Virus record (IMG/VR): IMGVR_UViG_3300042888_002665
DNA: 64,000 nucleotides
Reading direction: 5' to 3' (one strand)
From: a virus
Position numbers and translations under genes: made by a program. Positions 1-64,000 of this stretch are shown piece by piece. Position 1 is the first letter of the stretch; every line of letters starts with the position of its first letter. The notes below the pieces were generated by a model, which was not told where the DNA came from, ran no database searches, and saw only the letters and a list, made by a program, of their open reading frames with translations.

Positions 1-314
1 AACAACATAGCTGCGTCAAATAATATCTCCTTTTCATTAGACTTAATCGACCTAGCTTCTTTAGTAAATGCGCAAACATCATATACTGTTCTGTCAGTTA
101 ATAGATTATCATTAAATAATTCACTCGCACGCTCAGCAATGAAAACCAACTGACCTTTAACACTAGAGTCAGTATTTAATGGGATACCTAAATCACTCAA
201 GTATTTAGATCGTTCAACACACCCAGTATAATCCTTAAACTCATCTAATTCTAATAATGCTTTAACCAATGTAGTTTTACCTACAGACATTGTACCTGCT
301 AAACCTATTTTCAT
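1..314 (-). CDS. P-loop NTPase/kinase (AAA_28/NadR-like), runs off the window edge
   Basis: Manual translation from ATG at 314: MKIGLAGTMSVGKTTLVKALL (Walker A) ... LLTDRTVYD; ATGA overlap with the 311-631 ORF. Confidence 0.75.
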   Translation of the reverse strand, partial: MKIGLAGTMSVGKTTLVKALLELDEFKDYTGCVERSKYLSDLGIPLNTDSSVKGQLVFIAERASELFNDNLLTDRTVYDVCAFTKEARSIKSNEKEILFDAAML

Positions 315-631
315 CGTGCTAACCCTAATTTAATTGCTTTGTTGTGACTAACTTCCTTACCATTCTTTGGATTGATGTATGTTCTATGAGCAACAGGAAT
401 CCAATGATTATCTCTATGAGTATAATCAAGAATATGATTATATCCCTTAGGATAAAAACATTCTACCGATATAGGTCCGGATGGATTTTTGTCTAGGTCG
501 TATGTCCATACATCTCTCGTACCATCTGCATGATTAAATTCACGAGTATATTTACGTTTTTGTGGTTGGATCACACCTTCAGTAATTAACGTTTCACGAT
601 TTTTGGGTCTACCCCGTCTTTCTGATTTCAT
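311..631 (-). CDS. hypothetical protein with N-terminal AT-hook-like RRGRPK
   Basis: ORF track; promoter motif at 652-669. Confidence 0.7.
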   Translation of the reverse strand: MKSERRGRPKNRETLITEGVIQPQKRKYTREFNHADGTRDVWTYDLDKNPSGPISVECFYPKGYNHILDYTHRDNHWIPVAHRTYINPKNGKEVSHNKAIKLGLAR

Positions 632-677
632 AATATTAATGTTTGTTTAATATAAATATAATTAGGAAACAAATATT

Positions 678-2006
678 TTACTCTACTCCTGTTATTTGTT
701 CTAGTATATCTCTTTGAATGAGTTTTTCAGCAACATAAATACCGTGTGCACCTGATACTGTAATTCCACGAGCTGATAATGCATCACCTACAAAGTGTAC
801 ATTAGGGTAATCGTTCAATGATAAATCATGATAACGAACTAATGGTTCAGGTGATAAGTACTTAACTTCAGGAATGTACATTCCCCAATCATCACCCATT
901 TCAGGGAATACTTGTTTCATATCTTGAATAAAATCCCAAATATATTTAAAATATCCATCAAGTGCAGGTTCAACTACATGAGCAAGTGTATCTAAACTAA
1001 TTCGAGTAGCTGATACATCATTACCTTCTGATGTTGTAGATGGAGTTCTAGATGGAGAGTAATACAATCCAGTTCCGTGTTTTTGTAGGGTTTGCACTAC
1101 ATTTCTACTCCAAGCAAATGGATCTTCGATACCCTTAATTTCCATTAAGATACCGAAGTTGGTCATATTGTTCCGGAATTCTTCCCCCTTTTTGGCATGA
1201 CCATTGTAAGTAATATCACCATAAGTTTCCTCAACGGCCACATAAGCAGCGTTATTATTAGTGCAGAAACTACGAAGAGATACGTTATCGAATTTCTGAT
1301 AAAGTTTGAAATCATAGCTGATATCGATTAATTTTTGAAAATATTTTTGTGGCGCTTCAAATCGAACACCAATTTGTACTGATTTAGGTTCATTAGGTAA
1401 TTCATAGTCGTCTGCTAATTTTTGTGCAAAGTCAATACCTGATTTGCCTACTGCAAATATTAATTCATCATATGATATTACTTCTAAACTATCTTTAATA
1501 TCAATATATTCGGCTTTAAAATCAATAGCTGATACTTCTGCATTCCATTTAAATGTAACACCCCTATCAGTTAAATACGAATACCACGCTTTAGCAATTT
1601 CATGTAAATAATTTGAACCAATATGCCATACTGGAAATAAACGTAATCCAAAATATGGTTTGATAAAATCAGGTTCAGCAATTGGATCAGACATAAATAT
1701 TTCGTCTGGTTTAGGATGAAAACGAGTAAAGTTATCTACTACTTGTTTCATTAATTCCATTGCTTTATCTTCACCACAATACTTAGCTAACTGACCACCG
1801 ATTTCAGTATGATAAGTTAATTTACCATCTGACCATCCACCAGCACCTAACATACCTGTCATTACTTCTTCAGGTAAACGATTATGCGGATCATTACCTT
1901 TATCAATGATTGTGATTAATTCACCGGGATATCCATTATCCACTAATTTGGTAGCAGCGTTAATACCTGCTACCCCAGCACCTACGATTATAATTTTTTT
2001 GTCCAT
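678..2006 (-). CDS. FAD/NAD-dependent oxidoreductase (COG2509-like uncharacterized dehydrogenase)
   Basis: IIIVGAGVAG Rossmann motif, GAGGWSDGKL, HIGS, C-terminal HFVGDA..RGI; start trimmed to MDKKII (2006) because the upstream extension overlaps a promoter/terminator. Confidence 0.85.
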   Translation of the reverse strand: MDKKIIIVGAGVAGINAATKLVDNGYPGELITIIDKGNDPHNRLPEEVMTGMLGAGGWSDGKLTYHTEIGGQLAKYCGEDKAMELMKQVVDNFTRFHPKPDEIFMSDPIAEPDFIKPYFGLRLFPVWHIGSNYLHEIAKAWYSYLTDRGVTFKWNAEVSAIDFKAEYIDIKDSLEVISYDELIFAVGKSGIDFAQKLADDYELPNEPKSVQIGVRFEAPQKYFQKLIDISYDFKLYQKFDNVSLRSFCTNNNAAYVAVEETYGDITYNGHAKKGEEFRNNMTNFGILMEIKGIEDPFAWSRNVVQTLQKHGTGLYYSPSRTPSTTSEGNDVSATRISLDTLAHVVEPALDGYFKYIWDFIQDMKQVFPEMGDDWGMYIPEVKYLSPEPLVRYHDLSLNDYPNVHFVGDALSARGITVSGAHGIYVAEKLIQRDILEQITGVE

Positions 2007-2025
2007 AATAAATTTTAAATTGCTT

Positions 2026-2065
2026 TTAAATATAATTAAGAAAGGCCCAATCTTTCGATTGGGCC
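2026..2065 (-). terminator. stem-loop terminator fused to promoter motif
   Basis: Minus strand GGCCCAATC-GAAA-GATTGGGCC then TTTCTTAATTATATTTAA. Confidence 0.8.
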
Positions 2066-2110
2066 ACAGATCCATTTTTAATATTAAGTCGAACGGCTAT
2101 GAATCGTTCT

Positions 2111-3100
2111 TTAAATTTTTAATAATCCTTCTGGATTTATTATAATAGCACCTCCGTTAATATAGGTATTATTTAATATGTCGTCAGTTGATAAATTATT
2201 GATACCTTCTTCAGTTACTTTTCTAAATGATATTTTTCCATTTTCAGTAACATTTGCCATATATCCTCCAAATCCAGGTTTTTTAGCAAATTTAATAAGT
2301 AATATCTGTTTTAATAATTTAGCAGCGCCTTCATTACTATCAAACGAAGACTCTAAATTCAATAATTGTAATAAAGAATCTACTTTAGCATAAATATTCC
2401 CAATCAAAGAATACTTATCGGATAATTCTCTTAAATCTGAACTGCTAAAATCTCTTAAAGTATTAAACGTATTAGTTAAGTCTACTTTATTAAAATTTGT
2501 TGATGTTGATACTTTTTTACTTGCTCCTTTACTTTCTAAAGATGAAACTAAAGCATCTAAACCAAATAATGTATTTAATAATTCAATATTTGCTTTATCT
2601 GAACCGAATTTACCTAAAGTCATACGATTAGTATCATATGCTTTTACTTCAACTCCAACTCCATCAATATTCAAATCCGGATTATCTCCTCCTTGAGTAC
2701 CTATAGCATCATGTCCTGCCTGATGGGCAAATAACCAATATAAAGCAATTTCACCATTTCCAGTTCCTTTAGAACCAGCACTGCCTACTTCTTTCCCACC
2801 TTTTGGAGGAGATATTGGGTATAATCTTTTAAATATTTCTCCATCATTCCCACTTAAAGAAATATTAGCACCTAAAGAATATTTACCTTGAACTGCAGGC
2901 ACTGCTTCAACATTTAAAGCAGATTGTATTGTTTTGTCATACAATTCTGTTTCTTCAGTTATTGGGCGGTGTTTTAAATCTAATTCTAATTCAGATAAAA
3001 TTTCTTGCATTAATTTTTTATCTGAAGGATCCGTTAGATTAGGATATCCTTTAGGAAAACGATATGAGTATTGCTTTAAAAATCTATCTATAACATTCAT
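2111..3100 (-). CDS. hypothetical protein with PD-(D/E)xK nuclease-like motif
   Basis: GNGEIALYW...NPDLNIDGVGVEVKAY fits PD...ExK. Confidence 0.5.
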   Translation of the reverse strand: MNVIDRFLKQYSYRFPKGYPNLTDPSDKKLMQEILSELELDLKHRPITEETELYDKTIQSALNVEAVPAVQGKYSLGANISLSGNDGEIFKRLYPISPPKGGKEVGSAGSKGTGNGEIALYWLFAHQAGHDAIGTQGGDNPDLNIDGVGVEVKAYDTNRMTLGKFGSDKANIELLNTLFGLDALVSSLESKGASKKVSTSTNFNKVDLTNTFNTLRDFSSSDLRELSDKYSLIGNIYAKVDSLLQLLNLESSFDSNEGAAKLLKQILLIKFAKKPGFGGYMANVTENGKISFRKVTEEGINNLSTDDILNNTYINGGAIIINPEGLLKI

Positions 3101-3564
3101 TATGCTTCTGCAGGTGTTTCTTCAGCCGGTGCCTCTTCAGGAGCAGCATTTAGATTTTGAGATGGTGTAGCAGCTCCTTTATCAGGATTGATAGGACCTA
3201 CAATTAATAGCTCTTGTATTGCTTTAATTGCACGTTGTTCTTCACCTAAATTAGTTAAGTTATATTGTGTACCAGCTACACGAGCAGTGAATTCAGAACC
3301 ATTCCAAATTAAATGATATGTATTGAAATTCTTTAGTGTAATTTTGAATGTAGTAGGACGAGGTGCTATCCATTCAATATTTTCAACGAATGCAGTAAAG
3401 TCTTCAGACATTAATGTAATTAATGTTTCTTGAAGTTTAGGGAATTTCTCCAACATTGGAGAATATTTAAAAGCAGCAGCCGTTGGGGTCTCTAACTTTT
3501 CAGTGTTACCCGCAATCTTTTGAGCTGCTGCTCTTACTTTATCTGCTAATTCCTTTTTAGTCAT
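3100..3564 (-). CDS. hypothetical protein, acidic Ala/Glu/Pro tail
   Basis: ORF track; abuts both neighbours. Confidence 0.7.
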   Translation of the reverse strand: MTKKELADKVRAAAQKIAGNTEKLETPTAAAFKYSPMLEKFPKLQETLITLMSEDFTAFVENIEWIAPRPTTFKITLKNFNTYHLIWNGSEFTARVAGTQYNLTNLGEEQRAIKAIQELLIVGPINPDKGAATPSQNLNAAPEEAPAEETPAEA

Positions 3565-3566
3565 TA

Positions 3567-3995
3567 TTACAATTGAGTAGAATCGATTGCAACTTCTTCA
3601 ACTGATTCTTCAGTTTCTAGAACTTCATCTTTTTCCTCTGGCTTCTCGTCTTTTTTGTCAGACTTAGCACTTTTTTTCTTACCTTTTTTATCAGCGTCTT
3701 TACCGCCTGACATTTTTTCCTCAAGTTCCAATCGAGCACCTTCATATTCATTTATTGATTTGTCCATCTCTTCCATTACTTTAGCGTATAATTTTTCGCC
3801 TAAATAGTGAGATAAGTTAATTTTTTCCATTAATCCTTTTACTTTACCCGCTTTATCAGCTTCTTGCTGAATACGAGCCATTTTTGCTTCGTTTGCTGCG
3901 ATATCACCAGCCTCATCAATTTGAGCGATACGGTGAGAAACTGCTTCAGCAATCATTGACTTAACTAAAGCACGTAATTTTTCTTTCTGATTCAT
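3567..3995 (-). CDS. hypothetical highly charged protein (possible head core/internal protein)
   Basis: ORF track; N-terminal LRALVKSMIAEA, Lys/Glu-rich C-terminus. Confidence 0.6.
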   Translation of the reverse strand: MNQKEKLRALVKSMIAEAVSHRIAQIDEAGDIAANEAKMARIQQEADKAGKVKGLMEKINLSHYLGEKLYAKVMEEMDKSINEYEGARLELEEKMSGGKDADKKGKKKSAKSDKKDEKPEEKDEVLETEESVEEVAIDSTQL

Positions 3996-4624
3996 TATTT
4001 TTTAAGTTTTATTTTCCAAGCTAAGTTGAAACCAATATATTTATTTAGATTGTTATCCAAATATACATTCAGTCCATAAATATTGTCTTTCTTTGTTTTC
4101 AATGTAAGTTGTGGACCAACTAATACATTTGAATTTCCTACTACACCTGATATACCAGCATATACTTGGTTTTTAGGTAGTTCTTTTACTATTTTAGTGT
4201 CAGTAATTGTACGTTCTTTAATTTGAGCACTCCATTTACGTCCAATAATTTTATTCATTGATATAGTATCAGTTAACTCAATTGTACCTAAATTATTATC
4301 TAGCACTAATTTATCTTTATATAATACTTTTTTATTATATTCTTGTACTATTCTAATAGTATCGCCTTTTAAATAAATAGGTACTTCAACACGTTTTTCC
4401 TTTTCAACTATAGTTTCATGGTATATATCTTCACCTTTAACGTATTTTGTTTTATAGTGATCTATAACAACAGTATCTATTTTTTGTTTTAATAATTCAT
4501 AGTTTTTACCATCCACGTTTACTAGCGGCTTATCGCTGTCTTCTTTAGACGTGCATTGTTGAACAACAATCACTCCAACTAACACCAATATAATGATAAT
4601 GAAGAAATTTGCTTTAGTAATCAT
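3995..4624 (-). CDS. membrane-anchored protein (N-terminal TM ending QQC; possibly spanin-like)
   Basis: FFIIIILVLVGVIVVQQC hydrophobic segment, beta-rich C-terminus. Confidence 0.5.
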   Translation of the reverse strand: MITKANFFIIIILVLVGVIVVQQCTSKEDSDKPLVNVDGKNYELLKQKIDTVVIDHYKTKYVKGEDIYHETIVEKEKRVEVPIYLKGDTIRIVQEYNKKVLYKDKLVLDNNLGTIELTDTISMNKIIGRKWSAQIKERTITDTKIVKELPKNQVYAGISGVVGNSNVLVGPQLTLKTKKDNIYGLNVYLDNNLNKYIGFNLAWKIKLKK

Positions 4625-4636
4625 ATCTTTATTGTT

Positions 4637-5956
4637 TTACCATTTTTTACAAGACCAATAATTAGCTTTCCAACGTGGTCCTGGATTACTGCAATTATGT
4701 CTTGCTCTATACGCTGCACGGCGTTTTGGATTTTTAGCTTTAATAACCATTCGTTTACCTTTAGCTGATTTACCTCCAAAACCGAAGTTAACTTTTACAA
4801 CTTTACCTTTAGCGTTTTTAACGTATACTTTAAATTTTTTAATATCTCCTTGCATGATTTTACCTAATTGAACTTTACGTCCTCGGTATTCAGCTTCGGT
4901 TAATTTAGATTCAGTTAATTGACGAGAGTATTCCTTCATAAACATAATGAATCCCTCATAATCCTCTTTACTTTCTACATCATATTCTTCAGTTAAATCA
5001 GCTCCAATATCGTTTACATCTTGGTATGCATATTTATTTGAAGGTTCGATAGTACCTAAAATTACTTGTGGGTTTATACCTTTTGCTCTAGCAACCATTA
5101 AACGAGTATTACCACCTACTAAATAATACTTATTCGGAGAATATTGGAGAATCAACGCGGGAGGTGTTTTTTCAGCGGCTAATATGCTTTGAATATCTTT
5201 GCCGTAATAACGCGCCAATTCAATCGCTTCTTCCTCGGAATTTATATCGTATGAGTCGGTATTTTCTAAACGACTCCACATTTCATCAGTTAATGTAACT
5301 TCTTTGCCACTTGTGAATGAATTATATACTACATCATATGGTAGACCTAATTCATCTGCTGTACGTTCTATTTCCTCGTTTTCGGCTTGTAAAATAGGAA
5401 TCCACAATAGTGGAGATTTACTTTCTAAACGTACTTTAGCTTTATCTGTATTTGGAACAACACGATCGCCTTTACGATCAGCAGCAGCTTTTTTACGAGC
5501 AGTAGCAGCGCGTTCTTCTTTAGATAATGAATTTGCTTTAGCACGAGGTAAGCAACGAGTTGTTGCTTGGCCTTTTTTCATCGTACCACACGGACCTGTT
5601 ATATTACCTTGGGTATCGATTCGTACCCAATCTTCCTTTTTAAACCAATCACGTAGTGATTCGTTCATGTCATACTTTTCAGTATTATCATGTCCGCACT
5701 TATGACAAAGAAATGGTTCTTTACCGCCGTCTTCTAAATTCCATTCCCAACCGCAGTTTTCACATTCGACTGTTTCTTCATCTCCTTCCATTAATCCCTT
5801 ACATACTTTAACAGCACGACCCGATAAATAAGCAGATGGTACTTCACCAGCAGCTATACGACGATTATAATAAGCTCTACCTTTAGGGCATAGCTTTTTT
5901 TCTATAAGTGATTGAATAGATTCACTAATTAATTTATGTAGTTCTTCTTCAGTCAT
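4637..5956 (-). CDS. mosaic multi-module protein (Cys/basic modules, Zn ribbon, ParB-like domain)
   Basis: LCPKGRAY..AVKVCKG; CENC..CHKC; LRDWFKKEDWV..GPCG..RCLP; ParB-like YYLVGGNTRL; C-terminal ARHNC..ANYWSCKKW. Confidence 0.6.
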   Translation of the reverse strand: MTEEELHKLISESIQSLIEKKLCPKGRAYYNRRIAAGEVPSAYLSGRAVKVCKGLMEGDEETVECENCGWEWNLEDGGKEPFLCHKCGHDNTEKYDMNESLRDWFKKEDWVRIDTQGNITGPCGTMKKGQATTRCLPRAKANSLSKEERAATARKKAAADRKGDRVVPNTDKAKVRLESKSPLLWIPILQAENEEIERTADELGLPYDVVYNSFTSGKEVTLTDEMWSRLENTDSYDINSEEEAIELARYYGKDIQSILAAEKTPPALILQYSPNKYYLVGGNTRLMVARAKGINPQVILGTIEPSNKYAYQDVNDIGADLTEEYDVESKEDYEGFIMFMKEYSRQLTESKLTEAEYRGRKVQLGKIMQGDIKKFKVYVKNAKGKVVKVNFGFGGKSAKGKRMVIKAKNPKRRAAYRARHNCSNPGPRWKANYWSCKKW

Positions 5957-5967
5957 TTTTATATAGA

Positions 5968-6384
5968 TTATTTATCTGTTATAGGACCTCCAACAACCCA
6001 AGCATTACATGTTCTAGCAGCAGCACATTTAAATTTTAAAAATCTGCAGTATCCTAATTCTCCAGCATTTATTACATCGAATGGGTCTTCTGTTCCTTCA
6101 TCATCGCCTATTCCTTTAGCAATACAATCTAGTGTTTTAGTTGTAATATCGAATGCAGCACAATTAGCACATAATGATTTTTTAGCTTCTTCTGCAGAAT
6201 CTAATTTCCACATGTCAACTTTAACTTGCCAAAATTTTTCATTTGGTTCATTAGGATTTAATGGACCATATCCATACTCATTAATTGCCTTTTGTCTATT
6301 TTCAAGATTAAGTTCTATGTTTTGAGTTGGAGCAGGACACTCATTTATCTCAACTTCACTTAATATATTGATTAATTTAATCAT
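5968..6384 (-). CDS. Cys-rich HiPIP-like (putative Fe-S) protein
   Basis: CANCAAF...GYC...RTCNAW resembles HiPIP ligand spacing. Confidence 0.5.
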   Translation of the reverse strand: MIKLINILSEVEINECPAPTQNIELNLENRQKAINEYGYGPLNPNEPNEKFWQVKVDMWKLDSAEEAKKSLCANCAAFDITTKTLDCIAKGIGDDEGTEDPFDVINAGELGYCRFLKFKCAAARTCNAWVVGGPITDK

Positions 6385-6587
6385 TATTTTCCTTTATTTT
6401 TTATCTTATAATATATCTGTACTCCTAACCACCCAATAGATAGGATGTAAAATAGACCAGTAAGTACAGGATTTAACATAGAAAAGAAGCTATTAAATAA
6501 TGCTATACACGTTGTTGCTACCCCGGCAGCATTTAGCTCATTTGATTGATGCATTTTATTAAGAAGAGATAAAAATGTTATGACCAT
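6384..6587 (-). CDS. small two-TM membrane protein (holin-like)
   Basis: Two hydrophobic segments, basic C-terminus KIKNKGK. Confidence 0.45.
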   Translation of the reverse strand: MVITFLSLLNKMHQSNELNAAGVATTCIALFNSFFSMLNPVLTGLFYILSIGWLGVQIYYKIKNKGK

Positions 6588-6592
6588 AAATA

Positions 6593-7180
6593 TTAACTAT
6601 TTAATTTAGCACGGGATTCTTCTATGTCTTTCATTACTTGTTCGCGTATTTTCTGTTTATCTAAAGCTTTTACATGCCAATCTTCAATATCACCTTGTTC
6701 AGTTACGAATCCATTATTTGAACTCATCGAATCTAAAAATGAATCAAATCCATTTACAAATTCATCTAATGCAAAATTAGCATTTGCTTTAACAATTTTA
6801 TCTTCGTATTCTTGATATTTACCATCTATTTTAAGTTGTGATTCCATTTTAATTACACAATCAAAACAAGTTTTATGAAGTATAAACATTTTTTTATCAT
6901 ATTCAGTTTTCATAGGTTTTGAACATGATGGGCATAATAATGGAGTAAATACAGCTTTTTTAGCTCTATCTAATTTAGTAACGCTCATTTTAATGCCGTT
7001 TCTTAATGTCCATTTTCTACCAAACTCCTCCCAAACATCACCTTCATTTCGGTCGATTTGTTTAGTAGTATATCCTACTTGTGTTTGAGTAGCTTCACCT
7101 TGCTTGCCCGACAGTAGATTACGAATACGTTGTACGTCTCGTTTTTGGAATTCTTTTTTTAATAACGTTTCTCTTGACAT
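6593..7180 (-). CDS. Zn-finger protein
   Basis: CPSC...CFDC. Confidence 0.6.
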   Translation of the reverse strand: MSRETLLKKEFQKRDVQRIRNLLSGKQGEATQTQVGYTTKQIDRNEGDVWEEFGRKWTLRNGIKMSVTKLDRAKKAVFTPLLCPSCSKPMKTEYDKKMFILHKTCFDCVIKMESQLKIDGKYQEYEDKIVKANANFALDEFVNGFDSFLDSMSSNNGFVTEQGDIEDWHVKALDKQKIREQVMKDIEESRAKLNS

Positions 7181-7181
7181 A

Positions 7182-8417
7182 TTATAACCCTAATTTTTGT
7201 AGTTGTTTTATTGTTGATTCTGTAGATGTATGGCGAATACCAATTCCACCTGCATCTATCCATTGTTGGATATTATCTTTTCTATCATCAATTAATATAG
7301 CATTTGGTTCTGCTAAATCTTTTTTATCTTTTGCTTGTTTAAATATAACTGGAGTAGAAGGTAAATTATTATTTATCCATTCTTGTTTACCTATTTCTGA
7401 TGATTGTTCACGTGATGGAGCAGTTAATAATTTAGGATTATATTGTTTAATGTAATCCCATAATTGTTGTCCATCAGACATCCAATTTAACTCAGCCCAA
7501 AATTTAGCACCTGCTTTAGTAATTGCAGACCAAAAATCATTTTTATCGTATGTTGAATCAACACCCGGTGTTTGCTTGCCTGTTAAATCATTATACCCAC
7601 GTTCAAAATCAACTAGTACCCCATCCATATCACAATATACTTTATATTGTTGTTCGCCTTCAGCTAACATCGCAATTTTAGATTTAGCTGAATCTAGTGT
7701 ATCAGTTTGGGGAATTTGTTTAACTAATAAAATTATATCTTGATTTAATTGTTCAGCATCTGCTTTAGCTTTAGCTTGTTCTTCTGGTGTTTTAGGTTTG
7801 CTAGTGAATTTAGCTGTATCAAAGTATAATTTTTTAACTTCAGCGGGATCAAATGTTTTATTAGCATCTTCAGGATCGTTATTAATTAATATAAAACGAT
7901 CACCAAATTCTTGACGATATATCTCAATGTTTTTGTTTGTATCTCTCCAAGTACGTAACACAATTTGAGGTAGTAATGAACGTTCGCGTTCAGCATTACG
8001 CTTTAAAGATGTCATAGGTGAAACATATAACATTAACATCATTGTATCGTATCCTAATGCTTCTAATTCTGCTTTCTTTTTGAATAGCGGTTTAGAGGCA
8101 GCACCAGTACCATCAATAATAACGTTATTTAATCCTTCAAGCGCTTTAGCATATTTTTCTTTAGTAGCTCCTTGAGCTTGGCCCATTAATTTAGCTGCTT
8201 GAGATAATTCTTCAGGACCAAAATCTTTTAAATTAGTACCTAAACCAGATGATTTAAGTAATTCTTCGTATGTATCGTCTACATTTATTACTTGATATTT
8301 TTCAACTGGAAGTAATTGTTTTAATGTATAAGTTTTACCTGAGCCAGCAGGACCAGCTAAAAATATTGCTTTAGGTTTACCAGTTATTTCTTGTAGTATA
8401 TCAAATAATTTTATCAT
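7182..8417 (-). CDS. fusion: zeta-toxin/AAA_33-like P-loop kinase + HAD 5'(3')-deoxyribonucleotidase-like domain
   Basis: LAGPAGSGKT Walker A, INVDD, IIDGT; C-terminal YCDMDGVLVDF, LLTAP, ILIDDRKDNI. Confidence 0.8.
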   Translation of the reverse strand: MIKLFDILQEITGKPKAIFLAGPAGSGKTYTLKQLLPVEKYQVINVDDTYEELLKSSGLGTNLKDFGPEELSQAAKLMGQAQGATKEKYAKALEGLNNVIIDGTGAASKPLFKKKAELEALGYDTMMLMLYVSPMTSLKRNAERERSLLPQIVLRTWRDTNKNIEIYRQEFGDRFILINNDPEDANKTFDPAEVKKLYFDTAKFTSKPKTPEEQAKAKADAEQLNQDIILLVKQIPQTDTLDSAKSKIAMLAEGEQQYKVYCDMDGVLVDFERGYNDLTGKQTPGVDSTYDKNDFWSAITKAGAKFWAELNWMSDGQQLWDYIKQYNPKLLTAPSREQSSEIGKQEWINNNLPSTPVIFKQAKDKKDLAEPNAILIDDRKDNIQQWIDAGGIGIRHTSTESTIKQLQKLGL

Positions 8418-9289
8418 TTTACTATAAACATTTCAGGTCGCATTTGAGCGAAGTTTCTCATCATTATAGCGGCAGCAGCATTAGCCTCATTTTCATGTGG
8501 ATGGCCTGTTTTGCCGGATTCTGGTGTTAATCTATTTTGTATATCTTGTTTAAAATGAACTAATTCATGTGCTAATGTTCTAAAAACATCGGCTTGATGG
8601 CGATTAGCTACACTTAATTCAATACTTTTATTATTTGGATCATATCCACCAAATGAACGTCTTGATTCTGCTGTTGTTGGATCATATGACATTTTTAATG
8701 GAGGTAATGATTTTAATTTTAAATATTCTTTACAATATCCAACAAATTCTTTCAATAACGGGAATTGATTCTCATATAATGATTCATGTATTGGTTCTTC
8801 ATTGTTATTATAAACGCTACCGTATGCATCAAAGAATTTTTGTGTTGTAATACCAGCAGGTAAAAAATTAGCTATTTGTTTTACATTACGTGCTTGAATA
8901 GCATCTCTAAAGTCAGTTGCTGATGTATTTTCAAAATTACCAGCGTCAAATACCTCAACTTTAGGATTGTCAGCTAATGAAGCAAAACGTGAACTTTCTT
9001 CTTTACCGAATACAACTACAAAATCTTGATCAGGATTATTTTTGATTGAAGATAATGTATAATATACAGGAGAGCCTTCGGATGGTATAACTTTAACTTT
9101 AGGACCTAATATATTAGTATATAATTCCCAAACCTTTAATGATTGTTCTAATGATACCCCACCACGTTCTTTAGAGGAAACGGCAACTACCACCTCAGAA
9201 ATATCATCTCTATCAACTAATAATTTGACTACTTGGAAATGACCTTTGTGAGGTGGTTTAAACGCGCCGGGATAAATTGCTATCTTCAT
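8414..9289 (-). CDS. fusion: cytidyltransferase-like (HxGH) nucleotidyltransferase + HExxH zincin domain
   Basis: PGAFKPPHKGH, SATDFR; C-terminal RTLAHELVHFKQ...E. Confidence 0.75.
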   Translation of the reverse strand: MKIAIYPGAFKPPHKGHFQVVKLLVDRDDISEVVVAVSSKERGGVSLEQSLKVWELYTNILGPKVKVIPSEGSPVYYTLSSIKNNPDQDFVVVFGKEESSRFASLADNPKVEVFDAGNFENTSATDFRDAIQARNVKQIANFLPAGITTQKFFDAYGSVYNNNEEPIHESLYENQFPLLKEFVGYCKEYLKLKSLPPLKMSYDPTTAESRRSFGGYDPNNKSIELSVANRHQADVFRTLAHELVHFKQDIQNRLTPESGKTGHPHENEANAAAAIMMRNFAQMRPEMFIVK

Positions 9290-9322
9290 TAATTAATATA
9301 CAGTATAATATACTAATAAATA

Positions 9323-10114
9323 TTAATTTTCTGTCTCTAGCTTAACTGATGTAGGTAATGTTTCAGTATATGGGGATGCATTTGGATTTTCTAATTTATA
9401 TATGTCTTGAATTTTAGTAAACATAGTAAAATTCTTTTCGATTTCATCTACAATTTTAACTTGCCATCCTTTACCTTGCATCTGACCTTCTTTACCTTCT
9501 TTATGTGTTTTAGCTTTTAACCAAATAATACCAGTACGTGTAACTGCTTCAGTATGAGTTTCATTCCAAGCCTGCGCATAGGCCGCGAGTTGTAAATCAT
9601 ATGATGTATGTAGTGAATTTGATGTTTTAATGTCTAATAACCAAAGTTCCCCGTTGATTCTCACAATCAAATCGGCCGTACCAGCATACTCATATTGGTC
9701 AGAAAATAAATGATATTCTTTAGATACTAATTCTGGTTTTACTTGATTCCAGAAATCAGCAAATCGTAAAATCATTTTCCAAACATCTAATTGATATTTA
9801 GCATTTCCGTATTCATCAATCCAAGTAATTTCATTTCCACCTAAGAAATCTTCAATTGCATTGTGTACTTGTGTTCCCTCATTAGCTGCTTTACGCATTA
9901 TAATATCTGAATTATGTCCAACGTCTTTTAGCCATGAATGGAAAAAACCATTCTTAGGAAAGAAATTTAATATGGATGTAACAGATGGATAGTACTTTTC
10001 GCTACGTCTGTAGAAACGACTATCTAAAATGTTTACTTGTTTTGAATTTTCTGTGTATTCAACAATCCGTTTAATGTTTGGATCTTTGATTACATTTGAG
10101 TTTTGCTCAATCAT
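9323..10114 (-). CDS. PD-(D/E)xK exonuclease (Cas4/lambda-exo-like)
   Basis: YPSVTSIL, GTQVH, YAGTADL, LLDIKTS, QLAAY. Confidence 0.85.
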   Translation of the reverse strand: MIEQNSNVIKDPNIKRIVEYTENSKQVNILDSRFYRRSEKYYPSVTSILNFFPKNGFFHSWLKDVGHNSDIIMRKAANEGTQVHNAIEDFLGGNEITWIDEYGNAKYQLDVWKMILRFADFWNQVKPELVSKEYHLFSDQYEYAGTADLIVRINGELWLLDIKTSNSLHTSYDLQLAAYAQAWNETHTEAVTRTGIIWLKAKTHKEGKEGQMQGKGWQVKIVDEIEKNFTMFTKIQDIYKLENPNASPYTETLPTSVKLETEN

Positions 10115-11052
10115 GCGATTTTTAGTTTTATACCCATTATTTTTTCAAATGTTAGTGGATATGTGTTTTCAATTATATTTAAGAAATTCTTAAATCCGAT
10201 TTCATTTGCATCCTTACCGTCCATTTCAACTAAGTAAACTTCTTTACCATAGTTCATCAATGTTTGACAGTGTTGTAATGCTTCACGTTGTGCGTCTTTA
10301 TCTAAAGCAACGTATACTTTTTCTACATCTGAAGTAACTAATCGTTTCATTAGTGCCTCAGAGAGTACTTTACCAAATAATGGAATAACATTTCGTTGTA
10401 TTGTTAATGCATCAAACATACCTTCAACTAATACTACTGGTGCATCCCAATTTATAAAATATTCTAATCCAATTATGTTTTTATTCTGTACTGATGGATT
10501 CTTGTATTTACGAGGTGAATCTTGATCAAATGAGCGAGCAATAAAATAATTTAATTGTCCGTCTGAGTCATATGATGGTATGATTACTCGTCCATTATAT
10601 TCGCCTTCAGTACAGAATCCGATATTATATTTTTTAATGTGATTGTCTGTGATATCTCGTTTATGAAGAAAATGTAATGCTTGTTTAGCATATATTTGGT
10701 CCATTTTAGATAATGGAGTAACGTCAATCAGCGTTTTGAATTCCTTAGGTAATGTTATTTGATTGTAAACAATTTCTTGGCGTTTACCAGGTACAATAAT
10801 AACGTCTAGCTGCTCTACTTTAGAACGATCGACTTTCATTGCTTTAAATAATGAGTGAATTGATTTACCTTTAGTATTACAAACCCAACAATGCCAAGGA
10901 TTTTCTTTCTTCTCGTTAGTAGCTACATTAACTTCTAATTTCGGCTTATGGTGCTTACAGAATGGGCAGTGAAACGAATGATTGCCTCGAGATGTAGGTT
11001 TAGATTTACCTAACACATTTTCCAATAAGTTTATCAAAACTAGATTTTCCAT
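10111..11052 (-). CDS. DNA primase (Zn finger + TOPRIM)
   Basis: CPFC..CWVC; VLVEGMFDA; ALDKDA; GKDANE. Confidence 0.9.
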   Translation of the reverse strand: MENLVLINLLENVLGKSKPTSRGNHSFHCPFCKHHKPKLEVNVATNEKKENPWHCWVCNTKGKSIHSLFKAMKVDRSKVEQLDVIIVPGKRQEIVYNQITLPKEFKTLIDVTPLSKMDQIYAKQALHFLHKRDITDNHIKKYNIGFCTEGEYNGRVIIPSYDSDGQLNYFIARSFDQDSPRKYKNPSVQNKNIIGLEYFINWDAPVVLVEGMFDALTIQRNVIPLFGKVLSEALMKRLVTSDVEKVYVALDKDAQREALQHCQTLMNYGKEVYLVEMDGKDANEIGFKNFLNIIENTYPLTFEKIMGIKLKIA

Positions 11053-11078
11053 ACTATAACAATAATTAGGAAATAATA

Positions 11079-11525
11079 CTATATCAAATCCTTACGGAAG
11101 AATTTACCAGCTATGTTATCATTATATGAACTAACTTCTAACACGTCATAATGAAATTGTGCCTTTAATTCAAGATATGTTAATTGCTTTTTACCTTTAG
11201 CTAGATATATAATTTCACGACGAAATTTATCTTTTCCAAATAATTTAATATCTGCTGCTAGTTCTTTAGATGAACCGTAGTACGTCTTCCAATCAGATTC
11301 TATGTGTAGTATTTCATGGGTGGATTTTCTACCACGAGTAACTGGCTGCTCGTCTAGTTGCTTTTTAGTTAGCTTATGTTTTCTATTATGGTATAGTGAT
11401 TTTTTACCAATATAAGCTTTATTAGTGTCTATATGAGTAATTTTATAAACAAAACCAAACGTACCTTCAGGAAATTGATCTACAGATTCAATTTGTTTTT
11501 TAAATAATAACCAATTAGGAGTCAT
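11079..11525 (-). CDS. GIY-YIG family nuclease
   Basis: GFVYKIT..AYIGKK..WKTYYGSS..YNDNI. Confidence 0.75.
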   Translation of the reverse strand: MTPNWLLFKKQIESVDQFPEGTFGFVYKITHIDTNKAYIGKKSLYHNRKHKLTKKQLDEQPVTRGRKSTHEILHIESDWKTYYGSSKELAADIKLFGKDKFRREIIYLAKGKKQLTYLELKAQFHYDVLEVSSYNDNIAGKFFRKDLI

Positions 11526-11826
11526 AACGTATTAGGAAGGTCATGTCTGTTTCTAATGATATAGGAACAGGCTGACCGAATTTTGCAACCATTAATAATT
11601 CATCATTATCGTTATATAATCCAAGTGCAGTAGCATATGGTTGAAAATCAGAACCAGTAGCAAAACTCATTATTTCTGAGTATGCGTTTGATGATGTTTG
11701 GCGTAAACTTGGATTGTAAGTAGTATTAAATTCATTTTCATTCACATGAGCAGTAATATAATTTTCATATACTGTATGTTCATTGGTAAATGATAATTTA
11801 AAATTATTTATATTAACTATATTCAT
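11515..11826 (-). CDS. baseplate/tail-associated protein, C-terminal-type fragment
   Basis: YATALGLYNDNDELLMVAKFGQP..IRYD is paralogous to the C-terminus of 14463-15455. Confidence 0.65.
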   Translation of the reverse strand: MNIVNINNFKLSFTNEHTVYENYITAHVNENEFNTTYNPSLRQTSSNAYSEIMSFATGSDFQPYATALGLYNDNDELLMVAKFGQPVPISLETDMTFLIRYDS

Positions 11827-11833
11827 ATCTATA

Positions 11834-13126
11834 TTATACTACGTCGTTTCCACTTTCACAACTACAAGCTCCTTCATCACCATATATTGCTGTTAATCCA
11901 CCAATAACATATATTTCTTCTAATACAACAAAACAATCTCCTGGGTAGCTTCTAAATGTTTGAGCAGTGGTTAATGTAGGGGTATAAAATCCATCTTGAC
12001 TAGTACCACATAATCTAAGGCGTTTCCCAACTGCTGCTTGAGGTGGTGTTGATGGAGTAGGAGCAGCACCACAAGATACATTAGCATTCCACGCATCTCC
12101 GATTCCATTACCAGGTCCTACATCTACTATAAGTTCATAATCTCCACCTTGATAAGTGGCGGATAAAGTACCTGAACCACCATTATTAAGACTTGATCCC
12201 CAAGGACCTTCATAATTAGCAAATCCAAGCCAATCAGTAAATGATATTCCTCCTCCATTTCTACGAAGAGCAAATTTATTAGGTCTGTCTTGAGCTTGTA
12301 CTGAAATAATAATAGTATCACCTATTGTTCTAGATGAAAAGTTTAAACATTTAGTTTGTGTTGTAAATGTATCATAAGGCCAAGAATCACTTAATGCCGA
12401 ACCACACCCGTTAGGACATGGTGTTGGGGTTGGAGTTGGTGTTAATGTATTGGTAGGTGTTGGGGTAGGAGTAGGAGTTGGAGTAGGAGTTGGAGTAACT
12501 GGTGGATTTGAGGCTCCACAAGTACAATCAACATAACTAGTATTAATAGTCCGAGGAGATACACCTTCTCCTATTGATTGTACTCTCCAACATCCTTCAA
12601 ATCCGGCATCTGAAAGTGATACATAACTATTTACTGATAGTGTTCCTACTGTAGAAGATTTATTAGCTGTTGTTGTTGTTACTGTATCAGCACACGCACT
12701 TTGTTGTACTAAGTTATATAATGTAGGAAGTGGTGTTGGAGTTGGGGTAGCAGTAGCTCCGGGAACTGGTGTTGGAGTAGGAACTGCAGGAACTGGTGTG
12801 TTAGTAGGAGTTGCTGTTGGTGGAGGAGTTGGAGTAGGTGTAGGGGTTGGTGTAGGTGTAGGTGTAGGTGTTGGTAGTGGTGTTGGGAGTGAAAATGTAT
12901 GGACCCAAGTAGTATTACTACTATATATGCCGTTTCCATTAAATGATTTTATATATCCTTCATAATTAACACCTGTTTGTAGTCCTCCAATAGCAACATT
13001 AGTTTCAGAAGTAACAGGAAGTTCTTTATACACATCAGCAGATCCACTTACTCTATACCCAACAACATATCCTTGAATAGGTTCAAGCGTTAAAGGAACA
13101 TTCCACGAAACTGATATTGAAATCAT
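11834..13126 (-). CDS. FN3 + Pro-Thr repeat + Cys-rich adhesin/tail-fibre-like protein
   Basis: N-terminal FN3 (VSW..GYVVGYR..GL..G..Y), two long PT tracts, paired Cys. Confidence 0.7.
   Translation of the reverse strand: MISISVSWNVPLTLEPIQGYVVGYRVSGSADVYKELPVTSETNVAIGGLQTGVNYEGYIKSFNGNGIYSSNTTWVHTFSLPTPLPTPTPTPTPTPTPTPTPPPTATPTNTPVPAVPTPTPVPGATATPTPTPLPTLYNLVQQSACADTVTTTTANKSSTVGTLSVNSYVSLSDAGFEGCWRVQSIGEGVSPRTINTSYVDCTCGASNPPVTPTPTPTPTPTPTPTNTLTPTPTPTPCPNGCGSALSDSWPYDTFTTQTKCLNFSSRTIGDTIIISVQAQDRPNKFALRRNGGGISFTDWLGFANYEGPWGSSLNNGGSGTLSATYQGGDYELIVDVGPGNGIGDAWNANVSCGAAPTPSTPPQAAVGKRLRLCGTSQDGFYTPTLTTAQTFRSYPGDCFVVLEEIYVIGGLTAIYGDEGACSCESGNDVV
12420..12500. repeat. Pro-Thr hexamer tandem repeat tract
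   Basis: Imperfect GGWGTW units encoding TPTPTP; boundaries approximate. Confidence 0.85.
12727..12890. repeat. Pro-Thr hexamer tandem repeat tract
   Basis: GGTGTA/GGAGTT/GGTGTT units; boundaries approximate. Confidence 0.85.
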
Positions 13127-13232
13127 ATTATTTTATTTTATATAAATATTAAGGTGCAGGACACTCATGATACCAAGAAAGAGAATCACTTACTAATCCA
13201 TTTCCACTAAATGATTTTATATATCCTTCATA
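12933..13232. repeat. 32-bp direct repeat shared by two FN3 domains (12933-12964 and 13201-13232)
   Basis: TTTCCA(T/C)TAAATGATTTTATATATCCTTCATA, 31 of 32 identical. Confidence 0.9.
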
Positions 13233-14447
13233 CTTTACTCCGTATGTTATTCCTGTTATTTGTATATCATAGAATGTAGATGTGCTGAATTCAGTATGTG
13301 TTCTTCTAGATCCGGCTCTTCTATATCCTATAATATATCCATTTGTAGGAGTAAAAGGTTCAGGCTGCTTGAATGTTATTGATAAAGCATTTGGATATGA
13401 ACAACGAACACTTACATTAGTTGGGGGTTCAGGTATTACTTCATTAATAGTAACTATACTAGCACTTATTGGTGGATTTGGTTGAGTTACAGATACAACG
13501 TATAATGTTGGAGTTGGAGTAGGTGTTGGTGTTGGGCTAGGAGTTGGGGTAGGAGCACTATAGTCATTATAGATAGAGGCAGTGATTGGGGATGTATTAC
13601 TTATTAAATACGACCCACTATATATACTTCCAGTAAATGAACTACTTACATTATATAATGTATAATAAGTTCCAACTGCCGTTTCAGTTAAAATTAATGA
13701 TCCACTTCCATCCACACTAAAAGAACTAGTGTTATCTATTGTTATAGAGCCTGTTAATAATAAGCCTCCTCTTCCATTAACATTAGATATAATATTAATA
13801 GATTTTGTAGCACTACTTGTAGGAAATGTAGTTACAATCTTGGATGAGAGGGGGGTGAGTGGGAAAATTGTTTGATATTCTTGATCAGTTATAATAGCTA
13901 ATCCATGAGAATAAAATATATTACCAACATGAGAACTAGAATTCTTAAAATCAATTAGATTTCCAATACCATCATCTTTTATAAAATAAGCAGATGATGA
14001 TAATTCAAAAGCATACGGTAATATTTGTTGGCCGTATAAATCTTTATTTATTGATATTACTCTAATTCCTTCATTTGCTCCTGTAGGGAATAGTTTAATT
14101 AATGATTGATTATTATTGTAATCAAAATTAGATCCTGTAAGTTTATTAGATGAAGCACCATCATAATATAAAGAAGCAATTAAAGAACTACTATCTAATG
14201 TATTATTACTTGATGAATTTTGCTGATAAAATAAATGATTTATCTGGGAGTATAATAGTCTTTCATATTTACCCTCAGTAATTGGATCAGTATCTAATGA
14301 AAAGGAACCAGTTAAGTTGGTCCCTTTATAGATTTTTATATATTGATCATTACTCGGATAAAGATCATAATTAAAAATCCATCTTTTATTAGCTACATAC
14401 GGTACAGATATTACATCTGATCTTTTTAACCTTTTAAATGAAGCCAT
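13149..14447 (-). CDS. baseplate/tail protein with Ig-like, PT-linker and C-terminal FN3 extension
   Basis: GNIFYSHGLAIIT motif, then beta-sandwich, PTPTPSPTP, FN3. Confidence 0.65.
   Translation of the reverse strand: MASFKRLKRSDVISVPYVANKRWIFNYDLYPSNDQYIKIYKGTNLTGSFSLDTDPITEGKYERLLYSQINHLFYQQNSSSNNTLDSSSLIASLYYDGASSNKLTGSNFDYNNNQSLIKLFPTGANEGIRVISINKDLYGQQILPYAFELSSSAYFIKDDGIGNLIDFKNSSSHVGNIFYSHGLAIITDQEYQTIFPLTPLSSKIVTTFPTSSATKSINIISNVNGRGGLLLTGSITIDNTSSFSVDGSGSLILTETAVGTYYTLYNVSSSFTGSIYSGSYLISNTSPITASIYNDYSAPTPTPSPTPTPTPTPTLYVVSVTQPNPPISASIVTINEVIPEPPTNVSVRCSYPNALSITFKQPEPFTPTNGYIIGYRRAGSRRTHTEFSTSTFYDIQITGITYGVKYEGYIKSFSGNGLVSDSLSWYHECPAP
13507..13556. repeat. Pro-Thr repeat tract
   Basis: Encodes APTPTPSPTPTPTPTPT. 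Confidence 0.8.
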
Positions 14448-14462
14448 TTATATTGATTGATT

Positions 14463-15455
14463 TTAATAATCTAATTTAATTCTTATAAGTGCTTCTTTTG
14501 TAAAGTCTTTAATTAATGGACGTGACAATTTAGCTACACCTAACAACTCATTACTATCATTATACATTCCAACAGTAGTAACATATGTTTGTGGATTGTC
14601 AATTAATGTACTATATAACAAACTACCACTATCATTTATAATAGAGGGATTTGTTGTATAATTAAAGTCATTATTTTTAACTCTAGTAAAGAAATATCGT
14701 GATGACACGGTTTCTTGTGATTGCATTGTAAATAATGAACCTGTATATATTCTGTTAAATAAAGCGCTCATACTTCCACCAGAACTTCCACCAACTTCAG
14801 CTAATCCAATACCTCCACTAGATGATGGTAAACTTAAAGCTCTAGGATTTAATAAAATAATACCTAAGTCTGGGAATACTAATCCATAACTTCCGCTAAC
14901 TCCTTGGTTTTGAACATTAGCAATAGTTCCTGCACTTCCTGAAAGTAATGTATAATAGCGATTAGATCCAATAAAATTAGTAACAGATCCACTTACCACA
15001 CTATCATCAGTTAATTGTAATGATGATAAGCCAAACCCAGTTCCTGAAAGTTTTAATGTAAGTGAACCAGGTCTTATTGATTCTTTAAATCTAGCACGAG
15101 CAATTGATAAAGCCCAAAATGAACTTACTGTTGTTTCTCCAAATCTAAAAGAACTGTTTTCATCATTATAGATTAAACTTCTATATTGACCATAATTAAT
15201 ACGAGAAGGAGTATTTGTTGTAACGGCTGAATTAATAGGAGAATATCCGATTCCACCTAAATTAGCATATTGAATTGAAAATTGAATATTAGCTGCATCC
15301 ACACTATCATATACATCTAAGTTATATGATGTTCCTAAATCAGGATCAGGTGTATAAAAAGTAGTTAAAGTTGCATTATCGTTAGTCCATGCCCCTCTAG
15401 TGATAGTTTCTGAGCTTATTACTGAGTCTTCAGGATTGTATTGTATGAATGACAT
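14463..15455 (-). CDS. baseplate/tail structural protein
   Basis: YGLVFPDLGIILL; C-terminal TTVGMYNDSNELLGVAKLSRP resembling tail-collar/baseplate domains; located in tail module. Confidence 0.65.
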   Translation of the reverse strand: MSFIQYNPEDSVISSETITRGAWTNDNATLTTFYTPDPDLGTSYNLDVYDSVDAANIQFSIQYANLGGIGYSPINSAVTTNTPSRINYGQYRSLIYNDENSSFRFGETTVSSFWALSIARARFKESIRPGSLTLKLSGTGFGLSSLQLTDDSVVSGSVTNFIGSNRYYTLLSGSAGTIANVQNQGVSGSYGLVFPDLGIILLNPRALSLPSSSGGIGLAEVGGSSGGSMSALFNRIYTGSLFTMQSQETVSSRYFFTRVKNNDFNYTTNPSIINDSGSLLYSTLIDNPQTYVTTVGMYNDSNELLGVAKLSRPLIKDFTKEALIRIKLDY

Positions 15456-15456
15456 G

Positions 15457-16119
15457 TTATATGTTGTTTACTTTGATTATGTTTATAGGAATCGTAATTC
15501 TAGCACCCGAATCTCTACCAATTACTGTTAAAGTAGTGGTTAGTTGAGATAATGAAGTACCAAATAATGTATTAATTGTAGTACCAGTTAATGTAAATGA
15601 AGCACCTAATACAGATCTACTTAATTTAGTACCCGTAGTTGTATTTGCATCTATTGCATCATTAGTAGCGTCAATTCCAACACCATTAAATACTGAAAGT
15701 AATCTTACATCAGCAATTGTTGCTGTATAACCATTAGCTTCAAATACAGAAGTAGATCCTAAATAATTTAATGTTTGAGGAGTAATAGTTAAGTTAGCAC
15801 CTTGACGTAGTGATATAGTATTATATCCTAAAGATATAACAGGTAATTTTGATGTGCCGCGAGGTAAAGTTACTAATTTATACTTCATTATTTGTGACTC
15901 ATCCGGAAATGCTTCAAGCATAGGCATAGCTTCAATAGCTTCACCATAAAATGCGGATCCAGATGGATGATTAGGATTATATAAAGTATAATCAATCTCA
16001 TCATCAGCTAATGCAAATTGTGTAATTTGAAAAGAACCATCATTTCGTGCTAATAATTCTCGTCCTTTTTTGGTTAATATAGCATCTACTGTTACTGTAG
16101 AATTATCTAGAATTGCCAT
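15457..16119 (-). CDS. virion structural protein (baseplate-associated)
   Basis: DAILTKKGRELLA..ITQFALADDEIDY motif recalled from large-phage tail modules; context. Confidence 0.6.
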   Translation of the reverse strand: MAILDNSTVTVDAILTKKGRELLARNDGSFQITQFALADDEIDYTLYNPNHPSGSAFYGEAIEAMPMLEAFPDESQIMKYKLVTLPRGTSKLPVISLGYNTISLRQGANLTITPQTLNYLGSTSVFEANGYTATIADVRLLSVFNGVGIDATNDAIDANTTTGTKLSRSVLGASFTLTGTTINTLFGTSLSQLTTTLTVIGRDSGARITIPINIIKVNNI

Positions 16120-16169
16120 AGTTTAATATGTTATTTTGGTATAAATATATATATTTTATTATTTTTTAA

Positions 16170-19100
16170 TTAAAATGAACCTCCATCAAAAGTTCCCATA
16201 TCAATTAATTTTTGTTTTACTTCTTTAGTAATAACGTCAATATTTTCTAATATCGCTGGGTTTACATTTTCCGGGATGATAAATCCTAAAGATGTTTCTC
16301 CTGGGTCTTTATCAAATGTCAATACTATATTATTTTCGTCTTTAACTCGTTTTAAAATTAAGAACTTATCTATTGTACTATTAAAATAATTAGGAATGGC
16401 TAGATTACTAGGAAGAGTTGAAGATAAAATCAAATTCAATCGACTAAAACTATCTTTATACGAATATATTATAATACTTTCAAATACTTTTGGTTGATTA
16501 TTTGTTGTATAGTGAAGAACTAAAACATCCCCTGATGATGGATTAAAATCATATGTAATGCTTCTATATGTATAATATAATGAGCTTTCATTTTTTGCAA
16601 CATTAGGGACAAATTGGTATCCAACTACACTACTTAATTCTGAATTTAGTATTATAGTGTTACTACTATTAGAACCATATATAAAAGGAGAAGTTGAATT
16701 AGTAATATTAGGATATGTACCAATCATACTAACATTTTGTTGATTAGTTAATATACCACCAACAGCTACACTTGCAGTGTAGTTTATTGGATTTTGATTA
16801 CTTTCAACAAGTTCAAAACTAATGACATCATTCTTTTTAAAATTTTGGAATTCTGTAGTTAAATTAAAATTTAACTTATTAGCTAAAGTAGTATCAGTAG
16901 ATATTTCTCTATATTGAGTATATGATTGAAAATCATTATTTACATCATATACTGTTTTGCCGCTTATAGTACCAACCGGAGATGCTGTTAATATTTGATT
17001 ATAATCAGTATCAGTCATAAAATATACTACTGGATTTGTTCCACTATATACTTCAATATTATTAACTATAGATGTAGTAATTGAACTATACATTGTTACT
17101 CTATAAAAAGTAGTACCTGAAGAAAGTGATCTACCTGTAGATACTCCAGTAGTTCCATCTATTATAGTTACTGTTTCTGGAAGAATATATACTCCGTCTT
17201 TAGTAAGGTAATTATCTTGTAAAGGTCCAACATAACTGTATGTAACTTTTCTAGATGTATAATCTAATTGTTGACTGTTTAATAAGCTACCATTCTTTTT
17301 AATATTATATTGGTACGATACTTTATCTCCAATATTAGGTATAGTTAATCCAATTGTAAATGCTGATGAGAATTGATGCGGACCGTCAGTATCTACAGTG
17401 TATGATGAGAAGCTTGTAGGTGTTAAACCATTGTCTGAGTAGTTAAAATTACCATTAGAAGTTGTATCTGGTATGTCTATAGATTTACCAAATAAACTAT
17501 ATACATTATTATTAACTATAGGATATACTATTGGGGTTCCTCCTTTTATTAGGCCGCCTTTTGTAGTAACTTTAAACTGTTTTACATTAAATGAAGTATC
17601 AGGAGTGTATTTAAAGTATAATTTATCATTTGTACTATTATATAACATAGGTGAATAATCGTATCCACTACTATATATTAATTTACTTCCATTAACTACT
17701 TTCTGATTAGCAAATTTTTGGGAGTCAAATAAAGAAACAATTCCTTTAGTTCCTGTTTTGAACATATTCTGAATATCTACCCAATATTTATTTCTCTCAT
17801 TTAATTCAGTTAAGTTACCATTTATATCAACCAAATATTTTATAGCTACGTTATTCTTTTGAGGAGATATTAAAAAATCATTATCTTTAATTTGGGTAAA
17901 TATACCTATTTGATTTGAATAATTATCAATAGCTGCAGTTTTACCAAACGAATTATCCCCAGCCCAAACAGAGGATTGGGAAGAATAAGTATTATATTTC
18001 AAACTAGTTAATTTTGTTCCTTCATAACGAGAACGTTTATGTCCCATTAATGTAGCATAACTATCTTGTAATTCAACACTTGAAGATATTCTAGTACCAC
18101 TATCTAATACTTGAGAAGTAGAGTATATGTTTTCTATTTTAAATCTTGATTTTGATTTTAAATTAGAAGATACATTATTTAATACAACATTAAAATCAGT
18201 ATTTTGAAATTGATGCAAATCAACATTTCCAACATTAAATAAGTAAGGATTTGGATTTGAATTTTCGTAATAATTATTAATATTTAAATATGAACCTGAA
18301 ATTTGTCCTGTATAAAATGAGGATTTATTTCCTTCTATTTTATTGTAATAATAACTATTATCTTCAGAAATAACAGGACTATTGTAGCTAGCATCAAGTA
18401 TATTTTGATTATTTAATTTAGGCTTAAAGGATTTAATTTTATTTCTTTCAAGAACTGGAGATTGGATTGTTATTCCAGTTAAAGTGTTAGTTCTAGTAGG
18501 AGTAAAATCCTTTAACATTTTAAATAAACTATTGTCAAAATACTTTACTAATTCAAAGAATCCCTTATAATCTAATCGTTTAGCACTTCCTGATATAGCC
18601 GCACTAGATGAGATAAATCTATTTTTTTGAGTATCTAATAGATTATAAGATGATGATTCGGCTAATCTAGGATCACCAATATAATCATCTAATGAAAATG
18701 TTGGGTTAGTTATAGCAATAGAAGATGATATTCGCTTGTTTAGTTCATTTTGTGGACTAAATGATAAATCTACAAAATGTAAGTCTGTTGATGCAAAATT
18801 ATTTGAAGAGGTAGGGGATTGTTGTACTGATACAAATGGAGATAAAATACTACCTGTAATAGTATTATTTTGAATGGTTATTTTATCATTATCATATCCT
18901 TTAAGTAATCCAGATTTAGTTGTTCCTCCGAATTCTTTAGGAGAAAACACACTACCTGTAATTCCGAATGTAGTTATTAAGTTTTGTAATCCAACTGTAG
19001 TTCCTTTATTTTTTAATAATAAAGGAAGATTATGATATATTCGTTTATATAATTCAGATACTAAATCTTTTCGAGGAATATTATTTAAAAAACTACTAGT

Positions 19101-20813
19101 TACTGAAAACATTGAAGGGTCGGCATCATTGAAAATTACACTTCCACTATTTGTTCCTTCTATATAATTAGTAAAATCTTCTCCTCCCTTACTATTATAT
19201 AAGGCAACACCCAATGAACGCAAAGTATCATATACAATATCTTTAGAAATACCTTTTTCTAAATTGTTATCAGCATTGTATAATTCATTAATTGATGTAA
19301 TATAAATCCACACATTGTCAAAATAATGACCAATCATATCTACAAAATCATAATATGATTGATAATTATCAGGATCATTTTTTATATAGTTAGGAATTAT
19401 ATTATATAACCAATCTAAATTTTCTTCATCATAATTAGCAGCGGATGAGGTATATGAATTATACCATGTTGATGTAGAAGGTGAAGATAAAATAGCATAT
19501 CCACTAGAAGTAGTATTAAATCTTAATGATAATGTATTAAGTCCTACAGTAGAAGATTGAGTTGTTAATAATTGTCCTGACCCTGAATATATCGATATTA
19601 CTTGAGGTAATTCATTTAAACTATGGGTAAAATTCCAAACTGGAGATTTAATCGGTTGGTAAAATAGTTTATTTATAAATCTATTAGTGTATGGTTTTAA
19701 ATTAGTTGATTTTGGCCATGCTTTAGAACCAGATTCAAAATATAAATAATGTTCAAACCCATCAAATTTAGATATGATATCATCTATTTTTAATTTTAAA
19801 GATGAAGTTTCTTGATTAGATAAAAAAGAAGAACTATTAGAGGATAATATATTATTTATATTGCTATTATATGATTCTATTAATCCTAATTTATAATTAA
19901 AAACATCTAATCTTTTTTTAGCTGAACTAAAATGGATAAAGTTTTCAAATGATGTATAATCAATATTTAAATCATATGAATTATCATTTATGTAATTTAA
20001 TGCATTGTAATATGATGATCCAGTTAATGAAGATATAAGAGAAGAATAGTTTTCATATCCCGTTGGTAATATATTTTTTACATCAACTTCAATATCAAAA
20101 TTAGGACGTCTTAATTTTGGGATAGGAGGTAAAACTATTAGTGTATCTAAATCAATATTAAATACATAGGGCTCAGTAATTTCTTCAACTACCCATAATG
20201 ATGTTTTAACTTCAATAGAAGGATCTAAAGGCTCATATAATTTAAATAATACTGTTGAATTAGTATTATCGATTGCTATATTTACTGCTACTTGTTGTAA
20301 ATTATTATTAAAATTTAATAAATATAATTTCTCATATGTAGAAGAATCAGAATCATTTATTAATATTTGAGATTGAGCAATTAAATCTTCAGCAGAAATA
20401 ACTACAGAATTAACCCTAATTTCGGTCCTATCTTCTGATATTTCGTCAATAAATAAATCAGCATTAAAATCTGATATTTTTCTTTTGAAGAAATTGTATT
20501 GGGTTTTAAAAGTACCTGTAGTATATCCTAAATTAGTTAAATCGTTAATAGGGTCTATTTCAATTATAGGAAGTGTCTGATTAGAATTAGTTCCAATATA
20601 TGAATCTGAAGGTAATTTGAAGTTACGGTAATTATAATCTATATATGATATGAAGTTAGACTCATCATATGCAAAAAATTCAATATAGTCATCTTGAAAA
20701 CCAAATGACTGCTTTAGATTATTAGAAGCTAATAAATTAAGATCTTCAACCTTAAATCTAGATATTCGTTCAATATCTCCAATATTACCTATAATTTTAA
20801 TATTATCAGCCAT
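16170..20813 (-). CDS. large virion structural protein (baseplate wedge/tail-associated), 1547 aa
   Basis: Size, Ser/Thr/Asn-rich; DMIGHYFDNVWIYI and LLLKNKGT..GL..LI..FG motifs; adjacent to gp6-like gene. Confidence 0.65.
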   Translation of the reverse strand: MADNIKIIGNIGDIERISRFKVEDLNLLASNNLKQSFGFQDDYIEFFAYDESNFISYIDYNYRNFKLPSDSYIGTNSNQTLPIIEIDPINDLTNLGYTTGTFKTQYNFFKRKISDFNADLFIDEISEDRTEIRVNSVVISAEDLIAQSQILINDSDSSTYEKLYLLNFNNNLQQVAVNIAIDNTNSTVLFKLYEPLDPSIEVKTSLWVVEEITEPYVFNIDLDTLIVLPPIPKLRRPNFDIEVDVKNILPTGYENYSSLISSLTGSSYYNALNYINDNSYDLNIDYTSFENFIHFSSAKKRLDVFNYKLGLIESYNSNINNILSSNSSSFLSNQETSSLKLKIDDIISKFDGFEHYLYFESGSKAWPKSTNLKPYTNRFINKLFYQPIKSPVWNFTHSLNELPQVISIYSGSGQLLTTQSSTVGLNTLSLRFNTTSSGYAILSSPSTSTWYNSYTSSAANYDEENLDWLYNIIPNYIKNDPDNYQSYYDFVDMIGHYFDNVWIYITSINELYNADNNLEKGISKDIVYDTLRSLGVALYNSKGGEDFTNYIEGTNSGSVIFNDADPSMFSVTSSFLNNIPRKDLVSELYKRIYHNLPLLLKNKGTTVGLQNLITTFGITGSVFSPKEFGGTTKSGLLKGYDNDKITIQNNTITGSILSPFVSVQQSPTSSNNFASTDLHFVDLSFSPQNELNKRISSSIAITNPTFSLDDYIGDPRLAESSSYNLLDTQKNRFISSSAAISGSAKRLDYKGFFELVKYFDNSLFKMLKDFTPTRTNTLTGITIQSPVLERNKIKSFKPKLNNQNILDASYNSPVISEDNSYYYNKIEGNKSSFYTGQISGSYLNINNYYENSNPNPYLFNVGNVDLHQFQNTDFNVVLNNVSSNLKSKSRFKIENIYSTSQVLDSGTRISSSVELQDSYATLMGHKRSRYEGTKLTSLKYNTYSSQSSVWAGDNSFGKTAAIDNYSNQIGIFTQIKDNDFLISPQKNNVAIKYLVDINGNLTELNERNKYWVDIQNMFKTGTKGIVSLFDSQKFANQKVVNGSKLIYSSGYDYSPMLYNSTNDKLYFKYTPDTSFNVKQFKVTTKGGLIKGGTPIVYPIVNNNVYSLFGKSIDIPDTTSNGNFNYSDNGLTPTSFSSYTVDTDGPHQFSSAFTIGLTIPNIGDKVSYQYNIKKNGSLLNSQQLDYTSRKVTYSYVGPLQDNYLTKDGVYILPETVTIIDGTTGVSTGRSLSSGTTFYRVTMYSSITTSIVNNIEVYSGTNPVVYFMTDTDYNQILTASPVGTISGKTVYDVNNDFQSYTQYREISTDTTLANKLNFNLTTEFQNFKKNDVISFELVESNQNPINYTASVAVGGILTNQQNVSMIGTYPNITNSTSPFIYGSNSSNTIILNSELSSVVGYQFVPNVAKNESSLYYTYRSITYDFNPSSGDVLVLHYTTNNQPKVFESIIIYSYKDSFSRLNLILSSTLPSNLAIPNYFNSTIDKFLILKRVKDENNIVLTFDKDPGETSLGFIIPENVNPAILENIDVITKEVKQKLIDMGTFDGGSF

Positions 20814-21151
20814 TATCTTTTATTTAATTCAGCTAAAGTTTTATTAGAAGCTAATAAATCATTTCTTAATACAGTTATTTCATTTAATAATGCTTGAATA
20901 TCAGTTTCATCAGCTAATTTAATTCCTAAATATTCAGCAGCTCTATTCAGCATATATCTATGAGAATCTATATCTCCTTCTTTTGGAATTTGAATGAATA
21001 AATTTTCATAGAGTTGAAAGAAATCTTCAAGAGTAAATGATATAGCTTCTTGATTATCTAAATTATTAATTAATTGGCTAAAATTTCTATTAACTAATTT
21101 ATTAAAATCACCTTTATTAAAAACAGATTTATCAAATGATATTTGAGCCAT
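20813..21151 (-). CDS. hypothetical tail-module protein, C-terminal coiled coil
   Basis: ORF track; coupled stop/start junctions. Confidence 0.65.
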   Translation of the reverse strand: MAQISFDKSVFNKGDFNKLVNRNFSQLINNLDNQEAISFTLEDFFQLYENLFIQIPKEGDIDSHRYMLNRAAEYLGIKLADETDIQALLNEITVLRNDLLASNKTLAELNKR

Positions 21152-22224
21152 TATCTTATAACTTTAAAATAATTATTATCTTCAAACACTACGGTACTTC
21201 CACTAATTATAGATTTAATAACAATGGCATAATATCTTTCAGGTTGTAAACCATTCATATATAAATCAAAATAATTACCAGTTGTATTAGCAGATAATTT
21301 AGTATAAGTAGTATCAAAATCTATCACAAATTCTTCAGTTTTAATATCTTTAATAGCATAATATGAAGATGTTGGGAGGATTTTATTATTTAAATATACT
21401 GAAGATGTTTGGAATGTTCTTGTTGGAAATCTATCTCTAACATTTATTTTGAAACGATTTACTGAATCTTCTTGGAATTCGCCTTTATTATTAGATAAAG
21501 ATATTGATATATTATCAGATTGAACTACAGATAATGAACCCGTATTATACACAAAATCATTCCATCTAAATTCTAAACATGGAGGATAGATAGTATGGGT
21601 ATCAGCTGAAAAATATTTAGTCTCAAAAAATGAACTTGTTGAAAATTCTAATGATTTAGAATGTTTAATTATAAATCCATTTTGATAAAAACTGGAACTT
21701 ATAGCATTAGTTATATCCAATTCAATATCTTTATTAGTAGCGTATGTAAATGATTGAGTAGCTACTAAATTACTCCCAGTAAACCAAACTCCTCCACCAA
21801 CATTATTAGAATATGAAGATGTAACCCCATTAACAGCAGCATTAAATACACTACCACTCATCACATCCCGATAAAACCAACTTACACCATTAGTTGTAGC
21901 AGGAACATTTGCTGCTCTACCAGTACCCATATTCCAAGAACCTGAAATAGGGTGACAAAATAATGTATAGTCTAATGGAATTTCAGAAGCATTAGCCAAA
22001 TATAATTTTAAGTATGCTTTATAATTAGATGATAATATTTTATTATTTAATACATCAGAAATCTGTGAATTAGGGAATGATAGTAAAGCTCTTGATACCT
22101 CAGCTGTGCTTAATATAGAATAATATAAACTAATATCTAATATTTCATCTAATCCAGCATTTTTTGTTGGAAAATAAGAATATATTGATGCGTCTTTTTC
22201 GGGAAATATTTTATATACAGCCAT
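21151..22224 (-). CDS. virion protein (DNRLRE/CBM96-like N-terminal beta domain)
   Basis: DASIYS..NAG.DEIL..SRALLSF..LKLY pattern. Confidence 0.45.
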   Translation of the reverse strand: MAVYKIFPEKDASIYSYFPTKNAGLDEILDISLYYSILSTAEVSRALLSFPNSQISDVLNNKILSSNYKAYLKLYLANASEIPLDYTLFCHPISGSWNMGTGRAANVPATTNGVSWFYRDVMSGSVFNAAVNGVTSSYSNNVGGGVWFTGSNLVATQSFTYATNKDIELDITNAISSSFYQNGFIIKHSKSLEFSTSSFFETKYFSADTHTIYPPCLEFRWNDFVYNTGSLSVVQSDNISISLSNNKGEFQEDSVNRFKINVRDRFPTRTFQTSSVYLNNKILPTSSYYAIKDIKTEEFVIDFDTTYTKLSANTTGNYFDLYMNGLQPERYYAIVIKSIISGSTVVFEDNNYFKVIR

Positions 22225-22226
22225 TT

Positions 22227-24047
22227 TTAATATGCGATTACTCTACCATTTATATCAATATCAGGAAATCTTACTTCAAATATACTAGGATCTATAGATG
22301 GATATACAATTCCATTTCTAGTAGCACTATATATATCATATCCATATGGAGAATAATTTCCACCTTGCTTATTTACTATTTCAATTTTGCCTATAGATTG
22401 TACGCCAGGTACTTTTAATAAAAGCGAATTAATCTCCGATATTATAATAGGTTGATTAATCTGCCATGAGTCTATTGAAAAGTATGTTTTTAATGAAGAT
22501 ATGCAAGAAGATAATAATTCTTTACTATTATAACTTAAATCCCCAAATATTTCAAAATTTAATCCTATATTAATATAAAATGCGTCCTTAATGTTTATAG
22601 CATCAGTAATCATTCTATATTCATTAATATATGTTTTTAAATTTGATTTCAATGTTGAATTAGCATTAACTAATTGTTTAGATGAATTATACCCCAAAAC
22701 ATATAAATCTAAACTTAATGGATTATCTTTAATTAAATTTCCAATATTATTATAAGTTTCTTGAGTAATATATGCTTTAGATATACTTCCATATTGAGAC
22801 GGTAAACTTAAAGTACGAACAATATAGTCTTCTTTAGTTACTGCTCTATTTTGAGATGAAAATGAATTTAAAGCATTTAATCTTATTTCTTCTATAGTAT
22901 CACCACCTCTACCTCCAGTAGCAGGTATAGGATTATTACATACAATACTATCTAATACTGTATTTTGTAAATTAATATCTGATGGAGTAAATTTAAAGTC
23001 AATATTAGTTGTATCAATAGATGTTAATACATTAGCTTCTACATTAGAAGATAACCCACCTCCAGATAAATATTTAACTGTTAGTGTTGTATTTTGAGGA
23101 ACTAATCCATAACTTTTAGTAAAAAATATAGAAGCTTTATTATAATCATCGATTTTATCAGATACACTTGATACCAATCCTAAATTTATATTATCTGGGG
23201 TTGGTAATATTGATACATCTGAAGAACCACTAGATATTCCAGCACCAAATTGTAATTCTAGTTTATTATCAGGTTTTAAACGAGTAACAAATCTTCTAGG
23301 TACTTTATTTAATGATAGTAAGTAATTAATTCCACCATCACTTCCAGAAGTAGGATTAATAGAAGAAGTAAACAATGTTTCTTGAGCTAAATATGGAACT
23401 TCATACCATCTATTTCCATCACTATCAGTAACATTTAATATTTGAATTATATTTTCATCTTCAATAGTAATAGAATTAAACTTTATAGAATCTGTAAAAT
23501 CTATATCAATTGTATTAATATTAGCTGATATAGCATTAGTAGATTTTTTAATTAAGTAGTAATTATTATCAACAAATGATATCTCAGCAGAACTAGTATC
23601 TGAAAAATCAATAGCTGTAGTAGTTAAAAATTGTTGATTAGTTGTATTACTAGTTATAATAGTACTTTCAGGTACTCTAAGAGAATAAGATAAATCAGGA
23701 AATGAATTGGATCCACTAATTATACTGGGAAGGAGTTGATATATGTCGACTATAGTATTAGAAGCATATGATGCTTTAGGACGGTAACCGAATGAGTAAG
23801 CTAAATTATATAAACTTTCTTTTTCCTTAGCTAATAGTAAAAAATTCTCTTGAATTTGAGAATCAATATAAAATGAGGATACATCACCAACATAAGATGC
23901 CATTTCAATAAACATATTCCCGGGGGACGCTTCTGAAAAGTCATTATATATTGTAGGAAAATAACTTTTTGCAAATTCTTGAAGTGATAGTTTAAAATCA
24001 CTAAAAGTTTTATTTACATATTTAATATTTTTATCCTCATTTATCAT
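22227..24047 (-). CDS. baseplate wedge subunit (T4 gp6/Baseplate-J-like)
   Basis: FSEASPGNMFIEMASYVGDV; GGRGGDTIEEIR..QNRAVTKEDY. Confidence 0.85.
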   Translation of the reverse strand: MINEDKNIKYVNKTFSDFKLSLQEFAKSYFPTIYNDFSEASPGNMFIEMASYVGDVSSFYIDSQIQENFLLLAKEKESLYNLAYSFGYRPKASYASNTIVDIYQLLPSIISGSNSFPDLSYSLRVPESTIITSNTTNQQFLTTTAIDFSDTSSAEISFVDNNYYLIKKSTNAISANINTIDIDFTDSIKFNSITIEDENIIQILNVTDSDGNRWYEVPYLAQETLFTSSINPTSGSDGGINYLLSLNKVPRRFVTRLKPDNKLELQFGAGISSGSSDVSILPTPDNINLGLVSSVSDKIDDYNKASIFFTKSYGLVPQNTTLTVKYLSGGGLSSNVEANVLTSIDTTNIDFKFTPSDINLQNTVLDSIVCNNPIPATGGRGGDTIEEIRLNALNSFSSQNRAVTKEDYIVRTLSLPSQYGSISKAYITQETYNNIGNLIKDNPLSLDLYVLGYNSSKQLVNANSTLKSNLKTYINEYRMITDAINIKDAFYINIGLNFEIFGDLSYNSKELLSSCISSLKTYFSIDSWQINQPIIISEINSLLLKVPGVQSIGKIEIVNKQGGNYSPYGYDIYSATRNGIVYPSIDPSIFEVRFPDIDINGRVIAY

Positions 24048-24454
24048 TGTAATTCGATTATAATATTATCCTGTTGTCCTGAAATATTTAATTTGTAATC
24101 TATTTTTATTAAAATTGAATTATTATCAGTATCAGGATTAATTTCTATATTAATAATAGTAATTTCAGGAATATAAATACCTACATTAGTTAATATTTGA
24201 TTTTCTATCTTATAAAAAGTATTATCACTTATAGGTTCAAATAATAATCTAGGTAAATCAGCTCCAAATTCAGGATTTTCAATTCTTTCTCCTTTATATG
24301 TTAATAAAAGATTAATTAAATTAGATTTAATTTGTTCTTTAGTTGAATAAGTTTTAGGAAATACTCCCCCAGCATTAAAAGGTAAAGCTATACCTATAGA
24401 TATATTCTTATCTAAATCTCTAGGATCTATTTTTATTACTTGAGGTATTGGCAT
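24044..24454 (-). CDS. baseplate gp25/GPW-like protein
   Basis: QIKSNLINLLLT.KGERI.NPEFG..L..LLFEP. Confidence 0.9.
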   Translation of the reverse strand: MPIPQVIKIDPRDLDKNISIGIALPFNAGGVFPKTYSTKEQIKSNLINLLLTYKGERIENPEFGADLPRLLFEPISDNTFYKIENQILTNVGIYIPEITIINIEINPDTDNNSILIKIDYKLNISGQQDNIIIELQ

Positions 24455-24456
24455 AT

Positions 24457-24765
24457 TTATTCGTTATATTGTCTCATTGCTGCTAAATCTTGAGGAGTCA
24501 TAGTAGATGCTGTTTCAGCTATAATATCTAAATATGGATTTCCGGTTGATGGAGATTGGGGTTTAGAATAAGATTGTTGATGAGGAGTTGTTAATCCTAT
24601 AGAAGCTGCTAAATTTTGTCTATATGCTACCATATCAACATCCTGAGTAGTGAAACTCATAGTTCTATTTTCTTGTATGGGAGTAGGTTTAACTTGTGAT
24701 AGTTCTTCTCTTAGAACTTCACGAACAGCTTCTTTGATAAGTTTTTTAAATACGTCTACTTTCAT
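24457..24765 (-). CDS. hypothetical protein (FKKLIKEAVREVLREEL leader)
   Basis: ORF track; ATATTTAT motif upstream at 24769-24778. Confidence 0.7.
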   Translation of the reverse strand: MKVDVFKKLIKEAVREVLREELSQVKPTPIQENRTMSFTTQDVDMVAYRQNLAASIGLTTPHQQSYSKPQSPSTGNPYLDIIAETASTMTPQDLAAMRQYNE

Positions 24766-24776
24766 GGTTATAAATA

Positions 24777-26132
24777 TTAAGCTACGAGACCCTTTTGGTC
24801 TATTAATAATTTTAATTCTTCAGCTAATACATCAGGTTCTAAAGTAAACGAGTACGAACTTTGTAATACTTCTTGATCTAATCTATTTTTAGCTATCATA
24901 TATCTACGTTTATTACCCTTTACTATAAATCTAGAATTAACTTCTTCACGTACAAAAAATCTAAATCCTTTATAATCGTATCCTTCTAAATAACCCAACC
25001 CATTACCTAATATTTCTTTACTACTATATTGATCTAATAAATCTTCTACAGGATCTAAAGAATTTTTCGCATTAAATCTATCTTCAGCACTATTATTACT
25101 ACTACTTAAAGAATCAGATGGATTACTTGTAGATGGATTAGGACCAGTATCTGATTCAGGTAGAAGAGATTCAGGATTATTAGTTAATAAATCATCTATA
25201 GGTAGTAATCTACTCTCTTGATAATCTAAATCTCTAAGTAATTCTGCTAAAATCTGAGATATAATTCCTAGTAAAACTACTAGTGCTAATTTAATATCTT
25301 CTAATTTTTTATCTTTATTAGCCGCTAACGTAGTAATACCTACAGTAGCAAAAGTAGTAGGAATTGGATTTATTTTAAATAATGCTAAGATTACATCAAG
25401 TATAGGAAGTAGTAATTGAACCACATCCACAATCTGTTTAATTTTTTTTAATCGTTCTCTATTTTGTCCTATAATTGTTTTAGCATTACTTACTAATAAT
25501 CTTGCTTTTGTGATATCACCTTCATTTTGGATGTTACGAATAAAATCATTAACTCTATCTACTAAATTTTCAATTTTTTTATTACTTATAGTAGTATTAG
25601 CTATAATAAAATTAGATACCGCACCTAATGCTAAAATTATAGAAGTTGGATTAACTTTTGGTTTATTGCCAAATTTTACAAAATTTTTAGCAGCTTCCGA
25701 TTTATCTAAAAGAAGTCGTTTTTTAGTTAAATAGTTTGTTTTTAATTGATTTAAATATGCTTTAGGTTGGTTTTGTAATTCTAAACGTTTAATATTTAAA
25801 TTATCACCTAAAATTTTTAATTCGTCAGTACGAGAATTTTCTATTAGTTGGATTTTAATTCCTTTTTCAAATTCAGTTAAAGATTTATCTTTATTAACTT
25901 TAGATGCGGCTTTTCTTGCTCGTACTTCAACATCTAATATTTTATTACCTAAATCTTTTGATTCAGATATTAGTTTTGCTATTGCTGCTGTTTTTGCTAA
26001 TTCAAAGCTTTCCTTTAACGGACCGTTTTTTAAATCTAAATAACGTTTAGCATTACTAACTAAATTTTCTTTAGTTCCATTAGCTAATCCTTTAACATCT
26101 TCTTTTTTAGGAATTAATTTATCAAGTATCAT
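24777..26132 (-). CDS. hypothetical helical protein with hydrophobic segments
   Basis: ORF track; located in baseplate module. Confidence 0.65.
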   Translation of the reverse strand: MILDKLIPKKEDVKGLANGTKENLVSNAKRYLDLKNGPLKESFELAKTAAIAKLISESKDLGNKILDVEVRARKAASKVNKDKSLTEFEKGIKIQLIENSRTDELKILGDNLNIKRLELQNQPKAYLNQLKTNYLTKKRLLLDKSEAAKNFVKFGNKPKVNPTSIILALGAVSNFIIANTTISNKKIENLVDRVNDFIRNIQNEGDITKARLLVSNAKTIIGQNRERLKKIKQIVDVVQLLLPILDVILALFKINPIPTTFATVGITTLAANKDKKLEDIKLALVVLLGIISQILAELLRDLDYQESRLLPIDDLLTNNPESLLPESDTGPNPSTSNPSDSLSSSNNSAEDRFNAKNSLDPVEDLLDQYSSKEILGNGLGYLEGYDYKGFRFFVREEVNSRFIVKGNKRRYMIAKNRLDQEVLQSSYSFTLEPDVLAEELKLLIDQKGLVA

Positions 26133-27313
26133 ATAGTGTATGATTTAGAAGATAATAAAGTTTGTAAATCCTGTGTTTCTGCTGTTATATAATTTAACGA
26201 TGTTATTAATGATAATCCAGCTTTATTAACAGATATTAATGGAGTTCCTGGAGGGGTTGAAACTACTGATGATAATGCAGTTGATAGATTTTTTAATTCT
26301 TTAATTATATGTGATAATAATTTTACAGTTTCATTACCTTTTAATAAAGGTTCAACTGCTATATTACCTAGTGGGTCTAATCCTAGAATAATTTTAGGAG
26401 CTTCTAATAATATATCTTTTGAAGAGTTTAAATAAATAGTATTAGATGAAGATAAACCAATTCCATTAGCATATAATAATATTTCATCATTTTTTGCATT
26501 TAATACTACTCTATCCCCAGATAATATAACTTGGGAATTAATATATAATTCAGGGGATATAGGATTAAATAACTTATTTGACTTTAAGGTTCTAATCCTT
26601 AAGGGAATTTTTTGAGTTGATGTAAGATATATAGATGATTTATCTATATTAGGATCTTCTACATACGGTTTAAGAGAATCAGGTTGAAAATCATGACCAT
26701 TTGTAATTAATGTTATAGGATCACCATTACCCCCAGTAATACTCCAAAAATTCTCATTTGTATTATATTTTGTTGTACTTGAAAAACGTAAAGAATTTCC
26801 ATTTCTACCTTCAAATATAGTATCTCCTTCAAAAGGAAGTAGTGGATTTATATTTGAATTTTCAGTAAATGTACCCCCCAATTTAATATCATTAGTTAAA
26901 TTATTAGCTGGTTGGGAATTATGGTGATTATTATTCCATAGATTAATTACACTGATATAATATTTTTCATTTTTATATTGATTATCTTGGGTATCAGGAG
27001 ATGGAAGGTCAAATAATAATACTAATTCTTCTCGTAAAGGAATATGTTTTTGATTTGGGAAAAAATTTTTAGCTACTTTACAATCTATGAGCCTAACATT
27101 TGATGTATTTTTATTAGTTGGATAATCTAGATAAAATATAGTACCAACTCCTCCCCACTCTCCATATTTTTGAAATACTTCCTTACCAGGAGTATTTTCA
27201 TCCATAATTACAGCAAAGACTTTACCAACTGAATATAAAGAATTATTAGAAATTGAAGTACCTCCTAGTTGATTACTTAAACTACCTCCAATACTAGCTC
27301 TTGCTGTCCTCAT
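26129..27313 (-). CDS. baseplate hub/spike protein (gp5-like)
   Basis: FEGDTIFEGRNGNSLRFSST; beta-repeat C-terminus; upstream of gp25 and gp6 as in T4-like modules. Confidence 0.55.
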   Translation of the reverse strand: MRTARASIGGSLSNQLGGTSISNNSLYSVGKVFAVIMDENTPGKEVFQKYGEWGGVGTIFYLDYPTNKNTSNVRLIDCKVAKNFFPNQKHIPLREELVLLFDLPSPDTQDNQYKNEKYYISVINLWNNNHHNSQPANNLTNDIKLGGTFTENSNINPLLPFEGDTIFEGRNGNSLRFSSTTKYNTNENFWSITGGNGDPITLITNGHDFQPDSLKPYVEDPNIDKSSIYLTSTQKIPLRIRTLKSNKLFNPISPELYINSQVILSGDRVVLNAKNDEILLYANGIGLSSSNTIYLNSSKDILLEAPKIILGLDPLGNIAVEPLLKGNETVKLLSHIIKELKNLSTALSSVVSTPPGTPLISVNKAGLSLITSLNYITAETQDLQTLLSSKSYTI

Positions 27314-27668
27314 TTATTTTATTTTCTATTGGTTTATTTATACTATCACCAATTTTTTGGACTTCACCTCTAATTTGGTCTAGTTCAGCTTCACTTAAAA
27401 AATCATCAGAACCACCACCACTATTATTCATAGCACGTTGTACAATTCCAGCCATCTTAATTAATGAATCATCATTTTTAACAGATACATCAAGATACTC
27501 TTTAATCAACGGAACAACCATTAGAGCCGATTGAGTATCAGTTACTAATGGTTTAAGACTTGTAATTAAATCTTTTATTTGTTTTTCCTTTTCTCGAGAA
27601 TTATCGTATATATTCTTTAAAAGATCAGAAAATGATTTCTGACCGAATATTTTTTGTTCAAAATCCAT
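27294..27668 (-). CDS. hypothetical protein
   Basis: ORF track; ATATTTAT motif upstream. Confidence 0.65.
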   Translation of the reverse strand: MDFEQKIFGQKSFSDLLKNIYDNSREKEKQIKDLITSLKPLVTDTQSALMVVPLIKEYLDVSVKNDDSLIKMAGIVQRAMNNSGGGSDDFLSEAELDQIRGEVQKIGDSINKPIENKINEDSKS

Positions 27669-27696
27669 AATATTTATTTATTATAAATATATTTTT

Positions 27697-28452
27697 TTAG
27701 ATTTTTACAAACCCTGTTTCGTAGTATTCGTTATATAAGTTATAATATACTTTCTTTAATACTTTTATTACTTTAGTTATTTGAAAAGTATCAACATCAA
27801 TCATCTCACGAATATAAATGTAAATAGCCTTTTTATTAAATATTTCTAAATTCTCACGTTTGCGAAATAGTTCTAAAATTACATCTGCTGTTTTTTGATC
27901 TTGGATTCTTGGGAAATATTTTTCAAGATAAGTATCCATATAGCGAACAAAATAGGAAATAAAATCATTCAAATCAGCATCATTATTAGACTCACGAACT
28001 AAATCTTCAACAATAACTTTATCTTCATCTACTTCTTCTAAAGTACCTTTACCTTTTATTTTTTTATAATTTTTTTCATTATAAATAATCAAATAACGTT
28101 TAGCAATAGTTCCGAAATAAGAATATGCTTTACCTTTAGATTGATCATATAAATGAAGTTTTTCTAAAAGAAAAGCTACTACCTCATGTTTTAACTCATT
28201 AATAGTATCAACATCAGTATAATAAAACTTAAATGTATGAATGATATTTTCTGCTAATTTATGAAAAGCATAATCAATGCGTTGATCAAATATATGATTA
28301 CGATTATCTTGATCTTTAGAGGCTAAATATTCTATAATTGCTTCTTCAGTATCTGAAGTAAAATATAGAATTGATTTTTTAGGTTTACGTTTACGTATTG
28401 TTCCTTTTTTAGTTAAAAGTACCTCTTCTTCTGGAGGGGATATTAAATCCAT
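27697..28452 (-). CDS. phage RNA polymerase sigma factor (sigma70 region 2-like)
   Basis: LKHEVVAFLLEKLHLYDQSKGKAYSYFGTIAKRYL matches region 2; helical C-terminus. Confidence 0.75.
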   Translation of the reverse strand: MDLISPPEEEVLLTKKGTIRKRKPKKSILYFTSDTEEAIIEYLASKDQDNRNHIFDQRIDYAFHKLAENIIHTFKFYYTDVDTINELKHEVVAFLLEKLHLYDQSKGKAYSYFGTIAKRYLIIYNEKNYKKIKGKGTLEEVDEDKVIVEDLVRESNNDADLNDFISYFVRYMDTYLEKYFPRIQDQKTADVILELFRKRENLEIFNKKAIYIYIREMIDVDTFQITKVIKVLKKVYYNLYNEYYETGFVKI

Positions 28453-28453
28453 A

Positions 28454-28738
28454 TTAATTGTTTCGAGTTTTGAAAGAATTCAATTGTGTTTGAATTTCTT
28501 GTAATGTCTCAAAGAAAAAACCAATATCATCATCTGCTTTAAATGCTTGTGCAACTTCAGACTCCCCTATTTTTTTATTTGATAATTCTATAAGTTCAGA
28601 AATATTAGTAATATATTGATTTTGTTGATCAACAATTTTTTCTAATTGTTCTGTTTTTAAAAATAAATTATAGCACGCATATGATACGGCTATAATTAAT
28701 GTAATTAAAGTATATAATATAATTTCCATATCAATCAA
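28454..28738 (-). CDS. small membrane protein
   Basis: N-terminal TM then coiled coil. Confidence 0.65.
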   Translation of the reverse strand: MIDMEIILYTLITLIIAVSYACYNLFLKTEQLEKIVDQQNQYITNISELIELSNKKIGESEVAQAFKADDDIGFFFETLQEIQTQLNSFKTRNN

Positions 28739-29492
28739 AAAATGTATTCATAATGTCCTTTAAATTGGAATTTTCAGGGACATTTATTTGTACTGGTTTT
28801 TTATTTGGTTGAGAAATTGTTTGTTTTGGTTGTTCAACCGGGGTTCCGTTTAATTTATCTAACCACTCACGTTCGAATTCAATACGTGCTGCTAATAAAT
28901 CAGCCTGGTGGATGATGAATGGTAATGATGTACGTAATTTGGTTTCTGGGCCCCACGACAGTAAATAAGATTTATTAGATTCATCATATAAACCATCGTG
29001 TAACTTAATAGCTAACCATTCATTTTTAGAAACTTCAACACCAATTTGAGATAATAACCACAAACCTCGGTCTGGAACGGTCATGTAATCCATTTGAGTA
29101 TTAAAAGTATATATCTCACCTCTATTCTTAACATGCCATTCAGACGGATTTGGTAAAACAGCTTCGTGTTCTAATGTACCAAATTTACCTAAATCATGAT
29201 TTAAAGCAGAAAATACTACCTCTTCAGTAGTATATGTAGGTTTAACATCAAATTTTCTCCAAATCGAATCTATCTCCAAACTAGCTGATACCACACGATT
29301 AACATGTTCGATATACCCTCCAGGGAAACAATTGTGATATTGCGGTTTATGTGATGCAGGTAATAATATAAAGCGTTCTTCATATTTATTATAAAAATCA
29401 ATTAACCGTTTTTGACGATCACCAATAATATATTGTTCAATATAACCTAAAAATTGTTGCCAGTTTTCTAGCAATTGTTCTTCATTTAACAT
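28731..29492 (-). CDS. HD-domain phosphohydrolase (YhaM-like)
   Basis: HNCFPGGYIEH, NHDLGK, HDG, HQAD. Confidence 0.85.
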   Translation of the reverse strand: MLNEEQLLENWQQFLGYIEQYIIGDRQKRLIDFYNKYEERFILLPASHKPQYHNCFPGGYIEHVNRVVSASLEIDSIWRKFDVKPTYTTEEVVFSALNHDLGKFGTLEHEAVLPNPSEWHVKNRGEIYTFNTQMDYMTVPDRGLWLLSQIGVEVSKNEWLAIKLHDGLYDESNKSYLLSWGPETKLRTSLPFIIHQADLLAARIEFEREWLDKLNGTPVEQPKQTISQPNKKPVQINVPENSNLKDIMNTFFD

Positions 29493-29509
29493 AACCTATT
29501 TTATTTTAA

Positions 29510-29701
29510 TTAAACGTATGATGAAAACTCATCATGTTCTAAAGAAACAGTTGAGCGTAAATCCTCAATTTTTTCCTTCATATCACTTAATGTTTGTAAT
29601 AACGAGTCAGAACTCTCACCTCGTGAAAGTTGAAAATCCAATGTACGGTTTAGATTTTCTAATTGATTTATTTTATTTAAAACTTGTTCCTTATACCTCA
29701 T
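29510..29701 (-). CDS. hypothetical coiled-coil protein
   Basis: ORF track. Confidence 0.6.
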   Translation of the reverse strand: MRYKEQVLNKINQLENLNRTLDFQLSRGESSDSLLQTLSDMKEKIEDLRSTVSLEHDEFSSYV

Positions 29702-29839
29702 ATTCTAATACATTTATACGTATATACGCGTTTGGTTAATGTTTGCAAACGTTTGCAACGTTTTGCGTTTATTTTCTAATCGTTTGGGTTTCAAACTACC
29801 CCAACGTTTAAATATACGTGGGACAGTTTTGGTGCCAAA

Positions 29840-30124
29840 TTACTTCTTGGATTTCTTTAATAATTTTTTAGATTCCTTAATCATTTCTTGCAAATCAATT
29901 GCTCTAAATGGAAATGAAAAATACTTGTTTTCCTCAGCATTTTTTAAAATATCATCCTCTTGTGGATCATCCGTAATAAAAAATGTAAATTGAGCCTTTC
30001 CAGGCATTGCGTCTAGTAAATCGGTTGAAGAAATTTCACGATCCAAACCATTATCTTTAAATAAAGTATTTACACCGTTTACAAAAGCTGCTTTATTAGC
30101 ATCTTTAAATAGATATGTTGCCAT
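29840..30124 (-). CDS. hypothetical protein
   Basis: ORF track; ATATTTAT motif upstream. Confidence 0.65.
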   Translation of the reverse strand: MATYLFKDANKAAFVNGVNTLFKDNGLDREISSTDLLDAMPGKAQFTFFITDDPQEDDILKNAEENKYFSFPFRAIDLQEMIKESKKLLKKSKK

Positions 30125-30168
30125 ATTAAAATTTTATTTGTTTAATAATAAATATATAAATTGATAAT

Positions 30169-30639
30169 TTACGCGAGATCCTCGTTAGGTATGCCTAAAA
30201 CTTTAAAAATCACGTCACGCGCAACATTAAAATTTACCGCAAAACCTTCGCGATTATCCTCTACTCTATAATCTGAAAGTAAATCATGGATTTCTTGTTC
30301 GGCTACATAAGGATTCTGGGTAAACCAAAAATCACGTACTTGCCATGGTGTAATAACACCCGTAGCAGAATTAATCTCATTTAAACGGTCGGTAACCGAA
30401 CGCTCAGTAAATCCAATCTTAAAAATACCGGGTACCGACGTATTTTGTAGAATATAGATGTGACCCGTAGTAAATGGTGATTTTTTAGAACCATATTTTT
30501 TCTTAAAATAGCGCACATTCCACGCATTATTTCCATCGTCGACAAAATCGTAACCTCTAGCTGATCGAACGTTATCTCGTACTTGTTGAGCGTTCATCTC
30601 GTAAAATTCTGATGTGTCCTTACCTGTTAAATTTTCCAT
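30169..30639 (-). CDS. T5orf172 (GIY-YIG family) domain protein
   Basis: GHIYIL..IFKIGFT..RLNEIN..TG..P..EQEIH..L..YR..REGF. Confidence 0.85.
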   Translation of the reverse strand: MENLTGKDTSEFYEMNAQQVRDNVRSARGYDFVDDGNNAWNVRYFKKKYGSKKSPFTTGHIYILQNTSVPGIFKIGFTERSVTDRLNEINSATGVITPWQVRDFWFTQNPYVAEQEIHDLLSDYRVEDNREGFAVNFNVARDVIFKVLGIPNEDLA

Positions 30640-30827
30640 TTTATGTTTATTTATTTTTCATAACCTGGGAATGTGATAAGGACATTTCGTATATACAATT
30701 AGGTTTACCAAAAATTTTGTAGAGGTTAAAATTTGAAATCTCGGATTTTTATCCCAAAAGGGTTATTTTGGAATTTGATATTTCCTTATTACGTTCAAAC
30801 TGTTGAAACGTTATTTGACTTATTGGT

Positions 30828-30835
30828 TATATTTG
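30828..30835 (+). promoter_or_regulatory. Bacteroidota-type -7 element TATATTTG, plus strand
   Basis: Exact TAnnTTTG match immediately before the GC-rich island; a promoter-like TTTCCTTATTACGTTCA also lies at 30781. Confidence 0.4.
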
Positions 30836-30840
30836 TATAT

Positions 30841-31070
30841 ACGAGGCGCGGGGTGTAAAGTTGTGTACGTGTTGAGAGTGCGTGGGGTTAAGACACGCGC
30901 CTACCCGCCGCGCGTAGGGACCGCGGCCATCGTGGGATCAACCCGCGCACGAGCCGCGGTCGACCCGCTAGCGTCCGTCTCCTTTTAGATTTTTTTGATA
31001 AGCGCGATATTTTTGTGATACACGGGAAGCCGCACGTCTTTTTGTGACATGCGGCTCCGTGCGGAAGGAA
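30841..31070 (+). ncRNA. candidate structured non-coding element (ncRNA or terminus/packaging signal)
   Basis: Strongly GC-rich in an AT-rich genome; hairpins at 30878-30900, 30900-30918, 30919-30961 and 31021-31061. Confidence 0.4.
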
Positions 31071-31290
31071 ATATATAATTGGGTGAATTATCGAACTTTG
31101 GTGTAATACGTTACATTACCAGCATCATCCATATGATAGGCATGAACGTGTGACTCGATTTGGTATTTTGCAATACGGTGTATAGAACTGAATACTACCT
31201 GCTTATACGCACGTGATTTGGGATTTGTCAATTTGGTCATGTGTTATATTAGTTAATGTTAGTTACTTAGACGGATTGAATTGGTAATGG

Positions 31291-31656
31291 CTATTCAGCC
31301 ACTACCTTTGATTTAACCTTGGTCTTAGCCTTAGTAGGCACTTCAACTACAATCGCTTTAGGACGTCCTAACTTTAATGTCCCGTTTGCACGACGAGCTT
31401 CTAAATCAGCGATTCGCTTTGCACGAGCGCTTTCTGGATTAACTGGACGACCACGCTTAATATCTAGACCTAATGCTTGCTTCATTAATCGCATTTCGCT
31501 TTTAATAGCATTCATTGAACCTGGAACTGATGGACGACCACGCTTGATTAAACCTGCTTCACGCTTTGCTTGAATTTCTTTCAAACGGATTTGACGTGCT
31601 GAATTCTCGTTTACTGGACGACCTAATTGTGCTGTTTTGTTTTCTTGATTTTTCAT
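31291..31656 (-). CDS. basic protein with four AT-hook-like (K)RGRP repeats
   Basis: LGRP, KRGRP, KRGRP, KLGRP at roughly 28-29 aa period. Confidence 0.75.
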   Translation of the reverse strand: MKNQENKTAQLGRPVNENSARQIRLKEIQAKREAGLIKRGRPSVPGSMNAIKSEMRLMKQALGLDIKRGRPVNPESARAKRIADLEARRANGTLKLGRPKAIVVEVPTKAKTKVKSKVVAE

Positions 31657-31726
31657 CTTGTTTTTGTTTATTTGTTAGTTATATGTTTTATTATGATGTA
31701 AATGTAACTTGGAAACCTATTGGAAC

Positions 31727-31972
31727 CTAATCTTTTAAATTAACAGCTCCATATGCTGTTACTATTGATCCGAACACTAGAACGATTACCCAATCGGTGT
31801 CTTGATTATATAGGAATCCGTAACATGCAATTACTACTAGCGTTACACCTAATTTTAGAAGCAATGATGCACTGTTTTTCTTGGTTTTAACCTGTTTCTC
31901 GGCTGCGATCTTAGCTAAACGATCTTTGTCATCAGCCCACTGTTCGAATTGTCTTGATTGTTTTGTCAACAT
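31727..31972 (-). CDS. two-TM membrane protein
   Basis: ORF track; promoter motif at 32009. Confidence 0.7.
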   Translation of the reverse strand: MLTKQSRQFEQWADDKDRLAKIAAEKQVKTKKNSASLLLKLGVTLVVIACYGFLYNQDTDWVIVLVFGSIVTAYGAVNLKD

Positions 31973-32037
31973 GTCTTTTTATTTAGTTAGTTAATTATTT
32001 ATTATGATGTAAATATAATCTGGAAACTGATTAATCC

Positions 32038-32205
32038 CTAATCAGCCCATTCGGCTATGTACTTTACTTCCTCCGGTGTTAGATTATCCACCATCTCATC
32101 TAAGCGATCCGCCTTAGTAATGGTTGTGTAACCGATCTGATCAATGTCTGAATTGATATCCCACTGTAATTTTTTGAATTCGATACACTTCTGAATGTTA
32201 AGCAT
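32038..32205 (-). CDS. small hypothetical protein (55 aa, below track cut-off)
   Basis: Manual translation MLNIQKCIEF...EWAD; AAACAAAC leader; promoter at 32229. Confidence 0.65.
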   Translation of the reverse strand: MLNIQKCIEFKKLQWDINSDIDQIGYTTITKADRLDEMVDNLTPEEVKYIAEWAD

Positions 32206-32253
32206 GTTTGTTTGTTTTTATGTACAAGGTAAAGTTAATCAGGACACACGCAC

Positions 32254-32469
32254 CTATCTAATCATTATAGGCGCTTTTTTAACTCTGCGTTTCGTATGTT
32301 TCTTAACTGTCTTCATCTTGTAATACACTACATTGTTGATTGTAATGAATTCTTCATGACGTGAAGTACAGTAATCGAATCTAATATACATGTCACCGTT
32401 TAACTTTCTGAACGGTATTACAGTTGAATTGTTGTTCTTGATTCCTGGGTTGTGAATTGTCGCTGACAT
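32254..32469 (-). CDS. hypothetical protein
   Basis: ORF track; promoter at 32503. Confidence 0.65.
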   Translation of the reverse strand: MSATIHNPGIKNNNSTVIPFRKLNGDMYIRFDYCTSRHEEFITINNVVYYKMKTVKKHTKRRVKKAPIMIR

Positions 32470-32522
32470 ATTTTGTTTGTTTAGTTAATTATTTATTACA
32501 TGGTAATGATAATCTGGAAAGT

Positions 32523-32699
32523 TTATTCAATCACCATTTCAGTAATCATCAATTCAATAGTAAAATCACTCAACTCATATTCCTCCTTTGGGAATAATTG
32601 TCTCACCTCGGCTACTGCCTTTTCCTTTGAATCAAACGCGGCCCAGGGAAATGAGTTCCCATATTGCTCCTTCATCACTATGTATACTATTTTATTCAT
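32523..32699 (-). CDS. hypothetical protein (start trimmed to MNKIV)
   Basis: A-rich leader and promoter motif at 32722 lie inside the longer ORF. Confidence 0.6.
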   Translation of the reverse strand: MNKIVYIVMKEQYGNSFPWAAFDSKEKAVAEVRQLFPKEEYELSDFTIELMITEMVIE

Positions 32700-32880
32700 G
32701 TTCGTTTGTTTTAAGTACAGTGTAAATGTAGTAAGGACAAAGATGGAGGACAACGTCCTCCTCTTATGCATCTGTAATAATTAACTAATAAACAATATAG
32801 TGTGATAGAATGGTAACGATCCATTTTCTCTGGCTCCACAAACCAGCGCTTCACCTTAAAGCTTCAATCACCATGTACTC

Positions 32881-33042
32881 TTAATTTGCCTTCACAAATC
32901 GTCCGTTACGGATATCACGTTTACGAGTTACGCCACGGCGATCAACCACCGTCTCGAAATAACGATTTGAAAGTGCTGTGTAAGCGAAATATCCACCTAC
33001 TACTAATAATGCGGCTGAGCCTAAAATTTGAAATAATTGCAT
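32881..33042 (-). CDS. small membrane protein (53 aa, below track cut-off)
   Basis: Manual translation MQLFQILGSAALLVVGGYFAY...RFVKAN; promoter at 33066. Confidence 0.65.
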   Translation of the reverse strand: MQLFQILGSAALLVVGGYFAYTALSNRYFETVVDRRGVTRKRDIRNGRFVKAN

Positions 33043-33113
33043 ATGTTTGTTTTATTTTTTACATCGTAAATATAATTAAGACACTTTTTGGAAACAAATT
33101 TTGTTTTTGCAGC

Positions 33114-33413
33114 GCTTCGTCATTTGACTAACCACTGTTTAACACGTTTAAACGGTGCTTCGTCATTTGACTCAGCATCACGCTTAGTCATTTAACTAAG
33201 TGGGCTATTCTACTAGGGATGCGACCCTTTATATACGAACATGTCACCCTCGTGTGGACTATTCTACTAACAAAAAAATATATACAAAATAGTTATAAAA
33301 ATGGTAGGAGGGGTGGGAAAAAAATTGGATGACACAAAAACACAACCACACTACCATCCATTCCCATTCCACATACGACACGCTTAGTTGTTCAACTAAT
33401 TAGTCGTTCAACT
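33114..33413. repeat. five palindromic operator/iteron-like repeats
   Basis: GCTTCGTCATTTGACT at 33114 and 33157 (identical), variants at 33182, 33382 and 33400; core TAGTYR-TT-YRACTA. Confidence 0.75.
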
Positions 33414-33545
33414 AACCACATTCCCTACTAACAAAATATTATTCCACCGTTCACTACAAAAAAATAATACACAAATCACGTTAGATTCGTGTGGATATTG
33501 CGCTACCTATTATACTCCACTACACTATGTGCTAACAAAAAAATA
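33205..33545. repeat. second repeat family CTA(C)TAACAAAAAAATA
   Basis: Copies or variants at 33205, 33259, 33425, 33452 and 33532. Confidence 0.65.
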
Positions 33546-33547
33546 TG

Positions 33548-33787
33548 TTATTTCCGGCGCAATTTATTTATTCTATAATAGCGCTTAATAAACCAATATA
33601 CGTGTACTAAACAAACTAATATGTTTACTATAATGGTTGGATTGTTATTGATTACATATCCGTACCCAACCCACGTTAAACACGCTACTAAATTTACCGT
33701 ACGAATAAAGCGTTGTTTTTGTAGCGTAAACGAGAGTATACTTAAACCCATCGCCACGTAACCTAATATGTCTATGTTATTTATCAT
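33548..33787 (-). CDS. YgjV-like small inner-membrane protein
   Basis: Three TMs, SFT..RFIRTVNLVAC..W..YG..I..N. Confidence 0.6.
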   Translation of the reverse strand: MINNIDILGYVAMGLSILSFTLQKQRFIRTVNLVACLTWVGYGYVINNNPTIIVNILVCLVHVYWFIKRYYRINKLRRK

Positions 33788-34208
33788 CTATTAATTCATC
33801 TATTAAATGTTTAACTATAAAAACGATCATAATCACTAACCAAGTTAGGAATGTATATATTCCAAAATGAAGTAAATAACCAATCGTATATAACCAATAT
33901 ATAAACCCGAACGTACCTAACGTAGCTATTACCGCCGCAATCCAACGTTCCGTATCTGACCACCTCGTTTTAGTCTGGATATTATTATTCGTCATCTTAT
34001 TCTCTATATGTTCTTTTAATTCATCCGTTTCCTCATCCGTTACGGGTCTACCTTTGAACCAATCAATTTCTTGTTGACTTAGAAGTGTTTCACCCGCGTC
34101 TTGTCTACGTTTGAGTTTTTCAATAAGTTCGAGTTGTAATGCTCGTTGGCGTTGACGTTGCTCGTCAACATTCCAATCATCTAAATCTGATCTGTTAGCT
34201 TTTGCCAT
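33777..34208 (-). CDS. membrane protein, two C-terminal TMs
   Basis: ORF track; promoter at 34212. Confidence 0.7.
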   Translation of the reverse strand: MAKANRSDLDDWNVDEQRQRQRALQLELIEKLKRRQDAGETLLSQQEIDWFKGRPVTDEETDELKEHIENKMTNNNIQTKTRWSDTERWIAAVIATLGTFGFIYWLYTIGYLLHFGIYTFLTWLVIMIVFIVKHLIDELIDDK

Positions 34209-34232
34209 ATTGTAAATGTAATTGAGAGAATT

Positions 34233-34883
34233 TTAATTTTCAAATCCATCATCTTTAAACACTAACCCCATCAACGTTTTAAAACAGTATATTAAACCAC
34301 CAATAAGACCTAATCCCAAGGTCCAAGTAAATACATCCAATGCTATTTTATGTTCTGCTATAAACCAACACACACCCAACATTACTGATAGTGCTAATGC
34401 TGCTCTAACCCAATACAATGTTTGACGTAGCCATGGTTTTGGTTTACTTTGTGTTTGTGGTGCGTCATATCCTTTCATGTTATTATCTATATATTGATCA
34501 ATTACTTCATTCATTGATTTAGGTTTGGTCATTATTTTATTTACCTCTTGTTGTTGTTTTCTAAACGAGTTGATTGATGTGCGCCACACGTCTGTTACTA
34601 ATCGTTCTGCCATTTCTTGAAACGCTGCTGATCGTGCTTCGCCGAGTTCGTTTTTATCATTGATTTGGAATTTATATTTCAATAACCAATTCCATTGCCC
34701 ATTAACGAGTTGTTCCTTAATTCCACATGTACAATCATAATAATCTGAATGCCAACCCATACCCTCGGATGGTGTATATTGAAATTCGATTACTACGTTT
34801 TCGTATCCTTCAATCGTGTTGAGCATACGTTGTATTTCTTCTAATTTCCAATATCGCATTGGATTAATTGGTGATGTTACCAT
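34233..34883 (-). CDS. membrane protein, two C-terminal TMs
   Basis: ORF track. Confidence 0.65.
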   Translation of the reverse strand: MVTSPINPMRYWKLEEIQRMLNTIEGYENVVIEFQYTPSEGMGWHSDYYDCTCGIKEQLVNGQWNWLLKYKFQINDKNELGEARSAAFQEMAERLVTDVWRTSINSFRKQQQEVNKIMTKPKSMNEVIDQYIDNNMKGYDAPQTQSKPKPWLRQTLYWVRAALALSVMLGVCWFIAEHKIALDVFTWTLGLGLIGGLIYCFKTLMGLVFKDDGFEN

Positions 34884-35077
34884 TTATCTTGATGTTTTCT
34901 AATTGCGTTCGATATCTGTTCACCGAAGTTGTCTATTAGGTATTTACCTAATTTACTATAGGGTAATGGTTGTCCTTGAGCGTTATGTAGTTTTGATTTA
35001 CCATTTTTGAGCTGTTCCATATGTTGGATTTGCTCTTTGGTAGCATCTAATTTAACTGATATCTTATTTCCACTCAT
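34877..35077 (-). CDS. hypothetical protein
   Basis: ORF track; overlapping operon junctions. Confidence 0.6.
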   Translation of the reverse strand: MSGNKISVKLDATKEQIQHMEQLKNGKSKLHNAQGQPLPYSKLGKYLIDNFGEQISNAIRKHQDKW

Positions 35078-35279
35078 TATTCTTGTTGTAGTATAATTTA
35101 TAGTTCTTACTGTTTATTTCCTCGTACCAATGTGTTTCGACCCAATCACCTGTTTGTTCTTTCTCCATTTGATGAGCCTGCTTAAATGAACGTGCATTGT
35201 GTACCAAATCTTCAACACTTTCTGGAAAAATGATGATTGTATCATAAAGCCATTCTACTGCTGTTTGCTTATTTTCCAT
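35064..35279 (-). CDS. hypothetical protein (KQTAVEWL-type)
   Basis: N-terminal KQTAVEWL and A..MEKEQ pattern recalled from Bacteroidota phages. Confidence 0.6.
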   Translation of the reverse strand: MENKQTAVEWLYDTIIIFPESVEDLVHNARSFKQAHQMEKEQTGDWVETHWYEEINSKNYKLYYNKNNEWK

Positions 35280-35526
35280 TATATACGTGTTCTAATTCTT
35301 CTAATTGTTCGTCGTATTCTAATTTTTTAAATAATCCACTCCAATGATAGAATGGTAATTCAACGAATTGATACCAATCACCCTCCTTAGCGTTATATTT
35401 TGCTGCTTCCGGGAAGTATGTGTGTGGTCGTATATCTAATATATGATATATTTCACCACGTTTAATGTGTGGTCGTTCTGGATGATAAACATTAGTTCCA
35501 TCCTGAATGCATATTACTTTATCCAT
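35269..35526 (-). CDS. hypothetical protein
   Basis: ORF track. Confidence 0.6.
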   Translation of the reverse strand: MDKVICIQDGTNVYHPERPHIKRGEIYHILDIRPHTYFPEAAKYNAKEGDWYQFVELPFYHWSGLFKKLEYDEQLEELEHVYNGK

Positions 35527-35527
35527 G

Positions 35528-35734
35528 TTATTTAAATATTACAATGTCTGCTGTAAATCCGTTATGATCTTTATACATACTGGGACATATCATAGCATCA
35601 TACATTCCTGTATGCTGTGATATTGTCTCCCAATCTGTTAATGTTTTTATTTGAGCTACTAATACACCATTATAGATAGTTAATACACTACCATTAAAAT
35701 CGTAATCGTCGCACTTATATACTGGATGAAACAT
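35528..35734 (-). CDS. hypothetical protein
   Basis: ORF track; promoter at 35761. Confidence 0.6.
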   Translation of the reverse strand: MFHPVYKCDDYDFNGSVLTIYNGVLVAQIKTLTDWETISQHTGMYDAMICPSMYKDHNGFTADIVIFK

Positions 35735-35784
35735 ATTGTTTGCTTATTTATTTGAACAATGTAAATATAATTAAGAGAGTCATT

Positions 35785-36147
35785 CTACTCCATTGGAGTA
35801 AAATGACTTTCTAATACGTGTTTGATTATTTTCTCCATACGGTACTTATCGTATGTAACGTCTTCAAGATATATTTCGTTAGCGTTGATTCCGTATGTTT
35901 GGTCTTCGAGTAATTCTACACCTTCATTATCTAAATCTGAAACGATATCTTCTGCGATTTGATCTATTACCATTGGTGATAATATTCTTGTTCCTAACAT
36001 GTCTGTAGCAACACCTAATTGCGACTTCATTTGATCGGTCATTCCTGTTTTTTCAAGGATGTGCTCCATTGTTTCGCCATCAACGTCGATTCCGTTTAAT
36101 AATGCGATTACTGCTGTTACGATTGTTTTTTGATCTTCGTTTACCAT
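35785..36147 (-). CDS. acidic hypothetical protein
   Basis: ORF track; promoter at 36179. Confidence 0.65.
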   Translation of the reverse strand: MVNEDQKTIVTAVIALLNGIDVDGETMEHILEKTGMTDQMKSQLGVATDMLGTRILSPMVIDQIAEDIVSDLDNEGVELLEDQTYGINANEIYLEDVTYDKYRMEKIIKHVLESHFTPME

Positions 36148-36189
36148 TGTCTGTTTATTTATTGGTTTAACTTATATTGTAAATATAAT

Positions 36190-36459
36190 CTAGAAATTTA
36201 TTAAATCATCGGCATCTGCCCACTCATTTATATAACACATAATAGCACCTTCCCGATCTCCATAGTCTTCTTCATCATCACCGATAAAGTTATCTAATTC
36301 CTCGTCTGTTACCTCATTTAGGTATCGATCTATGATTGCGTTGATTTCTTTCATACTGAATTTTGACCATCCGGAATCTTCTCCGTATGCTTCGATTTCG
36401 TCATTAATCATTTCGATTAATCCATCTTTTAAATCTTCGGGACTTGTTGCTGCTGTCAT
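36190..36459 (-). CDS. very acidic hypothetical protein
   Basis: ORF track; promoter at 36496. Confidence 0.65.
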   Translation of the reverse strand: MTAATSPEDLKDGLIEMINDEIEAYGEDSGWSKFSMKEINAIIDRYLNEVTDEELDNFIGDDEEDYGDREGAIMCYINEWADADDLINF

Positions 36460-36515
36460 TGTTTGTTTATTTATTGGTTTAAATTCTTATTATATTTAAA
36501 TATAATTTAGAAATT

Positions 36516-36830
36516 TTATTTAACCAAGGTATGCGTTTCATTTACCTCGTATACTTTACAATTTAAATGTTTTAATTTAATTTGGAAACTAGATCCGTCT
36601 ACCATTTTATCATTTTCATCTACTTTAGCTTTTAAACTTGTAAATGTTGTTTCTAAATCAAAGTTTTTAGTAGTGGAGAAATATTTCGAATCTTTAGTTA
36701 CATGTCTGCCTGTATAATATGGATTTATGTAACCAAATTTAATGTTGTATTTATAGAACTCATTTAATTCATTAGCACCTAATTCATTTAAACCTGTTAC
36801 TTCAACATAGTAGTGTTTTTTATCTTTCAT
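36516..36830 (-). CDS. hypothetical protein
   Basis: ORF track; promoter at 36852. Confidence 0.65.
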   Translation of the reverse strand: MKDKKHYYVEVTGLNELGANELNEFYKYNIKFGYINPYYTGRHVTKDSKYFSTTKNFDLETTFTSLKAKVDENDKMVDGSSFQIKLKHLNCKVYEVNETHTLVK

Positions 36831-37004
36831 GTTTGTTTGTTTTAATACATTGTAAAGATAATTTAGAAAGTTTAATCTTTCAAGCTATATACGTAATACC
36901 TTATTGGTTCGCCACTACTACTTTGTATTTCGTTCATTTGTGGTTCTGATCCAATGGATTCGAATAGCTGTTGTGATCCTGTAGGGTCCACTTGAAACAT
37001 GTAA

Positions 37005-37187
37005 TTAATCGTTGTTTGTAGGTAGATTTGCTTCATGTTCCATTAAGTCTGTTACGTAATCATCTAATATTTTATATAGTTTTGCCATATTCACTGGTAG
37101 TTCTGTATTTTTTTGGAGTTCAAATGCAGCTGATGATGCTTCGTCCAAGTGGAATATTAATCGTTGTAGAGGTGTTGGTTGTGCCAT
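37005..37187 (-). CDS. hypothetical protein
   Basis: ORF track. Confidence 0.55.
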   Translation of the reverse strand: MAQPTPLQRLIFHLDEASSAAFELQKNTELPVNMAKLYKILDDYVTDLMEHEANLPTNND

Positions 37188-37188
37188 G

Positions 37189-37413
37189 TTAATATTCGTT
37201 TAAAATCATTTCAATACATTTAGTTGCCAATAACTTATCGTCATTGGAAAACTTATTATCATAATATGGTTCGGTTAGAAATGAGGTCATCGCCGCGATT
37301 CGTTCTATTTTTGAATAACCTTTACCACTTAACGGATGTTTAAAATCCCTCATATTATTGTATTTTGATAAGATATATTCTTTATTTTCCATCATATAGT
37401 TATTAATGTCCAT
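37189..37413 (-). CDS. hypothetical protein
   Basis: ORF track; promoter variant at 37451. Confidence 0.6.
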   Translation of the reverse strand: MDINNYMMENKEYILSKYNNMRDFKHPLSGKGYSKIERIAAMTSFLTEPYYDNKFSNDDKLLATKCIEMILNEY

Positions 37414-37468
37414 TTATATCTATTTTGGTTTTTTATTTTTTCTTATACGTTCAAGGTAATTAAGAAAT

Positions 37469-38062
37469 TTACTTAATACTCGCTCCTTTACTTTTATTAT
37501 CTAAGGCCCACAATGGTTGGAGATTAGTATAATGATTTAATCTATATATTTCATCTTCGGTTTTAGCTGATGCTAATGGTATGATATGATCCACATGCCA
37601 ACCGTCTTGAGTCCAATTGTCCCAATTCATACCTTCAATCCACTGTGATTCGATGTGTTGTCTTAATTGTTCGAATGTACAACCTAATATTTGTTCTGTA
37701 TGTATTGACTTCTCACCTTGAATATAACGCCGAGTATTATTTCGTAATAAATGTTTTAATTTAAATAATGAATCGTTATTGTATCGATCCATTATATATT
37801 CGGCCACTCGTTCTTTATTATTGGTATTGTACTTTTTGCTACGTTTTTGATATTCTTCTTTAGTGTTTACGTAGTGTTGTTTATTATATGATTTATGATA
37901 TTTTGGATTATTTATTTTCCACTGTTTGAAATGATCTGATTTACATGATTTACACTGCTTTTGTAATCCATCTACAGATGATTTATCCTTACTGAATTCG
38001 GAAGTATTTTTAGATAAGGTGCATTTAGGGCACACCTTCATTGGAGGAGCGATATTTATCAT
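37469..38062 (-). CDS. HNH (endonuclease VII-like) homing endonuclease with N-terminal Zn ribbon
   Basis: CPKC..CKSC; WHVDHIIP..NHYTNLQPLW..DN..KG. Confidence 0.85.
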   Translation of the reverse strand: MINIAPPMKVCPKCTLSKNTSEFSKDKSSVDGLQKQCKSCKSDHFKQWKINNPKYHKSYNKQHYVNTKEEYQKRSKKYNTNNKERVAEYIMDRYNNDSLFKLKHLLRNNTRRYIQGEKSIHTEQILGCTFEQLRQHIESQWIEGMNWDNWTQDGWHVDHIIPLASAKTEDEIYRLNHYTNLQPLWALDNKSKGASIK

Positions 38063-38124
38063 CGATTTTAATTATTTTAGTCGATAATAAATATCACTCT
38101 TAATAACCCTTTAAGCATATTTGT

Positions 38125-38436
38125 TTAGAGGGTTTTTATTTTATTTTCCAATGCGTTGATAAATTCTAAAGCATCTGTTTTACCACCAATATGGAATATC
38201 TGTAATTCATTCATCGTATATTCGCGATCATATGTTTTCCAATCATACGCTGTGTAATAGTTATTTTTAAATTTAACTACCCATTCCACTTGTGTTTTAT
38301 CATCGAGTGATGCTTCGCTGAATGTAGGAGGTCCTAATACTTCTACTAATCGTTTGTAAGTAGCTTTAGTATAGCCTTTTAATGATGTGCCGCATATTTG
38401 ATTTGATGCGAATTCTTTGCTTCTTAATGTTCTCAT
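38125..38436 (-). CDS. conserved phage hypothetical protein
   Basis: GTSLKG..LG.P..DDKTQVEW..YDWK..FHIGG pattern; promoter at 38459. Confidence 0.7.
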   Translation of the reverse strand: MRTLRSKEFASNQICGTSLKGYTKATYKRLVEVLGPPTFSEASLDDKTQVEWVVKFKNNYYTAYDWKTYDREYTMNELQIFHIGGKTDALEFINALENKIKTL

Positions 38437-38480
38437 GTTTGTTTGCTTTTATTACAGGTTAAAGATAATAAGGACATCTT

Positions 38481-38795
38481 TTAGATCCTATTCATACGGA
38501 ATCGATTTCTAATATTCCATATGTCTGAACTTGAATCGGCTTCAATCAAATCACCTTTAATTAGTTTACCTGATTTACCTACGGTTGTGTTGTAGATATT
38601 GTAGCCGTATTTTGAATGTTGAACAATGATTGATCGTCCATTATATGATAACCACTTTAAATCACGTACCTTTTCTAATTTAACTTCTGAATTGGCTGAT
38701 TTAACTCGCGGTTCAATCATTTTATCTATCAACGATGTAATCGATTGTAGTTGCTCTACTGGTAATTCGTTGATTAATTTTAGTATCTCTTCCAT
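38481..38795 (-). CDS. hypothetical protein
   Basis: ORF track. Confidence 0.6.
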   Translation of the reverse strand: MEEILKLINELPVEQLQSITSLIDKMIEPRVKSANSEVKLEKVRDLKWLSYNGRSIIVQHSKYGYNIYNTTVGKSGKLIKGDLIEADSSSDIWNIRNRFRMNRI

Positions 38796-38803
38796 ATGTT
38801 TGT

Positions 38804-39022
38804 TTATACATAGCCGTTTTCATTAGCGTATGTACTTAAGTATTTATTAATTGCATCAAATGGATCATTTCCACTGTAGTTAAATACATCGATTTCTTCA
38901 CCATAACTGAATACTATGTATTCGTTTCCACCATTGTTTTCAATTTTGATATGACTTAGATCCACATCACCGAATTCTACTATGTAGACAGTCTGCTTAT
39001 ATATTCCGAAGTTCAATTCCAT
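38804..39022 (-). CDS. hypothetical protein
   Basis: ORF track. Confidence 0.6.
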   Translation of the reverse strand: MELNFGIYKQTVYIVEFGDVDLSHIKIENNGGNEYIVFSYGEEIDVFNYSGNDPFDAINKYLSTYANENGYV

Positions 39023-39024
39023 GA

Positions 39025-39213
39025 TTATTTCTTTTTAGTTAGTGAATTAACTTTTGATTGGATATCTTTAGCTACCATTGCTGGATATCCCGAAGCAAAT
39101 AGTAGACGATGGCCTGTAGCTTCTCCGGCTTCAATTTCCTTTTCGAAATTTTCAACCCATAGCTCTAATGCTTGCTCAATTACGTACTGATCGAATTTAT
39201 TAAATTTTGTCAT
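39025..39213 (-). CDS. hypothetical protein
   Basis: ORF track; promoter at 39237. Confidence 0.6.
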   Translation of the reverse strand: MTKFNKFDQYVIEQALELWVENFEKEIEAGEATGHRLLFASGYPAMVAKDIQSKVNSLTKKK

Positions 39214-39251
39214 GTTAGTTTATTTATTTGTACAGATTAAAGATAATTAAG

Positions 39252-39273
39252 AGAGGTAGTTTATACTACCTCT
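39252..39273 (-). terminator. stem-loop directly upstream of promoter motif
   Basis: Perfect 9-bp stem AGAGGTAGT/ACTACCTCT overlapping a stop codon. Confidence 0.65.
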
Positions 39274-39614
39274 TCTTCTAATTCTAATTCGGCTAATTCT
39301 AACTTTAAATAGTTGATTTTAGCTTTACGATATTCTTCACTTACATCTACAAGTAGATTATGTAATTCTACGTCTGTGATATCGATTGGAAATGTTACTT
39401 TGTAGCTATTATCACGAGTTGAATATCTCATGATTTCTACCTTTTCATTGTAGCGCTCCCCAAATGTAACTGATGTTACGTTATGATTCTCGGAATACCA
39501 CACAGTAATATGATCTGAAAATTTAGTGTGAGTATCGTTTGGTAGGTTTTGTAATATACCTAATCCACGTACTTGCTCGAATAATGTTTTGAATTGATTT
39601 AATTCGTTTCTCAT
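39261..39614 (-). CDS. hypothetical protein
   Basis: ORF track; promoter at 39652. Confidence 0.65.
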   Translation of the reverse strand: MRNELNQFKTLFEQVRGLGILQNLPNDTHTKFSDHITVWYSENHNVTSVTFGERYNEKVEIMRYSTRDNSYKVTFPIDITDVELHNLLVDVSEEYRKAKINYLKLELAELELEEEVV

Positions 39615-39676
39615 GTTTTTGTTTATTTATTGGTTTAACTTTTATTACAGGTTAAAGATAATAAGGACAATCTTGA

Positions 39677-40030
39677 TTACCAACTTGAACTGTAGTATAA
39701 TTCATCTAAACAGTATGACTTATATTCGAGTATTTCATCAATGATTTGTACTGTATTTCTTAAATCATTGAAATACCACATATCGTAAGCAGTATTGCCG
39801 AAGAAGAATCCACTCTGTGTTGGTAATAGTTGTTCTGCTAGATTTACATCATTCAATACATCATTACAGGTATTATGTAATTGAATTAAATGTTCTTTAG
39901 TTACTTTATACTGACCACAATCATCAACACCGTCTTGAACGTTGTCTACGAACCATTTGTGTATAGCATTTGCTTTACGCCATGATATAATCTCATTACC
40001 ATCATGAACCAACATCATATCTAATCCCAT
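39677..40030 (-). CDS. conserved phage protein (MGLDM..WRKANAIH..GFFFG family)
   Basis: Recognisable motif set; function unknown. Confidence 0.75.
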   Translation of the reverse strand: MGLDMMLVHDGNEIISWRKANAIHKWFVDNVQDGVDDCGQYKVTKEHLIQLHNTCNDVLNDVNLAEQLLPTQSGFFFGNTAYDMWYFNDLRNTVQIIDEILEYKSYCLDELYYSSSW

Positions 40031-40031
40031 A

Positions 40032-40250
40032 TTATTTTTTTAAGTTTAAACGCATGTGTTCTTTACTAATGAAGTAATCTAAACTCAATGCTGCGTCTTG
40101 TAGCATTACTAATAAATCAATCTGTGCATTGATTCCACCTTTATCTAACGTGTTGATATCTAAAGTGCGTTGGCTTTTAGCTACTTCGGAGATAATATCT
40201 GCGTAGTACTTAATTTTGGGCATGTAGCCGTTTGGGTATTTATTTTTCAT
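40032..40250 (-). CDS. hypothetical protein
   Basis: ORF track; promoter at 40272. Confidence 0.6.
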   Translation of the reverse strand: MKNKYPNGYMPKIKYYADIISEVAKSQRTLDINTLDKGGINAQIDLLVMLQDAALSLDYFISKEHMRLNLKK

Positions 40251-40281
40251 GTTTGTTTGTTTTAATACATTATAAATGTAA

Positions 40282-40545
40282 TTAAGAAATCTCGATCATG
40301 GAAATGGGTACATTGTAAGAAGCGAACGCGCCTTCAACTTGTAATGTTGCTGTAGTTCGTTTTACTTTCTTTACAATTAATTTCTTACCTAATAGTTTAG
40401 GATGATTTACCTTCACCTTGTCTCCGATATTCAATTCGAATTGAGCGATTAACTGCTTACGTTTTGCTTTAATCGTATTTACAACTAACTTATTTAAGTT
40501 ACTTAGTTGTTCTAATGTCAGGTTATTCAGTTGTGCTTGTGTCAT
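40282..40545 (-). CDS. small SH3/KOW-like protein
   Basis: LNIGDKVKV..VKKV.RTTA.L. Confidence 0.55.
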   Translation of the reverse strand: MTQAQLNNLTLEQLSNLNKLVVNTIKAKRKQLIAQFELNIGDKVKVNHPKLLGKKLIVKKVKRTTATLQVEGAFASYNVPISMIEIS

Positions 40546-40550
40546 TTGAT

Positions 40551-41018
40551 TTATTTATTTGTTGTTTCGTATTTTAATAATAACTGAGTATTTCCCACTT
40601 GTTTTCTATCTTGGGAATTGTATGAAGAACTCCATCGAAATTCATTCCCATAAAATGTAGCTTCATTAAAATATTCATCATGTGGAATTTCGAATATTCT
40701 TTTATTTATTCCATCAATAATTCTAATAACATCAAACCCACCATATTTATTTTCTCCTGCACTATTGATTCTTATTTCACCTGTAGGCATGGTGTAATTA
40801 GTAAATTTGGTTTCAATACGTAAATTATCTTTTGATAATTCGTCATGACCTACTTCATTTACAAACATACTACCAGCATCATCGGCTACTTTAACTTCTA
40901 CTATAAGTGCTTGGAATCTGCAGTTATTTAATAATAAGTCTGCATTTTTGAATAAGAAATCACCGTAACCATTCTTTAAATATTCTTTTAAATCTTCTTT
41001 ACCGTAAGTATATTTCAT
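40551..41018 (-). CDS. hypothetical protein
   Basis: ORF track; promoter at 41040. Confidence 0.65.
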   Translation of the reverse strand: MKYTYGKEDLKEYLKNGYGDFLFKNADLLLNNCRFQALIVEVKVADDAGSMFVNEVGHDELSKDNLRIETKFTNYTMPTGEIRINSAGENKYGGFDVIRIIDGINKRIFEIPHDEYFNEATFYGNEFRWSSSYNSQDRKQVGNTQLLLKYETTNK

Positions 41019-41057
41019 TGGTTTATTTATTTGTACAGATTAAAGATAATTAGGAAA

Positions 41058-41085
41058 ACTTCAACACCCTATTGGGCGTTGAAGT
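41058..41085 (-). terminator. terminator fused to promoter motif
   Basis: Minus strand ACTTCAACGCCC-AATA-GGGTGTTGAAGT then TTTCCTAATTATCTTTAA. Confidence 0.75.
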
Positions 41086-41815
41086 AATCCATAACCTCGT
41101 TGATTGACATTTTTCTGAATATAACATCTACTTTCTCATGTACATATTCCTTATCACGAGTACTATACACTTCAAATGTTACATAACTACCTGATTTGAA
41201 TGTAACTGTAACAGTATCAAATTCAGTATAATTACGACCACGACTATAACCTTTACCTGCTGTTACTTCAGCGTCTGGATATAATTTCTTATACTTATCA
41301 ACTGTATATTCTACTGTTGATTTGGTTTTATTAGCAATTTCGTATTTGTATTTAGCAGTTTCAGCTGCTTTAGCGATGTTAGCTAATATTGTAGCAGGTT
41401 TCATTGCTCGTGAATTGTTATTTAACCAATAACATTCCATTTTATCACCACGTAGATCAACTGATGCTTTACGTTTAATGATTTCATTCTTACCCTTATC
41501 GTATTCATCAAACACAATATAGAAGTTACCTTTGAAATGATCTAATTCAACTTCAACCATTTTATGTTCTTCTCTCCATGAATTAACATTAATTTCACGC
41601 ATCACTTTAATACAGTCAATGCTGTAGCCGTAATGATTTGATGTGAATCCAGCAGCATCTACTATTGCTGCTTTACGTATTACTTCTAATCTCTGACGAT
41701 CCATTTGCTTTGTAGCGTCTGCTTTAGCAGTGACAACACGTTGTTCTTGTTCTACCGTTAGCATATCTGCGAATAATGGTAGTTGATTTGGGGCAATTTC
41801 GATTGTATTTTCCAT
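41069..41815 (-). CDS. hypothetical protein
   Basis: ORF track; promoter at 41837. Confidence 0.7.
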   Translation of the reverse strand: MENTIEIAPNQLPLFADMLTVEQEQRVVTAKADATKQMDRQRLEVIRKAAIVDAAGFTSNHYGYSIDCIKVMREINVNSWREEHKMVEVELDHFKGNFYIVFDEYDKGKNEIIKRKASVDLRGDKMECYWLNNNSRAMKPATILANIAKAAETAKYKYEIANKTKSTVEYTVDKYKKLYPDAEVTAGKGYSRGRNYTEFDTVTVTFKSGSYVTFEVYSTRDKEYVHEKVDVIFRKMSINEVMDYFNAQ

Positions 41816-41846
41816 ATGTTTGTTTATTTGTACAGAGTAAATGTAA

Positions 41847-42128
41847 TTAGGAAAGTTGTTCTAACCTATCAGCCTCAGGAATAATAACTGTTTGAATGTA
41901 ATCGTTGAACAGCGTTTCGTGTTCAATCATTTCGGCAGGTGCCCAATTGTAAGTACATACATCATAATATGATCTATGATATGACATTGACTCGTTTGGA
42001 TAATTTTCATTTGTCAATGTATACGTTCCATCACCCTCAACATCGTCTACTTCGTATTCGGGATAATTTTCTGATAACCACGTTAGGAACGTTTTGTTAA
42101 TTAATTTGCGTTTTTCTGTCTTATTCAT
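41847..42128 (-). CDS. hypothetical protein (start trimmed to MNKTEK)
   Basis: AAACAAACAAAC leader; upstream extension overlaps terminator/promoter. Confidence 0.65.
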   Translation of the reverse strand: MNKTEKRKLINKTFLTWLSENYPEYEVDDVEGDGTYTLTNENYPNESMSYHRSYYDVCTYNWAPAEMIEHETLFNDYIQTVIIPEADRLEQLS

Positions 42129-42157
42129 ATGTTTGTTTGTTTTAATTTTCGAACATA

Positions 42158-42192
42158 GTAAAGATAATAAGGAAAGAGGGCCGAAGCCCTCT
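42158..42192 (-). terminator. cUUCGg terminator fused to promoter motif
   Basis: Minus strand AGAGGGC-TTCG-GCCCTCT then TTCCTTATTATCTTTAC. Confidence 0.8.
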
Positions 42193-42198
42193 GTCCAT

Positions 42199-42459
42199 TT
42201 ATTCACCTCTGTTTCCCGCTTTTTGGAATTTCTTATAATCAGGAATACCCTCGAAATTACGTTGCCAATAATCGAAGTCCTTCTCGCTCATTGGCATTCC
42301 GAATACATGATATTCTTTTAATTTGCGATCGCCTTGTGGGATTAATGCAGGTCCGTCTGAATTGTGTAGTTGTTTTTTACCACCACGATCTAAATAATAT
42401 CCGATCGTTCCGTCTGCTGTTTTAAATTTACCGTACTTTAGTTTATTGTACTTTTCCAT
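42199..42459 (-). CDS. hypothetical protein with LH-x-DGPA repeat unit
   Basis: LHNSDGPALI..EYHVFG. Confidence 0.65.
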   Translation of the reverse strand: MEKYNKLKYGKFKTADGTIGYYLDRGGKKQLHNSDGPALIPQGDRKLKEYHVFGMPMSEKDFDYWQRNFEGIPDYKKFQKAGNRGE

Positions 42460-42584
42460 AATTTATTTTTTAATATTCCACTTTTTTTCTAAATAATCGT
42501 AATAGCGTTGTGTTTTATTTCCATTATATAGGAAATATACTAAATGGATATCAATCCACAATTCAATTTTACTTAGTAACTGTT

Positions 42585-43310
42585 TCATCTTTTATATGTG
42601 TTAAATTTAATTTCACCGTTATCCGTACTAATTTGTTCTAAAATCATATACTGACCTGATGTGCCTAATGTATCAATATAGTAGTAACGACCACCTGTTG
42701 ATTTACCTTCAGTATCAATTTTACCTTGTGTAGTATGACCTACAACTTGAATATAATGTGATCGTAATACATCATAATTTGATCTCTGTAATGCATCCGG
42801 TCGAATCCAAATTGGAGACGACTCAACACTATCACCATATGGATCACGTCCTGTAAATTTAAATTTATTTGGTTTATATCTCCATATATCATTTACAAAA
42901 TCAGATACATACTCTCCATTCCATCCATTATTTTTCAACCAATTAGCTGATACACCAGCATGACTAAATACGAACACGCCCATTTGATAACACATCTGTA
43001 AATGTTCTTTATTATCTTCTAATAATTGTTCAATAGCAGCTCTAGCTCCGGCTTGGTATCCTGAATAATGCTCAGTAATACCTCTCATATAATGATAATC
43101 ATGATTACCAATCAACATAATCACTTCAGACTGTCCTGATTTCTTCCAATCAATAATTTCCTGAAAGTTATACATCTGCTCAGCCGCAGTATAATTATCA
43201 TATGAATCAAAGTAATCACCTATGAATATAACTCGGTCTGGAGCTTCATTTGCTACAATACCTTTCCAACAATCACGTCCGTGAATGTCACCTATTATAA
43301 CTGTTTTCAT
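42585..43310 (-). CDS. calcineurin-like metallophosphoesterase
   Basis: IGDIHG, IGDYFD, IGNHD, FSHAG, VGHT. Confidence 0.9.
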   Translation of the reverse strand: MKTVIIGDIHGRDCWKGIVANEAPDRVIFIGDYFDSYDNYTAAEQMYNFQEIIDWKKSGQSEVIMLIGNHDYHYMRGITEHYSGYQAGARAAIEQLLEDNKEHLQMCYQMGVFVFSHAGVSANWLKNNGWNGEYVSDFVNDIWRYKPNKFKFTGRDPYGDSVESSPIWIRPDALQRSNYDVLRSHYIQVVGHTTQGKIDTEGKSTGGRYYYIDTLGTSGQYMILEQISTDNGEIKFNTYKR

Positions 43311-43312
43311 AA

Positions 43313-43531
43313 CTATATATGTAAATGGTCTTTAATGTTTTGAATATGCTTACACACTTTAGTACGTCCACATTGGAATGCTAAGCAATTGCATCTCAAT
43401 TGGTTATCTTGATTTCGTACTACCTTATAATTCTGATATTTACCTTTTGTATCTTTGGACCCCATCACTACGTAAGTAATAGTCCATTTTTCAGTTGGTA
43501 TCTGTGTTGATTTTGGTCGTCCTCTGGGCAT
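43313..43531 (-). CDS. SWIM-type Zn-finger protein with N-terminal RGRPK
   Basis: CNCLAF....VCKH. Confidence 0.7.
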   Translation of the reverse strand: MPRGRPKSTQIPTEKWTITYVVMGSKDTKGKYQNYKVVRNQDNQLRCNCLAFQCGRTKVCKHIQNIKDHLHI

Positions 43532-43676
43532 CTGATAGTTGGTTTTGTAATTGACGTATTTCTAATTGTAACATTTTATATTCATTTGAGCGTAGTCCAT
43601 CTTTACTCGACAACAATATTATTGTTGACTGATTGTGTAAATTCATCAGTTGAGTAATTATGGTATTTGTTTCCAC
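43491..43676 (-). CDS. hypothetical coiled-coil protein
   Basis: ORF track; 41-nt overlap with next gene. Confidence 0.5.
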   Translation of the reverse strand: METNTIITQLMNLHNQSTIILLSSKDGLRSNEYKMLQLEIRQLQNQLSDAQRTTKINTDTN

Positions 43677-43684
43677 TGCTCATA

Positions 43685-43879
43685 TTATATACACATATAA
43701 ATATAATGGGACATATCTCTATGTCCCTTATGTTTTACTTGATATAATTTATCTCGTTTACCTTTACCTGTTCGTTGCGTAGTCATTCTAGATATAATAT
43801 GACAACTTTCACCTATTGATAGTGGTTCCGGTTTGAATTGATCTAAAATTTCTGCAAATGTTAATTTATTCATTTTCAT
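43685..43879 (-). CDS. hypothetical protein
   Basis: ORF track; promoter at 43883. Confidence 0.55.
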   Translation of the reverse strand: MKMNKLTFAEILDQFKPEPLSIGESCHIISRMTTQRTGKGKRDKLYQVKHKGHRDMSHYIYMCI

Positions 43880-43902
43880 ACCTTAAAGGTAATTAAGAAA
43901 TC

Positions 43903-44262
43903 TTATTTATCCAAGCCTGCTAATTTTTCAAAACGCTCATACATCGAAGCATAATCACGAGGTACTTCACGGTTCGCTTCTTCATCCTCGTATTTATCAA
44001 CTGTTGCTTGGTCTTCAGGTGACAATTCATTTGAAATAGGTACTAATTCATACCAAAACAACCAACCTGTATCTTCATCATAATCATCTATTTCATTTGC
44101 TTTTAGACCTAATTTAGCTAAACCAGCGTTTAATCCCTCTAAATCTCTTTGACGATTCCAATATCCTGTTCTGATATATGGTCTTTCACCTTGTAAACGA
44201 TCAATTTGAGCATTAGGTTCTAATTCTAAAACGCCTTGTATTTGTTCTGGAGTTAATTTCAT
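43903..44262 (-). CDS. hypothetical protein
   Basis: ORF track; promoter at 44284. Confidence 0.65.
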   Translation of the reverse strand: MKLTPEQIQGVLELEPNAQIDRLQGERPYIRTGYWNRQRDLEGLNAGLAKLGLKANEIDDYDEDTGWLFWYELVPISNELSPEDQATVDKYEDEEANREVPRDYASMYERFEKLAGLDK

Positions 44263-44283
44263 TTTATTATTTATTCATTTGAT

Positions 44284-44320
44284 ATAAATATAATTAAGAA
44301 AGGGGAACCGAAGCCCCCCT
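44284..44320 (-). terminator. cUUCGg terminator fused to promoter motif
   Basis: Minus strand AGGGGGGC-TTCG-GTTCCCCT then TTCTTAATTATATTTAT. Confidence 0.75.
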
Positions 44321-44341
44321 TAATCAAAATACTAATGTTAA

Positions 44342-44515
44342 TTACTGGACATTCTTAGCAGTATCAGCAGCAGCAGTGTCGGCTACAACTGTATCAGCAG
44401 CAATAGTATCTACTGTAGTTGAATCAGCAGTAGTAGATTCTGTTTTAGAACCACATGATGTAGCTGCTAATGCGATAAATAATGCAACGAATGTTAGTGC
44501 GAATAAATTTTTCAT
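44342..44515 (-). CDS. small lipoprotein with D(S/T) repeats (57 aa, below track cut-off)
   Basis: Manual translation MKNLFALTFVALFIALAATSC-GSKTESTTADSTTVDTIAADTVVADTAAADTAKNVQ. Confidence 0.8.
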   Translation of the reverse strand: MKNLFALTFVALFIALAATSCGSKTESTTADSTTVDTIAADTVVADTAAADTAKNVQ

Positions 44516-44545
44516 TTTTACTTGGTTTTGGTTTATTATAAATAT

Positions 44546-44770
44546 TTACTTTTTATTTGAAGGTATAATTATTATACTCTGTCTACGTTTTGGTGAATGA
44601 GGTATAATAATTCTGTTATATCTACGATTAGGCAAATGATATCCATTAACGCCTATACGATGATAAGGTTGTAATCTAGTGTTTACACGTCTAACTCCAA
44701 ATCCAGGAATGTAGGTATAACAACTCGACGTCATAGTAGCAATCAATAACAATAATATTAATTTTTTCAT
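44546..44770 (-). CDS. small lipoprotein (start trimmed to MKKLIL)
   Basis: Lipobox MTSSC; promoter at 44775. Confidence 0.65.
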   Translation of the reverse strand: MKKLILLLLIATMTSSCYTYIPGFGVRRVNTRLQPYHRIGVNGYHLPNRRYNRIIIPHSPKRRQSIIIIPSNKK

Positions 44771-44795
44771 ATGATTAAATGTAATGAAGACACTT

Positions 44796-45902
44796 TTAAA
44801 ATCCAATTTTACGTTTTGTATCTACAGCTTTATATTCGATTTCCTGTAAATTATATATTTCAGTTAATGTCATATCATCAGTAGCGATGTGATCCATTCC
44901 TAAATGTTTGATTAACTTATTTGCATCGTCGACTTTTAACTTATCGAATTTATGTTCAGCAATTAATCTACCTTTACGTAATAATGCTGTATCAATCTTT
45001 TTACGATCCATATTAAACGTGGCGACTATTTGAATGTTTAATATATCTCCCAGAATACCGTCAGTCAAGTTTAGTATATTAGATACACCGTTGGCTCCGT
45101 TAGTATCTCGGTCAGTAATAACACGTTCAGCATCTTCAATGAATAGAATTGAATCGCTGTTTTCAATTAAAAACGGAGTCATTTCAGGGGAGGTGATGAA
45201 GTCTACTAAATATGGTGGAACGAACATCACCTTCTTGTCCTTGATTTTAGAGGCTAAATATTTTAAGTAGTGTGTCTTGCCTGTACCTGGTTCACCATGT
45301 AATAGAACTAATCCATTAGCGTTCTTTTTATTTAGTGTTGATAATATCTTATCATGCACTGGTATAAATGACGAACCATAATTATGTTCTAAATCCAATT
45401 TTTGCTTAGGCAGATCGAATGTTTGAGTATCATATCCGTGACGAGTCTGAACAATTAGTGATATATTGTTTTCTTTTGTTTTGTGTTTTTTAAGAATTTT
45501 AAATAATTCTTCCCTAAATAATTCAAATCCACTATCACTTATGTTTGAATAAATAATAATAGTACGTTCGTTTTCATCTTCCCAATCATTATCTTCACCA
45601 CCATTAATTTTTTTAAACGCGTATGGTGATATCTTCAACGCAATCATTGATGGTTGTCCTTTCTCATTAATAACTGTTTTGCCAAAGTATTTATGTTGGC
45701 TACGCTTTTTAGGTGTAGAGTAATAAGTTGAATACAACTCAGTAAAATTCCATTTACTAAGAAACTTACTTAAATCATCATTTTTAAATGAATAATCATT
45801 GATACTCTCATAATGACTAACCCATCTATCTGTTGCTTCAAATATTTTATGGGCAACAGGATATTCATTATCTTCAACATTAACGTATGGAGCTTTATTC
45901 AT
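44796..45902 (-). CDS. AAA+ ATPase
   Basis: LLHGEPGTGKT, LFIEDAE, ATFN, DTALLRKGRL. Confidence 0.9.
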   Translation of the reverse strand: MNKAPYVNVEDNEYPVAHKIFEATDRWVSHYESINDYSFKNDDLSKFLSKWNFTELYSTYYSTPKKRSQHKYFGKTVINEKGQPSMIALKISPYAFKKINGGEDNDWEDENERTIIIYSNISDSGFELFREELFKILKKHKTKENNISLIVQTRHGYDTQTFDLPKQKLDLEHNYGSSFIPVHDKILSTLNKKNANGLVLLHGEPGTGKTHYLKYLASKIKDKKVMFVPPYLVDFITSPEMTPFLIENSDSILFIEDAERVITDRDTNGANGVSNILNLTDGILGDILNIQIVATFNMDRKKIDTALLRKGRLIAEHKFDKLKVDDANKLIKHLGMDHIATDDMTLTEIYNLQEIEYKAVDTKRKIGF

Positions 45903-46141
45903 TATTTAATATAAATGTACTGTGACTTATTACGTTTTTCAAATGCTTTATCAGCTTTCCAATTTTGAATTTGCCATTCAGCTAATTTTTGTGTTTGAAA
46001 TGAAGCATAATGTTCTACCCAATGTAGTCCAACTCGTTTAGACGGAGTATAATATGTTTGGGATTCGGTTTCATTTACCCTAACACGATAAGCTGAACAA
46101 CTGCTTAATAATAATGTTCCTAATATTAATAACTTTTTCAT
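45902..46141 (-). CDS. small lipoprotein
   Basis: MKKLLILGTLLLSSC lipobox. Confidence 0.7.
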   Translation of the reverse strand: MKKLLILGTLLLSSCSAYRVRVNETESQTYYTPSKRVGLHWVEHYASFQTQKLAEWQIQNWKADKAFEKRNKSQYIYIK

Positions 46142-46776
46142 TATACAAATCGTTTTATGTGATGATCAAATTCAAATCCTGATTTAATCGGTTGATTACC
46201 CATTAATCGTTTAATGTCTGATGTGTGTAGTGGATTTAATCCATTTCCATCTACACCTACATCCATTGTTTTACCTTTACCAATACGCCGATCAGCAGAT
46301 AAGTGAACGTGTCCGTGTAAATGTATTACACCATCATTCATTTTATTCCAAGATATAATTGGGTAATGCATCAAAACATAGTTTTGTTCCCAATCTTTAC
46401 CTTTAACTTCTAACTCTAAGTACTGATTAACTGAAGTAAATAATCCTCTAATACCTTCACGATCGCGTTCGATGTGATGATCATGATTACCTAAAATGAT
46501 ATGTATGTTTCTACAATTAATACGATTACGAAATTGTTCAATCATTTCAAACCCACCAAACGACCAATCACCTAAGTGAAATAGTATATCGTCTTGACCA
46601 ACTGCTGAATTAATTCCATTTACAATTCTATCATTCATTTGATCTAATGTATCAAAATCACGAGTAAATCCATCAGCATTACTCCACCTTGTAGTACCAC
46701 GACATATGTTTGTATGCATATAGTGTGTATCTGAAGTAAAGTACAATTGTTGGGTTGGTTCTAATTTAATTTTCAT
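46141..46776 (-). CDS. calcineurin-like metallophosphoesterase
   Basis: FTSDTH, HLGD, LGNHD, MHYP, HGHVH, DVGVD. Confidence 0.9.
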   Translation of the reverse strand: MKIKLEPTQQLYFTSDTHYMHTNICRGTTRWSNADGFTRDFDTLDQMNDRIVNGINSAVGQDDILFHLGDWSFGGFEMIEQFRNRINCRNIHIILGNHDHHIERDREGIRGLFTSVNQYLELEVKGKDWEQNYVLMHYPIISWNKMNDGVIHLHGHVHLSADRRIGKGKTMDVGVDGNGLNPLHTSDIKRLMGNQPIKSGFEFDHHIKRFV

Positions 46777-46917
46777 GTTTCTGTTTATATCTTATTACAG
46801 CAGCCCATTTTAACCATCCTATAGTTAATGTCCCTCTATTGTATTCTCCCCACCCATTATAATAAGTAATAGCTGGGATTAATTCGAATACATTTACTTG
46901 TTTTTTAAATTCGATTA

Positions 46918-47076
46918 TCATCCTATTTGTGTTTTATCGTCGTCATCTAATCCGAACAAGTCATTACCTGTATAATCAGGGTGGTTCTTATCCATGTAGT
47001 CAAATCCACGTATCCATAACCAAATAAATGGTGATGCTAATAATACAATAAATCCAAACAATGCTAAGAATTCCAT
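46918..47076 (-). CDS. small membrane protein (52 aa)
   Basis: Manual translation MEFLALFGFIVLLASPFIWLWIRG..DKTQIG. Confidence 0.55.
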   Translation of the reverse strand: MEFLALFGFIVLLASPFIWLWIRGFDYMDKNHPDYTGNDLFGLDDDDKTQIG

Positions 47077-47243
47077 ACTTCAAACGATGTTTTTGATTTA
47101 TTCTGCTTTAATTCAGTTAAATTATACTTACGCATATATTCTTGTTTTTGGCGAGTATAATACGCTTTTAATTCTTTATCAATATGATCATCCCATCCTA
47201 TAGGAGTAGATTGAATATTAAAGATATCCTTTTTAGCTGTCAT
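47064..47243 (-). CDS. small hypothetical protein (59 aa)
   Basis: Manual translation MTAKKDIF..EVWNS; promoter at 47262. Confidence 0.55.
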   Translation of the reverse strand: MTAKKDIFNIQSTPIGWDDHIDKELKAYYTRQKQEYMRKYNLTELKQNKSKTSFEVWNS

Positions 47244-47261
47244 AATGTTTGTTTTTATATT

Positions 47262-47298
47262 CTAAAAATAATAAAGAAAAGGGGCCGAAGCCCCCTTT
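47262..47298 (-). terminator. cUUCGg terminator fused to promoter motif
   Basis: Minus strand GGGGC-TTCG-GCCCC then TTTTCTTTATTATTTTTAG. Confidence 0.8.
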
Positions 47299-47301
47299 CT
47301 A

Positions 47302-48105
47302 TTAAGCTACTTCAGCGTATTCGCTTACATACTGATCGGCTAACTCCCATAATTCGGAATTGAATTCGATGTTCTGTGTGAAGTTCTTCAACGCTCTTGC
47401 TTTGCGTGTTTTGCCTTTTTCGTTTTGGTAATTAAATCCACCACCAACTAGCTTCTCCTGAACGCGGTTCAAAATTGCCCACATTGACATACCAGCATCT
47501 TCTTTACGTTCAACTAACAGTAATTGATCTGTATTAATTTCTTTCAAATTATCTCCAAAACGTAATTGAGCTGCTTTAGCTGCAAACGCATTAGCCATTT
47601 CATCTGAAATAGTTACATTGTTGAATTTATTAATACGGCCTACTACATCAGGTAATTTTTCAACCATTGTATGAATTAATGAACGTAATGCTTCAAAATC
47701 ATAACCTTGATGACGGATCTTTAATGTGCCCATATCTTGGTCTTTAATTACTAAACCATTCGAACACACTAAACGGAATATACCTACCTCGAATCGGAAT
47801 GTAGACGAGCCGTCGTGTGAATTGGTTAATAAAATTTCAATATATGAATCAACATTACCATCTGCATCAGCCATATACACACCCTCATTACGGAATTTAA
47901 CTAAGTGCTTTTTAATTGCTGAATTACCACCTTTACGGGCCTTAACACCAAGTGCTTGAATTGGTTCCCATCCTAATTTTCTCATGTCTTCAACTACCTG
48001 AATGGTAGGAATCTGAGTGTAGTGATCTGATAAACCGGCCTTGTGCTCGGTTGACATTACTGCGGGTGCGATCGCTTGGATCTGCTCGTTTGATAAAATG
48101 TTCAT
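47302..48105 (-). CDS. DUF932/DUF945 family protein
   Basis: APAV..S.HYTQIPT; LLTNSHDGSS; GIFRLVCSNGL; W..LNRVQE. Confidence 0.85.
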   Translation of the reverse strand: MNILSNEQIQAIAPAVMSTEHKAGLSDHYTQIPTIQVVEDMRKLGWEPIQALGVKARKGGNSAIKKHLVKFRNEGVYMADADGNVDSYIEILLTNSHDGSSTFRFEVGIFRLVCSNGLVIKDQDMGTLKIRHQGYDFEALRSLIHTMVEKLPDVVGRINKFNNVTISDEMANAFAAKAAQLRFGDNLKEINTDQLLLVERKEDAGMSMWAILNRVQEKLVGGGFNYQNEKGKTRKARALKNFTQNIEFNSELWELADQYVSEYAEVA

Positions 48106-48161
48106 ATTTTGTTTATTTATTTGTTTTACAAATTAAAGATAATAAGGAAATTCTCACTTTC

Positions 48162-48374
48162 CTAGAATTTATAAGTAGTTTCTTCAATATCTTCACTTGA
48201 TCCTTGTCTAACAGGACGAGTCGAAATCGGGGAAATTGAATAGCCTATAGTTTCAAGCATTGCGTTCAAGTTAGCTACTTTAGGGTATGCCATTTTTTCT
48301 AATTCAGAGCCGATACCTTTAAGTAAAAGCATCTCTTTGTAATCGCGTGTTGTTTTTTTGTTTGTACTCTCCAT
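48162..48374 (-). CDS. hypothetical protein
   Basis: ORF track; promoter at 48412. Confidence 0.6.
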   Translation of the reverse strand: MESTNKKTTRDYKEMLLLKGIGSELEKMAYPKVANLNAMLETIGYSISPISTRPVRQGSSEDIEETTYKF

Positions 48375-48431
48375 TTTGTTTGTTTTTTAAATTGAAAATT
48401 TATTTTATAAGGTAAATATAATAAGGAAATC

Positions 48432-49052
48432 TTATATTGATCTGTATGCTTGACTAATTCGTTTAGCGACTAGTTCTTTATAATCATCAGCAGCAGCGAT
48501 AAATTCACCACGTGACGCATTCCATAATACTAATTCAGCTTTACGTCTGCGTACTAATCCTTTACGAACACGTCCACCTGCTAATTTATATTGAGATAGA
48601 TACGGTTCAATGTTACGTCCACGCTTAATTGCTCTACCTAATCCATCAGTGGTAAAACGCATTCCGATGTTGTAGGCAATCATTGATGTTAATATAATCT
48701 TTTTACGTGATTTTAATTCTGGGAAACGACGTTTAACGTCTTTAATGAATTTAGCATAATCCTTATCAAATAATTCATCTGCTTGCTTAACTGAAATGCC
48801 ATTACGGTATAAACGGCGTTCCTTTCTGGTCATGACGTGACCCCACCCAATGGTCCATTTACCGCCTGGGCATTTATACGGTTTTAATTTTAATGATTCT
48901 TCTGATTTGATAAATAAAGCAGCGGTGTTGTAGAGTTTGTCGTCTGATGTGTCTACTGCTTCGATAATTGGGGGTTCGACTTTGGGTTTGTGTTTGTCGT
49001 TATAACCTACCCACAATGCGGCTAGCATAGCCGTTATGACTATTTTCTTCAT
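48432..49052 (-). CDS. phage lysozyme (GH24 muramidase) with N-terminal hydrophobic segment
   Basis: EESLKLKPYKCPGGKWTIGWGH (E..C..T catalytic set), AYNIG, GLVRRRKAE. Confidence 0.9.
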   Translation of the reverse strand: MKKIVITAMLAALWVGYNDKHKPKVEPPIIEAVDTSDDKLYNTAALFIKSEESLKLKPYKCPGGKWTIGWGHVMTRKERRLYRNGISVKQADELFDKDYAKFIKDVKRRFPELKSRKKIILTSMIAYNIGMRFTTDGLGRAIKRGRNIEPYLSQYKLAGGRVRKGLVRRRKAELVLWNASRGEFIAAADDYKELVAKRISQAYRSI

Positions 49053-49085
49053 AAGTAATGTTGGTTAAATTGTTAAACTTATAAT

Positions 49086-49123
49086 CTAAAGTTAATTAAG
49101 AGAACCTTAGTTTCCTAAGGTTC
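49086..49123 (-). terminator. GNRA stem-loop fused to promoter motif
   Basis: Minus strand GAACCTTAG-GAAA-CTAAGGTTC then TCTTAATTAACTTTAG. Confidence 0.7.
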
Positions 49124-49232
49124 ATCTTCAAATTCGGGATATCCGTATCCACTTTCAATCCATTCTTCTAATTCTAACTTCATGGTCTTATCTTTTAGTA
49201 CGTAGTAAAGATAATAAAGAAACTTTAAATTA

Positions 49233-50435
49233 CTAATTTCCTTTTGTAGGGAATTTAGTCCAACCATTAGTCCAAGTTGGTTTTGCTAAAGTTTCAATTT
49301 CAGTTGCAGTTAAAGTTATTTCAGTATTACCTTCACTTAATGCTTTCGTTTTAACCAAATCAGATGTTATAATAGTAGTTGCTTTACTAATGAAGTTTAA
49401 TCCATTAAATGAACCTATTTTATTATTCTGAAATTTACTTATACCATCTTTGTAGAATTGTGCTGTCTCATTACTTTCCATACTAAATCCACCTTTCATA
49501 TATCCAATGATTGTAGAGTTATATACTTCAAATTGAGTTGCTCTTCTCCAACGCATTGCTAAATTATGATTAGTTAAAGCAGTAGCATCATTTGGTCCAA
49601 TTAAAATGATACCATCTAAAATAGGATGTGTGAATGGTTCTGCTGTTGAACCTGTTCCATCATTATCACATTCTACACCATTACCCGCATCACCATTATC
49701 TACAAATTGTGGATCTCTTTTAGAAACTGAATTAGATACCTTACCTCTATATCCAAAATCAAAATCGTAATCATCATCAGCAGTTCCGTATGCATATAAG
49801 TTTTTAGCATTTACAGTTCCACCAAAGAATTCAAATGCATCATCATTTGCATAGATTGTCTGTACATTTTCAATTGTTGTTCCACTACCAACACCACCTA
49901 ATGTTAATGCATTGATTTCAGAGTTTGGCATTGCTGCAATACCAGCATATTCAATACGAACATATTTTAGAATACCACTATTATCTAAATCATTTGTTCC
50001 ACCGAACGCTCTACCAATACCACCTTCGATGGTTGGTTCTGAAGTGCGATTTGTTTTAGCTCTACCTAAAATAACAATTCCACCCCAATCACCTGGTGTT
50101 CTTTCACCTGCTGGTCTGCCTGATGTAAATATAATTGGTTTAGCTGCAGTTCCTTCTGCTACAATTTGTGCTCCTCTTTCAATACATAATGCGCCCTTCT
50201 CACTTATATCCGATTTGATAATTGTGCCAGGTTGAATGATAAGTTTAGCACCATCGGTTACATAAACATATCCTTTTAATATCCATTCTTTATCCGATGT
50301 AAGAGTTGTAGTTGTGGTAATATTACCAGTTAAAGTTGTTGATGTTGGTACATTGATTGGTGTAACTTCTCCACCTAAATCCTTTGAACATGCAAACATT
50401 GTTAAACTTGCGAACAATACTAATAATTTTTTCAT
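49233..50435 (-). CDS. surface lipoprotein, parallel beta-helix, TBDT partner
   Basis: Lipobox MFAC-SKD; GT...PIIFTS..PGDWGGIVILG, DNSGILKYVRIEYAG, DDAFEFFGG, DDDYDFD. Confidence 0.85.
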   Translation of the reverse strand: MKKLLVLFASLTMFACSKDLGGEVTPINVPTSTTLTGNITTTTTLTSDKEWILKGYVYVTDGAKLIIQPGTIIKSDISEKGALCIERGAQIVAEGTAAKPIIFTSGRPAGERTPGDWGGIVILGRAKTNRTSEPTIEGGIGRAFGGTNDLDNSGILKYVRIEYAGIAAMPNSEINALTLGGVGSGTTIENVQTIYANDDAFEFFGGTVNAKNLYAYGTADDDYDFDFGYRGKVSNSVSKRDPQFVDNGDAGNGVECDNDGTGSTAEPFTHPILDGIILIGPNDATALTNHNLAMRWRRATQFEVYNSTIIGYMKGGFSMESNETAQFYKDGISKFQNNKIGSFNGLNFISKATTIITSDLVKTKALSEGNTEITLTATEIETLAKPTWTNGWTKFPTKGN

Positions 50436-52921
50436 AGGTTGTAATTTAGTGTTATTGAAACTGTTGTTTCGTTATTGGTTTTTATTAAAGTACGATTTGG
50501 TTTTTGGTAATATTCAAATGGTTGTCTGAATATATCCGATACTGCTAATTTAATTTCTCCGTTTTTAATTTTACGAAGAATAACAATATCAACTACATCA
50601 CGAGAGTTCTCAAATATATCAGGATATCCTTGAAATCCTACTGCTGATATTCTATCTCCAACTCTATTATATGATATGTTGAATGTATTGTTATTTTTAT
50701 GTAAGTTCAATCCACCATTTAGTACATAGTTTGATTGTCCTTGCAATTGTCTTTTAACTCCGTTTATATCAACTTCCGAATTGATGAATGATGTGTTTGA
50801 ATATAAATCTAACCAATCATTTAATTTTTTACGAAGTTCAATCTCAACTCCATATACCAATGCCTCATTTGGATTTTTATATGTTAGTAAAAGGTTTGAT
50901 GGAACTGAACCATCTGCTACAACTTGCTCAATTGGATTGAAGAACTTTTTACCAAAGAAACCGATTGATATGTTCTCACCTGATTTAGGATACAACTCAA
51001 ACTTTATATCTGAATTGAATATATCCGTTTTTTGTAAGTTTGGATTTCCTAATAGTTGTGCGTTTCTAACAAAATCATAATATGCAAAATTAGCTACCTC
51101 TCTAAACTCTGGTCTTGCTAATGTTTTACTTACGGATAATCTAACCTTTGTTTTTTCCGATGTAGAATAGGTTGCGTTTAATGATGGTAGTAAATCCAAA
51201 TACTCTCTATCTACTGAAATCCGTTGTCCACCAAAATCAGATGTTTGAACTTTGAATAAATTATATTCCGTTCTAAATCCGGTATTCAATTTTAGTTTAT
51301 CAATTTCCTTTTCATACATTATATATGCATTTGCTAAATCAAAATCGGCAGTATATCTATCCGTATTGTTTGTAATTTCATTTAATAAATCAGTTGATTC
51401 ATATCTGAATATTCTTGCTTTGAAGTTTCTCAATTTCTTCAAATACCCCACTCCTAAACGAATATCTCCTATGGATTTGTTTAATCCCCCATTGAATGAG
51501 TTTTCATCCATTACACTCCAAAAACGATAGGTGTCTCTCCATGCTATTGAGTAAGGAGTTGATGTGTATAAAGATGATATGTAAGGTGTTACTCTATAAT
51601 CAGGTTGGTCTCTTAACATAAGATTATATCCTATATTAAAATCCCATGTTTTAATCTTACCTTCAAATTGTGTATTGAATACTAACTTTTGAATTGAGTT
51701 AGATGATTTACTATCTACATACTGAACATTATCATAGTTTTCACCAACTCTACTTAAAAATGATTTTTCGTTTTGGTAGTTAGCAAGTGTTTTCCAACTA
51801 TAACGATTCTCACCTAAATAAACTATATTTAATAATCCATTTAATGATTGTATATTTGAATAGTTCTGGTCTTTATATTTGTATGCTAATTCTGTTGATG
51901 ATTGATAATCTATTCTTTCGGTTGTGTTAGCTGAAAATGTGTTTCTTGCAGTTGAACTGAATAAGATGTTCCATTTGTTTTTCGCAACACCAAATGATAA
52001 GTTACCATTTAAGTTTGGAATAGATGTTGATGTTTCGGTTTGAGGTGAACCTATTAGTTTAGTGTATGCTCTTCTATCACCTATACCTGCTATTCGGTAT
52101 CCATTTGTTGATGGAAATGATGTTGGGAATTGTATTGGGTCTACCAACCTAAAATCCTGTCCTGTTGATAATGAACCCCAACTTCCTCCCAATGATATAT
52201 TAAAGAAATCACCACTAACTTCTTTTGTTGTTATTTGGACTAATCCACCTGCAAAGTCGCCTGGTAGATTTGCCGATGCTCCTTTATTAATGATGATATT
52301 ATCTATAAGTGATGCTGGGATAATATCAAATGAGAATGCTCTTCTATCGGGTTCGGTTGATGGTAGGATTGATTTGTTTAGTAGAGCCGAGTTGTATCTA
52401 TCAGCTAAACCTCTAACTAAAACAAACTTATCATTTTGGATTGTTACACCACTAACTCTTTTAAGTGCATCTCCAACAGTTCTATCTGGTGTTTTCTTTA
52501 TTGATTCGATTGATAAACCATCTGCTACAATGTAAGATGTTTTAAGTGTGTTGATAAGTGCAGTTGCAGTTTCTTTCTTTACTACTTGCCTTACCATAAC
52601 TTCTTGTAATATCTTTATATCTTCTTTTAACTGAATGTTAAAGTTAGTTGTAGTATCAATTGTAATATCTTTGATATATTCTTTGTATCCAACAAATGAT
52701 GCTTTAATTGAATAGTTACCAATAGGTACATTACTAAAGATATATCTTGAGTCTATATCAGAAGTTGTACCTATTTTTTTATTTGTGTCTTTATTTGTTA
52801 ACCAAACTGTTACACCTATTAAATCTTCTTTTTGGGTTTTTGTGCTGCCGGTTAAATTTACTTGAGCAACTAAAGGGAAAACTAAAAAATAACTAATTAA
52901 AAAACTAAGTAATAACTTCAT
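50432..52921 (-). CDS. TonB-dependent outer-membrane transporter (CarboxypepD_reg-like N-domain, plug, barrel)
   Basis: Signal peptide ending LVA|Q; GTTSDIDSRYIF; plug DALKRVSGVT..LVRGL.DRY..LP..FSFDIIP..ID.I.I.KG; barrel LARPEFRE, GNPNL, YGVEIE, LQGQSNY; C-terminal ITLNYNL. Confidence 0.93.
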   Translation of the reverse strand: MKLLLSFLISYFLVFPLVAQVNLTGSTKTQKEDLIGVTVWLTNKDTNKKIGTTSDIDSRYIFSNVPIGNYSIKASFVGYKEYIKDITIDTTTNFNIQLKEDIKILQEVMVRQVVKKETATALINTLKTSYIVADGLSIESIKKTPDRTVGDALKRVSGVTIQNDKFVLVRGLADRYNSALLNKSILPSTEPDRRAFSFDIIPASLIDNIIINKGASANLPGDFAGGLVQITTKEVSGDFFNISLGGSWGSLSTGQDFRLVDPIQFPTSFPSTNGYRIAGIGDRRAYTKLIGSPQTETSTSIPNLNGNLSFGVAKNKWNILFSSTARNTFSANTTERIDYQSSTELAYKYKDQNYSNIQSLNGLLNIVYLGENRYSWKTLANYQNEKSFLSRVGENYDNVQYVDSKSSNSIQKLVFNTQFEGKIKTWDFNIGYNLMLRDQPDYRVTPYISSLYTSTPYSIAWRDTYRFWSVMDENSFNGGLNKSIGDIRLGVGYLKKLRNFKARIFRYESTDLLNEITNNTDRYTADFDLANAYIMYEKEIDKLKLNTGFRTEYNLFKVQTSDFGGQRISVDREYLDLLPSLNATYSTSEKTKVRLSVSKTLARPEFREVANFAYYDFVRNAQLLGNPNLQKTDIFNSDIKFELYPKSGENISIGFFGKKFFNPIEQVVADGSVPSNLLLTYKNPNEALVYGVEIELRKKLNDWLDLYSNTSFINSEVDINGVKRQLQGQSNYVLNGGLNLHKNNNTFNISYNRVGDRISAVGFQGYPDIFENSRDVVDIVILRKIKNGEIKLAVSDIFRQPFEYYQKPNRTLIKTNNETTVSITLNYNL

Positions 52922-52943
52922 CTATATTGGGTTTTAAATCCAT

Positions 52944-53000
52944 GTATAGATATAAAAGAAAATATTACTAAACAACGTCTAATATTACTATTGTATTACT
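52944..53000 (-). promoter_or_regulatory. degenerate promoter preceded by AGTAATA(C/T) direct repeats (Pho-box-like)
   Basis: Repeats at 53000-52993, 52989-52982 and 52969-52962 directly upstream of TTTCTTTTATATCTATAC (13 of 18 matches to a typical copy of the common motif). Confidence 0.4.
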
Positions 53001-53532
53001 CTACGAGTTTATAAATTTCGTCTAAACAGCGTCCTTGCTCATCGTAGTCTAATCCAAAACCAATAATAAACTCATCATCGGTTAATTCCATTCCTACGTA
53101 ATCAACAACCACATTAGTCTTGTAATTCTTGGGGCGTGTAAATAAAGAACATATTTTAACGCTATTAACTTGCTTCTCATTAATTAGATAGTCTTTTAAT
53201 TCAACCATTGTCAAGCCTGTCTCAACAATATCCTCGACTATAATTATATTACGTTTATAGAGATCGCGGGATATTCCAAGAACTTGTTTTACAGTGCCTG
53301 TAGATTCGATACCTTCATATGATGACAATCTAACGAATTCTAATTCTGGACTTAATGGATATAATTGTTCAGCTAGATGCGCTCCGAATATACCTGCTCC
53401 CTTTAATACTATAACTAATACTGGATTGTAGTTTTGATCATGTATTATTTCCATTGCTAATGCCTTAACCATAGCATTTAGCTTTTGTTTTGGTATTAGT
53501 GGTTCGAAATGTTTATCTTTTATCTTTAGCAT
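52996..53532 (-). CDS. hpt: hypoxanthine(-guanine) phosphoribosyltransferase
   Basis: VLKGA.IF, LSSYEG, IIVEDIVETGLT (PRPP loop), FIIGFGLDY..GR.L. Confidence 0.93.
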   Translation of the reverse strand: MLKIKDKHFEPLIPKQKLNAMVKALAMEIIHDQNYNPVLVIVLKGAGIFGAHLAEQLYPLSPELEFVRLSSYEGIESTGTVKQVLGISRDLYKRNIIIVEDIVETGLTMVELKDYLINEKQVNSVKICSLFTRPKNYKTNVVVDYVGMELTDDEFIIGFGLDYDEQGRCLDEIYKLVE

Positions 53533-53642
53533 GTTCTCGTTTCAAATCCTCAGCTATTTGCTTAATAATTTCGTCTGGTGTCAGTACTAATAGAGTATTT
53601 AATTTGTATTGTCCTCTATATTTGTCGTATGAAGTAAGTACT

Positions 53643-53858
53643 TCACGAATTAGGCTCTCCGTTATCGGAGTTTGAATATCGTTCTGCATAACCTATTGTA
53701 TGATGTGTTGTTGTTATTTTATGTCCCATATTGTATGGGTTGTAGTTTATTTCTAATGTCAATGTAGATAAATCATCATCTTCACATTGTATGTATAAAT
53801 CATCTAATGCTTTTATAAGCATACGACGTTGAGCCCGTTTAACTTCTTTATAGGTCAT
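53643..53858 (-). CDS. hypothetical protein
   Basis: ORF track. Confidence 0.55.
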   Translation of the reverse strand: MTYKEVKRAQRRMLIKALDDLYIQCEDDDLSTLTLEINYNPYNMGHKITTTHHTIGYAERYSNSDNGEPNS

Positions 53859-53860
53859 AA

Positions 53861-54121
53861 TTAATCTACAAAGTCGCTTACATTTTCATCAGCGAATAGA
53901 TCTTCTGGAAATTCCTCGTAATCATCGTCATCATCTAGTAAATCTTCATCTGCCCAAATTACTTCCCATTTATCACCATCCAATTCATTTAATGGATCAA
54001 TGATTTCTTCTAATCCATAGTATTCTAGATCCTCCTCATATGTTTCGTTATAAGCGATGTTATCGATGTCAACATCAAGTGGAGTTTTTGGATCGCGTGG
54101 TTTATAAGTCTGTGATTGCAT
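53861..54121 (-). CDS. extremely acidic small protein (possible DNA mimic)
   Basis: Asp/Glu-dominated sequence with interspersed aromatics. Confidence 0.55.
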   Translation of the reverse strand: MQSQTYKPRDPKTPLDVDIDNIAYNETYEEDLEYYGLEEIIDPLNELDGDKWEVIWADEDLLDDDDDYEEFPEDLFADENVSDFVD

Positions 54122-54485
54122 CTACAATTGATTTTTTAAGTTTTTTACGAGTAAATTTAATTGTTGGTACTAATTCCTTTAATTTAATAACCTTAGCACA
54201 ATACTCATATTCTTCTGCTTCTTCTAATGTTGGTAGACAGCCATCTAAATTCTCTAAATAATCAGTATCGTCCATTGCTAATGATGTAGCCATATTCATA
54301 CCTCCTATTGTTGGTGACAATATGATACAAGCAATAACATATTTTACCTTGTATCTACAAGCAAATTCGACCGCTTTAACAGTTTGTTTAGCAATTTCCA
54401 ACCTGTATTCAGGTCCGGGTGTGCCAAACTTACCTCCTTTAATTATAAGGGGTTCAAACGGATCGAATTCGTCTTGTTCTTTCAT
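54102..54485 (-). CDS. hypothetical protein with UVR-like C-terminal motif
   Basis: LEEAEEYEYCAKVIKLKE. Confidence 0.55.
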   Translation of the reverse strand: MKEQDEFDPFEPLIIKGGKFGTPGPEYRLEIAKQTVKAVEFACRYKVKYVIACIILSPTIGGMNMATSLAMDDTDYLENLDGCLPTLEEAEEYEYCAKVIKLKELVPTIKFTRKKLKKSIVDAITDL

Positions 54486-54497
54486 TGCTGATAAATA

Positions 54498-54707
54498 TTA
54501 GGCTTCAATTACTGAAACAATATTTGATTTAGATGCTGATTTTACTTCAAAATCATTCTCACCACGTTCAGCTAAGTATTCTGTAATGCGTACTTCAGCT
54601 TCTGTAACTGACATTGCATCAACTAAATACGTTTCTGTTTGTTTTTTAATTTTACCTTTTGCGTCTTCAACTTCGAAAACGGCTTTCACTGTGAAATATT
54701 GTGCCAT
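54498..54707 (-). CDS. DUF4494 family protein
   Basis: GKIKKQTETYLVDAMSVTEAEVRI. Confidence 0.8.
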   Translation of the reverse strand: MAQYFTVKAVFEVEDAKGKIKKQTETYLVDAMSVTEAEVRITEYLAERGENDFEVKSASKSNIVSVIEA

Positions 54708-54746
54708 ATATATTTTGTTTTAATTAATTAAAATTAATAAGGAAAA

Positions 54747-55391
54747 TTATTTATTCCTAGCAATTAAGCTATTTTCTTCAGGCTCGTCATCTTCCCACAA
54801 TCCAAGCGCTTTCATATTAGCAATTTGATCCTCGTCTAATTGCCAGTCAAAATCTACTTGCTTAGTTTCCTGATTTGATTCTATAGAACGTATTTGGTTG
54901 CCTGTAAGTACTTCACCTACATATAGATAGTAACAGTTATAACATAGTAATTGTAGGTTTTCTAATCTATAATCTACTTTATTACCATTTCTAAAATGCA
55001 TCAATAACGGCATCTTATAATCTGTAACTCGTCGTTCTGAAAAGTCACACATGTCACAACATTCTTTTAGATATCCTTCTTCGACTGCTCTGATTTTGAT
55101 CTTCTCAGGAGTAAAGCTCTGCCAGCCGTCCTCACCTTCGAGTATAGCCTTAACATTCGGTTCTTTACGACGGTTAGGAAGGAATTTAGGAATACCCACT
55201 CCGGTTTGGTTCTTATGTACCTCGAACAGAGTAGGAGAATTAGGATCGTTATCATCTATACGATATGATTTCATAAATGGCCATAAGTGCTGATATGAAC
55301 AACCTAAATAACGAGCAGCTGCTCGGATTGATTTGGTATGTCTCATGGCCCTTAATAGGTCCTCTTTATTGAATGGTTTAGCTTTAGCCAT
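54747..55391 (-). CDS. HTH + degenerate HNH-like Zn-binding domain protein
   Basis: SIRAAARYLG HTH; CDMC..LLMHFRNGN..RLENLQLLCYNC. Confidence 0.7.
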   Translation of the reverse strand: MAKAKPFNKEDLLRAMRHTKSIRAAARYLGCSYQHLWPFMKSYRIDDNDPNSPTLFEVHKNQTGVGIPKFLPNRRKEPNVKAILEGEDGWQSFTPEKIKIRAVEEGYLKECCDMCDFSERRVTDYKMPLLMHFRNGNKVDYRLENLQLLCYNCYYLYVGEVLTGNQIRSIESNQETKQVDFDWQLDEDQIANMKALGLWEDDEPEENSLIARNK

Positions 55392-55392
55392 T

Positions 55393-55788
55393 TTATAACA
55401 ATTGTTTTACAGCTACCCACAGCTGTTCTGGGTTTGATATTTCACGTTCAACTCCTTTTATATCAGTATATGGGATAGAACCATCCATTTCTAGTCGATC
55501 ATAACAGTAGTGAATAATTAATTCAGCAGCTTGTGTTCCAAACGATAAGTAAATTAAATTATCGATGATTTGTAAATACATCTCATCATAGTCTGATAAA
55601 TCGATTTTAAAGTCTGAATGTACTAATGTAGAACGATTGATTACTAATTCAATTTGAGTAATGATATTAATGAATAATTCGTGTTTGATATCTTCATTAT
55701 TCTTCTTACGGCGTACTATTTTAGTGTTAGTACCAATAAGACTATTAATTTGGTTTTGAATCCCCTCAATCTCTTTATCTACGTTCAT
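55393..55788 (-). CDS. hypothetical protein
   Basis: ORF track. Confidence 0.65.
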   Translation of the reverse strand: MNVDKEIEGIQNQINSLIGTNTKIVRRKKNNEDIKHELFINIITQIELVINRSTLVHSDFKIDLSDYDEMYLQIIDNLIYLSFGTQAAELIIHYCYDRLEMDGSIPYTDIKGVEREISNPEQLWVAVKQLL

Positions 55789-56093
55789 AACTTTTCTTTT
55801 AATTTTATAATTTCAGCACACGTTTCATAATCTTCAAACTTTTCATAGTATGAGATTGACTTATTTAATGCGGATTCAAAATCTTGTTTATCTACTGTTA
55901 AATAATTTCCAGTTGAGTTGATTTCTATTATTTTAGCGTGTTTTAATTTACGCTTAATAGCTTCTCTAATCCCCCATACTGTTTGAGAATAAACAATATC
56001 TTGTATTATTTCATTTTCTCCGATTACTGAGTAATCAGGTTCGCCGTCTCCGTTTATATTAAACTGTAGGTTCGGTATTACTCGTTTGCTCAT
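55785..56093 (-). CDS. hypothetical protein with UVR-like C-terminal motif
   Basis: YEKFEDYETCAEIIKLKEKL. Confidence 0.6.
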   Translation of the reverse strand: MSKRVIPNLQFNINGDGEPDYSVIGENEIIQDIVYSQTVWGIREAIKRKLKHAKIIEINSTGNYLTVDKQDFESALNKSISYYEKFEDYETCAEIIKLKEKL

Positions 56094-56475
56094 CAGAATT
56101 AGGGTTTAAAATGTTTTTGATAAATAATTTAAAGCTCTCTAATCGGATTAAGAATCCAATTACATTCTGATATGGTACGTCTAAATCGGTATCGACTGAT
56201 AATCCAATATCAGCTAATCCTTTATTTAATTTGGTTTTTAATTTTTGGGTAATTTCTTCCTTTCTAGCCTCGTCTGTGCCTTGAGGAACGATGAATTGAA
56301 CTTTAATACCCTTTTTAGTTGGATTCTTGTTCACATCTACTACCATCTTTAATCCACTATCTGGGGATTGAGGTGGAGTCATATCAACTGCTGGTGATGT
56401 TGGTTCAGCAGCTGTTACTTCTTCTCCTACCTCACCTATAATAGCTTTAATTTCGTCTTCTAATAAGTGATGCAT
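56059..56475 (-). CDS. hypothetical protein
   Basis: ORF track; promoter at 56498. Confidence 0.65.
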   Translation of the reverse strand: MHHLLEDEIKAIIGEVGEEVTAAEPTSPAVDMTPPQSPDSGLKMVVDVNKNPTKKGIKVQFIVPQGTDEARKEEITQKLKTKLNKGLADIGLSVDTDLDVPYQNVIGFLIRLESFKLFIKNILNPNSDEQTSNTEPTV

Positions 56476-56497
56476 ATTTTAGTATTTATTTTCATAC

Positions 56498-56537
56498 ATA
56501 AATATAATAAAGAAAGGCCCTAGAAACTAGGACCTTT
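56498..56537 (-). terminator. terminator fused to promoter motif
   Basis: Minus strand AAAGGTCCTAG-TTT-CTAGGGCCTTT then CTTTATTATATTTAT. Confidence 0.75.
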
Positions 56538-56555
56538 AACTTTAATCGTGTGTTA

Positions 56556-56912
56556 TTACTTCTTCTTAGGATAGTAACGACGCTTCTTCTTAGCTGGTTT
56601 AGGAGCTTCAACTGCAGGAGCAGCTTCAACTACTGGAGGTAGTTCTTCAGTAATCTCTACTTTTGGGGCAGTTACTTCAGGAGTAGGTACAGCAGCTAAT
56701 GCTTCGTCAATCTTTTTAGTCATTTTGTCTAACTTTTTATCGATTTTTAAAGCAGCTTGTTGAGCTTCCTTTAATTTAGCTTCTGTTTCATCAAATGATG
56801 GATTAGAAGCGGCAACATCCTCTTGTGAAAGAGTAACGGTCTGCGTTTGCTTACTAGCAAAGTACCAGATGGCACCAGCAAGACCTAACAACACTAAAAT
56901 TGCAATTAACAT
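56556..56912 (-). CDS. membrane-anchored protein with Pro/Ala/Glu linker and basic tail
   Basis: N-terminal TM; C-terminal PAKKKRRYYPKKK. Confidence 0.7.
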   Translation of the reverse strand: MLIAILVLLGLAGAIWYFASKQTQTVTLSQEDVAASNPSFDETEAKLKEAQQAALKIDKKLDKMTKKIDEALAAVPTPEVTAPKVEITEELPPVVEAAPAVEAPKPAKKKRRYYPKKK

Positions 56913-56937
56913 AATTGTTTGGGTTTTGGTTTAAAAT

Positions 56938-57174
56938 TTAATCTTCAAATAAACTAATGACATAAGCATATGTAAATACACCACATAATGCAATCATTAA
57001 TATCACTAATATCACTTCTGGAAGTCCAGGTATTAATAGGAACTTTTTGTATTTTGACTTATACCATCCATTACTATCAACTTCTTCTAATAGTGAATGA
57101 GTAATGTGGGCTATAATAACGTGAGCCATAAAAGCTACAAATATAAGAAAGGCAAGCATTAAGTAATAAAACAT
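56938..57174 (-). CDS. two-TM membrane protein
   Basis: ORF track. Confidence 0.6.
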   Translation of the reverse strand: MFYYLMLAFLIFVAFMAHVIIAHITHSLLEEVDSNGWYKSKYKKFLLIPGLPEVILVILMIALCGVFTYAYVISLFED

Positions 57175-57175
57175 A

Positions 57176-57352
57176 TTATTCGTCTTTATGTTGTTTAGTT
57201 GTGTTATGATAAATGAAAAATGTAAGTAATACCCATCCGAATTTAGATGAATCCGTCCAATTAACTAGAGCAACATCATAGTTAATTAATGTAAATACTC
57301 CGAATGAAAGTAACATTGCTACGACTGCGTATTGTATTAAAACTTTATTCAT
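57176..57352 (-). CDS. small two-TM protein (58 aa)
   Basis: Manual translation MNKVLIQYAVVAMLLSFGVF..HKDE. Confidence 0.55.
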   Translation of the reverse strand: MNKVLIQYAVVAMLLSFGVFTLINYDVALVNWTDSSKFGWVLLTFFIYHNTTKQHKDE

Positions 57353-57379
57353 AATATGAATTTAATGAGGACATTTTAC

Positions 57380-58144
57380 TTAGACAAATATTTTGTTAGT
57401 CTGAGGATCTCGTTTCATATAGTCACCCCATTTATATTTAAATGTTTCATGACACATTTGTTCTTTATATAAAGACTCTTTAATACGTTCTTCAGATTTA
57501 GTACCTACTGAAACGAAATGGTAAAATGAGACATTATATAAACGAATACTTCCTATGTTGTTTAAATTACATTTCATAAAGAATTCACAATCAACAACCC
57601 ACCCACCAGGATATGATTCATCCCATCCACCTACTTTTAAATAATCTTTTTTAGACATGAATATAGGTAAAGTAGATCCGTTTATATCTTTAACCATTTT
57701 GGAGGATTTAACTTCAAATACTCTAAACGCTTCTAAATCAAATGTTTTAGGGTCACGTCCTAAATCCTTAATTATAAATTGACTAAATATGCTTGGGGTC
57801 GGTTCAATTTGATTCGGGGCATAAACAGCACCTGGTTGATATTGTGATTCTAAACGTGTGTCCCAATCAGCCGGAAATACATTATCATCATTTACAATTA
57901 ATATTAAATCATTAGACGCATTATAAACACCTAAATTAGTTGCTCGAGCTAATCCTACATTCTCTTTTAAATTAAGTACTGAAATATAATCTTGGTATTT
58001 ATCTAATACTTCTTTATTTTCATCATAGAATCCATCTACAACAACGATAATTTCATTTTTGTTTGTTTGACCTTCAATGCAGGATTTTAAACACAAATCA
58101 AGTACTTCTGGTTCTCTGTAAGTAGGAATTATAACTGATATCAT
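57380..58144 (-). CDS. glycosyltransferase family 2 (start trimmed to MISVII)
   Basis: SVIIPTY, VVVDG, N.GLARATN.G, VNDDN, GGWDE. Confidence 0.9.
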   Translation of the reverse strand: MISVIIPTYREPEVLDLCLKSCIEGQTNKNEIIVVVDGFYDENKEVLDKYQDYISVLNLKENVGLARATNLGVYNASNDLILIVNDDNVFPADWDTRLESQYQPGAVYAPNQIEPTPSIFSQFIIKDLGRDPKTFDLEAFRVFEVKSSKMVKDINGSTLPIFMSKKDYLKVGGWDESYPGGWVVDCEFFMKCNLNNIGSIRLYNVSFYHFVSVGTKSEERIKESLYKEQMCHETFKYKWGDYMKRDPQTNKIFV

Positions 58145-58833
58145 ATTTTTTTCCAATTGATTAAAGGTGTTAGCCAAGCTGTCTCACCGTGAGTGGAATA
58201 GCCTGGTATTGGAGTAACTAAGTAATGAGCTGAATTGTATAATGAGACAAACATGTCGAAATCACGGGGATAACTGCCTTGAGTATATTCACGCAATACA
58301 TTTTCCGTCTTACGTAATGTCTTCACTTTAGACGCGAATGTCATCGTTGTTGAATTAGTAACTTTCCAATGTGTAGATGTAGATAACATGACACGAGTCA
58401 TTTCACCTCCACCTTGTACGTATGGATTAGCACCATCAATGTATTTATCTGGATGATCGTATAATGAAACGAAATCGGCTCCAATTTCATTTAGTCCTTC
58501 CTCAATTATTGTCTTAGAGTTAGGTAAATGTAGATAGTCGTTTTCAATAAAGTATACTATTTCATTATCATCAAATGTTAGTGCTTTATCTAATGCTAAA
58601 TTAAATGTACCAGCACCATGTCCAACTGAAACATATTCGATGCTTTCTCTAGGTATATAACTTTGAATTATTACATCTGTTTCTTCAGATACATTATCGG
58701 CTATTACAGTCCAATCTTCAAAAGCAACGTCTTGGAATATATTAACTGCATTCCATAAGCAATTTCTATTATTGATGTACTTCGGTTTTACTTTATTGTA
58801 ACCGGCATCTGATATTCTATATATTATTTTCAT
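58141..58833 (-). CDS. GT-A-fold glycosyltransferase-like protein
   Basis: VIADN, G..GTF..AL, YFIENDYLH, PIPGYSTH. Confidence 0.7.
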   Translation of the reverse strand: MKIIYRISDAGYNKVKPKYINNRNCLWNAVNIFQDVAFEDWTVIADNVSEETDVIIQSYIPRESIEYVSVGHGAGTFNLALDKALTFDDNEIVYFIENDYLHLPNSKTIIEEGLNEIGADFVSLYDHPDKYIDGANPYVQGGGEMTRVMLSTSTHWKVTNSTTMTFASKVKTLRKTENVLREYTQGSYPRDFDMFVSLYNSAHYLVTPIPGYSTHGETAWLTPLINWKKI

Positions 58834-59902
58834 TATTTAGTAATTTAACTTGATGTAATGCTGAAGCAATAACTTGATGCATGTCATAATATTTGTAATC
58901 TGCTAATCGACCACCGAATATAATTTTATCTTCTTTATCCATTAATGATTTATATTGATTATATCTATCATTATTTACTTCATCATTTACTGGGTAATAC
59001 GGCTCACCTTCAGTAGCTGGGTATTCACGAGTAATAACAGTATGTTTTTGTTTACCAAATTCAAAATGTTTATGTTCAACAATTCTAGTATAGGGCACAC
59101 TAGCTTCAGTATAATTTATAGCAGCATTACCTTGATAATCATTAATATCTAAATATTCACTTTCAAAACGTAATGAACGATATTCTAATTTACCAAACTC
59201 ATAATCATAAAACTTATCAACGGGTCCCGTATAAATAACTTTATTGTGTTCTGGTAGTGTATCTTTAAAATAATCAACACCTAGCTTAACTTTGATACCA
59301 TCCAATAACTTATCAAATATTTGAGTATAACCACCTATTGGGATACCTTGGTATCTGTCATTAAAGTAATTATCATCATATGTTAATCTAATAGGTAATC
59401 GTTTAATAATTGAAGTAGGTAATTGTTTTGGATCACGTCCCCACTGTTTAGTAGTATATCCTTTAATAAATTTTTCATATAATTTAGGTCCAACTTGAGA
59501 TAATATCCATTCCTCTAAATTATCTGGTTTATTATTAGGTATTCTTTCTAATTCTAATATTGACTCAGCTTGTGTAGGTGTTGTTACCCCATATATTTGA
59601 TATAATGTCATTAAGTTAATTGGGAAAGAATAAATATTGCTACCATATTTGACTTTAGGTCTGTAGGTAAAATGATTAAATTCAGCGTATTGATTTATGT
59701 AATCCCACACTTGCTTATTATTAGTGTGAAATATATGAGGACCATAAACATGAACATTAATTCCATCTACATCAGCAGTAAAACAATTACCCCCAATGTG
59801 ATCTCGTTTATCTATTACTAATACCTTTCTACCAGCATTAGTTAATTCTCTAGCACATATAGAGCCAAATAAACCAGCTCCAACAATTAAATAATCATAC
59901 AT
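58817..59902 (-). CDS. glf: UDP-galactopyranose mutase
   Basis: DYLIVGAGLFG, HIGGNC, YGPHIFHT, YTTKQWG, YQGIP, EPYYP, GGRLADYKYYDMHQ. Confidence 0.97.
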   Translation of the reverse strand: MYDYLIVGAGLFGSICARELTNAGRKVLVIDKRDHIGGNCFTADVDGINVHVYGPHIFHTNNKQVWDYINQYAEFNHFTYRPKVKYGSNIYSFPINLMTLYQIYGVTTPTQAESILELERIPNNKPDNLEEWILSQVGPKLYEKFIKGYTTKQWGRDPKQLPTSIIKRLPIRLTYDDNYFNDRYQGIPIGGYTQIFDKLLDGIKVKLGVDYFKDTLPEHNKVIYTGPVDKFYDYEFGKLEYRSLRFESEYLDINDYQGNAAINYTEASVPYTRIVEHKHFEFGKQKHTVITREYPATEGEPYYPVNDEVNNDRYNQYKSLMDKEDKIIFGGRLADYKYYDMHQVIASALHQVKLLNNENNI

Positions 59903-60578
59903 TGATTTCTAAATCTATTACAACATTATTTTTATTACCACTATTCCAGAACAAACTAATTAAATGGTTTCTTCTTTCAAATATATTTTTCCAACTTTTA
60001 TATAACTTAATAAAGTCTTTTTTCTTTTTAATTGTTACAATGGTCATCCCCCATGATTTTGGATAATTACATACTCTAATAAATTCATCTTCATAATTTA
60101 AATAGGAAATATCAAAAAAATCCTTTATACCTTCTTCTACACGAGGCCAAGATTCATTATTAAAAGTATCACACTTACCTTCAGGCCAATTACTATCATG
60201 AAATGCAATAAATCCACCTTCAACAACATGAGGGTACCAATGATATAATTCAGACATAACTTGTTCTTTGATATGAAATGTATCAACAAATAATCCTTGA
60301 ATTGGTGTTTCCCAATATTTTCCAACTGTAGATGAATCACCTAATATTTTAGTATATCGAGGGTTGTTCCCAACTGATGGTTCTAAATACTTCCAATCTA
60401 CATCTACACCAAATACTTTATTAGTTTCATCTGTCATTAATAAGACTGCTGAAGATACTCCTGTACGAACACCTAAATCAACAAATGTTGAATTTGTATA
60501 ATTAGATGCTACTTCTAATAAAGGAACTGCATTAGTACCTATATCAGTGTTAAAAAATTGAGCTATTGCTGGGTTCAT
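59895..60578 (-). CDS. class I SAM methyltransferase (Methyltransf_24-like)
   Basis: VDLGVRTGVS, FGVD, GDS, FVDTFH, GGFIAFHD. Confidence 0.85.
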   Translation of the reverse strand: MNPAIAQFFNTDIGTNAVPLLEVASNYTNSTFVDLGVRTGVSSAVLLMTDETNKVFGVDVDWKYLEPSVGNNPRYTKILGDSSTVGKYWETPIQGLFVDTFHIKEQVMSELYHWYPHVVEGGFIAFHDSNWPEGKCDTFNNESWPRVEEGIKDFFDISYLNYEDEFIRVCNYPKSWGMTIVTIKKKKDFIKLYKSWKNIFERRNHLISLFWNSGNKNNVVIDLEINV

Positions 60579-60579
60579 C

Positions 60580-61560
60580 TTAATAATATGTGTTTTGGAT
60601 TTGATTCATAAATACTTCTACTTCATTTCCAATCATTTTACGATATAAGTTAAAATTATTAAAATGCCAATCAAAATTTGTAAATATATCTTCAATTAAT
60701 TCTTTAACTCCATCAGTACTATCAAACTTATATTTTGAATCTATTGTCACATCTTGAAAGAATCGAGCACTGCCATTAAATGATGTTATTAAAGCACAAC
60801 CACAAGTTGCTGCTTCGCGTGGGAATTTATCTTTGCCTGGATGATTGCCAAAATCAATATATAATTTACTTTTAAGCATTAGTTCACGTAATTGATCCCT
60901 ATTCATATCAATCAATGGAATAAATTTAATATCCGGGTTTTCATCCATTAATTGTTTAGTTATTTCAATACCTTTTTTAGGATTATACAACACAACATTA
61001 TCTCTATTTTCATGAGTTATATCTGTAATGTAATCTCTATTAATATAATCAAATAATGGATAAACATATTGAGCGCCATTATTAAGTAAGAACCAATATG
61101 CGTATTGTGATTGATAGAAATGATGTACGTTTAGGTATTCGGGTTGTGTTAGTTTTAAGTGAAAGTCTTTCTGATCACTACCTAATCCATTATCTACTGA
61201 TAACCACCATATTGATTTCTGTATATTAGTAAATTGATCTAATACATCTGGCCATATTTCAGGGATAATAATTAAATTTTCAGGTGAATCAATAATCTCA
61301 CTTGTAATATCGTCTTTAGTAATATATTTGTTATATGCTAGTGGGATATTGATTTTTGATTTATGATAATCTGATTGTACTATCTCATACCAATTACTAT
61401 TATGTTGGGGATGTACTGCTGGGTGGATTAATACCATTTTAGTATTAAATCCTAATTCTTTATAAGCTGCGGCCAAACTATAAGAGCATTCAATCCCTCC
61501 AGTTTCAATATCAGACGGCCCAAAAATATAAACTATAGAATCTTTAGTTAATTTAATCAT
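60580..61560 (-). CDS. GT-B-fold glycosyltransferase
   Basis: IIIPEIW, IWWLS, YNPKKG, YIDFGNHPGKDKFPREAATCGC. Confidence 0.75.
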   Translation of the reverse strand: MIKLTKDSIVYIFGPSDIETGGIECSYSLAAAYKELGFNTKMVLIHPAVHPQHNSNWYEIVQSDYHKSKINIPLAYNKYITKDDITSEIIDSPENLIIIPEIWPDVLDQFTNIQKSIWWLSVDNGLGSDQKDFHLKLTQPEYLNVHHFYQSQYAYWFLLNNGAQYVYPLFDYINRDYITDITHENRDNVVLYNPKKGIEITKQLMDENPDIKFIPLIDMNRDQLRELMLKSKLYIDFGNHPGKDKFPREAATCGCALITSFNGSARFFQDVTIDSKYKFDSTDGVKELIEDIFTNFDWHFNNFNLYRKMIGNEVEVFMNQIQNTYY

Positions 61561-61562
61561 AT

Positions 61563-62360
61563 TTAAATGTACATTATATTAAATTGTGGAAAGTGAAGAT
61601 GACATATATTCTCCATCATTAAATTTTTGTGACTTGGATCGTGAAGTGTTAATTTTTGGATTGTTTCCAATAATTTAATGTATGTTGATTCTTGAAGTAA
61701 GTGCTCTTTTTTTAAATTATTACGTTCAACGCATTTTTTTAAAAATGTTTCACAACTCCATCCTTCAATATATTCCCATATTCTTCCATTATATTCGGAA
61801 AGAGATTGAACATGATTGTATGTTTCATCTATATAATGAGCATCATTTAAATAATCAGTTTTAGATACATTAATAATGTAAAAATTTGTTTGTGGCATGA
61901 AATCTTCTTTTATAATTCGATCAAAATCAAAATCATAATTTACCATACCTCCATATCCGATTCCATTTAAATAATAAAAATCAGCTTCACTAATTTCCTT
62001 ATCTAATAATTCTGAATGAATAACCATATCATTAGCTGATTTGAATAACCATTCAATGTTGTTTTCTTTACAATAATTAAATATAGCATTATCTAAATCA
62101 GCAGTTCCAAAATTATGTCCCCTATTATTAGTTGAATTTAGTAAAATGCAATTTGGAAAATGATGTCTGCACATTTTAGAATAATCTTCTACAAACTCAT
62201 CACTATCAAAGTTAGTTGCTATTATAACATGTGCTGCTTGATTAATTACATCCCTACTATAAGCAAAAAACTTATCTGAATTGATTAAGTCATCATATTT
62301 GCCTATATAACCTATAGTACCGTATGCTGCTTTACTAAAAAGTTGATTTAAATTCATCAA
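61563..62360 (-). CDS. glycosylation-cluster protein (putative GT-A-like)
   Basis: NRGHNFGTADLD..KSANDM; position within GT cluster. Confidence 0.5.
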   Translation of the reverse strand: MMNLNQLFSKAAYGTIGYIGKYDDLINSDKFFAYSRDVINQAAHVIIATNFDSDEFVEDYSKMCRHHFPNCILLNSTNNRGHNFGTADLDNAIFNYCKENNIEWLFKSANDMVIHSELLDKEISEADFYYLNGIGYGGMVNYDFDFDRIIKEDFMPQTNFYIINVSKTDYLNDAHYIDETYNHVQSLSEYNGRIWEYIEGWSCETFLKKCVERNNLKKEHLLQESTYIKLLETIQKLTLHDPSHKNLMMENICHLHFPQFNIMYI

Positions 62361-62997
62361 ATGTAATTAGATTTAATAGTTCTTTTCGATTATCATTAAA
62401 ATACTCCCAATCGGTAATTTGTGGATTTATATCTTCTACAAATTGGTTCTGGAAGTAATGTACATATTGAATAACTCCTACTCCAAAATCTGTATCAACA
62501 ACACATGATTTAATATTTGGATAATGAGCTTTAAAATCAACAAATGATTTCCAAACATCTCCATTCCATGCGATTGTTTCTCGTGGAATTAATTGAGCTT
62601 CATAACTTGTTGGGTTGCAATCATGCATTAATATAAATCCCCCATCTACTACATGTTTTAATGCATTTTTGATGTCTTTTTCTACTTGATCAGCATGATG
62701 CAAACCATCGATGAATATAATATCGTATTTAATATCATGTCCATCAATTAATTTAAAAAATTCATCTGATGTTACTGGGTAATTTGTTTCTGGTGCTTTA
62801 AATCCTTCAGCTGCTGGATCGACTCCATCTTTATGAGTTGCTTTAACTTCTCTGATATTTTCTCCTTTAAATACTCCAATTTCTAAATAATTAACTAAAC
62901 TGTATTGTTCAATTAAATAATTAATTATATCATGACGTTTAACTTCACTATTTAAATATCTAATTACTTCTGGATGGTCTAAATTATTTGTGTACAT
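62335..62997 (-). CDS. class I SAM methyltransferase (Methyltransf_24-like)
   Basis: YLEIGV, GVDP, SDEFF, DIIFIDGLH, GGFILMHDCNP. Confidence 0.9.
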   Translation of the reverse strand: MYTNNLDHPEVIRYLNSEVKRHDIINYLIEQYSLVNYLEIGVFKGENIREVKATHKDGVDPAAEGFKAPETNYPVTSDEFFKLIDGHDIKYDIIFIDGLHHADQVEKDIKNALKHVVDGGFILMHDCNPTSYEAQLIPRETIAWNGDVWKSFVDFKAHYPNIKSCVVDTDFGVGVIQYVHYFQNQFVEDINPQITDWEYFNDNRKELLNLITFDEFKSTF

Positions 62998-63629
62998 TAT
63001 AATGTGTCGTAATATGCGTTTTGTTTTTCTTGACGTTTAATATCTTTATGATGCCATAAAAATAATTCAGCAGGAATATATGAAAGAGTTTTATGTCCTT
63101 CAAGTACTTCATGTACTTTATTTTTCCACTTAATAGATCCATCATTTTTGAATATACGATGTTGCCAATCTGGGAAGTTGATTAATTCCTTATTATCAAT
63201 TTTTTGAACTTTCCATCCCCATTTATCGATATGCTCTTGAGTTAGCCCATCAACTGTATTACGTCGCGCAATATAAAATGATTCAGCTAATCCACGATTA
63301 GATTCAAATATAGCTGGTAAATATGCCCAAAATTCTTTAGATGGTAACTCATCAGCATCAATTTGAACAATGTAATCGCCCGTACAATATTCTAGGAATT
63401 GGTTCTTCCAATCAGCAAAATGACCATTAAAATCTAATTTACGCCACGTTTGTACATTTGGTAATTTATTGAATGAAAGTAAGTACTCCAATACTTCAGG
63501 AGTACCATTTTTTTCATCATACAAGATAACGATTTCATCTTGTACTTGTTTATTTTCTAATAAATTGGGGAGAAGTTGTTTTATCTCCTCCAATTCATTA
63601 CATACTGTTACTGCAAAACTAAACTTCAT
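62997..63629 (-). CDS. glycosyltransferase family 2
   Basis: FAVTVCNE, FADWKN, GDYIVQIDADE, PDWQ.RIF, W..KVHE. Confidence 0.9.
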   Translation of the reverse strand: MKFSFAVTVCNELEEIKQLLPNLLENKQVQDEIVILYDEKNGTPEVLEYLLSFNKLPNVQTWRKLDFNGHFADWKNQFLEYCTGDYIVQIDADELPSKEFWAYLPAIFESNRGLAESFYIARRNTVDGLTQEHIDKWGWKVQKIDNKELINFPDWQHRIFKNDGSIKWKNKVHEVLEGHKTLSYIPAELFLWHHKDIKRQEKQNAYYDTL

Positions 63630-63948
63630 CGTCGTTTTTAATTAATGTTGAATAAGCATATAAAGCGGCTGGAAACATTATATTAGGATATACAACTGAA
63701 TTTTCCATATCTAATTTATGAGTTTGTCCTACTAATGCTTTATCATTTTCTCCAATCAAAACATATTTAGCTACTCTCCACCCCCAATTATCAGCATTCT
63801 TTCCATCTGGAAATAACATAGCTTGATTTTGTTCGTTTAATACTGTTGGATACCATACAAATCCATCATCATCAATTAATTTTAAATCTTTAAACAATTC
63901 AGGTTGGGATTCATAAATTGACTTTTCCAAATCAGTCCTATCGACCAT
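63619..63948 (-). CDS. hypothetical protein
   Basis: ORF track. Confidence 0.6.
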   Translation of the reverse strand: MVDRTDLEKSIYESQPELFKDLKLIDDDGFVWYPTVLNEQNQAMLFPDGKNADNWGWRVAKYVLIGENDKALVGQTHKLDMENSVVYPNIMFPAALYAYSTLIKNDDEV

Positions 63949-64000
63949 ACCTTCATTAGTTTGGTATCCACAACTTTGACAAATACGAGTATTAACTCCC

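Follow-up and report, generated by a model that had tools for sequence, protein, structure and literature searches.

A gene for an outer-membrane transporter of bacterial type among phage genes raises the question of whether it belongs to the virus and, if so, what it does there. The window (the whole stretch of DNA analysed, 64,000 nucleotides) carries such a gene on the minus strand, a TonB-dependent transporter (TBDT) gene (50432-52921, 829 aa), joined by an ATGA overlap to a lipoprotein gene (49233-50435, 400 aa). Both open reading frames were intact and lay exactly where the initial annotation had put them.

Viral context, spread and selection

The source of the window is a large myovirus-like lake phage. 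Phage genes in the window included those for a baseplate wedge, primase, exonuclease and endolysin, and the endolysin gene was the next one downstream of the lipoprotein gene. The minus strand has 21 occurrences of a promoter-like motif and the plus strand none. A strong copy (minus strand, 49198-49221) directly past the lipoprotein stop codon delimits the two-gene unit on its downstream side, and a weak copy was located upstream of the TBDT gene at -40 (minus strand, 52938-52961), with a score reached by only 38 of the ~64,000 minus-strand positions. Generic sigma-70 promoter scans gave matches no commoner than in shuffled sequences. On the other side of the weak copy lies an HGPRT-like hpt gene (minus strand, 52996-53532; TIGR01203 at 131 bits, under the cut-off of 150), which gave no usable pointer to the host (35-38% identity, and none found in A. 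avitistagni).

Since the genes are of bacterial type with close Aquirufa homologues, contamination with host DNA, a chimeric assembly and passenger genes in decay had to be considered. Exact contigs from an independent DNA run (46559-49674 and 52434-54449) spanned both module junctions, and no chimeric join was found. GC3 of the TBDT and lipoprotein genes was 0.20 and 0.135, which is phage-like, as it was 0.17 for the other window genes and ~0.35/0.32 for the Aquirufa copies. Three RNA runs yielded only short contigs of relatives, scattered across many phage genes. A survey for the pair showed at least 54 distinct phage copies in varied neighbourhoods, with the TBDT directly upstream of the beta-helix lipoprotein in all phage loci whose upstream sequence was long enough. 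The 54 intact copies formed their own clade or grade, and dN/dS of the pair was ~0.06-0.18, which is far under 1 and indicates purifying rather than relaxed selection. Plug windows were among the most conserved parts (dN/dS 0.02-0.06) and no 40-codon window exceeded 0.53. The pair is bona fide viral, intact and under purifying selection; contamination, chimerism or a passenger is vanishingly improbable and already refuted by the bridging contigs, dN/dS and GC3. The initial annotation had likewise ruled out host contamination from the surrounding phage genes and promoters.

The neighbours of the pair varied among phages. A GT2 gene and a PlcP-like gene followed it in 8 of 53 other phage loci, and hpt adjoined it in one of the 53, that one being a near twin. 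Reading of the sequence also placed a small, putatively FeoA-like ORF beside some copies.

Properties of the two proteins

The product of the upstream gene is, from its sequence, a TonB-dependent transporter with signal, TonB box, plug and C-terminal barrel all present, and transport is predicted. Its Sec signal (residues 1-19) ends LVA|Q and is followed by an N-terminal extension (PF13715), a TonB-box-like LQEVMV near residue 105 (~104-110), a plug (PF07715, above cut-off) and a barrel (PF14905, E 1e-24); the match to TIGR01782 had an E value of 5e-55, though it was below the cut-off of that model. A TonB box of the L-x-E/T/N-V/I-x-V/I type was present in 54 of 54 phage copies, including the 24 that had lost the N-terminal extension. 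Relative to its bacterial orthologues the phage TBDT is trimmed by ~100 aa, in ~10 short deletions that were common to all phage-type copies examined. Energising proteins were also searched for. TonB and ExbB are not encoded by two related complete phage genomes, and a search of four related phage records detected no member of the TonB, ExbB or PstS families. Host energisers would therefore be needed, and the initial description of a "complete" uptake module was overstated.

The lipoprotein has a lipobox (FA-C17) with Cys17 as lipid anchor, followed by SKD. The resemblance of SKD to the Bacteroidota surface-export signal had been pointed out; the motif is there, but with one acidic residue only after the lipid cysteine it is compatible with such a signal rather than a demonstration of it. 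The protein matched PF28492 (Beta_helix_4) and was predicted to fold as a right-handed beta-helix with a pLDDT of 93 in the alignment-based model, which was used in place of a single-sequence fold with a pLDDT of 37. No SusD Pfam hit was obtained, as expected from the earlier view of the partner as a beta-helix protein. The order of a TBDT gene and then a surface lipoprotein gene is shared with SusCD/PusCD, whereas the partner there is SusD (TPR) and the phage TBDT had no match to SusC models. The lipoprotein fold is akin to Ca-dependent lyases and epimerases (Z 21-24), and acidic polysaccharides are the substrates of its nearest structural neighbours. The comparison with polysaccharide lyases and tailspike depolymerases showed likeness at fold level only (Z 19-24, 8-15% identity). 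A PDB sequence search gave no match, and a close structural match was not found by Foldseek of PDB and BFVD; as no solved homologue is close (10-14% identity), a catalytic role cannot be assigned from the fold. The predicted lipobox argues against a virion tailspike. An acidic cluster (D198/D199/E202 and D220/D221/D224) with conserved Arg was present, and 20 of 20 acidic, Asn and Arg positions checked were invariant in the 54 phage copies. Neither protein was matched in a PHROG search.

Phosphate-starvation relatives and the upstream repeat

The phage pair is homologous, by way of synteny, to Fjoh_0545/Fjoh_0546 (FII) of Flavobacterium johnsoniae, which are induced by phosphate (Pi) starvation, in a family (FII/ElpS) that includes Caulobacter ElpS. 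The response of host orthologues to Pi starvation, raised earlier as a check, is addressed by these ElpS-related genes, whose induction when Pi is depleted reaches log2FC of 8.0 and 9.9 (PMC8115612; PMC2996285). They remain repressed under N or Fe limitation (PMC8115612). The likeness to Fjoh_0545/FII, located in cluster PUSIV of the phoBR region (PMC8115612), comprises gene order, the TBDT Pfams PF07715/PF13715/PF14905 and a pectin-lyase-like lipoprotein. It rests on the syntenic pair of Flavobacterium limi, full-length homologues of both phage proteins (TBDT 27% identity, E 4e-52; lipoprotein 34%, E 1e-60), in the order GT28-OprP-PhoR-PhoB-TBDT-lipoprotein with the Pfam sets of Fjoh_0541-0546. 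The best summed TBDT match in that genome was the phoBR-linked gene, by a narrow margin (143 vs 131 bits). Unlike Fjoh_0545/FII, the phage pair is trimmed, ATGA-coupled and preceded by a phage promoter-like element, and has no adjoining phoBR, OprP or PitA.

Identity of FII to ElpS was reported as 31-36% (PMC8115612), and through it the kinship extends to ElpS (CC0170)/CC0171 of Caulobacter crescentus, where a Pi-starvation surface lipoprotein also co-occurs with a TBDT. The Caulobacter system differs in the T2SS-dependent release of ElpS and in the separate regulation of the two genes, with cc0171 being constitutive (PMC2996285). A phosphate gene was found within 8 kb of the pair in 29 of 55 other Bacteroidota loci, and some bacteria carried lipoprotein paralogues without an adjacent TBDT. 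Neighbours of the pair in Aquirufa are PitA, OprP, phosphonate genes, a gene of the alkaline-phosphatase superfamily and one that is PlcP-like.

A motif learned on 71 bacterial upstream regions showed that a C[GT]TAACA repeat with an 11-bp period occurs upstream of nearly all bacterial copies, including that of F. limi (score 16.1), as well as upstream of Aquirufa PitA (17.6). It matches the Riemerella PhoP motif TTTAACA, which is not phosphate-specific there as PhoP of Riemerella is a broad regulator (PMC9603813). Phage TBDT upstream regions had a median score of 9.7 compared with 2.2 for controls (p 5e-21, a value inflated by the relatedness of the phage copies). Most phage copies retain the repeat, and its position stays the same in many different gene surroundings; about one fifth have no clear box. 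In the window, two AGTAATA units form a degenerate copy (minus strand, 52983-53000) that overlaps the hpt stop codon and lies at -79 from the TBDT start, where phage copies commonly have it (-77 to -80). The Pho-box-like repeats noted initially are thus real and conserved in position, but degenerate here, with a score of 7.9 that ranks within the top 4.4% of upstream controls and is exceeded by at least 30 window sites.

Predicted role and possible exchange with Aquirufa

The pair is probably an auxiliary importer for phosphate limitation that uses host TonB, a predicted function to which the homology to Fjoh_0545/0546, the host phosphate-gene context and the conserved repeat point. Several observations speak against it: in Caulobacter, deletion of elpS left phosphatase activity unchanged and cc0171 was constitutive (PMC2996285), the repeat in the window is weak and about one fifth of phage copies lack a clear box, the matching Riemerella regulator is a broad one (PMC9603813), and lipoprotein paralogues occur in some bacteria with no adjacent TBDT. 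These links strengthen the phosphorus part of the earlier proposal of an importer for phosphate-rich substrates. Its other part, which took the adjacent hpt as a sign of nucleic-acid fragments, fails since hpt adjoins just one of the other loci; hpt was rejected as a functional partner and is an incidental neighbour outside the module. In an infected Bacteroidota cell short of Pi, host PhoB would bind the repeat and boost the weak phage promoter. The barrel would then be inserted into the outer membrane, and the beta-helix protein displayed at the cell surface, by host Sec, BAM and lipoprotein export. A metal, Ca2+ or another, is probably bound by the acidic cluster of the lipoprotein, which together with the arginines may capture an anionic phosphate-bearing molecule; candidates are organophosphate esters and oligomers, for instance nucleic-acid fragments, polyphosphate or inositol phosphate. 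The TBDT would import this ligand, powered by host TonB-ExbBD, and host periplasmic phosphatases and PitA would supply Pi so that, after shutdown of host gene expression, a phage genome probably 200-300 kb in size can be replicated.

The products of known phage phosphorus genes are periplasmic or cytoplasmic. A parallel in logic is found in cyanophages, where pstS and phoA are Pho-box-controlled auxiliary genes, so that the host phosphate regulator governs a phage uptake gene. Those genes are periplasmic parts of an ABC system, in contrast to the predicted energised outer-membrane importer described here, and no PstS-family gene was found in the two related complete phages. Through the module, the host-regulated scavenging of phosphorus by widespread freshwater phages would come to include energised outer-membrane import, and the module is a naturally minimised version of one of the most strongly Pi-induced, though uncharacterised, Bacteroidota transporters. 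The initial annotation knew of no characterised phage TBDT, which still holds for biochemical characterisation in the literature found, but TBDTs and 22-stranded outer-membrane proteins, including a transcribed Lak phage TBDR, have been reported in huge phages (bioRxiv 10.64898/2026.10.24.761521). Those TBDRs are likewise related to host homologues, and in aquatic phages phosphate-acquisition genes lie near outer-membrane protein genes; the main text of that preprint has nothing on a lipoprotein partner, on FII/ElpS, on a Pho box or on Aquirufa. A literature search for the TBDT-lipoprotein module in phages gave nothing beyond it.

Three other functions were weighed. The trimmed barrel and lipoprotein could displace or mask a host Pi-induced TBDT, a likely phage receptor, and bacteria adopting them would escape phages. 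Such receptor remodelling or superinfection exclusion has been raised for phage outer-membrane proteins generally (bioRxiv 10.64898/2026.10.24.761521), and it is favoured by the deletions common to all phage-type copies examined and by the patchy swapping, in place, of three types at the Aquirufa locus, which resembles receptor-type turnover. A pure decoy, however, would need neither a conserved TonB box and plug nor an invariant acidic site in the lipoprotein; with no window near a dN/dS of 1, selection lends no support to the receptor alteration or decoy offered initially, and this reading is unlikely. Similarly unlikely is that the lipoprotein is an ElpS-like enzyme or phosphatase activator that depolymerises a phosphorus-rich polymer in a metal-dependent way rather than serving as a binding lid, with the TBDT taking up the products. 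The fold shared with Ca-dependent enzymes and the invariant D/E cluster with Arg residues would suit it, as would the increase in extracellular phosphatase activity on ElpS overexpression; against it, ElpS showed no intrinsic phosphatase activity when purified (PMC2996285) and the likeness is one of fold. Even this would remain a phosphorus-acquisition role. A shade less probable still is an importer of a non-phosphorus nutrient (acidic glycan, metal chelate or vitamin) merely descended from a Pho-regulated host operon. The polysaccharide-acting folds, the box decayed in the window and absent in some copies, and the FeoA-like reading beside some copies favour such a nutrient, while the fixed box position through many neighbourhoods, the linked PlcP-like and GT2 genes in 8 loci and the Pi-specific response of the F. 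johnsoniae genes (PMC8115612) oppose it.

Along with the predicted phosphorus role, exchange with bacteria was considered. The trimmed form occurs at the native locus in scattered Aquirufa species, with 6 changes for 7 genomes. In free TBDT trees Aquirufa was nested inside the phage clade, but the AU test left phage monophyly standing (p-AU 0.65) and lipoprotein trees placed the phage and Aquirufa copies as sister groups; nesting is therefore not claimed. GC3 was similar between phage-type and native Aquirufa pairs, leaving no compositional trace of a recent phage origin, and phage-to-host transfer is plausible and unproven. It is tentatively suggested that a guild of large lake phages keeps a streamlined, host-PhoB-controlled phosphorus importer and moves it between unrelated loci, with a donated version displacing the native Aquirufa pair in several lineages. 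If true, the surface with which an abundant freshwater bacterium takes up phosphate is being reshaped by phages. Questions of substrate and receptor are testable without phage, because cultured A. antheringensis and A. avitistagni carry the phage-type allele and close relatives the native allele at the same locus.

The gene pair and its spread among phages

The TonB-dependent transporter (TBDT, 829 aa; 50432-52921, minus strand) carried a signal peptide and an N-terminal extension ahead of its plug and barrel, and its gene was joined by an ATGA overlap to that of a 400-aa lipoprotein (49233-50435, minus strand), a PF28492 member with a lipobox and a predicted right-handed beta-helix fold (pLDDT 93). 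Coordinates, lengths and junction were all as the initial annotation had described. The window also carried phage genes for baseplate wedges, primase, exonuclease and endolysin, and the GC3 of the pair was phage-like, unlike the closest bacterial copies, which agreed with the earlier view that host contamination was not involved. The same protein was carried by a database record of 177 kb, and the runs best matching the stretch were lake and freshwater metagenomes. Exact contigs of one independent run spanned both pair junctions and no chimeric join was found; the phage-borne pair is real, and the probability of an artefact is negligible. In addition, a 57-aa lipoprotein-like ORF at 44342-44515 contained many D-S/T-x triplets resembling Bacteroidota O-glycosylation sites.

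A lipoprotein search of IMG/VR produced 134 stretches, and the TBDT was directly upstream of the lipoprotein at every phage locus with enough sequence. The pair thus recurred in the viral database survey that had been proposed for it, with at least 54 distinct full-length phage copies including the window (identity range 61-99% for the TBDT and 71-97% for the lipoprotein) in highly diverse gene neighbourhoods. Relatives 94% identical from residue 22 on differed in signal peptide, upstream DNA and neighbours, which on sequence grounds indicates that the pair is mobile as a cassette among phages. Comparison of loci L005 and L010 vs L002 and L024 showed TBDTs 91-94% identical to that of the window with lipoproteins of a different subclade (81-83%), which points to recombination between both genes among phages. 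A distant pair (27% identity) in reverse order, lipoprotein then TBDT, was found in the 635-kb GenBank phage LR745206 (L098:13698-17538), near NAMPT-like, Nudix and patatin genes, and was probably captured independently.

Phage phosphorus auxiliary genes and their Pho-box control are already known. The literature search found no paper describing a TBDT and beta-helix lipoprotein pair in phages. A 2026 preprint reported 1,603 huge-phage outer-membrane proteins that include 22-stranded TBDTs; its main text does not mention a lipoprotein partner, its identity or regulation (bioRxiv 10.64898/2026.10.24.761521).

Phosphate-starvation relatives and proposed regulation

Full-length alignments of the window phage proteins with those of Flavobacterium limi gave 34% identity for the lipoprotein (E 1e-60) and 27% for the TBDT (E 4e-52). 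The F. limi locus has the order GT28-OprP-PhoR-PhoB-TBDT-lipoprotein and the same Pfam sets as Fjoh_0541-0546 of F. johnsoniae, where Pi depletion induces Fjoh_0545/0546 (FII) by 8.0 and 9.9 log2-fold (PMC8115612). The same study relates FII to ElpS of Caulobacter (PMC8115612), a Pi-starvation surface lipoprotein whose gene lies beside a TBDT gene (PMC2996285). The closest cellular copies were those of Aquirufa (75-80% and 68-71% identity). Their island also encodes PitA, OprP and GT28, together with PlcP-like and alkaline-phosphatase-superfamily proteins, and includes phosphonate genes. Two records titled Brevundimonas and Citrobacter (L120, L153) held Chitinophagaceae-type loci and are probably mislabelled.

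De novo motif search identified C[GT]TAACA with an 11-bp period in nearly all of 71 bacterial upstream regions, in agreement with the Riemerella PhoP DAP-seq motif TTTAACA (PMC9603813), and the same repeat was found upstream of Aquirufa PitA. Phage TBDT upstream regions had a median repeat score of 9.7 vs 2.2 for other phage upstream regions, with the repeat mostly at -66 to -89. Pho-box-like repeats thus stood out in the phage family as a whole; the window copy noted initially, at -79, was degenerate and unconvincing if taken alone. A strong phage promoter-like motif (consensus TTTCTTAATTATATTTAAAATGTA) had 21 copies on the minus strand of the window (668-56514) and none on the plus strand; it was densest in the small-gene region and a weak copy was present at -40 from the TBDT. 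Together, the two elements suggest a design combining a host switch with a phage promoter, which is likely across the phage family and plausible for the window copy.

Predicted function and companion genes

Purifying values were obtained throughout the dN/dS comparison. Compared pairwise with the window copy, the lipoprotein gene had dN/dS values of 0.06-0.18 and the TBDT gene 0.09-0.16, and the maximum over all informative pairs was 0.28. The plug showed 0.02-0.06 in 40-codon windows, and the highest such value was 0.53, at the signal-peptide region. The N-terminal extension was missing from 24 of 54 phage TBDTs, which still had the TonB box. In the lipoprotein, 20 acidic, Asn or Arg positions were checked, and none varied among the phage copies. 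This pattern is expected of a working energised transporter, here with a putative ligand- or metal-binding partner. Neither TonB nor ExbB was found in the complete genomes of two related phages, so energy must come from the host.

Overall, the pair is best read as an importer for Pi limitation, which we consider fairly probable. PhoB would assist its expression, a metal site of the surface beta-helix protein would capture an anionic phosphate-bearing ligand, TonB would drive uptake, and host phosphatases and PitA would then take over. An enzymatic, ElpS-like role of the lipoprotein is unlikely; the closest solved folds to its model were polysaccharide epimerases, lyases and tailspikes at only 8-15% identity, and ElpS is itself no phosphatase (PMC2996285). 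Remodelling of receptors by the pair is likewise improbable, and import of a non-P substrate is also unlikely. The substrate had initially been guessed partly from hpt, a clue that was lost since hpt adjoined the pair in only one of 53 other loci, a near twin.

A glycosyltransferase and a PlcP-like phosphoesterase (45% identity to the Aquirufa gene) followed the pair in 8 of 53 phage loci. PlcP is described as a lipid-remodelling enzyme of phosphate starvation (PMC4796936), and the two phage genes possibly form a phospholipid-to-glycolipid remodelling module; no case of phage-encoded PlcP-type remodelling was found among the literature matches listed. GT2 and PlcP-like genes were seen just 3' of the lipoprotein at loci L016, L023-L026, L039, L044, L050, L064, L066 and L089, and a FeoA-like 77-aa ORF, recognised by eye, lay between lipoprotein and GT2 in some phages (L039:11248-11481, L044:11116-11349). 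A second, Oar-like TBDT (~1,100 aa, PF25183), unrelated to that of the pair, was located near the pair at three phage loci (L046:3972-7253, L083:4288-7626, L085:3379-6654); its homologue (31%) in the Aquirufa phosphate island stood behind a strong Pho-box-like repeat, which was absent from the three phage copies. Secreted-looking families of about 520 (L032:1453-3015; in 34 loci), 239 (L063:11295-12014), 284 (L059:2898-3752) and 554 aa (L082:768-2432), all recurring beside the pair in many phages, had no Pfam match and may form an envelope-protein cluster.

The trimmed pair in Aquirufa

Approximately 10 deletions were common to the phage TBDTs and the trimmed, phage-type TBDTs of Aquirufa and absent in the longer native Aquirufa versions and other Bacteroidota aligned. 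The 50 Aquirufa genomes with a match had one copy each, with lipoproteins of phage type (~403 aa) in 10, ~443 aa in six and mostly ~595 aa in the remainder, all three types at a single locus. Locus L277 had a native 955/596 pair, and its flanking proteins were mostly 90-99% identical to A. antheringensis or A. esocilacus, both with the phage-type pair. Other Spirosomataceae grouped with the native Aquirufa types (97), and their proteins reached at most ~54% identity to the phage protein. On the rpsD-rpoA-rplQ tree, seven phage-type genomes required six changes, and monophyly of phage-type Aquirufa was rejected (p-AU 1e-89). These groupings and the patchy spread indicate that the trimmed pair is foreign to Aquirufa, where, by the same sequence comparisons, it displaced the native pair repeatedly or spread laterally.

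Outside Aquirufa, phages were the only carriers of the trimmed pair found and are thus its likely reservoir. The proposed phylogeny placed phage and phage-type Aquirufa TBDTs in one long-stemmed clade, but within it the two were sister groups or nested without resolution (p-AU 0.65), and composition of phage-type vs native Aquirufa pairs gave no trace of transfer direction. As to direction, transfer from phage to Aquirufa is plausible, an unsampled bacterial donor is possible, and Aquirufa is a candidate phage host.
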